In this document: piece after piece, positions 1-58,243 of the stretch
Numbering within the stretch: the first letter of the stretch is position 1
How the letters are laid out: every line of letters begins with the position of its first letter
Source of the DNA: an uncultured Gammaproteobacteria bacterium
GTDB lineage: Bacteria > Patescibacteriota > Microgenomatia > UBA8517
Length of the DNA: 58,243 nucleotides
Direction of reading: 5' to 3'
Assembly (NCBI GenBank): GCA_964600575.1
Contig: CAZRJH010000006.1
Span: 1 to 58,243, forward strand
Notes under the pieces: generated by a model
The model's database searches: none
Seen by the model: only the letters and a program-made list of their open reading frames with translations
Told to the model about the DNA's origin: nothing
Made by a program: the position numbers and the translations under genes

Positions 1-15
1 AAACTCTCAGTAGTC

Positions 16-53
16 CAACCTTTTGACCTTCGGCTTTGCCGAGGTCGAGAGAG
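16..53. repeat. Direct repeat copy A (38 nt; identical 21-nt core GCTTTGCCGAGGTCGAGAGAG at 33-53)
   Basis: Aligns to 131-168 at a constant 115-nt offset, 32/38 identical with the core 21/21. Copy A can fold as GACCTTCGG / CTTTG loop / CCGAGGTC. Confidence 0.8.
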
Positions 54-130
54 AACAACCAACAAATGTTGTCGAGTCTCACCCCAGCCACCAGCAAATT
101 CCACAAGCATACTTTTCAATTTTCTATAAC

Positions 131-168
131 CAAACCTTTAACCTACAGCTTTGCCGAGGTCGAGAGAG
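131..168. repeat. Direct repeat copy B (core at 148-168), immediately upstream of the first CDS
   Basis: Same 21-nt core as 33-53. It ends 3 nt before the TTG start at 172. Confidence 0.8.
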
Positions 169-171
169 TAG

Positions 172-753
172 TTGGCAAAAAACTCCTTGAATTTTGTTTT
201 TAAAACTACTATCTTAAATGACTGTTCACATACTATCGTGGATAAAGAAAGGTACACGACATATCTTCAAAAATACAGTTACGACTGTGGGGCGGGTGCG
301 GCCGGAATAGTTCTTCTAAATCTTGGTGGAACAAGAGTTAATCATGATCTACTTATGGAATCTTTGGAGGTTACAAGAAATGGTACATGGCAGAACAAAC
401 TAGAAAGATATTTTAGACGTCGCGGTTTTTATACAGAAAGCAAAGAGGGGGCAACAATGACAGATCTGAGGCGTTCGTTAAACGATGGAATGCTCCCAAT
501 AGTTTTATACCAGGGATCTGGGACAAAAAGAGAAATGGATAGATATAAAAGCGGTCATTATTCTGTTGTAGCAGGAATAGGAACTAAATATATTTATTTA
601 CTGGATCCAGGGGTGGATAAGGACCATGGTGACGGCATTGGGTGGCAGGTCGCAGAGATTCCAAACTTCGAAGAAAGGTGGCGTGATAGATGGAAGATAA
701 AAGGGAAATATTTTTATTCTAAAAAATGGATGCTCTCGATAGGTTTTAAGTAA
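172..753 (+). CDS. Stand-alone papain-like cysteine peptidase, peptidase C39-like fold
   Basis: 193-aa ORF with a TTG start. Motifs occur in C39-like order: YSYDCGAGAAGIVLL (Cys), SGHYSVVAGIG (His), YLLDPG (Asp). No ABC-transporter domain is attached. Confidence 0.55.
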   Translation: MAKNSLNFVFKTTILNDCSHTIVDKERYTTYLQKYSYDCGAGAAGIVLLNLGGTRVNHDLLMESLEVTRNGTWQNKLERYFRRRGFYTESKEGATMTDLRRSLNDGMLPIVLYQGSGTKREMDRYKSGHYSVVAGIGTKYIYLLDPGVDKDHGDGIGWQVAEIPNFEERWRDRWKIKGKYFYSKKWMLSIGFK

Positions 754-1029
754 TTAATGTTGGGAGTCAAGAACTGAGTGGGCTTGCCAATTTTCCGGTT
801 TAACTGCTTTGACTACTGTTTTTACATCTCCTTTGAAGTTTAGCGTAAAAGTCTCGCCTTCTTTGTAGCGCATGTCATTTATTCCCGAGCCGACTCTTCT
901 TACAGCAAAGCCGTCCTCGGTGCCAATTACTTGAATTTTTCCAAGGGGGGTTACAAATTCAACCATCTTTCCGGGTTGAACTGAAGATATTTCTTCTTCC
1001 TCTGCAAGTCGTTTTAATTCGGCCGACAT
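754..1029 (-). CDS. Hypothetical protein (91 aa)
   Basis: Intact ORF converging on the peptidase gene. No recognisable motif. Confidence 0.35.
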   Translation of the reverse strand: MSAELKRLAEEEEISSVQPGKMVEFVTPLGKIQVIGTEDGFAVRRVGSGINDMRYKEGETFTLNFKGDVKTVVKAVKPENWQAHSVLDSQH

Positions 1030-1065
1030 AGCCTCGATTCTAGTACTTTTTAGTAAAAATGCAAA

Positions 1066-1335
1066 TTAGTCATCCTGCTCTCTAATGTTTTCCGGGCGGC
1101 GAGGTCGGGAATAAATCATGGCGTCAGCGGCACCTTTTCCTGTCATTTCGAAACCGCTCTCTCTAGGGCGAACAACTTTAATAGCATATCCTTTAAGACC
1201 TGTATCAAAAGTTCCCTCCGAAACCCTACTGCTCTGCCTTTTTTGCTTGTTTTTTGCACGCCTTTCCAGATCTGCTTTTGTTATTTGTGCAAGTGTCTCC
1301 GAAATCGGAGCATAGTCATTTTTGATATCTGACAT
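1066..1335 (-). CDS. Hypothetical basic protein (89 aa)
   Basis: Intact ORF co-directional with 754-1029. The opposite-strand ORF 1118-1315 looks like a shadow (Leu/Ser/Cys-rich). Confidence 0.35.
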   Translation of the reverse strand: MSDIKNDYAPISETLAQITKADLERRAKNKQKRQSSRVSEGTFDTGLKGYAIKVVRPRESGFEMTGKGAADAMIYSRPRRPENIREQDD

Positions 1336-1366
1336 ATTGCTAACAGTATTGTAAAATAGTGCCTAT

Positions 1367-1726
1367 ATGTCAAATGCAAGCTTTGATGATTTTTCGAAAC
1401 TCGATATAAGAATAGGAGAAGTTGTAAAAGCCGAAGTTCCCGAGTGGAGCCATTGGGTTATGAAACTTAGCGTTGATTTTGGAGAACTGGGTCAAAGAAA
1501 GATATTTGCCGGAATAATGAAGTTTTATAAGGTCGAAGACCTTGAAGGGAAACAGTTTCCGTTTGTTTTTAATATGTCACCTAAAAAAATCGGACCCGAA
1601 GGAGATTTTTCGGAAGGAATGATGTTGGCCGCTGACTCTGTTATTGATCCGGAAAAACCGGAAGAAGGAAAACCGGTACTTTTCCAACTTCAGGAAAAAG
1701 TTAAAAACGGCACAAAGGTAAGATAA
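1367..1726 (+). CDS. tRNA-binding OB-fold domain protein (CsaA/Trbp111-like)
   Basis: FSKLDIRIGEVVKAEVPEWS...KLSVDFGE...IFAGI matches the start of the tRNA-binding domain of CsaA, Trbp111 and the MetRS C-terminus. Size is 119 aa. Confidence 0.75.
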   Translation: MSNASFDDFSKLDIRIGEVVKAEVPEWSHWVMKLSVDFGELGQRKIFAGIMKFYKVEDLEGKQFPFVFNMSPKKIGPEGDFSEGMMLAADSVIDPEKPEEGKPVLFQLQEKVKNGTKVR

Positions 1727-1769
1727 TAATTTAGTTTTGATAGCCGCTTACTGTATAATGCTCAATCGT

Positions 1770-3632
1770 ATGGATCCTAAAAAAATATTAAAATCCAAAG
1801 AAATTCCAAAAGGGCAATTTCAATTTAAATTAAAAGTTAATCTTTGGACGGTTACCATAGCGCTTCTTGTTATATTTTTTGTAATCCCTATGATAGTTGC
1901 AGGAATTCAGGTTGTAGGGAGTTCCAATAATGTTGAGATATCTCAGCTTCTTAACGATATTAAAGAAGGTAAAGTCGAAAAGGTACAAATTGAAAGCAAT
2001 AAACTTTTGGTTAATTACACCGACGGCACAATTAAGTTCTCTACAAAAGAAGACTCCGACGGATTTAGTACACTCCTTAAGGATGCAGGAATAGATCCGA
2101 CAAAAGTTAAATTTGCAGTTATTGATCAATCTGTCACTAAAATCTTGGCAGAAGCGATAGGAATAATTTTACCTATACTTTTGATGGCGGGGTTCTTTTA
2201 CTATTTTGTACGAGGGCAGAGTAAGGGTGCGCAAGATATTTTTTCTTTTGGTAGAAGCCGAGCCAAAATTTTTGCAAAAGGGAAGCAAAATACAACCTTT
2301 AAAGATGTCGCGGGTGTTGATGAAGCGAAAAAGGAGCTGGAGGAGTTGGTGGACTTTCTAAAAAACCCCGCTAAGTATAGAAAAATCGGAGCCAGAACCC
2401 CCAAAGGTGCTCTTTTGGTAGGTCCTGCAGGAGTAGGAAAAACTTTATTGGCCAAGGCAGTAGCAGGAGAGGCGGGGGTACCTTATTTTAGTATGGCAGG
2501 ATCGGAATTTATGGAGATGTTGGTTGGGGTAGGTGCTTCCAGGGTTAGAGATCTTTTTGGACAGGCTAAAGCTGCGGGTCCTTCTATTATTTTTATCGAT
2601 GAGATTGACGCTATAGGTAGACAAAGAGGTAGGGGAATGATGGGTGGGCATGATGAGCGTGAACAAACTTTAAACCAAATTCTTGTAGAGATGGACGGTT
2701 TTAATCCCAATGACAATGTTGTGGTTTTGGCTGCTACCAACAGGGGGGACCTTTTGGACCCCGCACTTTTACGACCGGGAAGATTCGATAGAAGAGTGGT
2801 TTTGGATTTACCTGACAAAGAAGGAAGATTGGCAATACTTAAGATTCATGCCAGAGGCAAGAAGTTTGTTAAAGATATGAAGTGGGAAAAAGTTGCAGAC
2901 AGAACAGTGAGTTTTTCGGGTGCTGATCTAGAAAATATGCTTAACGAAGCGGCAATAGGTGCTGCAAGAAACGATAAAGACGAAATTACAATGCTTGATG
3001 TTGAAGAAGCGGCAACCAAAGTTAAATTGGGCCCTGCCAAAAAGAGAATTCAAAGCGAAGAAGATAAAAAGATGACTGCTTATCACGAAGGGGGACATGC
3101 GGTAGTTACCCATTTTCTTAAAAATACGGACCCTGTCCATAGAATTTCTATAGTCGCCAGAGGTATGAGTTTGGGCCACACACTTATTCCGCCAGCAGCC
3201 GATAGAACCCACCAAACAAAGTCTCGCCTTTTGGAGCAAATTGCTGCAATGCTTGGAGGGCGTGCCGCCGAGGAAGTTATTTTTGGAGAAATGACTAGCG
3301 GTGCAAGTAATGATATTGCACAGGCAACAAAAATAGCCAGAGCAATGGTAATGGAGTTTGGAATGAGTGAACTGGGACCTATTAATATGGGTGATGATCA
3401 GGGGTTGGGGGATTTTGGACAGATGGAGTGGTACGAAAGCGCTAAAAACTCCCAGGCTTTTATGGAAAAAATCGACCTTGAGGTTAAAAAGTTTTTAGAC
3501 TCGGGATACAAGATTGCTTTAAAAATAGTTAAAGATAAAAGAAAACTTTTGGACAAGATTACCGATGCTCTTTTAGAAAAAGAGACCTTGGATCGCGACG
3601 ACTTCGAAAAAATAGTCGGTAAAAAAATCTAA
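1770..3632 (+). CDS. ftsH: ATP-dependent zinc metalloprotease FtsH
   Basis: N-terminal TM segments, Walker A GPAGVGKT, IIFIDEIDA, SRH region ATNRGDLLDPALLRPGRFDR and zinc motif HEGGHA. I chose ATG 1770 (MDPKKILK) over the upstream TTG 1737. Confidence 0.95.
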   Translation: MDPKKILKSKEIPKGQFQFKLKVNLWTVTIALLVIFFVIPMIVAGIQVVGSSNNVEISQLLNDIKEGKVEKVQIESNKLLVNYTDGTIKFSTKEDSDGFSTLLKDAGIDPTKVKFAVIDQSVTKILAEAIGIILPILLMAGFFYYFVRGQSKGAQDIFSFGRSRAKIFAKGKQNTTFKDVAGVDEAKKELEELVDFLKNPAKYRKIGARTPKGALLVGPAGVGKTLLAKAVAGEAGVPYFSMAGSEFMEMLVGVGASRVRDLFGQAKAAGPSIIFIDEIDAIGRQRGRGMMGGHDEREQTLNQILVEMDGFNPNDNVVVLAATNRGDLLDPALLRPGRFDRRVVLDLPDKEGRLAILKIHARGKKFVKDMKWEKVADRTVSFSGADLENMLNEAAIGAARNDKDEITMLDVEEAATKVKLGPAKKRIQSEEDKKMTAYHEGGHAVVTHFLKNTDPVHRISIVARGMSLGHTLIPPAADRTHQTKSRLLEQIAAMLGGRAAEEVIFGEMTSGASNDIAQATKIARAMVMEFGMSELGPINMGDDQGLGDFGQMEWYESAKNSQAFMEKIDLEVKKFLDSGYKIALKIVKDKRKLLDKITDALLEKETLDRDDFEKIVGKKI

Positions 3633-3676
3633 TCCTTCATTGATTTTTAGTCTCTACAAATATAGTATTGGCTCCA

Positions 3677-4342
3677 ATGTATAAGGAGAGGGGAGATGTT
3701 GATAGCGGACGAGTTGAAAAAGAATCGCCTCTTGTTGAAATAAGATTTCACCACTTGGGTGTTTGGTACGACTTGATTCATTCATATTTTAAAAATGTCG
3801 GACCCACTCCGCCTTGGGAGCTTGGGTTGGACGAAAGATATAAAGCCTTTGAATTTGCTGAATATTTTGTGGAAAACGAAATGGCACGTTGGAGTGAGGC
3901 AAGAAACTTTCTTGAGGAAGTGGGTAGTGAAGACTTTGGTATCGAAAAATTGATATATGTTTACGACTTAAATGGAAAGACTGATGAGGATTCGAAAGTG
4001 GTTGAAGGTAAAAGGAAAATTCTTTTTAAAAAGTTTATTGAGATTAGTCTGAATAACGAAGAAGCGCCAATAAAATTTACTTTAGATAAAGACGATTATT
4101 GTTCGACTTGCGCTGTTGGGAAGCATTGTAACCGCACACTGATTCAAAAAATTCTGAGAAACGACCGAGATTTTGTTTTTAAAAAAGCACTGCAAAGAAT
4201 GTCGTCTGAAGGAAAATTTAAACATGGTTTGTTACATAGGGGTGGGGATGTCTTTGCCACCACTAAACTACTTTTTGACAAAGGTTTTTATGATGCCCTT
4301 TGGCAGGCAATCGATTTAAACGGAGACCGAGACTGGTTGTGA
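3677..4342 (+). CDS. Orphan Cys-motif protein, paralogue A (RFHHL ... CSTCAVGKHC)
   Basis: Shares SPL-x-(I/L)R(F/Y)HHL, PWEL, D-x2-C-x2-CA(V/I)GKHC, DF(V/I)-x-K and F-x-K-x-FY in the same order with the next gene. ATG 3677 lies inside track ORF 3668-4342. Confidence 0.6.
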   Translation: MYKERGDVDSGRVEKESPLVEIRFHHLGVWYDLIHSYFKNVGPTPPWELGLDERYKAFEFAEYFVENEMARWSEARNFLEEVGSEDFGIEKLIYVYDLNGKTDEDSKVVEGKRKILFKKFIEISLNNEEAPIKFTLDKDDYCSTCAVGKHCNRTLIQKILRNDRDFVFKKALQRMSSEGKFKHGLLHRGGDVFATTKLLFDKGFYDALWQAIDLNGDRDWL

Positions 4343-4383
4343 TTTTTGAATAGATCCGAAAAATCGGGTAAAATCTCCGTTCT

Positions 4384-5061
4384 ATGTCAGTCGAAGTAAC
4401 ACCACAAAGAGAGTTGGCAGCCTCGCCGTTAGCTTTGAGATATCACCATCTTGAATGGTTGAGCGCTTTTACGCTCTCTCTTTATGAAGATTTTGGTGTT
4501 TTACCCTGGGAACTCCAGGTAAACGAGAAAATCTACCTTGAAAGGTATGCCAGGTCTTTTTCGGCGGTTGCCCTTGAACCCATGACTGTTTCACTTACTA
4601 AAAAACCAAATTTATTTTCAAATTCGATGTTAACTTCATATTACAAAGATGTTTTGGGTGACACTTTGGAGTCTGCAACCGAAACAATAAATAAAAACGG
4701 CGATTTTTTGTCAGAAATGACAGTTGGTTTTATGACAAACCCAAATGGTTTTTTGAAATTAACTGAAGAAAGGGATGGTATATGTAAATCTTGTGCAATA
4801 GGGAAGCACTGCAAGACAAATATACCATTGGTAGCAAGACCTTTGGGGGATGGCGATTTTATTGTTAAACAATCGCTTTTGTCTTTAAGAAAGCGAAAGC
4901 CACAAGAAGACTACGGCGCGTTGATCATACCAATGGAAGGTGATATTTTATTGGCCAACAAAATAATTTTTAAAAAAGATTTTTATATAAATTTAACCCG
5001 AGAAATAAAGAGAAAATTTTTAACATCCGTTGACTTTGGATATTGGAACAAACTTAAATAA
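4384..5061 (+). CDS. Orphan Cys-motif protein, paralogue B (RYHHL ... CKSCAIGKHC)
   Basis: Tandem paralogue of 3677-4342 with the same length class and motif order. Confidence 0.6.
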   Translation: MSVEVTPQRELAASPLALRYHHLEWLSAFTLSLYEDFGVLPWELQVNEKIYLERYARSFSAVALEPMTVSLTKKPNLFSNSMLTSYYKDVLGDTLESATETINKNGDFLSEMTVGFMTNPNGFLKLTEERDGICKSCAIGKHCKTNIPLVARPLGDGDFIVKQSLLSLRKRKPQEDYGALIIPMEGDILLANKIIFKKDFYINLTREIKRKFLTSVDFGYWNKLK

Positions 5062-5075
5062 GATTAGAATATAGT

Positions 5076-5972
5076 ATGTCAAAACTACTAATAATTGACG
5101 GCAATGCAATTATGCATAGGGCTTTTCATGCAATGCCGCCTTTAACTACAAAAGACGGAGAACCTATAAACGCTGTTCATGGAATGGCCTCTATGCTTAT
5201 TAAAGTAATCACGGATATAAATCCCAATCTAATTGCTGTTGCCTTTGATGAAAAAGAAAAAACTTTTCGTCAGAAAGAGCTGCCCAGCTATCAAGCGCAA
5301 AGACCGCCACTTCCGGAGGAACTTTCCTCACAGTTTGAAAAAGCAAGGCAGTTTTTGAAAGCCGCAAACATTTCGGTATTTTCGAAACCCGGATATGAAG
5401 CGGACGATGTGATTGGAACTCTGGCGGTAAATTTTTCCGGAGAAGTGGTTATATTAACGGGGGATAGGGATATTCTTCAGATGGTTGACGACAAAAGAAA
5501 TATAAAGCTTTATATGCCGATAGCTGGGCTAAGTAGTGCAAAAATGTTTGGCGAGAAAGAAACCTTTGAAAGAATGGGTGTAACCCCTAAACAGATTCCC
5601 GACTACAAAGGACTGGTTGGGGATCCATCCGATAATTATCAGGGTGTTCCCGGAATAGGTCCGAAAACAGCAGGAGGACTATTGGAAAAATACGGTACTT
5701 TTGAAGAAGTATATAAACACATCGAAGATATTACCGGCAGCGCCAAAGATAAGTTGGTAAAAGGGAAGGGGTCGGGAGAGCTTTCCTACAAACTTGCAAC
5801 TATAGTAAAAGATGTTCCCTTTGAATATGATTTTGAGGAGATGGGCAGGTGGGATATTGCTTCTGTTGCCGTTGTAAAACTTTTTGAAAATTTCGGATTT
5901 AAAACTTTAACCGAGAGAATTAAAAAAGCGGGAAAAGAATTAGACGAAAAGAAACAAGGGTCACTATTTTAA
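5076..5972 (+). CDS. Stand-alone 5'-3' exonuclease / flap endonuclease (Pol I N-terminal domain homologue)
   Basis: LLIIDGNAIMHRAFHA, YEADDVIGT, LTGDRDILQ and H3TH region GDPSDNYQGVPGIGPKTA. There is no polymerase domain (298 aa). Confidence 0.9.
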   Translation: MSKLLIIDGNAIMHRAFHAMPPLTTKDGEPINAVHGMASMLIKVITDINPNLIAVAFDEKEKTFRQKELPSYQAQRPPLPEELSSQFEKARQFLKAANISVFSKPGYEADDVIGTLAVNFSGEVVILTGDRDILQMVDDKRNIKLYMPIAGLSSAKMFGEKETFERMGVTPKQIPDYKGLVGDPSDNYQGVPGIGPKTAGGLLEKYGTFEEVYKHIEDITGSAKDKLVKGKGSGELSYKLATIVKDVPFEYDFEEMGRWDIASVAVVKLFENFGFKTLTERIKKAGKELDEKKQGSLF

Positions 5973-5975
5973 TAT

Positions 5976-7115
5976 ATGAAAGTTGCATTAGTTCATGACT
6001 ATATTAAGGAATTTGGAGGAGCAGAGCGGGTACTTAAAGAATTATCTTTGATGTTCCCAAATGCTCCAATATATACAGCTTTTAAGGTTGATGGTTCTAC
6101 CGCCGCAAAAGAATTTGTCGGCAAAAAAATTATAGAAAGCAAATTTGCACCTCTTATAAAGATAGGTAAACTTTACAGTCCTTTAAGATTTTTGGCTCCA
6201 AAAATATGGGGGTCGTTTGATTTGTCGGAATATGATTTAGTTATAACTTCCTCCAGTTGGTATATTACTCGCGGGTTTTTAACCGGACCTAAAACCAAGG
6301 TGATTTGTTACTGTCATACACCACCCAGGTGGCTTTACGGATTCGAAACTTCTGTTGGTTTTACAAAGTATTGGCCAGTTAAAGTTTACTCGTTAATTGT
6401 GGGACACTTTATGCGTTTGTTTGATTTTGAGTCATCTCAAAAAGTGGATTACTGGATTGCCAACTCGGTTAATGTTCAAGCGCGGATAAAGAAGTTTTAC
6501 AGGAAAGACTCCAAAGTTATTTACCCACCCGTTTCGGTAAGCGAAATAAGTAGTGCAGCTAGAGGTCTAAAGAAAGAAAACTTCTTCTTGATAGTTTCCA
6601 GGTTGGTTGGGGCTAAAGGCTTGGAGGAGGCCGCGGCTTTGTCTAAAAAGTTGAATTTTGAACTTAGAATTGTAGGGGAGGCGCACGGTTTTGCAGAAAT
6701 AGAGAGGGCCTTGTTGTCTATGTCCGGCGGAAATCTAACTTTGACAGGAAGACTGTCAGACCCTGAACTTTACAAGACTTTGGGCAAAGCAAAAGGACTA
6801 ATAGCTTTAGCACGGGATGAGGATTTTGGTATGACTGTTGTTGAGTCTCAGGCGGCGGGAACACCTGTAATTGCTTTTAATGGGGGAGGGTTTAAAGAAT
6901 CTGTCGTCAACGGAAAAACGGGTATTTTAATAGATGAGATAACGGAAAATTCGCTTAAAAAAGCTATAGAAAAACTAGAAAGAACTGATTGGAACAGCAA
7001 GAGTCTTTTAGATAATGCAAAAAAATTCTCCAAAGAAAAATTTAGATCTGAAATGCTAGAATTTATTAATGCCAAAGTTAAAGAAAAAAAGTCCCACAAA
7101 AAAGAGCTTCTTTAG
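5976..7115 (+). CDS. Glycosyltransferase, GT4 (GT-B) family
   Basis: C-terminal GT1/GT4 signature EDFGMTVVESQAAGTPVIAFNGGGFKESVVNGKTG. Confidence 0.85.
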   Translation: MKVALVHDYIKEFGGAERVLKELSLMFPNAPIYTAFKVDGSTAAKEFVGKKIIESKFAPLIKIGKLYSPLRFLAPKIWGSFDLSEYDLVITSSSWYITRGFLTGPKTKVICYCHTPPRWLYGFETSVGFTKYWPVKVYSLIVGHFMRLFDFESSQKVDYWIANSVNVQARIKKFYRKDSKVIYPPVSVSEISSAARGLKKENFFLIVSRLVGAKGLEEAAALSKKLNFELRIVGEAHGFAEIERALLSMSGGNLTLTGRLSDPELYKTLGKAKGLIALARDEDFGMTVVESQAAGTPVIAFNGGGFKESVVNGKTGILIDEITENSLKKAIEKLERTDWNSKSLLDNAKKFSKEKFRSEMLEFINAKVKEKKSHKKELL

Positions 7116-7545
7116 ACCTGTTCATATTCAAGCAATAGTTTTTTTGGTTATATATAACATCATCTCCAAGTCGATTTTTTTTAGGTCGATTGCGGAAAAA
7201 TCACTCTTGATTAACTTTATGGGTCCGTTTGTTTTTGGAGTAATTGCGGGGTGTATTTTTATGTATTTACTGAGTCACGAAGACTTTTTTCATTTTATGA
7301 AAGAGGTGGAAAAGGTAGAAAAGAAGACGGAAAACAAGCTGGTTAAAAAATATATTCATCATGGTAAGATTTTGGCAACATTTTTAATCTTTTCCCTTTC
7401 GGGCCCAGTTTTTGGCACTATAACTGCCCGTTTGTTGATTCCAAAATATCGCTATTGGTTTTGGCTGCTTTTTGTAGGAAACTTTATTTCTACACTGATA
7501 ACAGTGGGTATAGCAAAAGGGTTGTTGGTCGGTTTGGTCCGTTGA
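7069..7545 (+). CDS. Small polytopic membrane protein (paralogue of 11776-12237)
   Basis: Shares FRPVHIQA..., GPF-x-G, ...SHEDFFHFMKEVEKVEKK... and KGLL with 11776-12237. Both follow a GT4 gene. It overlaps the GT4 3' end by 47 nt. Confidence 0.6.
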   Translation: MPKLKKKSPTKKSFFRPVHIQAIVFLVIYNIISKSIFFRSIAEKSLLINFMGPFVFGVIAGCIFMYLLSHEDFFHFMKEVEKVEKKTENKLVKKYIHHGKILATFLIFSLSGPVFGTITARLLIPKYRYWFWLLFVGNFISTLITVGIAKGLLVGLVR

Positions 7546-7552
7546 ATATAAA

Positions 7553-7984
7553 ATGAAAAGAAAACTTAAAAAAGATAGATTTCATATAGTTCCACTTATC
7601 ATAATTTTGGTAAGTATTATTACGGTGGTTGTTATATCGAGAACAATTACTTACTTAGTTTTGGTAAACAAAAGTTTACCTAGTTGGCTTTTTGCTCAGA
7701 TAGGCGGTTTTAGACTACACCACTTTGTTTACGGGAATATCCTTATACTTATTACAAGTTTCTTTTCGATAGGGTTGGGTATTCGGAAACATAAAAATTT
7801 ATTTGCGGTCTTTTATGGAATTGGATTGGGACTGGTATTTGACGAGTTTTTGCTTTGGGTAGGGGATGTAAACCAACTTACCAGCAATGTACTTTTTGTC
7901 CCCAGTTCTTTTACGGTTGTTTCGATAGCTTGTATAATAATTGCTTCTGTTATAGCATTTCGTTTGTACAGTCGAAACGCTTGA
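7553..7984 (+). CDS. Hypothetical polytopic membrane protein (143 aa)
   Basis: About four hydrophobic helices. The last 11 codons (IAFRLYSRNA) are encoded by the first copy of the downstream tandem repeat. Confidence 0.5.
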   Translation: MKRKLKKDRFHIVPLIIILVSIITVVVISRTITYLVLVNKSLPSWLFAQIGGFRLHHFVYGNILILITSFFSIGLGIRKHKNLFAVFYGIGLGLVFDEFLLWVGDVNQLTSNVLFVPSSFTVVSIACIIIASVIAFRLYSRNA

Positions 7985-8174
7985 TGCTTAGAGCACAAGA
8001 ATGCTGGTGCCCATAGCATTTCGTTTGTACAGTCGAAACGCTTGATGCTTAGAGCACAAGAATGCTGGTGCCCATAGCATTTCGTTTGTACAGCAGAAAT
8101 GCTTAAGATTTAGAGCAACGCTCGATTCTCGTAGCATTTCGTTTGTACAGTCGAAGCGCTTGATGCTTAGAGCA
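7952..8174. repeat. Four-copy tandem repeat (61, 61, 57 nt periods) with a 28-nt imperfect palindrome core AGCATTTCGTTTGTACAGTCGAAACGCT
   Basis: Copies start at 7952, 8013, 8074 and about 8131. Copies 1 and 2 are identical over 61 nt and copies 3 and 4 have diverged. The conserved ~42-nt core runs TAGCATTTCGTTTGTACAG...TTAGAGCA. Confidence 0.9.
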
Positions 8175-8200
8175 GAAATGTTTAACCTTTATAAAAAAAT

Positions 8201-9070
8201 ATGCCAGAACTTCCGGAAGTCGAAACAATAACTCTTCAGTTAGCAAAATATGTAACGGGTCATAAGATAGAAACAGTAGAAGTAAAAAACAGAAAAACAT
8301 TCTCCGCGGACGAAAAATTAATCGAAGGATCCAAAGTTTCCGGGACAAGAAGATTTGGAAAAGTTACTGTTATCGATTTGGATAACGGATACTCAATTCT
8401 TACTCATGTAAAACTTACCGGCCAGTTTATATATAGAGGGCCAAATTTATCAAATCCTAAAGATTTATCAAAAAAAGTAGTCGGAGGGGTACCCGGCCCG
8501 CACACCCTAGTTATTTTTAATCTTGATAGAGGCGGTAAACTTTTCTATAACGACATAAGAAGGTTTGGTTGGATAAGAGTGGTAAAAACAGCCGAAATAC
8601 TGGAGGAATCTTTTATTAAAAAACTTGGACCGGAACCTTTCGGCAAGGCACAAGGTAAACCGGAAGAACTCACTCTGGAAAAATTTGAGTTAATACTTTT
8701 CAAAACAACTCGTCCGATAAAGGTTGTAATCATGGACCAAGAGAAAATGGGAGGAGTGGGAAATATCTATGCAAACGATGCTTTGTGGCTAAGCGGAATT
8801 AACCCTAAGGCTAAATCCAATACTTTAACCAAAGAAAAAGTAAAGGAATTGTATGAAGCAATACTTTTTGTTTTAAAAGAAGGAATCAAGTGGGGTGGTG
8901 CATCGGAACTTGCTTTTGTAACACCCGACGGCACAGAAGGTAACTACCAAGGACACACTCTTGCTTACTCCCACGAAGGACAGCCTTGTGAAAGATGCCA
9001 TAAGGCTAAGTTCGAAAAATACTTTTTAGGGGGACGGGGTACATATTGGTGTCCTCAATGCCAAGCTTAA
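8201..9070 (+). CDS. mutM: Formamidopyrimidine-DNA glycosylase (Fpg/MutM)
   Basis: N-terminal MPELPEVE, H2TH region, and a C-terminal zinc finger CERC...CPQC. Confidence 0.9.
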   Translation: MPELPEVETITLQLAKYVTGHKIETVEVKNRKTFSADEKLIEGSKVSGTRRFGKVTVIDLDNGYSILTHVKLTGQFIYRGPNLSNPKDLSKKVVGGVPGPHTLVIFNLDRGGKLFYNDIRRFGWIRVVKTAEILEESFIKKLGPEPFGKAQGKPEELTLEKFELILFKTTRPIKVVIMDQEKMGGVGNIYANDALWLSGINPKAKSNTLTKEKVKELYEAILFVLKEGIKWGGASELAFVTPDGTEGNYQGHTLAYSHEGQPCERCHKAKFEKYFLGGRGTYWCPQCQA

Positions 9071-9072
9071 AT

Positions 9073-9807
9073 ATGATTTCCTCTTCTTCACTGCCAATTC
9101 AAATAAAAAATTTTAAAAGTTATGTTTTGGGTGATAAAAAGTTCTCCGTGAATTTGGAGGGAGATAAATTCTTTGTTCGTCCAAGATCCTACGACCTCTA
9201 TGTTTTGGGTGAAACATACAAAGAAAAAGTATATATGCCTGATTCCGCGCTTAAAATTAATAATGTTGTCGATTTGGGAGCGTTTATTGGGGACTTTTCG
9301 GTGTGGTCGGTAACTCATTTGGGAGCCAGAAAAGTTATTGCTGTTGAAATGGATACATCCAACTTTGAAATACTTAAAAGCAATATTAGCGTAAACAAGC
9401 TTGACGCAAAAGTTATACCCCTCCGTGCGGCTTTGGCGGCAGATAATAAAGGAGTAGCTATTCAACTTAATTCCTTTAATAGCGGTATGCATAGGGTGGC
9501 AGAAACCGGAACGATTAAGGTAAAGTCTTTAACATTAGAGGGAATACTAAATGCAGGAAATATAAAGACAGTTGACTTACTTAAGGCGGATATTGAAGGT
9601 GCGGAGAGGTATATGTTTATAGAAGTAAATAAACCAATATTTAAAACAAAAGTCGGGTGCATTATTATGGAAACTCACCCTACATACTTTTCCGAAAAAA
9701 AGATTACAAATTATCTTGAAAAGTTAGAGTACAAGGTCGTCTTGAGTAGACAACCTTTTAGAAGGGGAGGAATATTAAGAGCGGTAAACAGGAACTTTCT
9801 TGTTTAA
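9073..9807 (+). CDS. FkbM-family SAM-dependent methyltransferase
   Basis: VVDLGAFIGDFS (SAM motif I) and DLLKADIEGAE (FkbM signature). ATG 9073 lies just after the mutM stop and is in frame with track ORF 9046. Confidence 0.75.
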   Translation: MISSSSLPIQIKNFKSYVLGDKKFSVNLEGDKFFVRPRSYDLYVLGETYKEKVYMPDSALKINNVVDLGAFIGDFSVWSVTHLGARKVIAVEMDTSNFEILKSNISVNKLDAKVIPLRAALAADNKGVAIQLNSFNSGMHRVAETGTIKVKSLTLEGILNAGNIKTVDLLKADIEGAERYMFIEVNKPIFKTKVGCIIMETHPTYFSEKKITNYLEKLEYKVVLSRQPFRRGGILRAVNRNFLV

Positions 9808-9816
9808 AGTAACTAT

Positions 9817-10407
9817 ATGAATAATTCTACCGAAATATTTAGTCTGCTTTATACCTACGGCTACCATGTTTTATTTCCTCTGGTCTTATTAGAAGGTCCG
9901 ATTGCTACCATTGCAGGAGGTTTCTTGGTAGCAGGCGGATATATGAACTTTTACATGGCCTATTTAGTAGTAATAGTTGCCGATCTGGCGGGTGACATAA
10001 TTTATTATTGGATTGGCAGATCCTTTCTAAATACGGTAGGTTTAAAACTATTGTCTTTTGTGGGTATAGATTCCAAAAACATTGAACACGCCAAAAAGGC
10101 TATGAATTACCACAAAGGAAAAATTTTGTTTTTTGGAAAATTATCTCACGCAATAGGCGGGCCAATATTGATAGCGGCAGGTGCTTTAAAAGTTCCCATA
10201 AAAGACTTTGTTCTTTTTAATTTTTTGGCAACTATACCTAAATCCTTAACATTTTTGATGGTAGGTTACCTTTTTGGAGACACCATCGGCAGGTGGGGTA
10301 AATATATAAAACTCACCTCGATAGGTTTGGCTCTGTTTACAGTTATAGTTGTTGTTATATACTTGCAGTTATACAAAAAAGCCAAACGTTTATTCGATAA
10401 TTTGTAG
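9817..10407 (+). CDS. DedA/VTT-domain membrane protein
   Basis: FPLVLLEGPIATIAGGFLVAGG...VADLAGDIIYYWIGR, typical of the DedA family. Confidence 0.8.
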   Translation: MNNSTEIFSLLYTYGYHVLFPLVLLEGPIATIAGGFLVAGGYMNFYMAYLVVIVADLAGDIIYYWIGRSFLNTVGLKLLSFVGIDSKNIEHAKKAMNYHKGKILFFGKLSHAIGGPILIAAGALKVPIKDFVLFNFLATIPKSLTFLMVGYLFGDTIGRWGKYIKLTSIGLALFTVIVVVIYLQLYKKAKRLFDNL

Positions 10408-10438
10408 TTTTTAAAATTCTGCCTCCCGGTCGCGAATT

Positions 10439-11740
10439 ATGAAAATATTATTTTCAAGTGATACCTTTTTACCAAGCACTAACGGAACGGCCTATTTTTT
10501 ATACCAATTCGCCGGGGAGCTGAAACGGCGCGGTCATGATGTTTATGTTATTGCCCCTTCCAAGTCTTCAAGAATCGAATCTTACACACTTGATAACGGA
10601 ATTAATGTCTATGGAATCCCTTCTTTAAAAGTATATTTTTACCCTGATATGAGATACCCTGTCCCAATCGGGTTAGAGCTTTTTATTCAGAGATATCTCA
10701 AAAAGGTTAGGCCTGATGTTGTGCATATCCAACACCACTTTTTTATAGGAAAGGCCACCTTCAATGTTGCCCAAAGATACGGCATACCTACACTTGGAAC
10801 AAATCATTTTATGCCCGACAATATTCTTGCCGTTTTGAAACTGCCGCAATCGATAAGAAAAAGAATCTACCCGTTGGCGTGGAAACAAATGATTGATATG
10901 TATAAACAAATTGACGCGGTAACTACACCAACCGAAATAGGCGCTAAAGTTTTAAAACAGGTTGGGTTTCCTAAAAAAGTAACTCCGATATCCAACGGCA
11001 TTAATTTGGAGCGTTTTAATCCAAAAAAACCCTCCGCTGAAATTTATAAGCGTTATAAAATTCCCCAAGGTAAGAAAATTGTTCTTTTTGTAGGAAGAAT
11101 AGATGCGGAAAAAAGAATACATGTGTTGGTAGAAGCAATGTCGGGGGTTGTTAAGCTTGGAAATGCACATTTGGTTTTGGCGGGTAAAGGAATGGTTAGG
11201 GAGAGGCTGGAAGAACAGGTGTCTGAGCTTGGCATAAAAAAGAATGTTACATTCACAGGTTATGTAAAGGATGCAGATCTCCCTGATATTTATCGTACTG
11301 CTAGCCTTTTTGTTATGCCAGGAGACGCCGAACTTCAAAGTATTGCTACACTTGAGGCTTTGGCCACGGGACTACCTGTGATTGCCGCCAATGCGGTTGC
11401 ACTTCCTCTCCTTGTGGAAAACGGTAAGAACGGATATTTGTTTAAACCCGGAAGCGTAGCTGAACTTTCCAGCCTTATATCGAAGGTTGTTTATACCGAC
11501 GGTCTTATCGAAAAAATGGGCAAGGAGTCTCTAAAGGTAGCCAAGAAACATGACATAAAACTTATTACAAACAAGTTCGAAGAATTGTATAAAGACGTTT
11601 CCAAAAAGCGAAAGGTTGTAAACTGGGACAAGTCGTTTACGAGTGAATACTCCATAAGTGCCATCAAAAAAAGAATAACAAACTCGGCTCTTGTAAAGAA
11701 AATAGAAGACTTGGATAATAGAATTAAGTCTTTGATTTAA
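10439..11740 (+). CDS. Glycosyltransferase, GT4 (GT-B) family
   Basis: N-terminal Glyco_trans_4-like region plus FVMPGDAELQSIATLEALATGLPVIAANAVALPLLVENGKNG. Confidence 0.85.
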   Translation: MKILFSSDTFLPSTNGTAYFLYQFAGELKRRGHDVYVIAPSKSSRIESYTLDNGINVYGIPSLKVYFYPDMRYPVPIGLELFIQRYLKKVRPDVVHIQHHFFIGKATFNVAQRYGIPTLGTNHFMPDNILAVLKLPQSIRKRIYPLAWKQMIDMYKQIDAVTTPTEIGAKVLKQVGFPKKVTPISNGINLERFNPKKPSAEIYKRYKIPQGKKIVLFVGRIDAEKRIHVLVEAMSGVVKLGNAHLVLAGKGMVRERLEEQVSELGIKKNVTFTGYVKDADLPDIYRTASLFVMPGDAELQSIATLEALATGLPVIAANAVALPLLVENGKNGYLFKPGSVAELSSLISKVVYTDGLIEKMGKESLKVAKKHDIKLITNKFEELYKDVSKKRKVVNWDKSFTSEYSISAIKKRITNSALVKKIEDLDNRIKSLI

Positions 11741-11775
11741 ACTTCATTTTTTAGGATTTTTAAACAAGGCGCCCG

Positions 11776-12237
11776 ATGTCAACCAAAAAACACCGAGAAC
11801 CTATTTTTAAACCCGTACATTTTCAGGCCGCACTCTTCCTCTTTGTTTATTTTGGATTATCGAGTCTTATATTTTCCTGGTTTGTGTCTATGGGTGCGGG
11901 GCATATGATATTCACAGGACCGTTTTTGTACGGATTGGTTACCACATTTGTCTTTTTGTATCTTTTTACGCATGAAGATTTTTTTAAGTTTCTTAAACAA
12001 ATAGAAAAAACGGAGAAGAAAAAAGAGGATAAATATCTAAACAAATATCTAAAATACGGAAAATATGCTGCCTGTCTTGTGATCGGTCAGGTTGGGGGAT
12101 CAATCTTCTTGGCTCTTACTATACGTTTAATGTTTGCAAAATCTAAGAATAAATATTGGATAGCTTTTGTTTGCGTGCTCATAAACACAATTATTGCCGT
12201 TGCCTTAGCAAAAGGACTTCTATCTGTCTTTATTTAA
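11776..12237 (+). CDS. Small polytopic membrane protein (paralogue of 7069-7545)
   Basis: See 7069-7545. It has the same position relative to a GT4 gene. Confidence 0.6.
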   Translation: MSTKKHREPIFKPVHFQAALFLFVYFGLSSLIFSWFVSMGAGHMIFTGPFLYGLVTTFVFLYLFTHEDFFKFLKQIEKTEKKKEDKYLNKYLKYGKYAACLVIGQVGGSIFLALTIRLMFAKSKNKYWIAFVCVLINTIIAVALAKGLLSVFI

Positions 12238-12279
12238 AGTGGACAGGCTGACATAGCTACACTATGGTAATATAATTTC

Positions 12280-13875
12280 GTGCTTAATTTAAAAGATTTG
12301 TCTGATTTTGTGGAATCATCGAGATATGGTATTTTTACCGACAAAGGTTTTTTGGAGTCTCAAACAGGAATTGAGATAGAGAGAATAAAGGGCAACGAAA
12401 AAGGCGGTTTTTATTTACAAACCAGGATAAAAAATGTTTCTACAAATAGTATTAATATAAATTCAATTTTAGTTGCCGAATTTTTGCTTCACGAAGATTT
12501 ACATTACGGGAAAATATTGGAACACGGGTGGCTTCAATGTAGCGAAGTGGGTTACCGCAATCTGGGGGATGTAACCCGTATGTTGAAAGTCTTTTTGCAG
12601 AGAGATCAAAATCCAAACTCTTTTAAGCCGGAGTACGGGTATGTTGAGGAATCTATAGTCAGCGAATGGTTTACAACTTTAGACATAGATTCCAAGACTC
12701 TTCTTATTGGCGCCGTGACAACGGGCAATCAATTTTCCACAATTTATATTAAAGATAAAAACGGAGAAGCCGGAATAAGGGTTATTACACACTTGGACGG
12801 ATTGGCAATTAAACCCGGAATGGTTGTTGTAAGCGAAAAAATATTTTTTGCTTTGGACGAAGACTCGGTAGTCAAAAAAGACTTTGCTGATTCTTTGGCT
12901 AAAAATATGAAAGTTAAAAAAGTCGAACCGGTAGCCCGCGGGATGTGTAATTCTTACTACTGGAACGGAAACAAGATTGATGAAAATTTGATTAACGAAG
13001 AATTGGACGCTTTAGAGGATTTACCAGGCGGATTAAATTTAGACTACTTCCAGCTTGACGCGGGTTATACCGATTTCTTCGGCGACTGGTTGGACTATAA
13101 AAAAAGATTTCCTAACGGATTCGGAGGAATTGTTAAAAGAATTGAGTCTTTGGGATACAAGCCCGGAATTTGGCTTTCTCCCTTTGCAATTAATCCCGCA
13201 ACAAAACTTCACGATCATCATCCTTCTTGGCTATTAAAAGGCGAGCACAAGCCTCATTTTGAAGGCAGGATGACAAGCCCATTTGATAATTTGATGAATG
13301 TTTTGGATTTGGAAGTCATGGATCCTACTAAAAAAGAGGTGCAAGATTATCTTGCGAAAGTATTTACACATTTTAAAGACTTGGGTTTTAGGCTTTTTAA
13401 GATTGATTTTATGTATCCCGTTTGTTTGGCTTCAAACTTTGCCAAACCTGTTACCAGAGCTCAAGCGTTGAGAATTGGAGTAGAACATATCAAAAATGTT
13501 TTGGGAAGCGAATGTACCGTATTAACCGGGATTACTCAGATAGCACCCGTTGTTGGTTTGGCCGATTTTGTTAGGACGGGTATTGATACTCTGAACCCCT
13601 TTGTTTGTGGAATTCCAGGTATTTCTACAGTGGTTAATGAATTTATGTTGGAGAAAAACATCGAAGAAACAAAAGCCAGGCTTTTTTTGAATGGCAAAGT
13701 TTGGAGGGGAGACCCTGATGTGTTGGTTTTTAGACAAGGGACAGGGCTTAATCCCGAGACTATTCAGAAGCATAAAAAACTGGTCAAGGATAATAATCTG
13801 TCATTATGGGTGGGAGATAGTGTTGCAAGAATGGATGTTAATACTCAAAAAGATCTAGTACAATTCTTCCGCTGA
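12280..13875 (+). CDS. Glycoside hydrolase, alpha-galactosidase-like (GH36/clan D-like)
   Basis: LDYFQLDAGYTDFFGDWLDYKKRFPNGFGGIVKRIESLGYKPGIWLSPFAI and LFKIDFMY resemble the GH36 catalytic (beta/alpha)8 core. GTG start. Confidence 0.55.
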   Translation: MLNLKDLSDFVESSRYGIFTDKGFLESQTGIEIERIKGNEKGGFYLQTRIKNVSTNSININSILVAEFLLHEDLHYGKILEHGWLQCSEVGYRNLGDVTRMLKVFLQRDQNPNSFKPEYGYVEESIVSEWFTTLDIDSKTLLIGAVTTGNQFSTIYIKDKNGEAGIRVITHLDGLAIKPGMVVVSEKIFFALDEDSVVKKDFADSLAKNMKVKKVEPVARGMCNSYYWNGNKIDENLINEELDALEDLPGGLNLDYFQLDAGYTDFFGDWLDYKKRFPNGFGGIVKRIESLGYKPGIWLSPFAINPATKLHDHHPSWLLKGEHKPHFEGRMTSPFDNLMNVLDLEVMDPTKKEVQDYLAKVFTHFKDLGFRLFKIDFMYPVCLASNFAKPVTRAQALRIGVEHIKNVLGSECTVLTGITQIAPVVGLADFVRTGIDTLNPFVCGIPGISTVVNEFMLEKNIEETKARLFLNGKVWRGDPDVLVFRQGTGLNPETIQKHKKLVKDNNLSLWVGDSVARMDVNTQKDLVQFFR

Positions 13876-14921
13876 TGATCAACAAGGTTAAGATAGACAA
13901 TTTTAGAAACATTGACTCCAAACTCTTTGAATTCTCCGATGGGATTACGGTTTTTTACGGCCATAATGCCGCAGGTAAAACTAATATTTTGGAAGCTTTG
14001 TATCTTCTTTCTTCAGGAAAAAGCTTTAAAGCTAAAGTAGAAGAAGAAATGATTAACTACAACAAAGACATCTCCAGAATGAAGGCTAAATTTGCAGGTG
14101 ATTCGGTTTTGGAAATTATGTTAACGAGAGGTCTGGTTGACATAGGAGGAGGGCATTTGGAAAGAGTGGCCAAAAAGAAGCTTTTGTTAAACGGTGTCGC
14201 CAAAAGACTTGTAGATTTTGCGGGGAATTTTAAAGTTGTACTTTTTGGACCTTGGGATATGGATCTGGTAACGGAATCGCCATCTATTAGACGCAAATTT
14301 TTAGATATGGTGTTAAGCCAAGTTGATAGGGAATACAGAAGATGTATTTTGTCCTACGAAAAAGGCTTAAGGCAAAGAAACAGGCTTCTTTTAAAAATAA
14401 GAGAAGAAGGGTTGTCACGCTCTCAGCTTTTATTTTGGAACCAACTTTTAATTAAAAACGGCGATTATATAAACAAAAAGCGAATGGAATTTATTGAATT
14501 CGTAAATGTTGAGCCATCTCTTAATGAACAAAAACTAAAACTCTTGTACGACAGTTCGGTTATCTCGGAAGGGCGGCTGGAAAAATATAAAGAAGAAGAA
14601 GTGGCGGCCGGTACTACTTTGGTGGGTCCACATAGAGACGACTTTGTTTTTTTCGACGGTGAGAGAAATCTAGCTTCGTACGGTAGTCGCGGGGAACAGA
14701 GAATGGGGGTTTTGTGGTTAAAGATATCCGAACTTGATTTTATAGAGTCTCAAACAGGGGAGCGGCCGACGCTTCTTTTGGACGATATATTTTCGGAGCT
14801 TGACCACGAGCACAGACGCGATGTTTTTGAGTTAGCCAAAAAGCAGCAGACTATTATAACCACAGCGGATGAACATTTTATTGACGCTGAGACAAAAGTG
14901 GAAAAAATAAGTCTTAAGTAA
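13875..14921 (+). CDS. recF: DNA replication and repair protein RecF
   Basis: IDNFRN...FYGHNAAGKTNILEAL (Walker A), and signature/Walker B region LLLDDIFSELD. Confidence 0.9.
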   Translation: MINKVKIDNFRNIDSKLFEFSDGITVFYGHNAAGKTNILEALYLLSSGKSFKAKVEEEMINYNKDISRMKAKFAGDSVLEIMLTRGLVDIGGGHLERVAKKKLLLNGVAKRLVDFAGNFKVVLFGPWDMDLVTESPSIRRKFLDMVLSQVDREYRRCILSYEKGLRQRNRLLLKIREEGLSRSQLLFWNQLLIKNGDYINKKRMEFIEFVNVEPSLNEQKLKLLYDSSVISEGRLEKYKEEEVAAGTTLVGPHRDDFVFFDGERNLASYGSRGEQRMGVLWLKISELDFIESQTGERPTLLLDDIFSELDHEHRRDVFELAKKQQTIITTADEHFIDAETKVEKISLK

Positions 14922-14927
14922 TATTAT

Positions 14928-15215
14928 TTGGGAATGACCGAAAAAAGTAGCGAGCAAAAAAGTTTTGAAATCAGGCTGAGAAGTGCAATAGCTCCTGTTC
15001 AGGATAAATATCAGGAGTTTTTAGCCGAAGCCAGAAAAGAAGGCGAGAGTGGCGGCGGAGGGCTATATTTTGTTCCATATAGCGAGCGCGAAATCCTTTT
15101 GAAACAAGCAGAGACGAGTGTTTTTAATAGAGTTGATGTCAGGAAGATGAGAAGGGCATGGGAAAAGGCAGGCGGGGACGAGAATCCTCCAATTGGGGGG
15201 GCACAAAACGATTAG
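14928..15215 (+). CDS. Hypothetical protein (95 aa; alternative ATG at 14934)
   Basis: ORF only. Its stop overlaps the stop of the convergent gene 15212-15640. Confidence 0.35.
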   Translation: MGMTEKSSEQKSFEIRLRSAIAPVQDKYQEFLAEARKEGESGGGGLYFVPYSEREILLKQAETSVFNRVDVRKMRRAWEKAGGDENPPIGGAQND

Positions 15216-15640
15216 TCGAATATATACCAAAGCTCACCTTCGTATCTGTGAGTGTGTTTTGAGTTGGGACCGTTATCTGTCACTCTTTTTGTTTGATCCT
15301 TTCTGGCTCCGAGTTCTTTTGCAAGGTCATCAACTGTTCTAATAAACTCCGCGAGTTCTTTGCGGTATTCCGACCCCATGGTTACCCCCGCGATGTTCAT
15401 ATAGCTGGATTCAATTTCTTTCTCGTGGTCTCTTGTCCATTCCGCTTTCAAAAATTCCGGGTATTCGCGTCTTATAAAATCTATATAGGTAGGCCCTGTT
15501 TCCAACTCTTTTAAAGTTTTGTTTTGGGCTAGTGCGTAGACATTTGGATATATTCCAGCCAACCTTTCCACCTTTGATACAAATTGATTTGCTCTGGACT
15601 CAAAATCTGGAACTTTGCGCAAATCTTCTACCCTAAACAT
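15212..15640 (-). CDS. Hypothetical protein (142 aa)
   Basis: Intact ORF directly downstream of 15642-15941 on the - strand. No motif recognised. Confidence 0.45.
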   Translation of the reverse strand: MFRVEDLRKVPDFESRANQFVSKVERLAGIYPNVYALAQNKTLKELETGPTYIDFIRREYPEFLKAEWTRDHEKEIESSYMNIAGVTMGSEYRKELAEFIRTVDDLAKELGARKDQTKRVTDNGPNSKHTHRYEGELWYIFD

Positions 15641-15641
15641 T

Positions 15642-15941
15642 TTATTTATCCTTTTTAGTAAGAAGAGAGAGATTGTAGGTTACAAATACTGCTAGAACAG
15701 TAACTATTAAGGCGTAAATAAGTAAAGATATGACTCCGGATGCGCCTCCGACATACGGCTTTATATAGTCTGCCACAAGTGCCTTTATCAGCTCGTTCCA
15801 GGCAAGTGCTGCAACCAGTCCAAAACCGCTTGTGGAAAGTTTTAGCATTTGTCTAAACATTTCCTTACGAAAGTTAACCAAATGACTGTCTTTTTTTTCG
15901 GAGGTCTTTTTTGATGCGGCCGATTTTTTCTTTGTAGCCAT
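15642..15941 (-). CDS. Small membrane protein (Lys-rich N-terminus, two TM helices)
   Basis: MATKKKSAASKK... followed by GFGLVAALAWNELIKALV and ISLLIYALIVTVLAVFV. Confidence 0.5.
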   Translation of the reverse strand: MATKKKSAASKKTSEKKDSHLVNFRKEMFRQMLKLSTSGFGLVAALAWNELIKALVADYIKPYVGGASGVISLLIYALIVTVLAVFVTYNLSLLTKKDK

Positions 15942-15991
15942 ATTTAAGCTATAGTAACCAAATTTATCTTTCTTGAGTATAATACCAAAGT

Positions 15992-16831
15992 ATGGCCATT
16001 GAATCCAGCTTCGACCCGTCGGAAATAAAAAGACTTTTTAGACCCGAAGGGACTTCGCAAAACGGGCAAATAACAATTATCGGAGGGTCCACACTTTTCC
16101 ACGGAGCCCCGCTTTTTTCTTTGACAACAGCTTCCCGTATTAATGATATGGTTTTTTTCTCTTCACCCGAACCTTCTATGGGAGATATAGCAAAAGAACT
16201 CAAGTCTAAACTCTTCTCTTTTATTTGGGTTCCATGGGATGAAGTTGGGGATTATATAGAAAAGTCGGATGCGGTTTTGATTGGCCCCGGGTTTATGCGA
16301 TATAGGACAGAGAAAAACGAGAAAGAGAGCCCCGACGGGGAAGATGAAGCTTCTAATCTAACAAAAGAGATTACCAGAAATCTGTTGGCGAAATACCCCG
16401 ATAAAAAGTGGGTAATTGATGCCGGCAGTTTGCAGGTTTTGGAACCAAACTGGATTCCAAAAAATTCGATATTAACCCCCAATGCAAAGGAATATCAAAG
16501 GTTGTTTGGTGACATGGATCCAGAAACAGCCAGCAAGAAGTATGAATGCACAATTCTTTTGAAGGGGGTTACCGATAGGGTGTATTCAAAAGGTAGCATT
16601 TATTCGATAACAGGAGGCAATGCCGGCCTTTCTAAGGGAGGAACCGGAGACACTTTGGCGGGATTGGTGACTGCTCTCTATGCTAAGAATGAAGCTTTGC
16701 TTTCTGCTTCGGCTGCATCTTTTGTAATTAAGAAAACAGCAGAGGTGTTAAGCGAAAAAGTTGGAACTGTGTTTAACTCGGATGATTTATCAAATGTCGT
16801 ACCGGAGGTTTATGAAAAGCTTCGCCGATAG
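15992..16831 (+). CDS. ADP/ATP-dependent NAD(P)H-hydrate dehydratase (YjeF C-terminal / carbohydrate kinase family)
   Basis: GQITIIGGSTLFHGAP, LIGPG and GGNAGLSKGGTGDTLAG. Confidence 0.8.
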   Translation: MAIESSFDPSEIKRLFRPEGTSQNGQITIIGGSTLFHGAPLFSLTTASRINDMVFFSSPEPSMGDIAKELKSKLFSFIWVPWDEVGDYIEKSDAVLIGPGFMRYRTEKNEKESPDGEDEASNLTKEITRNLLAKYPDKKWVIDAGSLQVLEPNWIPKNSILTPNAKEYQRLFGDMDPETASKKYECTILLKGVTDRVYSKGSIYSITGGNAGLSKGGTGDTLAGLVTALYAKNEALLSASAASFVIKKTAEVLSEKVGTVFNSDDLSNVVPEVYEKLRR

Positions 16832-16880
16832 TCAGAAACTTCTTGTATTCTCCGCAAAATGTGCGTTAATATAGTTAAAT

Positions 16881-17945
16881 ATGTATGCCCCTAAATATTT
16901 AATCTCCAACAAAATACTTAAAAACATAGGTTCAATTGAAGCATCTAAGGAGGTAATAGAGAACGCCCCTTTGGTTCCTTCTTTTGAAAAGCAATTTCAA
17001 AGCGATGCGGCCTTGAGAACTATTCACCACGGTACACACATAGAGGGGAACGATTTAACTCTTTATCAGACTAAAAAGATCTTGGAAGGTGCAGAGGTTT
17101 ATGCCAGGGCCCGTGATATTCAGGAAATTGTTAACTATAGAAATGTGACGGTTCTATTGGATGAACTTGTTTCAAAAAGAGGAGGGTACGACATGGACAT
17201 GCTCAAAGATATTCATAGAGTTACTGTTGATAAAATTATTGTTCCTGAAAAGGTGGGGGTTCTTAGAAATACGGAAGTTGTTATAAAAGAAGAGGGAACT
17301 GGAAGAGTTATATTTTCACCGCCTCCAGCAATAGAAGTACCATATCTTCTGGAAGACTTCTTGGAGTGGTTAAACGATGCAACGGCACGCGAAATCCACC
17401 CCGTAATACGAGCAGGCATTGCACATTATATCTTGGTGGCAATTCATCCTTTTGTAGAGGGTAATGGTAGGACCGTTAGAGCATTTTCTTCGTTGGTTCT
17501 AATGCGAGAAGGATATGATATTAAAAAGTTCTTTTCTTTGGAGGAACATTTTGACGAAGATCCGGCGGCCTACTACGAGTCCTTATCCGAGGTTGACAGA
17601 CAGTCTCCTAATTTGGGCAGCCGCGAGATTACACCTTGGCTTGAGTATTTTACCGTTGTCGTTGCTGCTGAACTGGAAAAAATTAAAGATAAAGTGAGAA
17701 AACTATCCGTTGATAGCCGCCTTAAAGTTAAAATAGGCGAACAAGTTGCTCTTAACGAGAGACAGATGCGACTGATTGAATATGTTTCCGACCAAGGTTC
17801 GGGAGGAATGGCAGAACTCAAACGTGTTTTGCCTATGGTTTCGGAAGATACGATATTGCGGGAACTGCGGGACCTTTTGGGAAAGGGTATACTAAAAAAG
17901 CAGGGAAGCACAAAGGCATCTAAGTATGTTCTAGCCAATAAATAA
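16881..17945 (+). CDS. Fic-family protein (AMPylase-type) with Fic_N-like N-terminus and a probable C-terminal wHTH
   Basis: Canonical Fic motif HPFVEGNGRTVRA. The N-terminal GTHIEGN resembles the Fic_N/inhibitory helix region. Confidence 0.85.
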   Translation: MYAPKYLISNKILKNIGSIEASKEVIENAPLVPSFEKQFQSDAALRTIHHGTHIEGNDLTLYQTKKILEGAEVYARARDIQEIVNYRNVTVLLDELVSKRGGYDMDMLKDIHRVTVDKIIVPEKVGVLRNTEVVIKEEGTGRVIFSPPPAIEVPYLLEDFLEWLNDATAREIHPVIRAGIAHYILVAIHPFVEGNGRTVRAFSSLVLMREGYDIKKFFSLEEHFDEDPAAYYESLSEVDRQSPNLGSREITPWLEYFTVVVAAELEKIKDKVRKLSVDSRLKVKIGEQVALNERQMRLIEYVSDQGSGGMAELKRVLPMVSEDTILRELRDLLGKGILKKQGSTKASKYVLANK

Positions 17946-18155
17946 ATGAGCACAACTGACCCACAATTTCTGTATATGATTTTGGTTTTGCCTTCACTTT
18001 TTGGCCTTACTCTTTTGGGAGAAGGATTAAATAAGATTGCTCATGAGGAATGGAACGGGATTTTGTCGGTTATATTCGGACTTATGTTTATCGGTTCAGT
18101 GATATTTGCTTACTTTTTCTTCTCATCTTACCTGGCCACACACAAGACTATATAG
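17946..18155 (+). CDS. Small two-TM membrane protein (69 aa)
   Basis: The ATG abuts the fic stop. Two hydrophobic helices. Confidence 0.4.
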   Translation: MSTTDPQFLYMILVLPSLFGLTLLGEGLNKIAHEEWNGILSVIFGLMFIGSVIFAYFFFSSYLATHKTI

Positions 18156-18166
18156 TATTATTGCTT

Positions 18167-19882
18167 ATGAATTTTGAAGAATTCGCAGGTTTTTTAAGCG
18201 AGTTAGAGGGAACCACAAAAAGACTCGAAATCACTGATATTCTTGCCAGACTCATTAAAGCTTCTTCGGTAACAGAAATCGACAAAGTACTTTTTTTGAG
18301 TTTGGGAACTTTAGCACCAAATTATGAAGGTGTTCTTTTGAATTTGGCGGAAAAGATGTCGATTCGTGTTTTGGCTCAAGCCTACGGCGTATCCGAGGAA
18401 AAAATTAAGGCGGATTATAAAAAAGCGGGTGATATTGGAGTTTTAGCCGAAAACCTGGCCAAAAATAATAAAAATACTTCTAATACAAGTGTAACTCAAG
18501 TATTTGAAACGCTTTTGGGAATTGCAGGGGATAACGGCGAAGGGAGTCAGGAGAGAAAAGTGGAAAAGCTTTCTAATCTTTTGAAAAATCTCGGTCCTCT
18601 TTCGGTGAGATTTGTTTCGAGATTTCCGACAGGAAACCTTCGGCTGGGATTTTCTGAAAAGACAGTGGTTGACGCTTTGTCTAAAGCAAGCGGTATCGAA
18701 GCTGTCAAGATCGAGGCGGCATATAACATTAGACCCGATATAGGTTATGTGGCCAAACTGGTAAAAGAGGGCAATCTTCAAAGTGCTAAACCGACTCTTG
18801 GAGTCCCAGTTGTTCCTATGTTGGCGCAGCGCCTTAATTCGACTTCTGAGATGATTAAAAAAATGGGCAGGGTTTCCGTTGAGCCCAAGTTTGACGGACT
18901 TAGGATATTTATACATTTTAGAAAAAGACATCCTTCGACAAGCTCGGGACAAGACTTCCTTAAGATCTTTACAAGGAATATGAATTCAATTGAAGTTGAA
19001 ACATTCCCCGAACTCAAAAATGTAGGAGATTTTATAAAGGCAGACGAAATAATCTTGGATACCGAGGCGATAGGAATTGATGAAAAAAGGGAAAAGTTTC
19101 TAGATTTTCAAAAAACTATACAAAGAAGAAGAAAACATGATGTTGAAAAAAACGCGGAAGAAATTCCTTTGCAGTTTCAGGTTTTTGATTTAATTTATGC
19201 AGACGGCAAAAGTTACATGGATGTTACCTATTTGGATAGGAGAGAAGCTTTAAAGAAATATGTGGTAAACGGTAAACTTTTAAGAATTGACGAGAACACT
19301 GTTACGGAAGATCCCGAGTTAATTAAAAACCTGCACCAAAAATATTTGAATATGAATTTAGAGGGTGTGGTAGTTAAGAAAGCCGAAGGAAAATATGTCA
19401 GCGGCAGGACGGGCTGGAACTGGGTAAAAATGAAAGAAGAAGAAGGGAGGCAGGGAAAACTTTCCGATACAATTGATTGTGTGGTGATGGGGTACACCGC
19501 CGGAAAAGGAAAAAGGGCCGGATTTGGAGTAGGCCAATTCTTGGCAGGAATAAAAGAAGGAGACATTTTTAAGACGGTAACCAAAGTGGGAACCGGTTTA
19601 ACCGACGATCAGTTTAAAGAGTTAAATAGTAGACTGGAAAAAATTGTTTCAGAAAAAATGCCACCAGATTACGAAGTTGATAAAGCATTAACCCCTGATA
19701 AATGGGTTTTACCAAAAGTGGTGGTAGAGCTTGCGGCGGATGAGATAACCGTTAGCCCTAACCACACCTCGGGATATGCACTAAGATTTCCCAGGCTTAT
19801 AAAATTTAGAGATGACAAATCTCCCAAAGATGCAACCACGGCTAAAGAAGTTCTTGCTATTATGAAATTACAGAAGAAATAG
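18167..19882 (+). CDS. ATP-dependent DNA ligase (Lig1/archaeal-type, with N-terminal DNA-binding domain)
   Basis: Adenylation motif I EPKFDGLR, motif EGVVVK, and an OB-domain end RFPRLIKFRDDK. I chose ATG 18167 (MNFEEFAGF) because the track's 18050 start would overlap the preceding membrane ORF. Confidence 0.9.
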   Translation: MNFEEFAGFLSELEGTTKRLEITDILARLIKASSVTEIDKVLFLSLGTLAPNYEGVLLNLAEKMSIRVLAQAYGVSEEKIKADYKKAGDIGVLAENLAKNNKNTSNTSVTQVFETLLGIAGDNGEGSQERKVEKLSNLLKNLGPLSVRFVSRFPTGNLRLGFSEKTVVDALSKASGIEAVKIEAAYNIRPDIGYVAKLVKEGNLQSAKPTLGVPVVPMLAQRLNSTSEMIKKMGRVSVEPKFDGLRIFIHFRKRHPSTSSGQDFLKIFTRNMNSIEVETFPELKNVGDFIKADEIILDTEAIGIDEKREKFLDFQKTIQRRRKHDVEKNAEEIPLQFQVFDLIYADGKSYMDVTYLDRREALKKYVVNGKLLRIDENTVTEDPELIKNLHQKYLNMNLEGVVVKKAEGKYVSGRTGWNWVKMKEEEGRQGKLSDTIDCVVMGYTAGKGKRAGFGVGQFLAGIKEGDIFKTVTKVGTGLTDDQFKELNSRLEKIVSEKMPPDYEVDKALTPDKWVLPKVVVELAADEITVSPNHTSGYALRFPRLIKFRDDKSPKDATTAKEVLAIMKLQKK

Positions 19883-19883
19883 T

Positions 19884-21272
19884 ATGCCTTTGAAAGACCA
19901 TAAAATAGACGAGATGCCGCTTCCTCCAAAGTTCAGTTCACTTTTAGGTCCTTCTTTTATTCTTTTGGGACTAGGACTTGGTAGCGGAGAGATAATTCTT
20001 TGGCCCTACTTAACTTCGAACTATGGAATGGGAATTATTTGGGGTGCAGTACTTGGAATTACATTGCAGTTTTTTATTAACATGGAAATCGAAAGATATT
20101 CTCTTGTGAGGGGAGAGAGCATCTTTGTTGGCTTTGCAAGAAAATTTAAATACTCTCCGTTATGGTTTATTTTCTCGACATTCATCGGTTTTGTTTGGCC
20201 CGGAATAGTGGCAGCCTCTGCAGTTTTAATTGCTTCGGCATTTGGATTTAACTCCAGTCATTTAATAGCGATTGGAATGTTGATTCTTATGGGAATTATC
20301 TTAACTTTAGGTCCAGTACTTTATAAAACAATGGAAAAATTTTCTATGCTCTTGATAGGACTGGGTGTTCCCGCAATATTTTTGTTGACGGTTTATTTGG
20401 CCAAATCTAATCATTGGGCGAGTTTGGCAATGGGTATTTTTGGGTATGGAGAAGGCTATAGATTTTTACCTGAGGGAATACCGATGGCGTCATTCTTGGC
20501 CGCTTTTGCTTTTTCCGGTGCAGGGGGAAACCTGAACCTGGCTCAATCTTTTTATATTAAAGAAAAAGGTTACGGTATGGGAAAGTACGGAGGACGGATT
20601 ACAAGCATTCTTACGGGTAAGGTTGAAAAAATAGCCCTTGAAGGAACACGCTTTGAAATGAACGGGGTAAACATAGAGAGATTTAGAAGCTGGTGGAGAC
20701 TTATGAATTGGGAACACCTCTTGGTCTTTTGGGCTACTGGGGCCATATCAATTTGTCTTCTAGGACTTCTTGCTTATGTAACTACTTTTGGCCAGGGTAG
20801 TACAGGCGGGGGAATAAACTTTATTCTTTTCGAGTCAGCTTCGATTGCCAAATTGTCATCTCCTTTTATAGGAACACTATTTTTACTGATCGGAGGGCTT
20901 ATGCTTTTTTCTACACAGATGACTGTAATGGATGCGACAAGTAGAATTATGTCCGAGAATCTTCTTATATTAATGAGGTCAAAGTGGGGAACTGACAAGT
21001 TGCCTAAGATTTACTACAGTTTTTTATGGGTCCAGATACTTCTTGGCATTGTAGTATTTTTGACAAAACTAAGGGAACCTTTGTTTCTTCTTACATTAGC
21101 GGCTGTAATCAACGCTATGGCAATGTTTGTGCATATAGGTGCCACTTTGAGTTTAAATATGAAAACTTTAGAAAGGCATGTTGCACCCGGTCTTTTTAGA
21201 GTGTTGGTTATGGCCTTTTCTTTTATATTTTTCGGATATTTTACTTTTAGAACAATAGCCTCTTATTTATGA
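19884..21272 (+). CDS. Nramp-related polytopic membrane transporter
   Basis: About 11 TM helices. The N-terminal LGPSFILLGLGLGSGEIILWPYLTSNYGMGIIWG resembles the Nramp/MntH first-helix region but carries GSGE instead of DPGN. Confidence 0.5.
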   Translation: MPLKDHKIDEMPLPPKFSSLLGPSFILLGLGLGSGEIILWPYLTSNYGMGIIWGAVLGITLQFFINMEIERYSLVRGESIFVGFARKFKYSPLWFIFSTFIGFVWPGIVAASAVLIASAFGFNSSHLIAIGMLILMGIILTLGPVLYKTMEKFSMLLIGLGVPAIFLLTVYLAKSNHWASLAMGIFGYGEGYRFLPEGIPMASFLAAFAFSGAGGNLNLAQSFYIKEKGYGMGKYGGRITSILTGKVEKIALEGTRFEMNGVNIERFRSWWRLMNWEHLLVFWATGAISICLLGLLAYVTTFGQGSTGGGINFILFESASIAKLSSPFIGTLFLLIGGLMLFSTQMTVMDATSRIMSENLLILMRSKWGTDKLPKIYYSFLWVQILLGIVVFLTKLREPLFLLTLAAVINAMAMFVHIGATLSLNMKTLERHVAPGLFRVLVMAFSFIFFGYFTFRTIASYL

Positions 21273-21310
21273 TTTTTGTGAATTAGCCGTTTGTGTGGTA
21301 ATCTTTCGGC

Positions 21311-21676
21311 ATGGAAAGGGACTATCTTTACGAAAGACCCATTAAGCACAACACCGAAACCCCCAGAGAATGCCAGATTAGGGCGATGTACCACACATTT
21401 ATGAACGAACAAATTCCTCAGGATGTTTACGAGGCGATTCTTCAGTCCTCAGAACGCAACAGAGATCTTGTAAAACAATCAATGGATACAATAAACAAAA
21501 CAGCTGGAACCGAAATGGGTGAGAAGTTGACAAAGCTAAGCATGATGGCTTTAGCCGGCGCCATTGCAGGATCAAGCGGAATAAACGGACCCAAAGCGGC
21601 AAAAAGAAGACTTGATTACCTTGGAAAATATTTTGAGAGCTACGCTTACTCCCAACTTTTAGGCCCGACAGAGTGA
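21311..21676 (+). CDS. Hypothetical protein (121 aa)
   Basis: ORF only. Confidence 0.4.
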   Translation: MERDYLYERPIKHNTETPRECQIRAMYHTFMNEQIPQDVYEAILQSSERNRDLVKQSMDTINKTAGTEMGEKLTKLSMMALAGAIAGSSGINGPKAAKRRLDYLGKYFESYAYSQLLGPTE

Positions 21677-21752
21677 AAATGATGCGAAGAGGATGTCATT
21701 GACCGAGCATAATAGTTGTGAAAAGATAGATAAAGAGAGAAGGTGATATTTA

Positions 21753-22076
21753 ATGGCAACAGGTCTTAAGAAAGAAACTTCGGCAGCTCTTTGTGTACTA
21801 TTGGGTCCCACTTTGGTTGTGCCCGTTCTTTTTATTCTTTTAGAAAAGGATGAGTTTGTTAAGTTTTGGGCATTTCAATCTATAGTGGTGTTCCTTGCTT
21901 TGTTTATCCTTAAATGGGTCTTGGTTTTGACTATTTTCCTTGTGATGCTTGTACCTTTGGTATTTGTATTAGGAATGGTTTTGTGGTTGATAATGACTTA
22001 CAAAGCTTGGCAAGGCGAAAAATGGGAAGTTCCATTTATTGGAAAATTGACTATACAACTAATGAAAAAAGCATAA
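21753..22076 (+). CDS. Small membrane protein, DUF4870-like
   Basis: SD-like GAAGGTGAT lies 8 nt upstream. LLEKDEFVKFWAFQSIVVF ... YKAWQGEKWEVPFIG resembles the DUF4870 pattern. Confidence 0.45.
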   Translation: MATGLKKETSAALCVLLGPTLVVPVLFILLEKDEFVKFWAFQSIVVFLALFILKWVLVLTIFLVMLVPLVFVLGMVLWLIMTYKAWQGEKWEVPFIGKLTIQLMKKA

Positions 22077-22158
22077 GCCTTTTTCCAACTATGTTGTGAA
22101 AAAAGCATAGCTTTCTTTAGCTACGCCGTAAAAACGGCATAAGGCTTTGATTACAGTT

Positions 22159-22197
22159 GCAAACAAGATGTCTTTTAAGACATCTTGTTTGTTTTTT
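22159..22197 (+). terminator. Rho-independent terminator
   Basis: Perfect 12-bp stem AAACAAGATGTC / GACATCTTGTTT (22161-22172 and 22179-22190), loop TTTTAA, then GTTTTTT. Confidence 0.85.
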
Positions 22198-22254
22198 CGA
22201 TATAATCACATTAATGAAAGTTATAAGCACAGCTTGAACTTTTTAATCAAAATT

Positions 22255-22722
22255 ATGAAAGTTGTTATCGGACTCGGAAACCCGGGAGAGAAATACGGAA
22301 ATAATAGACACAATGCGGGGTACATGGCGGTTGCCGAACTTCAAAAGTTAAAAATACCGGATACCTTAGTTAGGCCAACTGATGTTTTTATGAACGAGTC
22401 GGGTGAATATGTTTCTAAAATTGAAGAAAAATATCATTTTGGCCCTACAGAACTTTATGTTATTCATGACGACCTGGATATAAAACTTGGGGAATATAAG
22501 ATCCAGTTTGGCAGAGGACCAAAGGTTCACAACGGACTTCTTAGCATTTACGAGAAACTGGGAACAAAAGATTTTTGGCATATTAGGATTGGTGTTGATT
22601 CAAGAGATCCCGAAGCTAGAATTCTAGGTGAGCAATATGTTTTAGAAGATTTTACTGACGAGGAAAAAGGTACCTTAAACAGAGTCATTTCTGAAATATG
22701 CAAAAAACTGGAGACGCTGTGA
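22255..22722 (+). CDS. pth: Peptidyl-tRNA hydrolase
   Basis: MKVVIGLGNPGEKYGNNRHNAGYM is the canonical Pth N-terminus. The track's 22147 start would run through the terminator hairpin. Confidence 0.9.
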   Translation: MKVVIGLGNPGEKYGNNRHNAGYMAVAELQKLKIPDTLVRPTDVFMNESGEYVSKIEEKYHFGPTELYVIHDDLDIKLGEYKIQFGRGPKVHNGLLSIYEKLGTKDFWHIRIGVDSRDPEARILGEQYVLEDFTDEEKGTLNRVISEICKKLETL

Positions 22723-23039
22723 TTCAAAAGTCGACGAGAAAAAATTCTAACTTTCAGAAACTTGGTGATGTCATAAATAAATACAAGTTGGAGGATAAAG
22801 ACAAATATATATCCAGGGAGTTTCAGAAATATGCTTACGAGCTTGCGGAAGAGTTAAACGATCTTGCACATAAGTCTTTGTATATGCGCCTTGCCAAGTC
22901 CACCCCGAGAGTTCTTTTGGAAAACGCCAGAAGCTTTGTAAAAGATGCCCTGAACGCAAAATCAAAAGGCAGGCTCTTCATGTGGAAGTTGGGTGAACTT
23001 AAAAAACTTCAAAAGGAAAAAGATTCAAAAGCAAAATGA
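22698..23039 (+). CDS. Hypothetical helical protein (113 aa), translationally coupled to the Atl gene
   Basis: Overlaps the pth 3' end by 25 nt. Its stop overlaps the next start (ATGA at 23036-23039). Confidence 0.45.
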   Translation: MQKTGDAVIQKSTRKNSNFQKLGDVINKYKLEDKDKYISREFQKYAYELAEELNDLAHKSLYMRLAKSTPRVLLENARSFVKDALNAKSKGRLFMWKLGELKKLQKEKDSKAK

Positions 23040-23425
23040 CTTCTCTTTTTAAAAAAAGAATTTTGGAAGTTGTTTCCAAAGTACCGTACGGTAATGTTGT
23101 TAGTTACGGACAAGTTGCACTCTATGTAGGAGTACCAAGAGGAGCCAGGCAAGTAGGCTGGATTTTAAACGGCAGTGAAGGAGTAGAAATTCCTTGGTGG
23201 AGGGTGGTAAACAATAAAGGTCTTATAACCATAAAAGGTTCAAAATATTCCAATGTTGAACAAAGAAATCTTCTTTTGGGTGAGGGAGTTGAAGTTAACA
23301 AAGATTTTTACTTAGATATGGAAAAATTCCGTTTTAGGCCAAATTTGGATTTTATAAAATCTTTAAAATTAGATAGAGACTATCTGGAAATGTTGGCCGA
23401 CAAAATTCAGTTTTCCCGAGGCTAG
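23036..23425 (+). CDS. Alkyltransferase-like protein (Atl; MGMT DNA-binding domain lacking the acceptor Cys)
   Basis: VPYGNVVSYGQVA...ARQVG...IPWWRVV. The PCHR active site is replaced by PWWR, as in E. coli YbaZ-type Atl proteins. Confidence 0.8.
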   Translation: MTSLFKKRILEVVSKVPYGNVVSYGQVALYVGVPRGARQVGWILNGSEGVEIPWWRVVNNKGLITIKGSKYSNVEQRNLLLGEGVEVNKDFYLDMEKFRFRPNLDFIKSLKLDRDYLEMLADKIQFSRG

Positions 23426-23444
23426 TATCTGATATACTGGATTA

Positions 23445-23984
23445 ATGACTGCCATTAGAAAAGAAATTTTAACCCATTTTGTTTATTGGTTTGCTTTATC
23501 TCTCTTTTTTGCCGTAATTCACAAGCATTTATCCTTGACTTATTTGCCGTTTTGGATAGGGGGACTGTTTGGTTTATTCCTACCGGATCTGGACCACCTG
23601 ATTTATATATATACAAGGCCCCAGGAGCTTACTTCTAAAAGAGTCGGAATGCATACGGATAAAAAAGAAATATGGAAAGCCGTTGCGCTTTTGTACGATA
23701 CCCGAAGCGAGAGGAAAAACCTGATTTTTCATACCGTATTTTTCCAGGTTCTTTTTGTGATTTTGACTTTTTGGATAATGAGTTCTTCGGGCTCCATGTT
23801 TGGAAGAGGATTGGTATTTTCTTTTGCTATACATCTTCTGGTTGACCAAATAATAGACATTATTGAACTTGGTAGTTTTGATAACTGGCTAAATACTTTT
23901 CCGATAAAAATGACTTTTGAGCAGTCTAAAATTTACTGGGTTATCATGGCCGTTATAAATTTAATAATCGGGCTTTTCATTTGA
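23445..23984 (+). CDS. Polytopic membrane protein, possibly YdjM/DUF457-like metal-dependent hydrolase
   Basis: LPDLDHLIY motif after the first TM helices. Several His/Asp residues lie near the membrane faces. Confidence 0.4.
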   Translation: MTAIRKEILTHFVYWFALSLFFAVIHKHLSLTYLPFWIGGLFGLFLPDLDHLIYIYTRPQELTSKRVGMHTDKKEIWKAVALLYDTRSERKNLIFHTVFFQVLFVILTFWIMSSSGSMFGRGLVFSFAIHLLVDQIIDIIELGSFDNWLNTFPIKMTFEQSKIYWVIMAVINLIIGLFI

Positions 23985-24020
23985 AAATTATTGTAGTAGT
24001 ATCGACTACGACAACCAATT

Positions 24021-25271
24021 ATGAACGCTATGCTAAAAGCTGCTTTAGAGCAGATTAAAAACACCTCCGCGCTGTTAGAAGAAGATTACTCCGACAAAAA
24101 AAGACTCAAAAAAGCTATTGAAGTTGTGCTGACTCCTCAGCGCGTTATAAAAGGAAAGATAAAGGCCGGCAAAAAAACATATCAGGCTTTTAGAATTGAA
24201 CACAATGACGCAAGAGGGCCGTTTAAAGGCGGCATTAGGTTCCACCAAAATGTTAGTCAGGACGAAGTTCAGGCTTTGGCAACACTAATGAGTCTTAAAT
24301 GTTCCGTTGCCGGAATTCCTTACGGCGGAGGGAAGGGTGGAATAATTGTTGACCCTTCCAAGTTGACACACGCCGAGTTGAAAGAACTTTCAACTGAGTA
24401 TGCAAAACTAATTGCTCCGTACATTGGTCCTTGGAAAGATGTTCCTGCTCCTGATGTTAATACAGACGGACAGATAATGTCCTGGATGCTTGAGGCTTAT
24501 GAAAAAAAGACGGGCCAACAAGCTCCTGCAACGTTTACAGGTAAGCCTTTGGAACTTGGCGGGTCACTCGGGAGAACTGAGGCAACAGGTCAGGGAGGAG
24601 TTTTTGTTTTGATGGCTTACGCTAAAGCCAATGGAATCAAAAAAGGAGCAACTATTGCCGTACAGGGTTTTGGAAATGTCGGCTTTTGGTTTGCGAAATT
24701 GGCAACCGCTGCCGGATTCAAGGTTGTGGCAATATCCGACTCCAGTTCGGGAGTTTATGACAAAAAAGGATTGAATGTTGATAAGCTTTTGGTGATCAAA
24801 GAGAAATACGGCAGCTTTGCCGCGGCAGGGAAGAAAGAGAAACTTACACTCATCACAAACTCCGAACTTTTGGAACTCTCTGTTGATGTTTTGGTGCCCG
24901 CGGCACTAGAAAACGCAATCAACGAAGAGAATATGGAAAAAATCTCAGCAAAAGTTGTTTTTGAGATGGCAAACGGACCAACTACGAGCGAGGCCGACAG
25001 ATATCTTTTTGAAAAGGATATAGATGTGATCCCTGACATATTAGCTAACTCCGGAGGAGTTACTGTAAGTTATTTTGAATGGGTCCAAAACTTGCACGGG
25101 TATTATTGGACAAAAGAGAGGGTAAATGACGAACTAAAACAGACTATTACAAAAGCTTTTAACGATATAGATAAAGTAAAAAAGGCAAAGAGAATTTCCT
25201 ACAGAAGAGCCGCCAATTACATCTCACTCAAGCGCATTATTGATGCAATGATTTTGAGGGGTAGAGTTTAA
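24021..25271 (+). CDS. gdh: Glutamate dehydrogenase (Glu/Leu/Phe/Val dehydrogenase family)
   Basis: KGGIRFH, GIPYGGGKGG, and dinucleotide fold VQGFGNVG. Confidence 0.92.
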   Translation: MNAMLKAALEQIKNTSALLEEDYSDKKRLKKAIEVVLTPQRVIKGKIKAGKKTYQAFRIEHNDARGPFKGGIRFHQNVSQDEVQALATLMSLKCSVAGIPYGGGKGGIIVDPSKLTHAELKELSTEYAKLIAPYIGPWKDVPAPDVNTDGQIMSWMLEAYEKKTGQQAPATFTGKPLELGGSLGRTEATGQGGVFVLMAYAKANGIKKGATIAVQGFGNVGFWFAKLATAAGFKVVAISDSSSGVYDKKGLNVDKLLVIKEKYGSFAAAGKKEKLTLITNSELLELSVDVLVPAALENAINEENMEKISAKVVFEMANGPTTSEADRYLFEKDIDVIPDILANSGGVTVSYFEWVQNLHGYYWTKERVNDELKQTITKAFNDIDKVKKAKRISYRRAANYISLKRIIDAMILRGRV

Positions 25272-25305
25272 GCTTCGCCACCGCTTCGTGATATAATCCC
25301 CCCTT

Positions 25306-26076
25306 ATGGAAAGGTTTTTGTCCGAAAACAAGGAAAAAAATGGAGATCATGCCGCATTTAGTATGGCGATTGCCGCAGTGCAAGGAAGCTGGAACAAAGG
25401 AACTAGGCAGGTTTTACTCAGCAATGTTCGAGAGCAGGTGGGGTTGTTTCCAGAAAACGGAAGTATAGTGGAAACTGCAATTTTAGGCGTTGTTGAAAAG
25501 TTGACCGAGAGCTTGATTGGAGAGGGTAGTATGGCTAGTGTCCTGTTCAAAAAATCGATAATGTTACCCGCACACGACCGCGGTCTTATATTGGCGGGTC
25601 ACATTTTTGGAATTTTGGGTAGTGAGGCTGCTCACGATTGGGAAACAGCAACTTTACTAAATCAAAGTATGGTTTCGGGCGTAAGCTTTGAAACTACTAT
25701 CCAAAATCTTAAAAAAGGTTTTGAAAAGTTTAACTCCGGTATTTTGGGTTTACTGGCAAAATTTTCCGATCACGCTGATAAATCTGATGACGAAGCAAAT
25801 GGAGAGGGGATAATTAATCATCTTAGAGGTATTTACGGAGGAAGTAGAGAAGGGCTTGTGCAAAACAAAATTAATCTTGAGAAAGTTATTCTTGAAGATT
25901 TGGATAAAAAGTTGGGCAGTAAAAGTGCTGCAGATTTGCAACTTGTTTTGGACCGGCTGAACATGTCAACCGACGATGCTGTTCTTAGAGAATCCGTTGA
26001 AAGCGCTAAAAAAATTATTAAAGACTCCTTAAAAAGAAAGTCGGAAAGTTTAAACTCACTTCTTGAAACTATTTAA
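25306..26076 (+). CDS. Hypothetical soluble protein (256 aa)
   Basis: ORF only. An extended -10 TGATATAAT (25289-25297) lies 8 nt upstream of the ATG. Confidence 0.45.
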   Translation: MERFLSENKEKNGDHAAFSMAIAAVQGSWNKGTRQVLLSNVREQVGLFPENGSIVETAILGVVEKLTESLIGEGSMASVLFKKSIMLPAHDRGLILAGHIFGILGSEAAHDWETATLLNQSMVSGVSFETTIQNLKKGFEKFNSGILGLLAKFSDHADKSDDEANGEGIINHLRGIYGGSREGLVQNKINLEKVILEDLDKKLGSKSAADLQLVLDRLNMSTDDAVLRESVESAKKIIKDSLKRKSESLNSLLETI

Positions 26077-26107
26077 ACTTCGGGTGATAATCTTAATGTA
26101 ATCGATT

Positions 26108-26129
26108 CATATTCGTATAAGCGAATATG
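26108..26129. promoter_or_regulatory. Perfect 8-bp inverted repeat CATATTCG-N6-CGAATATG (candidate operator) upstream of the metal-locus mini-ORFs
   Basis: Arms at 26108-26115 and 26122-26129. No following T-run, so it is unlikely to be a terminator. Confidence 0.4.
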
Positions 26130-26175
26130 TTAATCTAATATATGTGCTACAGCGAAGCTAAGCACAACTAAAACT

Positions 26176-26340
26176 ATGTGCTACAACTGCGGTTGCGATA
26201 ACCCCGACGATAATATGGGTAATGCTGATAACATTACCAGCATTACATTTGAAAAGGCTGCTAAAGCTTGGGGGCAAACCAAAGAAGATGCTATGAGTAA
26301 TACCCTCAAGCTCCTAATTAAAAAACTTAAAGTCAAATGA
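26176..26340 (+). CDS. Unannotated 54-aa Cys-rich mini-protein (MCYNCGCDNPDDNMGNADNITS...)
   Basis: My own translation; the ORF is below the track's size cut-off. Its TGA overlaps the ATG of the next gene (ATGA at 26337-26340). It is preceded by a 9-codon ORF (26142-26171) that also begins MCY. Confidence 0.5.
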   Translation: MCYNCGCDNPDDNMGNADNITSITFEKAAKAWGQTKEDAMSNTLKLLIKKLKVK

Positions 26341-27836
26341 AAGAACTAAAGGCAAATGTTAGGTTTTGGATAATGTCTGCATCCATCCTGTTTTCGTTAC
26401 TAGTCTTTTTGTATGTTAACTTCACAATTCCAATACTAAGCTCAAAGATTAATAGACTCACGGAGGTTTACGCTTTAACGGCCTTATTTTTTCTTTACAT
26501 TACACTGCTTGCGACACCTCTTACTCGATATTTTCCAATGCTTCCGTATAGAGGTGAATATATTAAAGCAAGAAGGGCACTTGGGGTATCTGCGTGTTAT
26601 TTTGCACTCTTGCATGCTTCATCCGCCTTCTTTTTTAATTTGGGGGGATTCGCCGGATTGAGCTTTTTGAGTAATAAATACATTGTTGCACTTAGCTTGT
26701 CGTTTACGGCACTTTTGATACTACTGATTTTGGCGGCAACTGCTAACGACAAAGCGATAGAAAAACTAGGATTTGCGAGATGGAAGGCTATACATAGACT
26801 TGTGTATCTAGCGGGAATTTTGACACTTATTCATGCTGTAATGCTTGGGACACATTTTGCAGTGCTTTCCAGCTTGATACCAAAAATCGTATTTAGTGCG
26901 ACTGCATTTTTGTTAATACTCGAAGCTAGACGTTTTGATGAATGGGTTTCTTCAAAGTTCTCGGGCCTCCCGAATTTTGGAATAACGGGAGTTTTGGTTA
27001 TAAGCAGTGTGTTATATTTTCTTTCGGGTTACGTTTACGACAGTGACGGGTCGGGTTTTGGTATTCATTCAAAACACATAATCCAAGCAAGAAAAGACAT
27101 AGCAAGCGGCGTTAAACTTGGAGTCTCATTTAGCCCTTTGGAGGGCATTGTTCCAGCCAGAAAACAAAGATTGATGTTCAGGGTATTCAATGAATCGACG
27201 GGTGAAACTATTAAAAAGTTTGCATTAAATCAGGAAAAAATAATGCATGTGATTATAGTCGGCGAAGACTTTAATTTTTTTGATCACATACATCCGGAGT
27301 TTAAAGACGATTCCTTTTTTATTGATTATGCATTTCCAAAAGAAGGTAAATATAGAGTTTATGCAGACTACGTTCCCGAAGGAATGGGGGAGCAATACAG
27401 AGCTTTCCAGGTTAAAGTTGGAACAAAAGATGTTGCCAGCACATTTAATGTTGTAGAAAACGATACTGCAAGTAATGGTATATATGTCTCAAAATTAACA
27501 TCTGCCGATAAACTTAAAGCCAAAGATATTTCTGCCGGAAAACAGCTTTTGAGTATGAATGTTACCGACAGCCGTGGAAACCCTGTCGAGAACATAGAAA
27601 CATATTTGGCGGCATTTGGACACATGGTAATGATTAATACTTCTACTTATGAATATGTACATGTGCACCCTAAGCAATCGTATGTTCCTTATGAAGGTGA
27701 AACATCCGGCCCGTTAGTTGAGTTTTCGCCGCTCGGAATTTATAGTAACATCAAGCCTGGAGTTTATAAGCTCTATGTTCAGTTTAAAATTGACGGAAAA
27801 ATCAATGTCTTTGACTATTTTGTTCGAATAAATTAA
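26337..27836 (+). CDS. Ferric-reductase/MsrQ(YedZ)-like heme-b membrane domain fused to two HxHP-motif beta-rich repeats
   Basis: RRALGVSACYFALLHA and WKAIHRLVYLAGILTLIHAVM, with two His 13 residues apart on one helix. The C-terminal repeats are IMHVIIVGEDFNFFDHIHPE and FGHMVMINTSTYEYVHVHPK. Confidence 0.6.
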   Translation: MKELKANVRFWIMSASILFSLLVFLYVNFTIPILSSKINRLTEVYALTALFFLYITLLATPLTRYFPMLPYRGEYIKARRALGVSACYFALLHASSAFFFNLGGFAGLSFLSNKYIVALSLSFTALLILLILAATANDKAIEKLGFARWKAIHRLVYLAGILTLIHAVMLGTHFAVLSSLIPKIVFSATAFLLILEARRFDEWVSSKFSGLPNFGITGVLVISSVLYFLSGYVYDSDGSGFGIHSKHIIQARKDIASGVKLGVSFSPLEGIVPARKQRLMFRVFNESTGETIKKFALNQEKIMHVIIVGEDFNFFDHIHPEFKDDSFFIDYAFPKEGKYRVYADYVPEGMGEQYRAFQVKVGTKDVASTFNVVENDTASNGIYVSKLTSADKLKAKDISAGKQLLSMNVTDSRGNPVENIETYLAAFGHMVMINTSTYEYVHVHPKQSYVPYEGETSGPLVEFSPLGIYSNIKPGVYKLYVQFKIDGKINVFDYFVRIN

Positions 27837-28396
27837 TGAAAGCCAAACTTTTTTTTGCTGTATTTTTATTACTTTTTTCTGTGTTTACTCTGCCGGTTAG
27901 TGCCCATGTATTAAAAACAGATGGTGACATTGGCGCGGTTTTACATGTTAATCCTGACGATGATCCTGTTGTTGGTGAAGAAACAAACTTTTTCTTTGAA
28001 TTTAAAGACAGGAAAAACAAATTTGCTCCAGTTAATTGTAATTGTATAGTATCGATTGCAGATAGCGGGGGGAAAGATGTTTTTACCGGAAATCTTTTTG
28101 AGAATGATTCTAACCCCAGCCTTGAAAGTGCTAGTTTTGGTTTTGTTTTCCCTAAAAAAGACATCTATAAGATTACAGTAAGCGGGGCTCCGAAAGTTGA
28201 AGGACAATTCCAAAGTTTTAAATTGAGCTATGACCTACGAGTTGCTAAGGTATCTAGCCAAAAGAATAATGCTGAGGAAACCAAACCTGAAAACGATCAA
28301 AACAAGCTGATTTACATATTGGTATCCGCTATTCTTGTTGGAGGTGTTTATGTGTGGATAAAGCGAAGTAATTCATCTGATGTTGGAAAATCATAA
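27836..28396 (+). CDS. Secreted, C-terminally anchored protein with predicted N-terminal His after signal cleavage (VSA|HVLK)
   Basis: Signal peptide MKAKLFFAVFLLLFSVFTLPVSA, a beta-rich body and a C-terminal TM LIYILVSAILVGGVYVWI. TAATG overlap with the upstream gene. Confidence 0.55.
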   Translation: MKAKLFFAVFLLLFSVFTLPVSAHVLKTDGDIGAVLHVNPDDDPVVGEETNFFFEFKDRKNKFAPVNCNCIVSIADSGGKDVFTGNLFENDSNPSLESASFGFVFPKKDIYKITVSGAPKVEGQFQSFKLSYDLRVAKVSSQKNNAEETKPENDQNKLIYILVSAILVGGVYVWIKRSNSSDVGKS

Positions 28397-28769
28397 TACT
28401 CACTTTGGTTTCTATGTTTTGATTCTTCAAATCTTTACACTCGTCTTTGGCTTTGTAATTTTAAAAAAATATAAACGTTATATTCTTGCTTTATTATTTT
28501 TTCTGGCGGTAGGAGTGCTTGTGTGGCCGTCCCGTTTGTTGTTAGCACACAAACATCTGATGGCGTCCAACACATCTTCTGATCATCCGTGTTGCCAAGT
28601 GTCCACAGTTACCGAAGCAAAAAACTTTGTAGTAGATAAGCCTGTAGTTTCGGTAGATATTTTTAATATTACTAATGAAACCAGTTTTTTTATAACACCT
28701 TATTTCCGGGCTGGTATTAGAGGTCCTCCCTCCTTGCTTTTGAAGTATTTAACCACACAGTCTGTTTAG
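28380..28769 (+). CDS. Small two-TM protein with HPCC motif
   Basis: Overlaps the upstream gene by 17 nt. Contains HKHLMASNTSSDHPCCQ after the TM helices. Confidence 0.4.
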   Translation: MLENHNTHFGFYVLILQIFTLVFGFVILKKYKRYILALLFFLAVGVLVWPSRLLLAHKHLMASNTSSDHPCCQVSTVTEAKNFVVDKPVVSVDIFNITNETSFFITPYFRAGIRGPPSLLLKYLTTQSV

Positions 28770-28790
28770 ATTAGAGAGGGGGTGATAATT

Positions 28791-29426
28791 ATGAGGAAAA
28801 CAATAACAATATTATTATTTGTAGCGCTTTTAGTTTTGGGTACCAAGAATGCATTTGCTCATGCTGCAGTGAAACCCGCACAGGTGGGTATTGGTATAAC
28901 ACAAACTTTTACAGTTGGTGTTCCAAATGAACGAGAGGTTGCCACAACCGGCCTTAGGCTGGTTGTTCCTGAGGGATTGGAACATACGACACCAAATGTT
29001 AAACAGGGTTGGAGAATTGCAACCAAAAGCCAACCTGTAACGGTAGATATGGAGGGAGAGCACCCGCCCGTTACGGAAATAATTTGGAGCGGTGGTGTAA
29101 TACCCGAGGGTCAAAGAGAAGAGTTTGTCTTTAGTGCCAAGGTTCCCGCTTCCGAGACTAAGTTGGTTTGGAAGTTTTACCAAACCTACGCCGACGGAAA
29201 AACAGTTGCTTGGGAGCTTGCTCCCGGTTCTGAACAACCAAAAGATGCAGAAGGTAAACCTGATTACTCATCTGTTGGTCCGGCATCGGTAACCGATGTA
29301 GTTAACGATCTTAAGACTGATCCACAACCTGAAAAGGCTGTCGAAAAGTCTAGAGATTATGTTGCCTATATCGCATTGGCCATCTCTGCAATTTCTTTGG
29401 GAATGCAGTTTGCCAAAAAGAAGTAA
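28791..29426 (+). CDS. ycnI: YcnI/DUF1775-family copper-binding protein with C-terminal TM anchor
   Basis: AFA|HAAVKPAQV...FTVGVPNERE...LRLVVPEG matches the DUF1775 pattern. Strong SD GAGAGGGGGTGA lies upstream of ATG 28791. Confidence 0.8.
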   Translation: MRKTITILLFVALLVLGTKNAFAHAAVKPAQVGIGITQTFTVGVPNEREVATTGLRLVVPEGLEHTTPNVKQGWRIATKSQPVTVDMEGEHPPVTEIIWSGGVIPEGQREEFVFSAKVPASETKLVWKFYQTYADGKTVAWELAPGSEQPKDAEGKPDYSSVGPASVTDVVNDLKTDPQPEKAVEKSRDYVAYIALAISAISLGMQFAKKK

Positions 29427-29433
29427 TTTTTTG

Positions 29434-29470
29434 AACCGGTCGTCTGTGTGGTGGCGACCGGTTGTTTTTT
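29434..29470 (+). terminator. Rho-independent terminator
   Basis: AACCGGTCG (29434-29442) / CGACCGGTT (29455-29463), a 12-nt loop, then GTTTTTT. Confidence 0.8.
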
Positions 29471-29518
29471 AAGCAAAACGCAAGATTAATATGTGGTATT
29501 CTTGTGTATTACTTTTAT

Positions 29519-30436
29519 ATGAGTAAAATCGAATCCGAAAAACTTTTTGCCAAGAAGATTTTGTTGGTTTTTGGACTTTTAGGGCTTGGTGTGGGTGGCA
29601 TGTTTTTGGGGATGAAATTGCCCGATTTATGGTCTCAGATTCAAACTACTTTTTTGGCCAGCAAAAATCAGAAAGAAGAAGCAAAGTTTAAAAAGATAGA
29701 AGCTAAGGTTGTACCACAAGAAGGATTTAGTATTCCCGTATCCTGGGGAGATGTGGGACCAAAATTAATTGAATTGGGTGTAATTGATCAGGAGAAATTT
29801 GAACAAGCAGTTTCTCTTACGGATGAGCAAAAGAATATTCTTACAAAAGGTAGCACTGAAAGTATAAAGATAAATGCTGATAATAGTCAGTTTGTTGTCG
29901 ATCTTTTGTGGGCTTTAGGGCTTGCGCAAAAGTCTTTGGTATACGACGAAGGGCCATTGGGGACGGATTATAAAGCCGAACGGGGTGATTTTGCATCAAC
30001 CGGGGGGTGGACTTTAGCAAAAGGTGACCCTTTAAAATATTTGAACAAATACGATCTTATTCCTTTGACTGCCGCACAACAGGGGAGGGTTGCCGAAATT
30101 GCTAAAAATATATACAGGCCTTGCTGCGGAAACTCAACTTGGTTCCCTGACTGCAACCACGGTATGGCCATGCTTGCTGCTATCGAGTTAATGGTTTCTA
30201 AGGATATGAGTGATGATGATATATATAAAAACGCGCTTAAACTTAATTCGTTCTGGTTTTCTAACAGCTATCTTAGTGTTGCGGTTTATTTTGATAGGCA
30301 AGGCATTCCTTGGGAAAAAATTGATGCCAAAAAAGTTTTGGGTAATGAGTATTCTTCCGCCTCGGGAAATTCCGACATTTCTAATAAAGTAGGGCCTCTT
30401 CCCGGACAATCGTTTGGGGGTAGCTGTGGAGCTTAA
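29519..30436 (+). CDS. Membrane-anchored orphan protein with YRPCCGNSTWFPDCNHGMA motif
   Basis: One N-terminal TM (ILLVFGLLGLGVGGMFLG), then a soluble domain with a C-C-x9-C-x-H cluster. I chose ATG 29519 because the track's 29462 start lies inside the terminator. Confidence 0.5.
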   Translation: MSKIESEKLFAKKILLVFGLLGLGVGGMFLGMKLPDLWSQIQTTFLASKNQKEEAKFKKIEAKVVPQEGFSIPVSWGDVGPKLIELGVIDQEKFEQAVSLTDEQKNILTKGSTESIKINADNSQFVVDLLWALGLAQKSLVYDEGPLGTDYKAERGDFASTGGWTLAKGDPLKYLNKYDLIPLTAAQQGRVAEIAKNIYRPCCGNSTWFPDCNHGMAMLAAIELMVSKDMSDDDIYKNALKLNSFWFSNSYLSVAVYFDRQGIPWEKIDAKKVLGNEYSSASGNSDISNKVGPLPGQSFGGSCGA

Positions 30437-30624
30437 CTAAGAGAGAAACCCGACGCTTTTACTATCTCCTCCACCTTTTTTTGATCGGATTTTTTATCTA
30501 CCTCCAAAGTTTCTTTGTTGTAACTGCACTTGGCGGCGATACCAGCATCTTCCAGATCCATCACCAGGAGTGATGCGCAGCTGGCACAATCCATACCATT
30601 TATCTTGTATGTTTTTTTGTCCAT
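30433..30624 (-). CDS. copZ: Copper chaperone CopZ-like HMA-domain protein
   Basis: YKINGMDCASCASL (GMxCxxC), 63 aa. Confidence 0.85.
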   Translation of the reverse strand: MDKKTYKINGMDCASCASLLVMDLEDAGIAAKCSYNKETLEVDKKSDQKKVEEIVKASGFSLS

Positions 30625-30625
30625 A

Positions 30626-31609
30626 TTACTTAACTACATTAAAGTAACCCGTGTACATACCCATACTACATGTATATGTCAAAATTCCAGTTGTTGTCGG
30701 GGTAAACTCTATCACTGTCTCTCCGGTTACGGGAAGAATTTTTGATATTCCTAAATTCGGTATAACGAAAGCTCTTGCACAACTTAAGACATTGTTTGAG
30801 ACAAGAGTTAGCTTAACAGGGACTCCAACCTTTAAGGTATTTGTGTCGGCCTTATAACCTTTGGCAAAAACATCTATTTTTACGAGTTGGTAACCGTTTT
30901 CTATGTTTATTTTTCCTGACACAATGTTGCTACCTGCAATTACACTCCAATAGTTCTGAAGAGTGTGAACCGATCCCCTTAGAATTTGACCCGAGTTAAT
31001 AGATAGAACCCCTATGTAAAGTATTATGGTTGCGGCGACGGCAGTAAGGATTTTGTTTTTGAAAACTTCTGTTGAAACAACTCCGAATAAGAAAAATATA
31101 GGAAATGTTCCTAAGACAAAAGCAAACATTGTAAGTGCGCCGTTGAGAACGGAACCCGAACCTATTGCGTAAATCATCATGGCTTGAGTTACGCCGCAGG
31201 GGATAAGTACAGTGAGAAATCCGAGAAGAATGGGGGCGAAATTGGATGTATCTTTTGAAACTTTCGAAAGAATGCGCATGAATTTAACGGGCGGTTGGAG
31301 AACTGTATATCTAAAGATGGGATGAATGTTTAAAAGTCTGGCTGCAGTTGCAACCATAAAAAGTCCTACTGCAATTTGTAACCACCCTTGAACTTTTGGA
31401 GCAACAACAAAACTTGCACCAAATAGTCCCAAAAAACCTCCCAATAATGTGTAAGCAACAAGTTTAGCTATAAGAAAAAGAAGTGTAGTTTTTATTTTAT
31501 TTTTACCCGAGTCGGCAATGGTTGCCGCCAAAAGGCCGCCCTGTACTGCAATACAAGAAATACCGCCGCTTGTAAGTCCCGTTAAAAAAGCCAGTAAGAA
31601 AGTATTCAT
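30626..31609 (-). CDS. Polytopic permease (DsbD_2/TauE-like) fused to a C-terminal cupredoxin-like domain
   Basis: GLTSGGISCIAVQGGLL plus about 6 TM helices. The C-terminus VPVKLTLVSNNVLSCARAFVIPNLGI...LTYTCSMGMYTGYFNV is paralogous to 31918-32277. ATG 31609 is preferred over TTG 31618. Confidence 0.65.
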   Translation of the reverse strand: MNTFLLAFLTGLTSGGISCIAVQGGLLAATIADSGKNKIKTTLLFLIAKLVAYTLLGGFLGLFGASFVVAPKVQGWLQIAVGLFMVATAARLLNIHPIFRYTVLQPPVKFMRILSKVSKDTSNFAPILLGFLTVLIPCGVTQAMMIYAIGSGSVLNGALTMFAFVLGTFPIFFLFGVVSTEVFKNKILTAVAATIILYIGVLSINSGQILRGSVHTLQNYWSVIAGSNIVSGKINIENGYQLVKIDVFAKGYKADTNTLKVGVPVKLTLVSNNVLSCARAFVIPNLGISKILPVTGETVIEFTPTTTGILTYTCSMGMYTGYFNVVK

Positions 31610-31611
31610 TC

Positions 31612-31643
31612 TTGACAACCCCCCTGGGGGGGATTAATATAAT
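31612..31643 (+). promoter_or_regulatory. Divergent copper-operon promoter with CsoR-type operator (TTGACA - ACCCCCCTGGGGGGGA - TATAAT)
   Basis: TTGACA at 31612-31617, G/C palindrome C6-T-G7 at 31619-31632, and TATAAT at 31638-31643. Confidence 0.6.
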
Positions 31644-31663
31644 CCTAACATTTAGCTACAAAA

Positions 31664-31921
31664 ATGCAAGCACCAAAAGAGAAAATCATACGAAGATTGC
31701 AGATTGCCAGAGGACATCTTGATAAGGTCTTGAAGATGGTATCCGAAGACGAATATTGTATTGATGTTGTTCACCAATCATTGGCGGTACAGGCGGCACT
31801 TAAAAAAGTTGATCAGGAAATATTGGAGAATCATCTAAAGTGTTGCGTTGCTGAGTCTATTAAAAAAGGCCAAACAACCAAGGTTGTTTCAGAAATAATG
31901 GAAGTTCTACAAAAGAAATGA
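31664..31921 (+). CDS. csoR: CsoR-family copper-sensing transcriptional repressor
   Basis: RRLQIARGHLDKVLKMV...YCIDVVHQ...ENHLKCCV, carrying the C...H-x3-C Cu(I) ligand signature. Confidence 0.85.
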   Translation: MQAPKEKIIRRLQIARGHLDKVLKMVSEDEYCIDVVHQSLAVQAALKKVDQEILENHLKCCVAESIKKGQTTKVVSEIMEVLQKK

Positions 31922-32277
31922 GCATTGATAAAATTGCCGTAATCATTGGAGGAGCAGGGCTAATAGCCCTTATCTATTGGTTCTTTTTTGGTAAAAAAGA
32001 TAACGAAGTGGTAGGGGAAGGCATTCTTAATGTTGCCGTTGACGGGGGATATAATCCGTCAAAAATAGTAATCCGAAAAGGTAAAACCACAACCTTGATT
32101 TTTGAAAGAAGGGATCCTAATTCTTGTTTGGAAGAAATAATTATTCCGGATTTTAAGATAAAAAAATATTTACCTCTAAACAAGAAAATTGCAATTACAC
32201 TGACACCTAGAAAAAATGGAGTTTATCCTATGCACTGCGGAATGAGCATGTTTCACGGAAAAATAATTGTTAAGTAG
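31918..32277 (+). CDS. Membrane-anchored cupredoxin-like domain protein
   Basis: N-terminal TM, then NSCLEEIIIPDFKI...VYPMHCGMSMFHGKIIV. ATGA overlap with csoR. Confidence 0.7.
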   Translation: MSIDKIAVIIGGAGLIALIYWFFFGKKDNEVVGEGILNVAVDGGYNPSKIVIRKGKTTTLIFERRDPNSCLEEIIIPDFKIKKYLPLNKKIAITLTPRKNGVYPMHCGMSMFHGKIIVK

Positions 32278-32290
32278 TATTTATTAAGAT

Positions 32291-34399
32291 ATGACATCCA
32301 AAAAATCTTTTCCAATAATCGGCATGCACTGTGCGTCCTGTGCCAAACTTTTGGAAAGAAGCATAAGTAGGGTTCCGGGTGTTGTTTCTTGTGCGGTAAA
32401 TTATGCTAGCGAGTCGGCGGTTGTAGAGGTTGATGCTGGCTTGGTTACAGACACAGATTTATCCAATGTGGTAGAAAACACCGGATATAAAGCCGTTTTT
32501 AAAACGGACGAAAATGAAAAGTCTCCCGAAGAAATAAAGGATGAGGAGAAAGAAAAAGAACTCAAAAATCTTAAGTTAAAAGTTTTGGTTTCTTCCGTTT
32601 TGTCTATAATAATATTTTTCGGGAGTTTTCCCGAGTTTTTTGGTTTTTCGTTGGGCTCCATGCTTCTCCTTTTATTGACTACCCCCGTGCAATTTTGGGC
32701 CGGAAAGGAATTTTATCTAGCAACTTGGTCCGGTTTAAAAAATCGAGCAGCCAGCATGGATACTTTGATAGCAATTGGAACAACTGCAGCTTACGGATAT
32801 TCGGTTGCTTCTATGTTCGGCCTTGTAAGCGGAATGTATTTTGATACCGCGGCTGTAATTATTACCTTGATTTTGTTGGGGAGATACCTGGAGGCAAAAG
32901 CGAAAAGTCACACAAGCGATGCTATTAAAAAACTTTTAGGGCTTCAGGCAAAAACCGCCAGAATTATTAGAAACGGTAAAGAGGTGGATATACCTTTGGA
33001 GGAAGTAGTTTCGGGAGATAAAATTAGGGTTAGACCCGGTGAAAAAATACCCGTAGACGGATTGATTATTGAAGGCTCCAGTTCTGTTGACGAGTCAATG
33101 GTTACGGGTGAGTCTATACCCGTGGATAAAATCGTAGGAATGTCTGTCATAGGATCAACTTTAAACAAATCCGGCAGTTTTATTTTTAAAGCGACAAAAG
33201 TAGGTAGCGAAACAATGCTTTCGAGAATTGTGGAGATGGTTAAGGAGGCGCAGTCCAGCAGGGCTCCTATACAAAGAACTGCTGATATTGTCTCTTCGTA
33301 TTTTGTTCCTGTGGTTTTGATGCTTTCGGTTGGTACCTTTGTGATTTGGTATGTTCTGGGATATCCCGTTTCCGCATTTGTTAACCTGGTAGCGGTACTA
33401 ATTATCGCTTGCCCGTGTGCAATGGGTTTGGCAACACCCACCGCTATAATGGTTGGAACTGGTAGAGGTGCAGAAAAGGGGATTTTGATAAAAGACGCAG
33501 AAAGTTTGGAAACAGCTCATAAAGTAAAAACTGTTATTTTTGATAAGACAGGTACTTTAACAAAAGGTGAACCTGTTGTTACAAAATTAAGCAGTTTGGG
33601 TATTTTGCCAATTGTCGCTTCTTTAGAGCAGGGATCGGAGCACTCACTGGCCGAGGCAATACTAAACTACGCCAAGCAAAAAAAGACAAAACTACTTAAA
33701 GTCTCCGATTTTGGATCGATTGCAGGAAGCGGTATAGAAGGGGTAATAGCAGGTAAACGATACTTTTTTGGAAAAATCCAGAAAAAAAGCGAAGAAGTAA
33801 AAAATCTGGAGGAACAAGGCAATACGGTGATGGGTTTAACTCAAGGATCAAAATTTTTGGGATATGTTGCAGTTTCTGACACATTAAAAGAAGGGGTTGG
33901 GGAAGTTATTAAAAAATTGAAAAGTAAGGGTATTGAGACCTGGATGGTAACGGGGGATAACGAAAGGACTGCAAATGCGGTTGCAAAATCGGCCGGAATA
34001 AAAAACGTTTTAGCGGAAGTATTACCCGGAGACAAGGCCAAAAAAGTTAAAGAATTTTCGAATGTAGCATTTGTGGGCGACGGTGTTAATGATGCACCCG
34101 CTTTGGCTGCCGCAAACATTGGTGTAGCCATGGGGACAGGAACGGACGTCGCGATGGAATTTGCCGGTATAACTTTACTTAATAAAAACTTTGACTCTTT
34201 TCTTTCTGCAATTAATCTAAGTAGATCAACAATGAATGTTATCAAGCAAAATTTGTTTTGGGCGTTTGGATACAATGTTGTATTAATCCCGGTTGCCGCA
34301 ATTGGGATTCTTAATCCAATGCTTGCCTCGTTTGCTATGGCAGCATCTTCTATTTCTGTAGTTTTGAATTCTTTGAGGCTTGGAAAAATGAAGATTTGA
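32291..34399 (+). CDS. copA: Copper-translocating P1B-type ATPase CopA
   Basis: N-terminal [18 protein letters not shown] ([11 protein letters not shown]), DKTGTLT and [10 protein letters not shown]. Confidence 0.95.
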
Positions 34400-34431
34400 A
34401 TAACTAAAAAGAAAGGAGGTGAATTCTAGTA

Positions 34432-34461
34432 TTGACCCTTTATTATTTAAGCGTGTATATT
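34432..34461 (+). promoter_or_regulatory. Sigma70-like promoter for the trxA leader (TTGACC-N18-TATATT)
   Basis: TTGACC at 34432-34437 and TGTATATT at 34454-34461. Confidence 0.5.
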
Positions 34462-34467
34462 GGGTCG

Positions 34468-34582
34468 AAGGATACTTATAGCAAACTCAAAACGAAATGA
34501 CGGTTTTTGCAGTTATGTTTTGAGTTTGGTATATAGGAATTATATCCTTGCTAAACAAAATGCCAAGACTGACATTTTGTTT
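34468..34582 (+). promoter_or_regulatory. Structured 5' leader: ~82-nt three-segment hairpin plus a second 10-bp hairpin just upstream of trxA
   Basis: Pairings are 34468-74/34543-49, 34475-80/34532-37 and 34482-93/34517-28 (12 bp, perfect). The second hairpin pairs 34553-62 with 34573-82. Confidence 0.45.
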
Positions 34583-34594
34583 TAATAAGACTAT

Positions 34595-34918
34595 ATGGCA
34601 ACAAACATTATTACAGATAAAGATTTTGAAGAAAAAGTTTTAAAAAATAGTAAGCCTGTACTTGTAGATTTTTGGGCAACCTGGTGCGGACCTTGCCAGA
34701 TGGCGGCACCCGTTTTAGAGGAGCTCTCCGAAGAATATAAAGACAAAGCAGAGATTGTTAAGATTGATGTTGATGCAAATCATGAAAGTGTCATGAAATA
34801 CAGCATATTTTCTATTCCTACCACTGTTATGTTTAAAGACGGCAAAGAAGTGGGGAGACAAGTTGGTTTTGCAGGAAAACAAGCCTTTAAAGATGTAATT
34901 ATGAAAGGTTTGGTTTAG
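34595..34918 (+). CDS. trxA: Thioredoxin
   Basis: VDFWATWCGPCQ active site, 107 aa. Confidence 0.92.
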   Translation: MATNIITDKDFEEKVLKNSKPVLVDFWATWCGPCQMAAPVLEELSEEYKDKAEIVKIDVDANHESVMKYSIFSIPTTVMFKDGKEVGRQVGFAGKQAFKDVIMKGLV

Positions 34919-34934
34919 ACGGAGGTGATTATTT

Positions 34935-35183
34935 ATGGATCCTAACGCACAAAATCCGCAACCGGCAGTTGACCCAACAGCAGTACCAGGAGTTGGAGCA
35001 CCCGCTCCTGTAGTTACTCCTGATCCCGCAGCACCTAGCGTGCCAACGGCAACTCCCGAACCTACAATGCCTACTATGCCAGAACCGACTCCCGCAGAGC
35101 CGGTACCGGCAGTTCCGGCACCTGAAGTTCCGGTTACTGATCCCGGCGCAGTTGTACCCCCGACGGGTACTCCGGCCGCTTAA
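34935..35183 (+). CDS. Pro/Ala/Val/Thr-rich low-complexity protein (82 aa)
   Basis: Perfect SD GGAGGTGA lies 7 nt upstream of the ATG. The ORF is followed by a strong terminator. The longer antisense ORF 34929-35333 is Cys/Arg-rich and overlaps the trxB start, so I treat it as a shadow. Confidence 0.5.
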   Translation: MDPNAQNPQPAVDPTAVPGVGAPAPVVTPDPAAPSVPTATPEPTMPTMPEPTPAEPVPAVPAPEVPVTDPGAVVPPTGTPAA

Positions 35184-35216
35184 TGGATTGAAACTTAGTT
35201 TTCGCGTATCGCGAAA

Positions 35217-35258
35217 GAAGAAGGGATCCCAAGAATTTGGGATTCTTTCTTCAGTTTT
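35217..35258 (+). terminator. Rho-independent terminator
   Basis: 15-bp stem GAAGAAGGGATCCCA / TGGGATTCTTTCTTC (two G-U pairs), then AGTTTT. It is preceded by the small hairpin TTCGCG-TAT-CGCGAA. Confidence 0.75.
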
Positions 35259-35269
35259 AATATCAAAAT

Positions 35270-36223
35270 ATGTCTGACCATCAAATATTTGCACCAAGAC
35301 CCGACGACCAATACGGTGTTTGGGATGTGGCAATTATCGGATCCGGCCCCGCCGGTTTAACCGCGGCCATTTACGCTACACGGGGAGCTGCCTCTACGAT
35401 TATTTTTGGAGGAGAAATCTGGGGCGGGCAGCTTATGCTTACCACTAATGTGGATAATTACCCGAGCCAACCCGGAATATTGGGACCAGAACTTATGGGG
35501 AAGCTTAGGGAACATGCTCTTATGTTTGGTGCCGAGTTTATAAATAAAACCGTAGAAGCAATCGATGTTACAAAAGGGCCTTTTGAAATTACAGTAGAAG
35601 GAAAAGTTTACAAAGCAAAGTCTGTAATTATTGCAACGGGTGCCAAAACAAAATGGCTTGATGCTCCCGGCATTTCTAAGCTTATCGGACGAGGCATATC
35701 TTCGTGTGCGCCTTGTGATGCTCCTTTTTTTAAAGATAAAAAAGTTGCCGTCGTCGGCGGGGGAGATTCGGCAATGGAAGAGGCTTTGGTTTTATCTAAA
35801 TACGCACTAGAGGTGAGCGTTATACATAGGAGGGATGCTTTTAAGGCGAGTCAGGCCATGCAGCAAAAAGTTTTAAATGATCCTAAAATAAAAGTAATTT
35901 GGAACAGTGAAGTCGCGGAAGTAATAGGCGAGAATAAACTGGAAAAAGTTATTTTGAAAGACACAGTTAATGGTGGTAGTTCCGATCTTGTCGTTGACGG
36001 ACTTTTTGTAGCAATCGGACATGAACCCGAAACAATGATTTTTAAAGGAAAGATTGATTTGGACGAAAGAGGATATGTGGTTGCTCATGATAGAACAAAA
36101 ACTTCGGTTCCCGGGATATTTGTGGCGGGGGATGTGGAGGACCATTATTATAAACAGGCGATAACCGCATCAGCGTTTGGATGTATGGCTGCCATGGATC
36201 TTTTGAAACATCTTCAGGAGTAA
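35270..36223 (+). CDS. trxB: Thioredoxin-disulfide reductase
   Basis: GSGPAGLTAAIYA (FAD), redox CAPCD, VVGGGDSAMEEA (NADPH) and GIFVAGDV. Confidence 0.92.
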   Translation: MSDHQIFAPRPDDQYGVWDVAIIGSGPAGLTAAIYATRGAASTIIFGGEIWGGQLMLTTNVDNYPSQPGILGPELMGKLREHALMFGAEFINKTVEAIDVTKGPFEITVEGKVYKAKSVIIATGAKTKWLDAPGISKLIGRGISSCAPCDAPFFKDKKVAVVGGGDSAMEEALVLSKYALEVSVIHRRDAFKASQAMQQKVLNDPKIKVIWNSEVAEVIGENKLEKVILKDTVNGGSSDLVVDGLFVAIGHEPETMIFKGKIDLDERGYVVAHDRTKTSVPGIFVAGDVEDHYYKQAITASAFGCMAAMDLLKHLQE

Positions 36224-36285
36224 GAAATTAATACCTATTGACAACTATCTTTGTGAAAATCTAAACTGGATAGGATTTATCGAGT

Positions 36286-37170
36286 ATGGAAAATGTAAAT
36301 GTAGACACACAAAAGTTAGCCGCTGATAATCTTCAACAGTCGTGGCGTGTTTCTGCTGATAACGAAGCCAAAAAAATGGGAGCAGAATCTGCACAACAAG
36401 AATATCTTACAAATAGACTGGGAATGGTTTCTGAGAGATTAAATAAACTTAATCCAAGTGCTGATGTTTTAAATAAGGGGAATAAATTTTTGGAGAAACA
36501 GGCCAAAAAGTTGGACGCAAAACTTAAGAAGATGGAAGCTAAGTATAAAAAAAGCTTCGATAAAGCAAATGATTTGGGTGAAAAATCAACTGACCAGTCT
36601 AGGAAAGTAAAAACACTTGCAGAAAAAAGGGGAAATAGGATTACGAGTAGCGAAGTAACACAGAACTGGAAACTGGCTGCTGCCAGAGAGGGTGCTAATG
36701 TAAACATTAAAGACGGAAGCGGCTGGTTTGACAGGAATGTTACAAGTGCTATTGATAACTTGAGAATCAGTTGGAATGAAGCGTTATCTAAGTGGAACGC
36801 AGGCAGAGCAGAAAAGGAATTCGGTAAAGCTTCGGATTATAGACTTTCTGCCGAAACATTAAGAGATTCCGCGCAGCAACTTAGGCAAAATATTGTTGAC
36901 TCCGAATCAACAAGGAATAGTAGAATCTCGGCTAGGCAGGAAGCACTCTCTGATAAGCAAGAAGTATTGTCGGAAGATCTTATTGCATCAGCTGAAGCTT
37001 CCGGAGATGCAGCCAGAAGATTGGATGTATCAAGAACAGAACTTCCTGATTTAGCAAAGAATGCGGCGGATCAGATTAGAAACGGTGCAGCTATAGGAAC
37101 AACAACAGAGACTTATTACCAGGATGCACAAAAGGTGCTTGACAACAAACCCAACAATCAAGTTCAATAA
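36286..37170 (+). CDS. Hypothetical helical/coiled-coil protein (294 aa)
   Basis: Lys/Glu/Ala/Gln-rich heptad-like sequence. No motif recognised. Confidence 0.5.
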   Translation: MENVNVDTQKLAADNLQQSWRVSADNEAKKMGAESAQQEYLTNRLGMVSERLNKLNPSADVLNKGNKFLEKQAKKLDAKLKKMEAKYKKSFDKANDLGEKSTDQSRKVKTLAEKRGNRITSSEVTQNWKLAAAREGANVNIKDGSGWFDRNVTSAIDNLRISWNEALSKWNAGRAEKEFGKASDYRLSAETLRDSAQQLRQNIVDSESTRNSRISARQEALSDKQEVLSEDLIASAEASGDAARRLDVSRTELPDLAKNAADQIRNGAAIGTTTETYYQDAQKVLDNKPNNQVQ

Positions 37171-37176
37171 ATAGAC

Positions 37177-37623
37177 ATGGACGATTTACAAAAAACACTA
37201 ACGAATCTTTTGACACTGGTTACTACTGATCCGCAGTTGGATGACGATGACAAAGAGGATATGATCTCCTTGATCAACGATGTTGTAGCAGAACCAACAC
37301 CAAATAATCTTGAGGCACTTGCCGTTGTAGTTGAAGAACTTGGTAAGTCTCAGGAATATGTTGCTGCACAAGAAGTTTTGGCAAGATATGCAGCAGAAGA
37401 AGATGATGCACAGCTATCTGAAGCCGAGGCGGAGGATTCTGTTCCTGCTGTCGAAACTCCCGCGCCTGTTGCGTCCGAAGTTGCCGCTCCCGTTGCAGAA
37501 GTTGCCGCTCCCGTAGATACTCAGGCGGTTGTTCCCAACACACACGACGCAATGTCTACATCTGAACTTCCCCAAGTTCCTCCTATGGAAGTTCCCCCTG
37601 CAGAGACTCCTGTTCAACAATAA
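37177..37623 (+). CDS. Acidic protein with Pro/Ala/Val-rich tail (148 aa)
   Basis: Asp/Glu-rich N-terminal half. The tail contains a 21-nt tandem duplication (37477-37518) encoding EVAAPVA/EVAAPVD. Confidence 0.45.
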   Translation: MDDLQKTLTNLLTLVTTDPQLDDDDKEDMISLINDVVAEPTPNNLEALAVVVEELGKSQEYVAAQEVLARYAAEEDDAQLSEAEAEDSVPAVETPAPVASEVAAPVAEVAAPVDTQAVVPNTHDAMSTSELPQVPPMEVPPAETPVQQ

Positions 37624-37641
37624 CCTTCAATTTTTATAGCC

Positions 37642-37678
37642 AAAAAAAATCCCGGACGGCTTTTTGTGCGATCCGGGA
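37642..37678 (-). terminator. Rho-independent terminator (serves the - strand gene 37685-38512)
   Basis: 7-bp stem TCCCGGA / TCCGGGA (37650-56 and 37672-78). On the - strand it is followed by T8 (37642-37649). Confidence 0.65.
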
Positions 37679-37684
37679 CGGACA

Positions 37685-38512
37685 CTACTTGGACTTTTTG
37701 GTTCTAACCGAAGCTTTCTTAAGTTCTACAGCTAGATAATCGACTGTTTTTACCGTGGTAAACTCGTCAACCAGAAAGAATTGACTGTCGATTACACCGA
37801 CAAGTAATCCACATGAAGGGGAGAAGGAAACCATTTCGGTTGTATTCCACTTCTGTGGTGCCTTGTAGACGACATAAACTCCGTCAAAATATTTCAAGGC
37901 TTTTTCTAGCTTTGACCTTGTCTTAATCGGGTAAACAACGCCTTCAGATATTGAAATAATCCGAATTTTTTCCCAATCGTGTTGTTTGACGGAAATTTCG
38001 GCGAGAGTTTGAATCGCTTTTTTATAGAATCCCGAAAACAATGTTCTTGCAGTATTACTGAAAAAATCAAACTCGGTTTGATTGAAGTCGGGTGTTCTGT
38101 CGTCGCTTTTACCCCAGTCCATGCGGTGAGGGTTTTTGTAGTTTTTGTTTCTTGGCATAACCGACATTTCAAAATGCCGATCCCGTACTTCCTGAACAGT
38201 GTACAAAGGAAGTGATTTTTCGTCGGTTTCTTCCAGAAATTTTAGACTGATTAAAGGATAGCCCTTTATTGCGGTCTCCAGTGCTACCAGTTTGTGTTCA
38301 AGTCCTTCTACTGCCGCGTCCAATTCGGTACCCGCATTCTCTGAGTCCAGAAAATGGGAGTTTTCCATTTTTCTTAACGATGTAATTTGAGCCCGTAGCC
38401 TGGAAACGTCTATGGCAGTGGGAACAGAGTTTTTGGAAACAAAGGTGCCTGACACCCATTCAGTCCATGAACTATATGTAATAGTGGTCACAACGACCTC
38501 CTTAAAGTGCAA
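37685..38512 (-). CDS. Hypothetical protein (275 aa)
   Basis: Long intact ORF with its own terminator. No motif recognised. Confidence 0.5.
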   Translation of the reverse strand: MHFKEVVVTTITYSSWTEWVSGTFVSKNSVPTAIDVSRLRAQITSLRKMENSHFLDSENAGTELDAAVEGLEHKLVALETAIKGYPLISLKFLEETDEKSLPLYTVQEVRDRHFEMSVMPRNKNYKNPHRMDWGKSDDRTPDFNQTEFDFFSNTARTLFSGFYKKAIQTLAEISVKQHDWEKIRIISISEGVVYPIKTRSKLEKALKYFDGVYVVYKAPQKWNTTEMVSFSPSCGLLVGVIDSQFFLVDEFTTVKTVDYLAVELKKASVRTKKSK

Positions 38513-38558
38513 CTGAGATACTATAAGACTTGGGAATTATAACATAGGCAAAGTGCCG

Positions 38559-38587
38559 TTGACATTTTTATAAATATCTCGGAAAAT
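38559..38587 (+). promoter_or_regulatory. Sigma70-like promoter TTGACA-N17-GAAAAT placed 6 nt before the ATG at 38594
   Basis: TTGACA at 38559-38564, a 17-nt spacer, and GAAAAT at 38582-38587. Confidence 0.4.
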
Positions 38588-38593
38588 GTAGCG

Positions 38594-39484
38594 ATGGCAA
38601 AAAAGAAAGTTAAAGTTACACCACAAGTTATAGAGACCAGGCAGGTCGAGGTTTATGAGGGCCCCAGCATTTACGAAAGAATAGTTCCTGTTTTGGTTTT
38701 GTTCTCGATAGTACTCTCTTTTTTAATTGGAGTTTTGTGGGAAAAGGTTAATGGGCTAGAAAAAGGCGGCACTACTGCACAGGGAACAACAACTACTACA
38801 ACTGCAGCGGGTAAGCCGGCAAATGTAGATATAAGTGCTATAAAGGGTATTTGGGATAAAAATGTTATTAAGTTTGGAGACAAGGATAGCAAACTTCTTA
38901 TTGTAGAGATTGCTGATCCTTCTTGTCCTTATTGCCATGTGGCGGGCGGCAAAGACCCCGAGCTTGCAGAAAAAGTAGGCGCTCAGTTTAAATATGCCGA
39001 AAAGGGTGGGGCGTATGTTCCCCCCGTTCCGGAAATCAAAAAGCTGGTTGATTCCAAAAAAGCCGCATATGCGCTTGTTTATTTCCCTGGGCACGGGACT
39101 GGCGAGATGGCAATGAAGGCGATGTATTGTGCTTACGACATGGATAAATTCTGGCCTGTTCACGACTTACTTATGAGTGATAAGGGGTATGCTATTCAAA
39201 ACGGGGCTGGGTCTGACGGCGTCAAAGCGGATGTTGTTGTAGGCAATGACAAGACCAAATCGCAGGAACTTGCAAACTTTTTATCTAAAGTTGCCGACTC
39301 CAAAAAAATGAAAGAGTGTTTGGATAGCGGTAAATACGATTCCAGACTTGCAGACGATCAAAATATTTCCGCATCTACATTGGGTGTCACAGGAACTCCT
39401 GGATTTTTCTTTAACACAGTTAGATTCGACGGCGCTTACTCTTGGACTGATATGAAGGCCACTGTTGATGCGGCCTTGAAATAA
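38594..39484 (+). CDS. Membrane-anchored DsbA/BdbD-like thiol:disulfide oxidoreductase
   Basis: N-terminal TM, Thr/Gly linker, and CxxC in a thioredoxin-fold context (IADPSCPYCH). Confidence 0.75.
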   Translation: MAKKKVKVTPQVIETRQVEVYEGPSIYERIVPVLVLFSIVLSFLIGVLWEKVNGLEKGGTTAQGTTTTTTAAGKPANVDISAIKGIWDKNVIKFGDKDSKLLIVEIADPSCPYCHVAGGKDPELAEKVGAQFKYAEKGGAYVPPVPEIKKLVDSKKAAYALVYFPGHGTGEMAMKAMYCAYDMDKFWPVHDLLMSDKGYAIQNGAGSDGVKADVVVGNDKTKSQELANFLSKVADSKKMKECLDSGKYDSRLADDQNISASTLGVTGTPGFFFNTVRFDGAYSWTDMKATVDAALK

Positions 39485-39550
39485 GTTTAAAATATAGGAG
39501 TCTTCTAAGTTTTCTTCCGGGAGATTTGAAAAGAAATATAATTAATAAAT

Positions 39551-40390
39551 ATGAGCAACCAAAATTTTACGCCGCGAGGTAGAAGCCACACCAAAATTAC
39601 AAAAGAATCATTGGACCTGATAAGTATGAGTATTGATTTTGGCGACAACAAAATATTAGAAGAAGTTGTGCATAGAATTAATGAAAACGAGGAAATAAAA
39701 ACTCTTTGGAAAATAATGAATGTAAACGCAATAGATAGGTTGGGTATGAGTGATCACGGCCCTACACATTTTCAGATTGTAGCCAACAATGGACTTAAAC
39801 TTATAAGGATTTTGAATAAAAAGGGAGTAAAAATGTCTATTGTTGATGACTTTGGCCTTAGTTATGACCATGCCGAAGTTGTAGTTTTTTTGGCCTGCAT
39901 AATGCACGATCTTGGAATGAGCATTCATAGAGAAGGACACGAAGGATTTAGCCTGTTTATTGCAAGAGATATGCTTAAAGATATTCTTTCGTTTTTGCCT
40001 ATCGAGGAAAAAATGGTTGTTTTGTCAGAGGTTTTACACGCAATCATAAGCCACAGAGCAAACGGTAAACCTTCTACGGTTGAAGCCGGAGTTGTGAGAA
40101 TTGCAGACGCCCTAGACATGGGTAAAGGAAGAAGTCGTATTACCTTTAAAAGGGGAGAGATGAATATTTATTCTTTGTCCGACATCGCTATAGAAAAAGT
40201 TGAGGTAATCGAAGGGCAAGAAACCCCTTTGGAAATAAAAATAATTATGGTTAACCCCGCGGGTATATTCCAAGTGGATGACCTCATGAAAGAAAAAATA
40301 AAGGGCTCCAAATTGGAAAAATATATAGAAGTAGGGGCATATATATTGGAGAACGGTCACGAGAAACTTCTTAAAGAGTTTAAGTTTTAA
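39551..40390 (+). CDS. HD-domain metal-dependent phosphohydrolase
   Basis: HGPTHF, CIMHDLGMSIHREGHE, HAIISH and RIADALD (H...HD...D pattern). Confidence 0.75.
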   Translation: MSNQNFTPRGRSHTKITKESLDLISMSIDFGDNKILEEVVHRINENEEIKTLWKIMNVNAIDRLGMSDHGPTHFQIVANNGLKLIRILNKKGVKMSIVDDFGLSYDHAEVVVFLACIMHDLGMSIHREGHEGFSLFIARDMLKDILSFLPIEEKMVVLSEVLHAIISHRANGKPSTVEAGVVRIADALDMGKGRSRITFKRGEMNIYSLSDIAIEKVEVIEGQETPLEIKIIMVNPAGIFQVDDLMKEKIKGSKLEKYIEVGAYILENGHEKLLKEFKF

Positions 40391-40461
40391 CTTCGATACA
40401 TAGGAATTTTATGCTTATCAAACAATATGACAAAGCATCCGTTTTGTTTTAAGATGACTAT

Positions 40462-42150
40462 ATGGCACTGCCCGATTCTGTCCTATTGGATTTAATTAGA
40501 AAAAGCTCTTTGGTTGATTCTTCTTTGGAAAATAAAGCAGAGGCTTACGCAGTTACGTCCAGAACTCAGTTAACCCCAAATACATACTTGGAGAGCGGAC
40601 TTTTAACCAAAGAACAACTGGGGCAAATAACTGCGAGTTATTACAAAGTGCCATACATAACTCTTTCTAATGTTTCTATTCCCGAAGATGTTGCACACCT
40701 TGTTCCCGAAAGAGTGGCCAGAAAACAAATGGCGATAGCTTTTGAGAGAAGCCCTAACGGAATAAAATTGGCGGTTAACGACCCAAGCAATAAATTAATT
40801 GTTGATTTGGTTTCTAAAAAGACGGGGCAAAAAGTTGAGGTTTACTATACCAGTCAGGAAGAAATAATCGGAACAATACAGCTTTACAAAAAAGCTCTGC
40901 AAAGAACAATTGACGATCTTTTAAAAGAATATGTTAAACAAGCAACACTCTACCAGGGAGATTTGCCGATTATTAAAGTTGTTGATGTTTTGGTTAATGC
41001 GGCGTATCAGGACAGGGCCAGTGATATTCATATAGAACCCGAAGAAAAAAGCTCTTTAATCAGGTTTAGAATCGACGGAGTTTTGCAAGATGTATTAAGA
41101 GTTCCCAGAGAAATTCACGACAGAATAATTTCCAGAATAAAAGTTTTATCCAACCTTAGAACAGATGAACATTTGTCCGCACAGGACGGAAAGATGGTTC
41201 AAAAATTGGAGGAGGAAAATCTGGATATCCGTGTTTCTATTCTGCCCGTTACGGAAGGAGAAAAAGCAGTATTAAGACTTCTTTCCAGCCATTCCCGCGA
41301 ATATACGCTAAGTGACTTGGGGATGAACCCTGACGACTTGCAAAAAGTTACAAATGCTTTTAATAAGACTTACGGAATGATACTTTCTACCGGTCCTACG
41401 GGGAGCGGCAAAACGACTTCTATTTACGCGATTTTAAAGATACTAAATACCCGCGAGAAAAATATCATGACAATAGAAGACCCTGTTGAATATAAAATCT
41501 TTGGGGCAAATCAAGTTCAGGTTAATGCAAAAACTAATTTAACTTTTGCAAACGGACTGCGATCGATTCTTAGACAGGACCCGAATGTTATCTTTGTCGG
41601 AGAAATTAGAGATAGCGAAACGGCCGGTATAGCAGTTAATGCCGCCTTGACCGGACACTTGGTTCTTTCTACTTTGCATACTAACGACGCGGCAACTGCG
41701 ATTCCTCGTTTGACGGATATGAAGGTGGAGCCGTTTTTGGTTGCCTCGACCGTTAATGTTATTGTTGCCCAAAGACTTCTTAGGCAAATATGTTCATCGT
41801 GTAAAGTTGAAGAAAAAGTTCCCATAACCGACATTACAAAACATTTTCCGCAGGACTTATCACAGAAATATTTTGGCTCGGGAAGAGAGGTGGTTCTCCA
41901 TAAGGGTCAGGGTTGCAAGGTTTGTAGAAGAACGGGATATATGGGCCGACTTGGGGTGTTTGAAGTATTGGAAATAAGTAAAGAAATTAGAAGGATGATA
42001 TCTGAAAAAGCCGATTCTGACGCAATTTTGAATCAAGCTCTCAAAGAGGGAATGAAGACCATGCTTGATGACGGGTTGGCCAAAGTTGCCGCCGGGATGA
42101 CTACAATTGAAGAAGTAATTAGGGTTACTAAAATTGAAACAACAGGATAA
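40462..42150 (+). CDS. pilB: Type IV pilus / T2SS assembly ATPase (PilB/GspE family)
   Basis: N-terminal GspE_N-like region, Walker A GPTGSGKTT, Asp box, His box, and tetra-Cys CSSC...CKVC. Confidence 0.92.
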   Translation: MALPDSVLLDLIRKSSLVDSSLENKAEAYAVTSRTQLTPNTYLESGLLTKEQLGQITASYYKVPYITLSNVSIPEDVAHLVPERVARKQMAIAFERSPNGIKLAVNDPSNKLIVDLVSKKTGQKVEVYYTSQEEIIGTIQLYKKALQRTIDDLLKEYVKQATLYQGDLPIIKVVDVLVNAAYQDRASDIHIEPEEKSSLIRFRIDGVLQDVLRVPREIHDRIISRIKVLSNLRTDEHLSAQDGKMVQKLEEENLDIRVSILPVTEGEKAVLRLLSSHSREYTLSDLGMNPDDLQKVTNAFNKTYGMILSTGPTGSGKTTSIYAILKILNTREKNIMTIEDPVEYKIFGANQVQVNAKTNLTFANGLRSILRQDPNVIFVGEIRDSETAGIAVNAALTGHLVLSTLHTNDAATAIPRLTDMKVEPFLVASTVNVIVAQRLLRQICSSCKVEEKVPITDITKHFPQDLSQKYFGSGREVVLHKGQGCKVCRRTGYMGRLGVFEVLEISKEIRRMISEKADSDAILNQALKEGMKTMLDDGLAKVAAGMTTIEEVIRVTKIETTG

Positions 42151-42171
42151 ACACGCCGAATAAATATCTAT

Positions 42172-43236
42172 ATGAAAGATAAAAATTTTAATAATGTGAG
42201 TTTGAGTCAAAGCGAGAAGATAAGCTTTATAAGTAATCTATCTACAATGCTTTCTTCGGGCATTCCTATTTTGGACGCAGTTACAAATTTGTTGGATGAT
42301 GCAAAGGGTAATCAAAAAAAACTTTTAGATACTTTGCGTGATGACCTTACCCAAGGGCATCAGGTTAACTATACCTTTGCCAAGTTTCCAAAAATATTTG
42401 ATAAGGTGATGGTTAATGTTGTTAGAGCTTCGGAGATGGCGGGAACACTGGATGTAACTCTTAAAGATTTAAGAGACGACATTAGAAAACAAAATGAATT
42501 TAACGATAAAGTAAGATCAGCCCTAATATACCCGATTTTTATTGTTTTTGTATTTTTTATGGTTCTTGTCGTTAATCTTATTTTTGTTATCCCTAAGATT
42601 GCCGTTGTTTTCTCTAATCTAAAAGTTCCGCTTCCGGTGCCGACCAAAATTCTTATATTTTTATCCGATATTTTAACCAAAAACACAATACCATTCTTAT
42701 TTGGTTTTGCGGCTTTTGTTGCAATATGCGCCTTTTTGTTTAGCCAGAAAAAAAGCTTTTTTTTGAATATATTTTATTCTTTGCCAGGTGTATCGGAGAT
42801 GGTGAAACTTATTGATGTAACAAGGTTTTCCAGAAGCTTACATTTACTTTTAAGATCGGGGCTTTCTATAGTGCGCGCACTGGAATTAACCGAAGATATA
42901 GTATCTAGTAAAAAAACAAGACAGATTATAGAAAAATCTAAAGAACTTATCCTTTCGGGAAAGACTTTCTCTGACGGACTTAGAACCGGAAAAGGATATT
43001 TACCGTCTATTATGATTAAGCTTATAGAAACAGGTGAAAAAACGGGTACTTTGGATAAATCCCTTAGCGACATCTCCGAATATTTTGATTATGAAGTTTC
43101 TAATATGCTTAAAACCTTGACTGCACTTTTGGAACCTATAATGTTGGTTTTTGTGGGTGTTGTTGTCGGTGTCATGATGCTTGCCTTGATTACTCCAATC
43201 TATGGTCTGATTAGCCAGGTAGGTACAACAAGATAA
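42172..43236 (+). CDS. pilC: Type IV pilus platform protein (PilC/GspF family)
   Basis: Two GspF repeats (LSTMLSSGIPILDA and LHLLLRSGLSIVRA) and 3 TM helices. Confidence 0.9.
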   Translation: MKDKNFNNVSLSQSEKISFISNLSTMLSSGIPILDAVTNLLDDAKGNQKKLLDTLRDDLTQGHQVNYTFAKFPKIFDKVMVNVVRASEMAGTLDVTLKDLRDDIRKQNEFNDKVRSALIYPIFIVFVFFMVLVVNLIFVIPKIAVVFSNLKVPLPVPTKILIFLSDILTKNTIPFLFGFAAFVAICAFLFSQKKSFFLNIFYSLPGVSEMVKLIDVTRFSRSLHLLLRSGLSIVRALELTEDIVSSKKTRQIIEKSKELILSGKTFSDGLRTGKGYLPSIMIKLIETGEKTGTLDKSLSDISEYFDYEVSNMLKTLTALLEPIMLVFVGVVVGVMMLALITPIYGLISQVGTTR

Positions 43237-43245
43237 CTAGCGCTA

Positions 43246-43710
43246 ATGCATATAAAAAAAATAAGGCCGGATTTTGGGTTTACGATTATAGAGCTTTTGG
43301 TAACGATGGGTATCATTGCAGTTTTGTTTGGGATATCTTCCATTGGGCTCTCGATGTTAATACCAAACACCTCGCAATCGCTGAGTTATGATTCACTTGT
43401 AAATGATATTAGAGCTCAGCAAACTCTGGCAATGTCTTCCGGAATGAGTCATGGAATATATTTTGAAAGCAACTCCTATACTTTGTTTGAAGGTGATTCC
43501 TACGCGGGAGGGTCCAATAAACTTGTTGTCCCATTGGGTGATAGCGTGAATATTTCGAATGTAACATTTGCAGGTAACCAAGTTGTATTCCAACCCGGCA
43601 GTGGAGATATATTAAATTATTCTTCCAATAACGACAGTGTTACCTTAACCAATAGTGTGTCCGATAAAGCAATTGTAATAAAAGTTAATAAATATGGAGC
43701 AGACTATTGA
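43246..43710 (+). CDS. Prepilin-type minor pilin/pseudopilin
   Basis: Class III signal DFG|FTIIELLVTMGIIAVLFG with Glu at +5. Confidence 0.8.
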   Translation: MHIKKIRPDFGFTIIELLVTMGIIAVLFGISSIGLSMLIPNTSQSLSYDSLVNDIRAQQTLAMSSGMSHGIYFESNSYTLFEGDSYAGGSNKLVVPLGDSVNISNVTFAGNQVVFQPGSGDILNYSSNNDSVTLTNSVSDKAIVIKVNKYGADY

Positions 43711-46090
43711 CGGTTTTAAAAAAATTAAGAAATTAATAAGGGGGCAATCGGTTGTAGAGGTAATAGTAGCTTTTGGTTTGGCCACTTTATTTTTGCCTAT
43801 GATTGTTTCGGGATTTGCGGCAACAAGGGGCGGAAAAGTTCAACAAGAACAAAGAAATCTTGCGATCGGGTATCTGGAAGAAGGAGTTAGTGCTATTCGT
43901 AGTATTCGTGAAGAATCTTGGAAAAATATTGCAGCAGGCGGCACTTATCATCCTGTCTTAAACGGGACCCGTTGGAGTTTGTCGGATGGCCCGGAAGTTT
44001 TGGGGGACTTTACAAGATCTTTGGTTATAGAAGACTTTTCTCCCTTCGACCCCTCGATTAAAAAAATAACCGCTAGTGTTTCCTGGAACAACACAATACC
44101 GACTAGTGTATCGACGACATTTTATTTGACAAGATATGTGGGTAATACAAATATAGTTCAGACAACACAAGCCGATTTTACTGCAGGTATTATAAGCGGA
44201 GTTCAGGTTACAAACGTAAACGGTGGAGAAGTTAAGCTTGCAAATAATAATAAAGCTAAATGGTGTTCTCCTGAGCTGTCCCAGACGACAATCGACCTTC
44301 CCGACGGTCCGCCAGTTGCGGTAAGCGCATACGCTTCGGCGACATCATCTGCAATACCAAACGAAGCTTTTGTAGCCGTAGCACCTTTTGCAACTACTTC
44401 TGCAAAACTTGCACACATTGGAGTGACCGCAAATGTTGATCCTCCGACAGCGAGCTTGAAGGGAATATTTACACTTGACCCTGCAGCATATTCCGATATA
44501 TCGCTTGTGCCTAGTGGCATAAATTTGACTAACAGTTTTAAAACTAACGATATTAAATACTATGTATCGGGAAGCGGTAATGTGTATGCACTTTTGGCTA
44601 CAAACCTTCCTGATCACGAGGTTGTCGCCATTCAAATTACGAGCGGAGGAAGCTCGGCTTTTCAGGACCCTACCAATAAAATATATAAATACTGGACTTT
44701 TTTTAACACCAAGCAGTATCAGGGTGATAACCGATCAACTCCAAATCAGGATCAAGCCCCTTTTGGTTATGGCGGAGTTTCGATTGAGGTATCGGGAAAT
44801 AGGGGATATTTGCTTTCGGGTGGTTATTTGTATGTTTTTGATCTTACTAATATTGACAGTAAGTCTCCTGCATCAGCCCTTGATATGGTGGGTTGCAGAA
44901 TTCAGTTAGACGGATATGATTGTCAACCCGGGACGGGTACTGATAGAAAGTATAGCTCCGGTGAAACCGGCACCAGTTGGTCTGATACAACCTCGCCAGT
45001 GCATCTAAATTGCTCGGACGGGGGAAACATAGAGCTCTATGCCGACAACGACCTTAGTGTGGTCTCTGTTTCGGGGAGTACGTATGTATATGTTGCGGTT
45101 GGTGCCGGTACAAACCCTGAATTTGATATTGCTAATGTTACAAACGTTCCTTCGTCCTCAACAAACCCAAGAATCAACAGTAGCAGTTGCGGAAGAATAA
45201 GCGGAGGAGCAAGCGGTTGGAAAAGGTCGGGATCGTTGGATTTTAACTCTTCGAGCGGAACCGAAGAGGCGGCTAACTCCGTGTACGCTAAGTCGGATGG
45301 AACTCGGGCGTATATTTCCAGTAACGGGGGTATCGACGGGAACAATAACGGCCAACCCGATAGCCATCAATTTTATATATTAAACACTTCTAATAAAAGT
45401 TCCCCGACGGCAGTATCAGGCGGCTATTACGACGGTGATTCAACTAATATCCAATTGTTTCCAAGAAGAAGCTTGACGGTGTTGGGTGGCGGTAGGGCAA
45501 TTTTGGTTGGACAAGATGGAATTTCGGATTCTACTGAACCAAAAGAATACCAAGTTTTAAACATAGAAAACGAAAGTTCCCCCGCATACTGCGGTGGAGT
45601 TAACTATCTACCGGGATTTAACGATTTGACTAGCGTTTCCGAAGCGGATGGAGACAACTTTGTTTATATGGTTGCAAATACAACCGATAAAGAGCTAAAA
45701 ATAATACAGGGCGGACCTGACACCGGAATTTATGTAGGGTCCGGAATTTTTGAATCTTCGGCTATAAGCATCGCCACAGCCTCGGCCTTTAATCGATTTA
45801 CTGCCGGAATAAGTCAACCTGCAAACACTACAGTTAGAATGCAGGTGTCGGTTGCTACTCCTTCGGGAGGGTTGTGTTCGGGGGCACTCTATGACTTTTT
45901 GGGACCCGACGGAACTGCGGCCACTTATTACACCGCAAACGCCGCGTCTGTATCGGGGATGTTTCCTGTTGGTGATATCGGGAGTTATTCGAATCCCGAG
46001 CGCTGCTTAAAGTATAAAACTTACTTTGATACGACCGACTTTAATCAGTCGCCCCAACTTAACGATGTTAATATAAATTATTCGCCATGA
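43694..46090 (+). CDS. Giant pseudopilin (798 aa) with prepilin-like N-terminus and LVIVD-like beta-propeller repeats
   Basis: IRG|QSVVEVIVAFGLATLF with Glu at +5. Repeats include GNRGYLLSGGYLYVFDLTNIDSKSP, GSTYVYVAVG...FDIANVTNVPSS, TRAYISSNG...FYILNTSNKSSP and EYQVLNIENESSP. Confidence 0.65.
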   Translation: MEQTIDGFKKIKKLIRGQSVVEVIVAFGLATLFLPMIVSGFAATRGGKVQQEQRNLAIGYLEEGVSAIRSIREESWKNIAAGGTYHPVLNGTRWSLSDGPEVLGDFTRSLVIEDFSPFDPSIKKITASVSWNNTIPTSVSTTFYLTRYVGNTNIVQTTQADFTAGIISGVQVTNVNGGEVKLANNNKAKWCSPELSQTTIDLPDGPPVAVSAYASATSSAIPNEAFVAVAPFATTSAKLAHIGVTANVDPPTASLKGIFTLDPAAYSDISLVPSGINLTNSFKTNDIKYYVSGSGNVYALLATNLPDHEVVAIQITSGGSSAFQDPTNKIYKYWTFFNTKQYQGDNRSTPNQDQAPFGYGGVSIEVSGNRGYLLSGGYLYVFDLTNIDSKSPASALDMVGCRIQLDGYDCQPGTGTDRKYSSGETGTSWSDTTSPVHLNCSDGGNIELYADNDLSVVSVSGSTYVYVAVGAGTNPEFDIANVTNVPSSSTNPRINSSSCGRISGGASGWKRSGSLDFNSSSGTEEAANSVYAKSDGTRAYISSNGGIDGNNNGQPDSHQFYILNTSNKSSPTAVSGGYYDGDSTNIQLFPRRSLTVLGGGRAILVGQDGISDSTEPKEYQVLNIENESSPAYCGGVNYLPGFNDLTSVSEADGDNFVYMVANTTDKELKIIQGGPDTGIYVGSGIFESSAISIATASAFNRFTAGISQPANTTVRMQVSVATPSGGLCSGALYDFLGPDGTAATYYTANAASVSGMFPVGDIGSYSNPERCLKYKTYFDTTDFNQSPQLNDVNINYSP

Positions 46091-46590
46091 TGAAAAGATT
46101 TTGGGTTTCCGGAAAAAAAGAACGAGGCTCAACCCTATTGGAGCTTTTGCTGTATATGGGTTTGATGTCTGTTTTTATACTGGTGCTTCTTAACATATTT
46201 ACGACAACCTGGGATGTAAAACTTGACAGTGAGGGAGTGGCTTCTGTTAACAGAGACTCGCGTTATATGCTATCAAAGCTTGTTTATAGTATTGAGAATG
46301 CGGAGTTGGTAACTACCCCAACTTACGGATCGACATCGGATACATTATCCTTGGTCTTGGGAGGACAAAGTATACAGTTTGCATCCGAATCGGGAAAGCT
46401 TGTTTTAACGGAAAACGGGATTGGGATGAGTCTTAACGGAAAAGATACAAACCTTACAAATTTAAGTTTTCAGAGTGTCGGCAAGCCCGGCGGTAAGACT
46501 GTTGTTAAGATTAATTATGCCATCGAGTCTAATATAGACTCTAAAGCCGATACATCTAGAAGTATAGACACTTCTGTTTCGCAAAGGTAA
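46087..46590 (+). CDS. Prepilin-type pseudopilin
   Basis: ERG|STLLELLLYMGLMSVF with Glu at +5. ATGA overlap with the upstream gene. Confidence 0.7.
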   Translation: MMKRFWVSGKKERGSTLLELLLYMGLMSVFILVLLNIFTTTWDVKLDSEGVASVNRDSRYMLSKLVYSIENAELVTTPTYGSTSDTLSLVLGGQSIQFASESGKLVLTENGIGMSLNGKDTNLTNLSFQSVGKPGGKTVVKINYAIESNIDSKADTSRSIDTSVSQR

Positions 46591-46594
46591 ATAT

Positions 46595-47014
46595 ATGAGT
46601 AATACAGAAAAAGTTTGTTCGGACGGTAAAAAATTTTTGAATCAAGGAGGACAAACTCTCATTGTGCTACTGATTTTTGTATTGGTTGCCGTTTCGGTTA
46701 CAACCGCCTCTATATTTATTGTTACCGCAAATTCGCTGGCCTCGAGTGATTCCTCTCGCGGAATTACAACAAAACAAATGGCCGACTCAGGTATAGAAAC
46801 CGCCTACTTAAAAATTTTAAGAGATCCGACTTACTCGGGAGAGACGATATCCGACTTGGAGGGGGGTAGTGTAACGATTACCGTTTCTTGGGTTGGTTCT
46901 ACGGGGACAATCGTTTCTACTGCAATAAACGGGAGTTTTACCAGAACTGTTGAAAGTGTAGTTACAACCAGTCAAAATGTTTTGAACCAGGTTTCTTGGA
47001 AAGAAATAAACTAA
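46595..47014 (+). CDS. PilX-like pseudopilin (no Glu at +5)
   Basis: NQGG|QTLIVLLIFVLVAVSV hydrophobic N-terminus, in an operon context. Confidence 0.5.
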   Translation: MSNTEKVCSDGKKFLNQGGQTLIVLLIFVLVAVSVTTASIFIVTANSLASSDSSRGITTKQMADSGIETAYLKILRDPTYSGETISDLEGGSVTITVSWVGSTGTIVSTAINGSFTRTVESVVTTSQNVLNQVSWKEIN

Positions 47015-47680
47015 ATGCGCGAAGACAAAAAAAGAATTATTTTGTATGTAAGTTCTAAGTCTATTACCGCCTATGACGGTAATGTCATTTTTAAAGAAGA
47101 TTGGGACCTAAAAATTATCAGAGATTTTGATGTCTTGGATAAAAGTACTTTTGACGGATTTATTGATGTTTTTATTAAAAAAGCAAACTTAACGGGCGGG
47201 GTAGTTTCTTTGATATTGGCAAACGATGTGTGTATAACCCACGACATACAGGGAACCGACGAGGTGGGTTTCGACCAAAAAATTGACACTTTTTTAGATG
47301 CTGTTCCTTATAACCAAATACTTTTTAAAAACTACAGAACCAGAGACGGGATTAGGGTGGTAGCGACAAATAAAGAAACCATTAGTGGTATTGCCGAAGT
47401 TTTTGAAAAAGAAGGATTTGCTGTTGAGACGGTTACCCCTGCAATGATGTTTGAAGGATATATTCCCCAAAGGGGTATGGATGAATCGTTTGCCAAAGTT
47501 GTCAGTTCTAATTATTCTGCCACCTTAAGCGGAAGTATGGTTTCCAAAATTTCCGCCCAGCCGGCAGAAACAGCTAAACATCTTGAGACAAAACAACAAA
47601 ACAAAGCACTGCCATACATGCTGGCCGTATTTGGAGTTTTGTTGGTTGTTTTGGTTGCTTTGATATTGATACGCAAATAA
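47015..47680 (+). CDS. Tail-anchored pilus-operon protein, half-PilM-like cytoplasmic domain plus C-terminal TM
   Basis: Its start abuts the previous stop. C-terminal TM ALPYMLAVFGVLLVVLVALILI. ISGIAEVFEKEGFAVETVTPAMM is reminiscent of PilM. Confidence 0.4.
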   Translation: MREDKKRIILYVSSKSITAYDGNVIFKEDWDLKIIRDFDVLDKSTFDGFIDVFIKKANLTGGVVSLILANDVCITHDIQGTDEVGFDQKIDTFLDAVPYNQILFKNYRTRDGIRVVATNKETISGIAEVFEKEGFAVETVTPAMMFEGYIPQRGMDESFAKVVSSNYSATLSGSMVSKISAQPAETAKHLETKQQNKALPYMLAVFGVLLVVLVALILIRK

Positions 47681-47726
47681 CAAAATACCCATTGACAGGT
47701 TGTTCGGCTAATACTAAATTTAATTA

Positions 47727-48185
47727 ATGTCCAAAAGAAAATCAGGTTTTACACTCATTGAGCTTCTGGTAGTTATAGGTATTTTAGGAATTCTTCTTGC
47801 CATCGTTCTTATAGCTATCAACCCTGCAAGACAATTTGCACAAGCCAACAATACAGCCAGAAGAAGTGATGTGACCCAGCTTTTGAATGCAATTCATCAA
47901 TATGCGGCTGACAATAAAGGTGTACTTCCTACGGGAATTACAACCACGGCGCAGGAAATTGCAACCGGAGCAGCTGATATTTGTGCAGCAATAAGTCCGA
48001 CTTATATAGCATCGCTTCCATCTGATCCGTCGCCTCCTACAAGTGGAACTGCGGTTAGTAATTGTGCTGCAGCATATGCCACGGGTTATACAGTTGTTAG
48101 GGATACAGCCGGAAGAGTTACAGTGGCAGCACCAGCAGCAGAAGCTATTGGCGGAACAACCCCAACGATATCGGTTACAAGATAA
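47727..48185 (+). CDS. pilA: Type IV major pilin
   Basis: KSG|FTLIELLVVIGILGILLAIVLIAINP. It is the last gene of the operon before a strong terminator. Confidence 0.85.
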   Translation: MSKRKSGFTLIELLVVIGILGILLAIVLIAINPARQFAQANNTARRSDVTQLLNAIHQYAADNKGVLPTGITTTAQEIATGAADICAAISPTYIASLPSDPSPPTSGTAVSNCAAAYATGYTVVRDTAGRVTVAAPAAEAIGGTTPTISVTR

Positions 48186-48200
48186 TTTGGAATTTTAGCC

Positions 48201-48225
48201 AAACCGCTGAAAAGCGGTTTTTTTG
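48201..48225 (+). terminator. Rho-independent terminator
   Basis: AAACCGCT-GAAA-AGCGGTTT followed by TTTT. Confidence 0.85.
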
Positions 48226-48232
48226 TGGGGAA

Positions 48233-48784
48233 TTATTCGAAAGATACTATTTGTCTTTTTTGTCCTTTGGTTTTAATTACGTTTACGGACTTTGCAACCA
48301 TTTCTTTGTGTGCAGTAATAGTATTTAAAGGTAAGTTTTCTACATCAAACCAGTTATTGGGATCTCCGCCTTCGTAGACTTTCATTAAAAATTGAAAAAC
48401 TCCTTCGTTTCCCCTTGGGGTAGTGCGATAGTATGCTGCAATTTGTTCCGGTTCATCTGAAACAAAACTTCCTATTTCTTTTCTTTTTACGCGGTTTAAA
48501 GCTGATTCTAAATCTTGATCGTTTCCGTTAACCATTGTTCCGGGCATATGATATTGCCCTGCATAGAACTTATCGCTTTCGGGCCTTTTTTCCATATAAA
48601 CAAATATTTTTCCGTCGACAATCTTGTATGGGGTGATTTCTACTGTTACAACCGCATTAAGACGGATGTGTTCGTACCAAACAGGCTCGGGAACGCGCCC
48701 GGGCTCGTATGACTGTTCCGCCTTTGCAACCTCTTCTGTTGAAATATGACCGGTTAATCTTTCTGACATCCTATAATTATACAA
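48233..48784 (-). CDS. Nudix-fold-like protein with degenerate Nudix box
   Basis: GQYHMPGTMVNGNDQDLESALNRVKRKEIG occupies the Nudix-box position, but the REx2EE glutamates are largely replaced. Confidence 0.4.
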   Translation of the reverse strand: MYNYRMSERLTGHISTEEVAKAEQSYEPGRVPEPVWYEHIRLNAVVTVEITPYKIVDGKIFVYMEKRPESDKFYAGQYHMPGTMVNGNDQDLESALNRVKRKEIGSFVSDEPEQIAAYYRTTPRGNEGVFQFLMKVYEGGDPNNWFDVENLPLNTITAHKEMVAKSVNVIKTKGQKRQIVSFE

Positions 48785-48800
48785 TAATGAAGCTGTTTTA

Positions 48801-49370
48801 TCAAACTTTGGTCTTCTTCTTTGGGAAGTAAGGTTTTAGGATTAAAGTTTCGATTAGTTTGTAAGCTCCTACGGCGGCACTACCCCAAACATTAAGGGAT
48901 TTATTCACACCAAACATGGGGAGCTCTACGGTGACATCCGAATAATCCAGAACTTCTTTTGAGACACCTAGAGTTTCGTTTCCTACGACTAGGGCAACGG
49001 GAAAATCGACCTTACCAGGAAGTATGCCCACAGGAATTGAGTCGGGTGATTGTTCGATACTTATAACTTGGTAACCCTTTGTCTTAAGTTCTTTTACTGT
49101 CTCTATTGTCGTGTCTCTTTTTTCCCACGGAACCCACTCTTCTGTTCCAACTGCCGCTTTGTGGATACGGCTATTTGGGGGATATTCTACTTCGCCGCAA
49201 ATATATACTTTTTCTGCGGCTACGGCATCTGCTAGCCTAAACATGGACCCGATATTGTATGTGTCGATTACATTGTCTAAAACGAAACAGATAGGGTTCC
49301 TTTTTATTGCCTCCATATCTCCGTCCTCCGGTTTTTGTTTTCTGAGTTCTTTGGAATTTAGTTTTTTCAT
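48801..49370 (-). CDS. SpoU/TrmH-family RNA 2'-O-methyltransferase
   Basis: VLDNVIDTYNIGSMFRLADA, VVGNETLGVS, VELPMFGVNKSLNVWGSAAV. Confidence 0.85.
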   Translation of the reverse strand: MKKLNSKELRKQKPEDGDMEAIKRNPICFVLDNVIDTYNIGSMFRLADAVAAEKVYICGEVEYPPNSRIHKAAVGTEEWVPWEKRDTTIETVKELKTKGYQVISIEQSPDSIPVGILPGKVDFPVALVVGNETLGVSKEVLDYSDVTVELPMFGVNKSLNVWGSAAVGAYKLIETLILKPYFPKKKTKV

Positions 49371-49996
49371 GTTAAATCTAGTGTTATTTGTTTGCTTTTG
49401 TCGATATCACTATATCGTTTTACTTTGGATAGGTCGACTGTATCAAATACTCTAAGTTTGTATCCGTCTTGGGTTTGTGCTGCGATACCGAAGTGGGGAG
49501 GTTTGTCGCCGATCCACTTTTCTGCAAGTTCTTTGGCGGCTCTTAGGTCGTGGGCACCTGTTAATCCGCCTGAGTATTTTGATCCCGAAGAAGGGTTGAG
49601 ATGTGAATAGTCGGGGTGGACTATTAGTTTTTGTCCGTTTAATACAAATTCACCCGTGGGATGAGTGTGTCCGTAAACCAAAAGCTCTGCAAATCTTCCT
49701 GTATTAAACAGTTTTTCTTTCAAAGACTGATAGTCGTCCTCTTGGGCCGAGGAAATATATACATGACTTGAAACTTGTTTTAGTCCTTGGCCGGGATATA
49801 TCGGTTGATCGTTGGCAATAATTGTATCGATGACACCGTCTTTTCCTAACCCGAAAAAAATAAATTCGGAAAGGAAAGGGTTGGGCCTTTCTAAAAGATT
49901 TTTTAGATGATTTTTGGCGGACTCCGCAATCAGAAGATTCAATCTCCTTTCTTTTGTTGCAAATAACTCTTTAGCTTTGGCAAAAATTCTTTCCAT
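49367..49996 (-). CDS. Hypothetical protein with JAB/MPN-like metalloprotease motifs (low confidence)
   Basis: SEFIFFGLG (E-x-G-x-G) and VYGHTHPTGE (HxHP[ST]G as in RadC/JAB), then NPSSG...HD after an apparent insertion. ATGA overlap with the downstream trmH-like gene. Confidence 0.35.
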   Translation of the reverse strand: MERIFAKAKELFATKERRLNLLIAESAKNHLKNLLERPNPFLSEFIFFGLGKDGVIDTIIANDQPIYPGQGLKQVSSHVYISSAQEDDYQSLKEKLFNTGRFAELLVYGHTHPTGEFVLNGQKLIVHPDYSHLNPSSGSKYSGGLTGAHDLRAAKELAEKWIGDKPPHFGIAAQTQDGYKLRVFDTVDLSKVKRYSDIDKSKQITLDLT

Positions 49997-50042
49997 GATC
50001 GGAATTATATCAAATCCGGCTATTATAGGACTCTTTTAACAC

Positions 50043-50080
50043 AAAAAAGCCCGGAGCGCATGTTTATGCTGCCTCCGGGC
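50043..50080 (-). terminator. Rho-independent terminator downstream of pncB
   Basis: GCCCGGAG / CTCCGGGC 8-bp stem (50049-56 and 50073-80). On the - strand it is followed by T6 (50043-50048). Confidence 0.75.
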
Positions 50081-50101
50081 AAATGCTAACGACAAGACCA
50101 A

Positions 50102-51307
50102 CTAGTTGGCAAGCCCATTTTTGTATCTGGCGATTTTGATTTCGTCGGGGTCGCCGATTGATTTACGGGGATCGTCGGAAAGCTTGACGGCTAAGTGTTC
50201 GAAACCGCCATCCCACCAGATTGCAAAAAGTTTGAGTACCGTATTGTAGGCATCCCATCCGACGTTGTTGGTGATTAGGCCGCCAAACAAAAACGATCGG
50301 ATATACTGACCGGGTAAATATTCGTTGACTTGAAGGATTTTGTCTTCGCTCCTAAAAGAGTTCGAATATATTATGCTCTTGGTTTTGGGGTCAACATCGA
50401 TCATCTCGCTTCTGTAGTGGGCGAGCATCATGTTGGTATACTCAAACGGGTCTCCCGAATCCTGGCGACTGCCGCCGAAAAGTATGGCGTAACCGCGGAG
50501 AAAAGACTCCAAAAACTTCTTGGTAGTATAAGTGTCGGGTAAAACATAACCCAACTTGTCTCCGTAGCTTTTAACCCAAATCTCGAGAGCCTTTTCGTTG
50601 GCGTTTTCGTGGCCGTAGTAGGCACCCATAAACGAGGCGTACTCGTGAGCTTGAGTACCAAACATCATTATGTCGAGTTGAAATGCATACTCGATTATTG
50701 ATGTACCCATGATACCGCCCCCGCCTTTTTCTATTTGCGGATACTCCATATAGGCGGTGAGTGCATCCCAATGCACCTCGGGCGAGAAAGGACGACGTCC
50801 GCCGCCTTCTACATAGGCAACATTGTGTTCAAAGAAAAAGCGTGATCTTGCGATTGCTTCTTCGCGCCAGCCCGGTTTGGGAAGTCTGCCTGTGAGCTCG
50901 GTGTAGAGGCTGGAATGAATTCTAAGAAGAATAATTTCCCAGTGTGTCACCTCGTACATTGGGCCTTCGACCACAATTGAAAGTTTACCGTCCACAACCG
51001 TTATTTTCACTTGGTCGGGATTAAATCTGTGGTTTGCGTACCAAACCAGAAACTTCCAGAGGATAAAAGGCCATTTCCGCTTTACGAATTCTGCGCGATC
51101 CATGTGTGCGGGAAGCATCGAAACATACTTGACTTGTTCGCGCATCCGCTCCGCAAGGCCGGGGACATAAGGCAGGCTGAGCCTATCGACGAAAACGAAT
51201 CGGGCAAAGACATGTTTGAAAAACAACCAGAAGATCATACCCATGCTTAGCTTGTAAGCGTCGGTTTCCCATCTGGTTTTTATGATCGGTTTTGAGTTTT
51301 TGCTCAT
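50102..51307 (-). CDS. pncB: Nicotinate phosphoribosyltransferase (E. coli PncB type)
   Basis: N-terminal WETDAYKLSMG (compare PncB LLDTDAYKLHM) and a ~400-aa length. This family assignment is from memory. Confidence 0.85.
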   Translation of the reverse strand: MSKNSKPIIKTRWETDAYKLSMGMIFWLFFKHVFARFVFVDRLSLPYVPGLAERMREQVKYVSMLPAHMDRAEFVKRKWPFILWKFLVWYANHRFNPDQVKITVVDGKLSIVVEGPMYEVTHWEIILLRIHSSLYTELTGRLPKPGWREEAIARSRFFFEHNVAYVEGGGRRPFSPEVHWDALTAYMEYPQIEKGGGGIMGTSIIEYAFQLDIMMFGTQAHEYASFMGAYYGHENANEKALEIWVKSYGDKLGYVLPDTYTTKKFLESFLRGYAILFGGSRQDSGDPFEYTNMMLAHYRSEMIDVDPKTKSIIYSNSFRSEDKILQVNEYLPGQYIRSFLFGGLITNNVGWDAYNTVLKLFAIWWDGGFEHLAVKLSDDPRKSIGDPDEIKIARYKNGLAN

Positions 51308-51379
51308 ACCGTCTCCTTGTGTGGTAAATCAAAGTGCCTTGATTAGAACAAGTGGAATTATAGCTTGGAGCGGGGAACT

Positions 51380-53947
51380 ATGTCAAAACTATGGGTATAT
51401 TATTTGACCATTGTGGCATTCTTAACTACGATTGACTATACTCTGATTAATGCCATGAAACTGCTCCGTAGTGTTTTAATCTTCATAGTTACATTTTTAT
51501 TTGTTTTTGTACCGCAAATAAGTGCATGGACTGCCGCAGATGTTCCAGTGGCCTATTCGCTTTTTGCAACCGTAACACCCTACCCGTATCAGATGGCGGT
51601 GGATTCCAGCGGTAACTTGTATGTTGCAATGACGGGAGATAACAAGATTTTTAAATATAATTCGGCCGGAACTTTACAAACATCTTTTGGTACGGCATTT
51701 TCTGGCCCTACCGGGGTGGCTATTACCCAGAGCGGCAATATTATAGTTGCTAACTATCAGCAGGATAAAGTTGAAACATGGAGTAATAGTGGGAGTTTTA
51801 TTTCTACATTTGGGTCCACCGGTAGCGGTAATAATCAATTTTCTAGCCCCTACGCCATAGCAGTTGATTCTTCCGGAAACATCTATGTTGCCGATGCGGG
51901 TAACAATAGAGTCCAAAAGTTTGACTCTAATATGACATACCAATCTACAATCACAGGTAACGGGGGAGCATTTAATTTTCCCCAGGTAATTACGATAGAT
52001 TCATCTGATAACTTGTGGGTTTTAGACTCGGGTAACAATAGAGTCCAAAAGTTTAATTCTTCCGGAGCGTTTCAATTAACAATCACGGGTAACGGGGGGG
52101 CTTGGAATTACCCCGAGGCAATGACTGTTGATTCCAGTGGTAATGTTTATGTGGGAGATTCCGGCAATGACCATATACAAGTTTTTGATAGCGGCGGAAC
52201 ATTTAAACAACAAATAGGATCTTCCGGAACATCTTTGGGGCAGTACGACTATATAACAGGGTTAGGATTTAATAATTCTTTGGGCGTAATGTATGTGGGG
52301 GACAATACTCGCATTCAAAAATTTACTTTTGACAGATCTACTCCTTCTACATCTATAACAAGCTTTCCGAGTAATCAAACAACCGACACAACACCTGTGA
52401 TAACGGGTACTGCAAGCGATGTAAGCAATATAACTGCAGTTCAATATTCTTTAGATAATTCGACTTGGAATAGTTGTACTGCTACCGACGGGAGCTTTAA
52501 CTCCACAAGCGAGAGTTTTACTTGTCAGATTACACAAACACTTAACTTTGTGAACTATACGGTTTATGTTCGTGCAACGGATAGTTACACAAACACTAAT
52601 TCGGGTGGCAGTGTTCCTAATTACACTTTTAGTGTTGCCAATATTCCCGCACCACCCGCCGAATCCACAAATGCCCCGCCCGTAACACCTGCAGGCTATC
52701 CGGTTATCACAAGCGCAACTTTAGGTAGTACTTTTGTAACTTTGAATTTTGTTCCGAGCGGAGGAACTTTTACAGGATTTGATGTTACTTACGGTACGAC
52801 AACGGGCGCAGATATGTACGGAACGGGAACGACAGGAGATTCAACAACAAGAAGTGTTGGTATAGGTGATCTGGCACCTAATACAACTTATTATTTTAAA
52901 ATCAGACAAATGAACGACGAAGTACCTGGGCCATTTTCCCCCGTATTTTCGGCACATACTAAAACGGCGGGTGCGGGCACGGGAGTGATTTTGAATCCTA
53001 CCGCCTCACCGATTTCTTCACCCGAATCCGAATTTGGTGCGCCTATTACATTTACCAGTCCCAACCCCGAGGATCTGATATCTAAAACCGAAAGAGAGGC
53101 TCCTCAAGAAAACGCGGAAAGTGGCGGAACTGTTTTAGAAAAAGCTGTTTCGGCAATTGCTAACAATAAAGTTTTGCCTCCGCCTGTAGCCCAAAAAATA
53201 TCCAGACAGACTGCAAACGTGGTCGTGCCCGGAGCAGTTGCAGTTTCTGCGGCTGCCACAGTAACAACGGGCAATATTCTTTTTAGAACTCTTACTACTC
53301 TTTATTCCGAGACTTCTCGTGCTGCAAAAAATTTGCCTTGGGATTTAGTTAGAGGATTGGGACAATGGGCAGGATCCGGAATTCCGATAATTACATTTGT
53401 TAAAAAGAGAAAGGGTAGAGGAGTGGTGTTTAATGCTTTAACAAGTCATCCGATTGCGGGTGCTTTGGTTGTTTTTTATTCTATGTCCGGAAACCTTAAG
53501 ACAGATTATACAGACATAAACGGCAGATATTTTGTTGACCCCAGACCCGACGATTACAAAGTGAGGGCCGAGCATATTCAATATGCTTATCCTTCTAAAC
53601 TTGTTACTACAAAAACAGGTAGTCTTTATGGAATGGTTTATTTACAAAGTGAATTAATAAAAATTAGAGAAGGTGAAGAGTTTCTTTCTAATGTTTCGCT
53701 CCCCATGGATCCTGTTAAATTTACGGGAGGTTCTAAAGCATTTTGGGGACTTTGGAAAGATATGGTTAAAGCCTATGACTTTGTAAAAATTCCTACCGCT
53801 TTAATATTTTTAGTGATTACGGGAATAGGCGCTACAAGGCCACAATCACTTTTTGACTTGGTTGCTTTCTTTACAATACTTATGTATTTGGGGATTCAGT
53901 TTTTGAGAGCGGGCGTAAAAGAAGAAGTCTCAGCCGCTATCCGTTAA
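51380..53947 (+). CDS. NHL-repeat surface protein with Ig/FN3-like middle region, C-terminal TM helices and a CarboxypepD_reg-like domain
   Basis: Repeated blades such as VDSSGNLYVA..NKIFKYNS, VDSSGNIYVADAGNNRVQKFDS and DSGNNRVQKFNSSG. GRGVVFNALTSHPIAGALVVF..DINGRYFV. ATG 51380 has an SD-like GGAGCGGGG upstream; the alternative ATG 51455 would give a classic signal peptide. Confidence 0.8.
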   Translation: MSKLWVYYLTIVAFLTTIDYTLINAMKLLRSVLIFIVTFLFVFVPQISAWTAADVPVAYSLFATVTPYPYQMAVDSSGNLYVAMTGDNKIFKYNSAGTLQTSFGTAFSGPTGVAITQSGNIIVANYQQDKVETWSNSGSFISTFGSTGSGNNQFSSPYAIAVDSSGNIYVADAGNNRVQKFDSNMTYQSTITGNGGAFNFPQVITIDSSDNLWVLDSGNNRVQKFNSSGAFQLTITGNGGAWNYPEAMTVDSSGNVYVGDSGNDHIQVFDSGGTFKQQIGSSGTSLGQYDYITGLGFNNSLGVMYVGDNTRIQKFTFDRSTPSTSITSFPSNQTTDTTPVITGTASDVSNITAVQYSLDNSTWNSCTATDGSFNSTSESFTCQITQTLNFVNYTVYVRATDSYTNTNSGGSVPNYTFSVANIPAPPAESTNAPPVTPAGYPVITSATLGSTFVTLNFVPSGGTFTGFDVTYGTTTGADMYGTGTTGDSTTRSVGIGDLAPNTTYYFKIRQMNDEVPGPFSPVFSAHTKTAGAGTGVILNPTASPISSPESEFGAPITFTSPNPEDLISKTEREAPQENAESGGTVLEKAVSAIANNKVLPPPVAQKISRQTANVVVPGAVAVSAAATVTTGNILFRTLTTLYSETSRAAKNLPWDLVRGLGQWAGSGIPIITFVKKRKGRGVVFNALTSHPIAGALVVFYSMSGNLKTDYTDINGRYFVDPRPDDYKVRAEHIQYAYPSKLVTTKTGSLYGMVYLQSELIKIREGEEFLSNVSLPMDPVKFTGGSKAFWGLWKDMVKAYDFVKIPTALIFLVITGIGATRPQSLFDLVAFFTILMYLGIQFLRAGVKEEVSAAIR

Positions 53948-54361
53948 ATATTTTTTGACCAAATCTAATCCTTCCGGATTAATGAAGTTATCGGGAACTG
54001 AGTTTGTATCACACCACTTCCACTCGCTAAATTTTTCCGGTTCCATTAATTTTGCCTCTGAATTTGTTTTACAAATGAATACATGCACCACGTCTTCGGA
54101 TTTTGACCCCCGGACTTTCCCCAGATAACTTTGTATATCAAGGTTTTTAATGTTTACTTCTTCTTTAACTTCTCGTCTTAGCGTTTCTTCGAGAGTTTCT
54201 TTTGGATTACATCTACCTCCCGGGACTGTCCAGACGGAAATATCTTTCCAGACATCTTTTGTATAGTTTCTGAGTCCGATCAGGATTTTGTTATCTTTTA
54301 TGATAAAAGCTACTGCAACATCGGTATTTGTCATCCTTCTTTGAAGAATATTTTTAATCAT
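53930..54361 (-). CDS. Nudix hydrolase (MutT-like)
   Basis: Nudix box GGRCNPKETLEETLRREVKEEVN. Possible starts at 54361 or 54385. Confidence 0.8.
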   Translation of the reverse strand: MIKNILQRRMTNTDVAVAFIIKDNKILIGLRNYTKDVWKDISVWTVPGGRCNPKETLEETLRREVKEEVNIKNLDIQSYLGKVRGSKSEDVVHVFICKTNSEAKLMEPEKFSEWKWCDTNSVPDNFINPEGLDLVKKYLTDSG

Positions 54362-54375
54362 AGCAGGGTAAGGAG

Positions 54376-55857
54376 ATGATATCATGGAACCTAGTGAAAA
54401 AATATTTTGTTGAAATAGCAGTTTTTTGGTGCGGCTTTTGTGTAATGGTTATCGAGATATTGGGCTCCAGAATTTTTGCTCCTTATTTTGGTACGACTGT
54501 AGTCGTATGGACTTTGCTTATCGGGGTTGTTCTTGCCAGTTTAAGTTTGGGGTATGTTTACGGGGGTAAGCTTGCAGACAAAAATCCTAGTGCCCTGCAG
54601 TTTTCAAGGATCCTACTTTTAGCCGCTTTGGGAATTGTTTTTGTATGGTTTTGGGATAAATTTATCTTGCCTAAATATACTTTTATATACCAGTTGGGAA
54701 CTCTCGGGATGTTTTTGTCCGCAGTTTTTATGTTTGGACCCGTGTCTTTTGTGTTTGCAATGGTATCGCCTTATGCAATAAAAATTAAATCCCTGGAAGA
54801 AAAATTTTCCGCTACTATTGCAGGACGACTTTATGCCCTGTCTACTGTAGGAAGTATTGCAGGAACTTTTATTGCAGGATTTATTCTTATCCCAAAATTT
54901 GGTATTAACGAGATACTTCTTGGGTTGTTTTTTGTTACGGTTGTATTGTCGCTTGCCGCCCGACCCATTAAGGAATTATTTAAGGGAGTACTTTTTGGAT
55001 TATTGATCGCCTTGTCGCTTTTTTTTGCAGAGAAAACATTTGCACTGCGCTGTCGATGCATTGAAATAAACACACTCTACAACAGATATAAGGTAGTGAA
55101 TTTTCCCGACTGGATAACGGGGAGACAGGTTGTCGCACTACAATCTGATGTGTCTACTTTTCAGGGTGCTGTATTTACAGATAACGACAACGACTTAGTT
55201 TTTGATTACCTGAAGTATTACAGATTGGCTGAAGTTTTTAATACCAACATAAAGAAGGGTCTTATGATCGGTGGAGGGGTGTATGCGTTTCCTAAAGACT
55301 TTGTAAGAAGATTGCCCGACTCGACTATTGATGTTGTGGATATCGACCCCGAAATTATTTCGATTGCAAAAGAATATTTTAATTATAAAGATGACATACG
55401 GATAAATCCGATTGTGGCCGACGGCAGAATTTATTTAAACAATAACAAAAATAAATATGATGTTATTTATTTGGACGCATTTAATTCAAAAGTAATGCCT
55501 TTTCAACTAACAACGGTTGAAACTGTAGAAAATATTTATAGGGGTTTAAGTGACGACGGAGTGGTTTTTGTTAATATTTTGACTGCGATAAGCGGATACA
55601 AAAGCAGGATTTTAGCAACGCAGGTAAAAAATTATGAAAGAGTTTTTGGCAAGGTTTATCTTTATAAAGTAAGCAGTTCCCCTGATAATTTTGCACAAAA
55701 TATTATTTTAGTGGCCTCCAAAAATAAAGATAAAAAACCGATTTCGAAAGATCTGGAGCTTCTCGGTTATTTGAAAAATGAAATAAAACCCGATTACCCC
55801 AATACGGTAGCTATTACGGATAACTATGCTCCTACGGATTATTTTGTGTCTATTTAA
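54376..55857 (+). CDS. Spermidine-synthase-like aminopropyltransferase fused to an N-terminal polytopic membrane domain
   Basis: About 7 TM helices, then LMIGGGVYAFP, VVDIDPEIISIAKEYF and DVIYLDAF. Confidence 0.75.
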   Translation: MISWNLVKKYFVEIAVFWCGFCVMVIEILGSRIFAPYFGTTVVVWTLLIGVVLASLSLGYVYGGKLADKNPSALQFSRILLLAALGIVFVWFWDKFILPKYTFIYQLGTLGMFLSAVFMFGPVSFVFAMVSPYAIKIKSLEEKFSATIAGRLYALSTVGSIAGTFIAGFILIPKFGINEILLGLFFVTVVLSLAARPIKELFKGVLFGLLIALSLFFAEKTFALRCRCIEINTLYNRYKVVNFPDWITGRQVVALQSDVSTFQGAVFTDNDNDLVFDYLKYYRLAEVFNTNIKKGLMIGGGVYAFPKDFVRRLPDSTIDVVDIDPEIISIAKEYFNYKDDIRINPIVADGRIYLNNNKNKYDVIYLDAFNSKVMPFQLTTVETVENIYRGLSDDGVVFVNILTAISGYKSRILATQVKNYERVFGKVYLYKVSSSPDNFAQNIILVASKNKDKKPISKDLELLGYLKNEIKPDYPNTVAITDNYAPTDYFVSI

Positions 55858-55902
55858 ACAATTATTCTTTGCAGATAAAGCCTTGAGATGTCATAATCTC
55901 GT

Positions 55903-56832
55903 ATGATTAACGCTTCGATTGTCGGAATTCCACTGGATCTTGGGGCGGAGAACTTGGGTGTTGATATAGGGCCCAATGCAATAAGATACCAGAACATAAA
56001 AGAAAAACTTGAAAGAGCAGGATTTAAAATATCTGATGCGGGCAACATTGAATGCACGAGTCGGGAGAAACTTTTACCCGGCGACCCCAAACTAAAATAT
56101 CTTAATGAAATACTAAGAGTGTCCGAGTCTAGTGCAAAAGTTGTTAATGACTTGATTATAAAAAAGAAAAAAGTAATTGCACTCGGGGGAGACCACTCTA
56201 TAAGTCTTGGGACAATTTCGGGTGCATCTGTCGCAACAAAAGGGGATTTGGCACTGATTTACCTTGATGCGCACGGAGATATGAATACCGAAAAAACCAC
56301 AATGACAGGGAATATTCATGGAATGCATCTGGCTTCTTTAATGGGCTTTGGCGACAAAAGCCTCGCAAATGTTTTTGGTAAGACCGTAAAACTTAAAAAA
56401 GAAAACTTATTGCATATCGGGGCGTGTGATTTGGACCCCGGGGAAATTGAACTGATTGAAAATGAAGATCTTTCTACCTATAAAATTACCGATATTTTGG
56501 CAACAGGGCTTTTACCGTTATTTAAAAAAATTGATGAGCTGAGTAACACAAACAAAAATATTTGGGTTAGTTTGGATTTGGATGTTGTTGATAGTATCTA
56601 TGCGCCTGCGGCCGGAATGCCAAACATGGGAGGATTGACCTACAGGGAAGTCGCTGCAATTTGTGAACACATAGGTAGTGCCGCGAATGTTATCGGTATA
56701 GATGTTGTGGAATATAACCCCTTACAGGACATTCAAGGAAAAACTGCCGAGTTGGCGATTGAGTTAACCGCTAAGCTTTTTGGTAAAAACTACAGTTGGT
56801 ATACAAACTATTTGAGTGAGAATAAAAAATAG
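55903..56832 (+). CDS. rocF: Arginase (ureohydrolase family)
   Basis: GGDHSISLG, YLDAHGDMNT...GNIHGMHLA (arginase-specific) and SLDLDVVD. Confidence 0.88.
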   Translation: MINASIVGIPLDLGAENLGVDIGPNAIRYQNIKEKLERAGFKISDAGNIECTSREKLLPGDPKLKYLNEILRVSESSAKVVNDLIIKKKKVIALGGDHSISLGTISGASVATKGDLALIYLDAHGDMNTEKTTMTGNIHGMHLASLMGFGDKSLANVFGKTVKLKKENLLHIGACDLDPGEIELIENEDLSTYKITDILATGLLPLFKKIDELSNTNKNIWVSLDLDVVDSIYAPAAGMPNMGGLTYREVAAICEHIGSAANVIGIDVVEYNPLQDIQGKTAELAIELTAKLFGKNYSWYTNYLSENKK

Positions 56833-56893
56833 GAGTCTTTTAAATATTGTATTCAAGATTGGCCTTAAAGGTATGTGCTAGAATTTTATAGTT

Positions 56894-57364
56894 ATGGAAA
56901 CCAAGAGTTTGGCAACTTCGGCAGGCAAGACACTTGAGGACAAGACATCTGACGAATGGAAGATAAATGAAGGTGTATTGGAGCAAGTTGCGAAGGATCA
57001 GGGTATTGATCAACCCGAGGTGTTTGCAAGAGATTCAAAAGTCCAAAGTGCAATTAAAGAAATGATTAACGACGAAGGCTTCCCGGATTTTTATGACGCA
57101 ATGAGTGCTAGACGAGATTTTAGAGCCGACAATTCTGATATTGATAAAACGTTTCCAACATCAGACTCTATATTCGACGGGTTAAATTCGGACAATCTTG
57201 CAAATCCCAAGTTTGTTGAGTTGCTTCAGATTGAACATCGAATAATAGAGGCTAAATTTAAATTAATCCATAAACAGGACGCATCTACCTCTATGAAGCT
57301 GAGTATCATCCAACTGTTTGGTTTAGCAGAGGCTTATACGAGAGCAGCTAAAATTATATTTTAA
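56894..57364 (+). CDS. Hypothetical protein (156 aa)
   Basis: ORF only. Confidence 0.4.
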   Translation: METKSLATSAGKTLEDKTSDEWKINEGVLEQVAKDQGIDQPEVFARDSKVQSAIKEMINDEGFPDFYDAMSARRDFRADNSDIDKTFPTSDSIFDGLNSDNLANPKFVELLQIEHRIIEAKFKLIHKQDASTSMKLSIIQLFGLAEAYTRAAKIIF

Positions 57365-57515
57365 ATCAGCATTTTTAATTGCTCCTAGCGGAGCAAGGTG
57401 CCGAATGGTACCTTGCTGGGGGACATAGACGCTATTTGAACCTTTTGACAGTCTTCAGAAGAGCAATTTTATATTCCTAATTACCAATTCGGGCATTTGT
57501 TAACTACGTAAACAA

Positions 57516-58109
57516 CTATGCTATGTCTTCGGTTTTGACATTTCCCGCACGTTTATAATAGCCAAAGAAAATACCACTTGGAGTAACTTTGGATTTATAT
57601 AGTTTGAAGGCAGCAGGTATTGTACCTTTTTCAAACAATCGTTTTCCTGTCCCAAGTGTAATGGGAAATATTTTTAGCCAAAGTTCATCTACCAAATCAT
57701 GTTCCATTAAAGTCTGGGCAAGATTACTGCTACCATACACTTGAAGATCGGAACCGTTTGAGTTCTTCAGCTCTTTTAATTCATTAATATCTTTTATCAC
57801 GATAGTATTTTCCCATAATGGGTTCTCTAGGGTTTTGGACACGACATATTTTGTAATTTTGTTTACTTGAGGCCATGGTTCTGTATGATTGGGCCAATAT
57901 CCAGAGAAGATGTCATATGTTTTACGTCCAAGAAGTAATGCAGACGTCTCTTTCATTTGTATTTCCATTTCTTTCCCGCCTACTTCATCAAAATAGGGAC
58001 TCATCCATCCGCCATACTTGAAACCTTCTGCTGTATCCTCCTTGGATCCACCAGGGGCCTGCATGACTCCGTCTATCGTTATAAACTCCACCAAAATAAT
58101 TTTTCTCAT
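57516..58109 (-). CDS. Dihydrofolate-reductase-family protein (RibD C-terminal domain)
   Basis: MRKIILVEFITIDGVMQAPGG... and YGSSNLAQTL fit the RibD_C/YwjB-like pattern. Confidence 0.8.
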   Translation of the reverse strand: MRKIILVEFITIDGVMQAPGGSKEDTAEGFKYGGWMSPYFDEVGGKEMEIQMKETSALLLGRKTYDIFSGYWPNHTEPWPQVNKITKYVVSKTLENPLWENTIVIKDINELKELKNSNGSDLQVYGSSNLAQTLMEHDLVDELWLKIFPITLGTGKRLFEKGTIPAAFKLYKSKVTPSGIFFGYYKRAGNVKTEDIA

Positions 58110-58243
58110 AAGTAAATTGTATCAAAGGTATGCGTTGAAGGCTTATTCAATTAAAGACCAAATAAGTTCGAATCCGAGTTGGAACTTTTGCTGGGGGACA
58201 GGGATTCGTGTGCAAAATATAAAATTCCATAATTCGCACTATT

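What the first reader, a model, noticed from the sequence alone, without database searches (positions are those of the whole stretch)
26142..26340. Unannotated 54-codon MCYNCGC mini-ORF translationally coupled to the membrane protein, preceded by a 9-codon ORF that also begins MCY
This ORF is not in the supplied track because it is under 60 aa. ATG 26176 opens MCYNCGCDNPDDNMGNADNITSITFEKAAKAWGQTKEDAMSNTLKLLIKKLKVK. Its TGA shares nucleotides with the ATG of the 499-aa gene (ATGA at 26337-26340), which argues for real, coupled translation.

The N-terminal C-x2-C-x-C cluster followed by an acidic stretch looks like a metal-binding peptide. Thirty-four nt upstream, ATG 26142 opens MCYSEAKHN-stop, repeating the same ATGTGCTACA. 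This is either a decayed duplicate start or a Cys-containing leader peptide.
Basis: seen in the sequence. Interest (0 to 1): 0.6.

Follow-up and report, generated by a model that had tools for sequence, protein, structure and literature searches.

The report
Mini-protein with HypB-type metal hook
The 54-codon ORF is a real gene from a large, unnamed family of tiny bacterial proteins that start with the three-cysteine hook the nickel chaperone HypB uses to bind metal, here in bacteria without hydrogenases and usually next to flavin or heme electron-transfer genes.

Summary
Observation confirmed. ATG 26176 to TGA 26340 encodes MCYNCGC... (54 aa). Its stop overlaps the ATG of the 499-aa Ferric_reduct gene (ATGA, 26337-26340). 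A 9-codon ORF at 26142 repeats ATGTGCTACA.

The ORF is a real gene. It is intact in 94 fetched loci from several phyla, and a profile search finds 429 clusters (E<=1e-3). Against the same-genus orthologue pS is 0.78 and pN 0.14.

No Pfam or NCBIfam family claims it. Its N-terminus (Met1, Cys2, Cys5, Gly6, Cys7) matches the HypB CxxCGC motif: 31 of 57 members hit NCBIfam HypB_prefix_1, all below cut-off, and the window's own copy does not hit. In HypB this motif binds Ni(II) through the N-terminal amine and three thiolates. The rest of the protein is a helical hairpin. Position 14 is Met or His.

No hydrogenase or HypB GTPase was found in this genome, or in the relatives searched that carry the gene. 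The recurrent neighbour is an FNR-like flavoreductase (31 of 94 loci), and other loci have DUF2231, cytochrome b or cupredoxin genes. Linkage to Ferric_reduct is specific to this genus.

The upstream mini-ORF is a non-conserved partial duplication of the gene start.

The scan met the same hook earlier in phage micro-proteins (e1-5899408). The metal and the exact role remain inferred.

The parts
26176..26340 (+). Gene for the 54-aa mini-protein (stop included). It has an N-terminal metal hook followed by a helical hairpin.
   Evidence: Conserved in 94 loci. pN 0.14 against pS 0.78 versus G001. AF2 model has pLDDT 91.3, with coil at residues 1-21 and helices at 22-32 and 36-51.
26176..26220 (+). 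Codons 1-15, the metal hook M-C-[YF]-N-C-G-C-x2-P-[DN][DN]-D-[MH]-G. Cys2 is at 26179-81, Cys5 at 26188-90, Cys7 at 26194-96 and Met14 at 26215-17.
   Evidence: M1, C2, C5 and C7 are invariant in alignment A3. HypB_prefix_1 hits are. HypB chemistry comes from PMC12284835.
26239..26328 (+). Codons 22-51, two helices joined by a conserved G-x-[ST] turn (WGQT here).
   Evidence: AF2 models. The only PDB profile hits are designed helical repeats.
26337..26340 (+). ATGA, where the stop of the mini-gene overlaps the start of the 499-aa gene.
   Evidence: G001 has TAATG at the same junction. Translational coupling is inferred from this, not shown.
26337..27836 (+). Gene for a 499-aa membrane protein. 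It has an N-terminal Ferric_reduct (MsrQ-like, heme-b) domain and an uncharacterised C-terminal part.
   Evidence: Pfam PF01794, E 3e-7, residues 49-163. NCBIfam MsrQ, E 3.4e-15, below cut-off. The only orthologue among 61 relatives is in G001, at 49% identity.
26142..26171 (+). 9-codon ORF MCYSEAKHN plus stop. It is a partial tandem duplicate of the gene start; the unit is 34 nt here.
   Evidence: Absent in G001. P0001 carries two in-frame 11-codon copies. RNA fold z-score -0.11.
26063..26091 (+). Promoter-like site (TTGAAA, 17 nt, GATAAT) upstream of the operon.
   Evidence: This is a consensus match only: 1 site found against 1.7 expected.
27836..29426 (+). Tightly packed downstream genes of the same operon: a 186-aa protein, a 129-aa protein, and a 214-aa YcnI/DUF1775 protein.
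   Evidence: ORFs. DUF1775 E 1.2e-21. The 186-aa and 129-aa proteins match no family.

Best explanation
The ORF is a real gene for a small cytosolic metalloprotein. After removal of Met1, its N-terminus (Cys2-x-x-Cys5-Gly6-Cys7) forms the same hook that the HypB N-terminal extension uses to hold Ni(II). That site is square-planar, with the free N-terminal amine and three thiolates as ligands.

The conserved Met/His at position 14 and the acidic run before it probably complete or tune the site. A two-helix hairpin acts as the scaffold. Two-module relatives form a four-helix unit with a single hook, so there is one metal site per hook.

The protein does not serve hydrogenase maturation here. It works with NAD(P)H-flavin (FNR-type) reductases and membrane heme-b or related redox proteins. 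It could be a metal-loaded accessory subunit, a metal donor or buffer, or a one-electron mediator. This genome appears to carry a split NOX/MsrQ-Fre-like pair, and each half has its own copy. The window's copy is translated together with the Ferric_reduct membrane protein at the head of a YcnI-containing (copper-type) operon. The paralogue sits head-to-head with the FNR-like gene.

Shown: the gene is conserved, the motif matches, the fold is predicted, and the neighbours are as described. Inferred: metal binding, which metal (Ni by precedent, Cu suggested by the local context), and the partnership with the reductases.
For: Real gene:
- 14 full-length matches in 13 of 61 related genomes.
- 213 of 221 pattern hits confirmed across GTDB species genomes in many phyla.
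- 429 clusters at E<=1e-3 in 1.84 billion representatives.
- pS 0.78 against pN 0.14 versus G001.
- All 94 loci start exactly at M-C.

Hook:
- M1, C2, C5 and C7 are invariant, and G6 and G15 are at least 90% conserved, in 57 diverse members.
- 176 of 180 members have no other Cys. Position 14 is Met in 147 and His in 25 of 180.
- 31 of 57 members hit NCBIfam HypB_prefix_1 as the commonest family, best E 9.8e-5. The alignment covers protein residues 1 to about 25 and profile positions 1-18.
- The HypB CxxCGC motif binds Ni(II) at picomolar affinity through the N-terminal amine and Cys2/5/7 (PMC12284835, passages).
- One relative carries a His-rich tail (P0014).

Fold:
- AF2 pLDDT 91.3 for the window's protein.
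- AF2 pLDDT 94.0 and pTM 0.86 for a two-module relative, which has one hook and four helices.

Partners:
- An FNR-like gene (FAD_binding_6 + NAD_binding_1) is present in 31 of 94 loci. It is directly upstream within 120 nt in 24 of them, 14 divergent and 10 co-directional, with the two arrangements in different phyla.
- DUF2231 is the upstream neighbour in 4 loci, and in one it is fused to FNR (L020). Cytochrome b561-type proteins are in 2 loci and Cupredoxin_1 in 4. Hemerythrin is downstream in 3.
- The genome's own paralogue (G000:C1:61828-62007) sits 24 nt from the genome's single FNR-like match.
- A relative, G013, has Ferric_reduct and FNR in one 436-aa frame.
- MsrQ (Ferric_reduct family) is reduced by the FNR-like Fre (PMC12525009, passages).
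- The stop/start overlap with the Ferric_reduct gene is kept in G001.
Against: - All HypB_prefix_1 hits are below the 30-bit cut-off (14-18 bits). The window's own protein gives no hit even at E<=10. The link therefore rests on a 7-residue motif plus its N-terminal position.
- No nickel context was found in this genome, which is 96.7% complete. There is no NiFe hydrogenase, cobW/HypB/UreG, HypA, NicO or CbiM.
- The FNR-like orthologue exists without the mini-gene. Of 27 related genomes with a full-length orthologue, 16 loci were checked and none has a family member nearby. The mini-protein is therefore not an obligate partner.
- About two thirds of loci (63 of 94) have no FNR gene within the 1.5-3 kb fetched on each side, and the downstream genes are heterogeneous.
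- Met is not a ligand in the HypB site, so the role of position 14 is a guess.
- There are no expression data. No RNA run was listed.
Confidence: 0.55

Rival explanations
1. It is a small iron-sulfur electron carrier. The CxxCxC triad plus a fourth ligand (Asp12/13 or His14), or two chains together, would bind a [2Fe-2S] cluster that the adjacent FNR-like flavoprotein reduces. The FNR module and the mini-protein would then be a split version of the FNR-ferredoxin reductases.
For: - CX2CXC is part of known [2Fe-2S] sites. SoxR has CX2CXCX5C (PMC8063818, passage). The anamorsin M1 site has CX8CX2CXC and is reduced by the NADPH diflavin reductase Ndor1 (PMC8251831, passages).
- The neighbour's best NCBIfam hits (MmoC, Hmp, Hcr-like NADH oxidoreductase, BenC) are FNR modules. 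In those enzymes, by recall, the FNR module is fused to a one-electron carrier domain that this 239-aa protein lacks.
- The family is acidic, with median pI 5.3, as many ferredoxins are.
Against: - Only three Cys are present: 176 of 180 members have no fourth.
- The commonest residue at position 14 is Met (147 of 180), and by recall Met is not a known Fe-S ligand.
- The strictly N-terminal placement and the Gly6 match the HypB hook better.
- Two-module relatives have one hook per four helices, which argues against a cluster shared between two chains.
Confidence: 0.15
2. It is a minimal metal- or redox-sensing DNA-binding regulator. The helical hairpin with its preceding extended segment would act like a ribbon-helix-helix or helix-turn-helix unit. 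The Cys hook would sense metal and control the divergently transcribed FNR-like gene.
For: - In 14 loci the gene is divergent from the FNR-like gene, with very short intergenic spaces. This is a typical regulator-target layout.
- RHH monomers (PutA, NikR, TacA, AmrZ and others) recur among the weak structural matches, at Z 3.4-4.1 with rmsd about 2 A over 43-44 residues, and among the weak Foldseek hits.
- The G-x-[ST] turn between helices is RHH-like.
Against: - hhalign of the family against an RHH_1 alignment gives probability 2.45%.
- A whole-genome RHH_1 search did not hit any mini-gene. Only 2 of 57 members touch RHH_1 at E<=1.
- The two-module model has four helices and no strand.
- The would-be recognition helix starts with conserved acidic residues, and 74% of members have pI<7.
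- In 10 loci the gene lies downstream of FNR on the same strand, and here it is translationally linked to a membrane protein.
Confidence: 0.12
3. It is a stand-alone cytosolic metal buffer or chaperone for copper, or another thiophilic metal, with no link to electron transfer. The FNR-like neighbourhood would be an incidental or regulatory association.
For: - The window's operon carries YcnI/DUF1775. An HMA protein and a DsbD_2-cupredoxin protein lie nearby.
- Cupredoxin_1 proteins are the immediate upstream neighbours in 4 loci.
- By recall, Cys plus Met/His is a usual Cu(I) ligand set.
- 63 of 94 loci have no FNR gene.
Against: - The FNR-like adjacency recurs in different phyla in two different gene arrangements. 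In the related genomes, 11 of the 13 mini-bearing genomes have a mini copy next to the FNR-like gene.
- No copper exporter or regulator recurs next to the gene.
Confidence: 0.15

Closest known systems
N-terminal extension of HypB ([NiFe]-hydrogenase nickel chaperone): the CxxCGC high-affinity Ni(II) site
   Same: Met1-Cys2-x-x-Cys5-Gly6-Cys7 sits at the very N-terminus. NCBIfam HypB_prefix_1 is the commonest hit of the family, 31 of 57 members. In HypB the ligands are the N-terminal amine plus Cys2, Cys5 and Cys7 (PMC12284835).
   Different: - There is no GTPase domain. The protein is 54 aa, and no longer fused forms were found (weak evidence).
- The hits are sub-threshold and the window's copy does not hit.
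- The hook is followed by a folded helical hairpin, not a disordered extension.
- Position 14 carries a conserved Met/His.
- The organisms lack hydrogenase and HypA/HypB.
Phage MCxxCGC micro-proteins noted earlier in this scan (e1-5899408)
   Same: They are tiny stand-alone proteins that begin with the same three-Cys hook, and the earlier report also read them as HypB-like.
   Different: They are a different family. A scan of viral contigs with this family's patterns gave 39 pattern hits, and none is a relative by tblastn.
SoxR [2Fe-2S] site (CX2CXCX5C) and anamorsin M1 site (CX8CX2CXC)
   Same: They share the C-x2-C-x-C spacing. SoxR also has Gly before the third Cys, by recall. The anamorsin cluster is reduced by an NADPH flavoreductase.
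   Different: Both use four Cys and are not N-terminal. This family has three Cys. One member hits the SoxR model, and only at E 0.64 and outside the cluster region.
Two-component NOX-like system MsrQ + Fre
   Same: A Ferric_reduct-family heme-b membrane protein lacking its own dehydrogenase domain is paired with a separate FNR-like flavin reductase (PMC12525009). This genome has one of each.
   Different: No small Cys-hook protein is described for MsrQ/Fre in the passages read. No MsrP-type partner was looked for here. The operon instead carries YcnI-type proteins.
Nickel superoxide dismutase (N-terminal Ni-hook on a four-helix bundle; recalled, not tested)
   Same: The design is the same: an N-terminal amine/thiolate hook attached to a helical bundle, as in the two-module relatives (hook plus four helices).
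   Different: The hook sequence and ligand set differ. NiSOD does not appear among the structural matches. The Pfam Sod_Ni search found nothing, but its control was silent too. The genome has an Fe/Mn SOD.

Membership tests
HypB-type N-terminal CxxCGC metal site (motif class) | Cys at positions 2, 5 and 7 with Gly at 6 | tested here: met
   C2, C5 and C7 are invariant and G6 is at least 90% conserved in 57 diverse members. The window has C2, C5, G6 and C7.
HypB-type N-terminal CxxCGC metal site (motif class) | The motif sits at the extreme N-terminus, so the alpha-amine can act as a ligand | tested here: met
   All 94 loci have ATG directly before the Cys2 codon, and M1 is invariant. Removal of Met1 is assumed from the usual rule for a small second residue and was not shown.
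HypB-type N-terminal CxxCGC metal site (motif class) | High-affinity Ni(II) binding in a square-planar N1S3 site | not testable with these tools
   Known for HypB (PMC12284835). This family needs purified protein.
HypB protein family (NCBIfam HypB_prefix_1 NF053667; cobW/HypB GTPase PF02492) | Profile score above the curated cut-off | tested here: not met
   Scores are 14-18 bits against a 30-bit cut-off. The window's protein gives no hit at E<=10.
HypB protein family (NCBIfam HypB_prefix_1 NF053667; cobW/HypB GTPase PF02492) | GTPase G-domain and a hydrogenase maturation context | tested here: not met
   The protein is 54 aa. PF02492, PF00374 and PF01155 were not found in the genome. Hydrogenase was found in 3 of 61 relatives, none of which carries the mini-gene.
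Ribbon-helix-helix (CopG/Arc/MetJ, PF01402) | Profile similarity to RHH_1 | tested here: not met
   hhalign probability 2.45%. 2 of 57 members hit at E<=1. The genome-wide RHH_1 search misses the mini-genes.
Ribbon-helix-helix (CopG/Arc/MetJ, PF01402) | Strand-helix-helix fold that pairs into a beta-ribbon dimer | tested here: inconclusive
   RHH monomers match at Z 3.4-4.1. However, the two-module model has no strands, and the homodimer prediction gave no verdict.
SoxR-type [2Fe-2S] site | Four cysteines, CX2CXCX5C | tested here: not met
   176 of 180 members have no Cys after Cys7. Position 13 is D or N.
HMA / CopZ-type metallochaperone (PF00403) | MxCxxC on a ferredoxin-like beta-alpha-beta-beta-alpha-beta fold | tested here: not met
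   No HMA hit for the window's protein at E<=0.1, and HMA is not among the 25 families listed for the 57 members at E<=1. The model is all-helical.
Metallothionein | High Cys content with multiple Cys clusters | tested here: not met
   Three Cys in 54 residues, and none beyond Cys7 in 176 of 180 members.

The most novel reading that the evidence does not exclude
The family could be a previously unrecognised class of mini redox metalloproteins. A planar N-terminal-amine/tri-thiolate nickel (or copper) centre, with Met/His14 as an axial ligand, would cycle between oxidation states. It would carry single electrons from stand-alone FNR-type flavoreductases to membrane heme-b proteins (Ferric_reduct, cytochrome b561) or DUF2231 proteins. 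That would make it a ferredoxin substitute in hydrogenase-free, Fe-S-poor bacteria such as Patescibacteria.
Probability: 0.12. Interest if true: 0.85.

Novelty: new variant of a known kind. Interest (0 to 1): 0.6.

Why it matters
The HypB CxxCGC hook is one of the tightest known natural nickel sites, and so far it has been discussed as part of hydrogenase maturation.

This work shows the same hook at the head of a widespread family of ~55-residue stand-alone proteins that no database names. The family has 429 clusters at E<=1e-3 and occurs in Patescibacteria, Acidobacteriota, Binatia, Actinomycetota and other phyla. No hydrogenase was found in this genome or in the 12 related genomes searched that carry the gene. 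The gene repeatedly sits beside NAD(P)H-flavin reductases and membrane redox proteins.

If the hook binds metal in these proteins, the family is either a new kind of metal buffer or donor, or a new small redox partner for FNR/NOX-like systems. In both cases it is an easy target for expression and spectroscopy.

The case also shows that ORFs under 60 codons at the head of operons in streamlined genomes can be conserved subunits.

Tried and rejected
- Pfam and NCBIfam on the window's protein found no family.
- PDB sequence profile search found only designed helical repeats (dTor, TRP) through the helix-GxT-helix pattern, and no natural relative.
- Foldseek PDB gave nothing at E<=1e-3 for the 54-aa model or the 94-aa model. 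VIA wide search gave a best Z of 5.2, within the range of common helical arrangements.
- ESM Atlas returned only 'hypothetical protein' clusters.
- Paper search for 'MCYNCGC' found 0 papers. Searches for 'CxxCxC' and 'CX2CXC' found metallothioneins, SoxR and anamorsin, but nothing on this family in the listings. The search 'HypB'+'CXXCGC' listed 6 papers, none on stand-alone proteins by title or abstract.
- Complex prediction with two copies plus Zn gave no verdict: score 0.36 against a mark of 0.42, controls 0.00. I do not use it as evidence either way.
- Search for longer fused forms found none (weak evidence).
- RNA structure across the upstream ORF has z-score -0.11, which is not significant. 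I had noticed a TGTGCT...AGCACA inverted repeat there, and this test does not lift it above chance.
- A metagenome scan for the upstream repeat unit gave 0 matches.
- No RNA holder was listed among public runs, so there is no expression evidence.
- The viral contigs scan found no relatives.
- A RiPP precursor reading is rejected, because no modifying enzymes recur next to the gene.
- A thiol-disulfide (thioredoxin-like) reading is rejected. By recall, FNR-type reductases do not reduce disulfides, and the motif matches a metal site.
- The Sod_Ni search found nothing, but its control genomes were silent too, so it is uninformative.
- Lack of a Shine-Dalgarno motif is not evidence against translation here. 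Only 3 of 50 long ORFs in the window have a GGAG/GAGG core upstream.

Full report
**Observation.** ATG 26176 opens a 54-codon frame that ends at TGA 26338-26340. The ATG of the 499-aa ORF is at 26337-26339, so the two genes share ATGA. ATG 26142 opens MCYSEAKHN, with a stop at 26169-26171. The 10-mer ATGTGCTACA occurs exactly at 26142 and 26176 and nowhere else in the 58,243-nt window. There is no other in-frame start upstream of 26176. A contig from a second public run covers 26117-26700 without a difference (run X2, record 6).

**It is a real gene.** Searching 61 related genomes with the protein gave 15 genomes with a match at E<=1. Thirteen of these, the window's own genome included, hold 14 full-length matches. 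One is a paralogue in the window's own genome at G000:C1:61828-62007.

- A pattern scan of one genome per GTDB species gave 221 hits. tblastn confirmed 213, and the best 80 were fetched. Their record titles include Candidatus Daviesbacteria, Amesbacteria, Woesebacteria, Levyibacteriota and Roizmanbacteria, Blastocatellia and other Acidobacteriota, Binatia, Deferrimicrobium and 'delta proteobacterium' MAGs, Actinomycetota, Verrucomicrobiia, Armatimonadota and Bacillota.
- A profile search over 1.84 billion representative proteins found 429 clusters at E<=1e-3 and 119 at E<=1e-10.
- Of the 98 loci held at that point, 94 contain an intact ORF of 46-70 codons that starts with ATG directly before the first Cys codon. 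The other four were weak, unrelated matches. At least two pairs of loci (L002/L019 and L003/L038) are the same place fetched twice.
- Against the same-genus orthologue, synonymous sites are saturated (pS 0.78) while replacement sites are conserved (pN 0.14).
- The missing Shine-Dalgarno motif is not a concern. Only 3 of 50 long ORFs in the window have a GGAG/GAGG core upstream.

**Anatomy of the family.** In 57 diverse members M1, C2, C5 and C7 are invariant, and G6 and G15 are at least 90% conserved. I also took a larger set by the regex MC..C.C, so in that set those four positions are fixed by construction. Its consensus is M-C-[YF]-N-C-G-C-x2-P-[DN]-[DN]-D-[MH]-G, followed by N-I-T (n=219).

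- Position 14 is Met in 147 and His in 25 of 180 sequences. 176 of 180 have no further Cys. Median pI is 5.3.
- There is a short form, which the window's copy belongs to, and a long form with a Gly-rich insert. The long form is the one found next to FNR-like genes in the related genomes.
- Some relatives carry a second helical module. One ends in a His-rich tail (P0014).

**The hook.** Pfam and NCBIfam do not claim the window's protein. When 57 members were scanned one by one, the commonest NCBIfam family was HypB_prefix_1, with 31 of 57 members and best E 9.8e-5. HypB_prefix_2 and full HypB each matched 4 members.

- The alignments cover the first ~25 residues and profile positions 1-18 of 72. 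They score 14-18 bits against a 30-bit cut-off. The window's own copy does not hit even at E<=10, while the G001 orthologue hits at E 0.076.
- This is therefore a motif-level match, not family membership.
- The passages I read of PMC12284835 state that the HypB N-terminal CxxCGC motif binds Ni(II) with picomolar affinity. The complex is diamagnetic and square-planar, and its ligands are the N-terminal amine and the thiolates of Cys2, Cys5 and Cys7. The passages add that a Zn(II)-bound form of the peptide exists.
- The family's strict N-terminal placement, exact Cys spacing and Gly6 fit this site.
- CX2CXC also occurs in the four-Cys [2Fe-2S] sites of SoxR and anamorsin M1. That is the basis of rival 1.

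**Fold.** AF2 models the window's protein with pLDDT 91.3 as a 21-residue non-regular N-terminus plus helices 22-32 and 36-51. A two-module relative models at pLDDT 94.0 and pTM 0.86 as one hook plus four helices, with no strand.

- No solved structure matches significantly.
- RHH proteins recur among the weak hits, so I tested RHH membership directly. hhalign against an alignment of 19 RHH_1 domains taken from relatives gave probability 2.45%. The RHH_1 genome search did not touch any mini-gene.

**Context.** In the window the gene is the first of a tightly packed operon:

1. the mini-gene;
2. a 499-aa Ferric_reduct/MsrQ-like protein;
3. a 186-aa protein;
4. a 129-aa protein;
5. YcnI/DUF1775;
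6. a 324-aa protein.

An HMA protein and a DsbD_2-cupredoxin protein lie on the other strand just beyond.

- Among 61 relatives, the 499-aa protein has an orthologue only in G001, at 49% identity. There the mini-gene again abuts it, with a TAATG junction.
- Family-wide, the recurrent neighbour is a ~240-aa FNR-like protein (FAD_binding_6 + NAD_binding_1). It is present in 31 of 94 loci. In 24 it lies directly upstream within 120 nt. Fourteen of these are divergent (Patescibacteria-type loci) and 10 are co-directional (Acidobacteriota, Binatia and 'delta' records). One further locus, L011, is adjacent, but my ORF caller over-extended the neighbour.
- Other upstream neighbours are DUF2231 in 4 loci (fused to the FNR domain in L020), cytochrome b561/FdhI-like proteins in 2, and Cupredoxin_1 in 4. 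Hemerythrin lies downstream in 3 loci.
- Downstream genes are otherwise heterogeneous.
- The window genome's paralogue lies 24 nt head-to-head with the genome's only FNR-like match.
- In relative G013 the Ferric_reduct and FNR parts lie in one 436-aa frame.
- For E. coli, the Ferric_reduct-family protein MsrQ is reported to be reduced by the FNR-like Fre (PMC12525009, passages).
- Against an obligate partnership: 27 related genomes have a full-length FNR-like orthologue. In 16 such loci that I fetched, no member of the family lies nearby.

**Not hydrogenase maturation.** In the window's genome (96.7% complete) I found no NiFe hydrogenase large subunit, cobW/HypB/UreG GTPase, HypA, NicO or CbiM.

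- Among the 61 relatives, a hydrogenase large subunit was found in 3 (G003, G013, G054). Full-length cobW-family matches were found in 2 (G006, G017). None of these five carries the mini-gene.
- Two mini-bearing genomes, G049 and G051, have only short P-loop-level matches to cobW.
- The genome has an Fe/Mn SOD.

**The upstream 9-codon ORF.** It is missing in G001. A protein 89% identical to the window's (P0001, from an NCBI record) begins with two in-frame 11-codon copies, MCYSKAEHNKT and MCYSEAEHNKT, before MCYNCGC. The element is therefore a variable tandem repeat of the gene's first 10 nt plus 23-24 nt. Here it is out of frame and closed by a stop. No significant RNA structure is predicted across it. 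A metagenome scan for the unit found nothing. Logan contigs break at 26116-26142 in two runs. That is compatible with variation there but does not show it. I read the ORF as a decayed duplicate of the start, not a conserved leader peptide.

**Mechanism and rivals.** My best reading, at 0.55, is a small cytosolic metalloprotein with a HypB-type hook that works with FNR-type reductases and membrane redox proteins. The window's copy is co-translated with the Ferric_reduct protein of a copper-type operon. The rivals are:

- an Fe-S carrier (0.15);
- a metal-sensing DNA-binding regulator (0.12);
- a stand-alone metal buffer or chaperone with no link to electron transfer (0.15).

The identity of the metal is open. 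The motif precedent points to Ni. The local operon and the Cys/Met/His ligand set (by recall) suggest Cu.

**Comparison and novelty.** The hook itself is known. What is not in the databases or papers I searched is a widespread stand-alone family that carries it on a helical hairpin, in the hydrogenase-free genomes searched, next to FNR-like genes. An earlier report of this scan (e1-5899408) described phage micro-proteins with the same hook. Those are a different family, since I found no relatives of this one in viral contigs.

**Limits.**
- I could not see model coordinates, so the geometry of the hook in the models is unknown.
- Neighbour calls rest on a simple ORF caller.
- Only 80 of the 213 GTDB loci were examined.
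- No expression data were available.

Noticed in passing
window 26316-26358: A 19-nt tandem repeat spans the junction of the two genes (2.2 copies, 83% match, TRF score 58). The last codons of the mini-gene (KKLKVK, then stop) and the first codons of the 499-aa gene (MKELKAN) are near-copies. One low-depth contig in run X1 shows two 1-nt deletions at 26331 and 26333, and contigs break at 26335-26351.
   Followed up: partly
window 26337-29426 and 30433-31618 (-): There is a copper-type module. It comprises the Ferric_reduct membrane protein with an uncharacterised C-terminal half, a 186-aa and a 214-aa (YcnI/DUF1775) secreted protein, an HMA protein, and a DsbD_2 + cupredoxin protein. In both secreted proteins, by eye, the signal peptide ends just before a His.
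   Followed up: partly
window, starts of long ORFs: Shine-Dalgarno cores are rare (3 of 50 long ORFs). Many starts have a TATAAT-like box ending about 8-9 nt upstream of the ATG, which suggests frequent leaderless or very short-leader mRNAs in this genome.
   Followed up: no
G013:C2:4521-5780 (-): A relative has the Ferric_reduct and FNR-like parts in one 436-aa open frame, a fused NOX-like protein. The window's genome encodes them as separate genes on different contigs.
   Followed up: partly
L020:1628-2965: In an Acidobacteria MAG, a single 446-aa ORF combines DUF2231 (a predicted membrane domain) with the FNR NAD-binding domain, directly upstream of the mini-gene. This hints that DUF2231 is a membrane redox partner.
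   Followed up: no
P0014; P0008, P0013, P0015 and other proteins: The family has variant forms. One has a His-rich C-terminal tail. About 20 clusters have a duplicated helical module (85-100 aa) with a single hook.
   Followed up: partly
run X2, record 7 on window 26175-26221: The same wastewater sample holds a long-form homologue from another organism. The start of a divergent gene lies a few bases upstream of it, which is the FNR-type arrangement.
   Followed up: no
window 25300-28400: Near-identical DNA is held by wastewater and activated-sludge metagenome runs from two studies. One of the runs may be the source of the window.
   Followed up: partly
L019 and L038 record titles: The contigs that match G001 and G051 carry record titles 'uncultured Gammaproteobacteria bacterium'. 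Their gene content and their place among relatives point to small Patescibacteria-like genomes, so the titles look like default labels.
   Followed up: no
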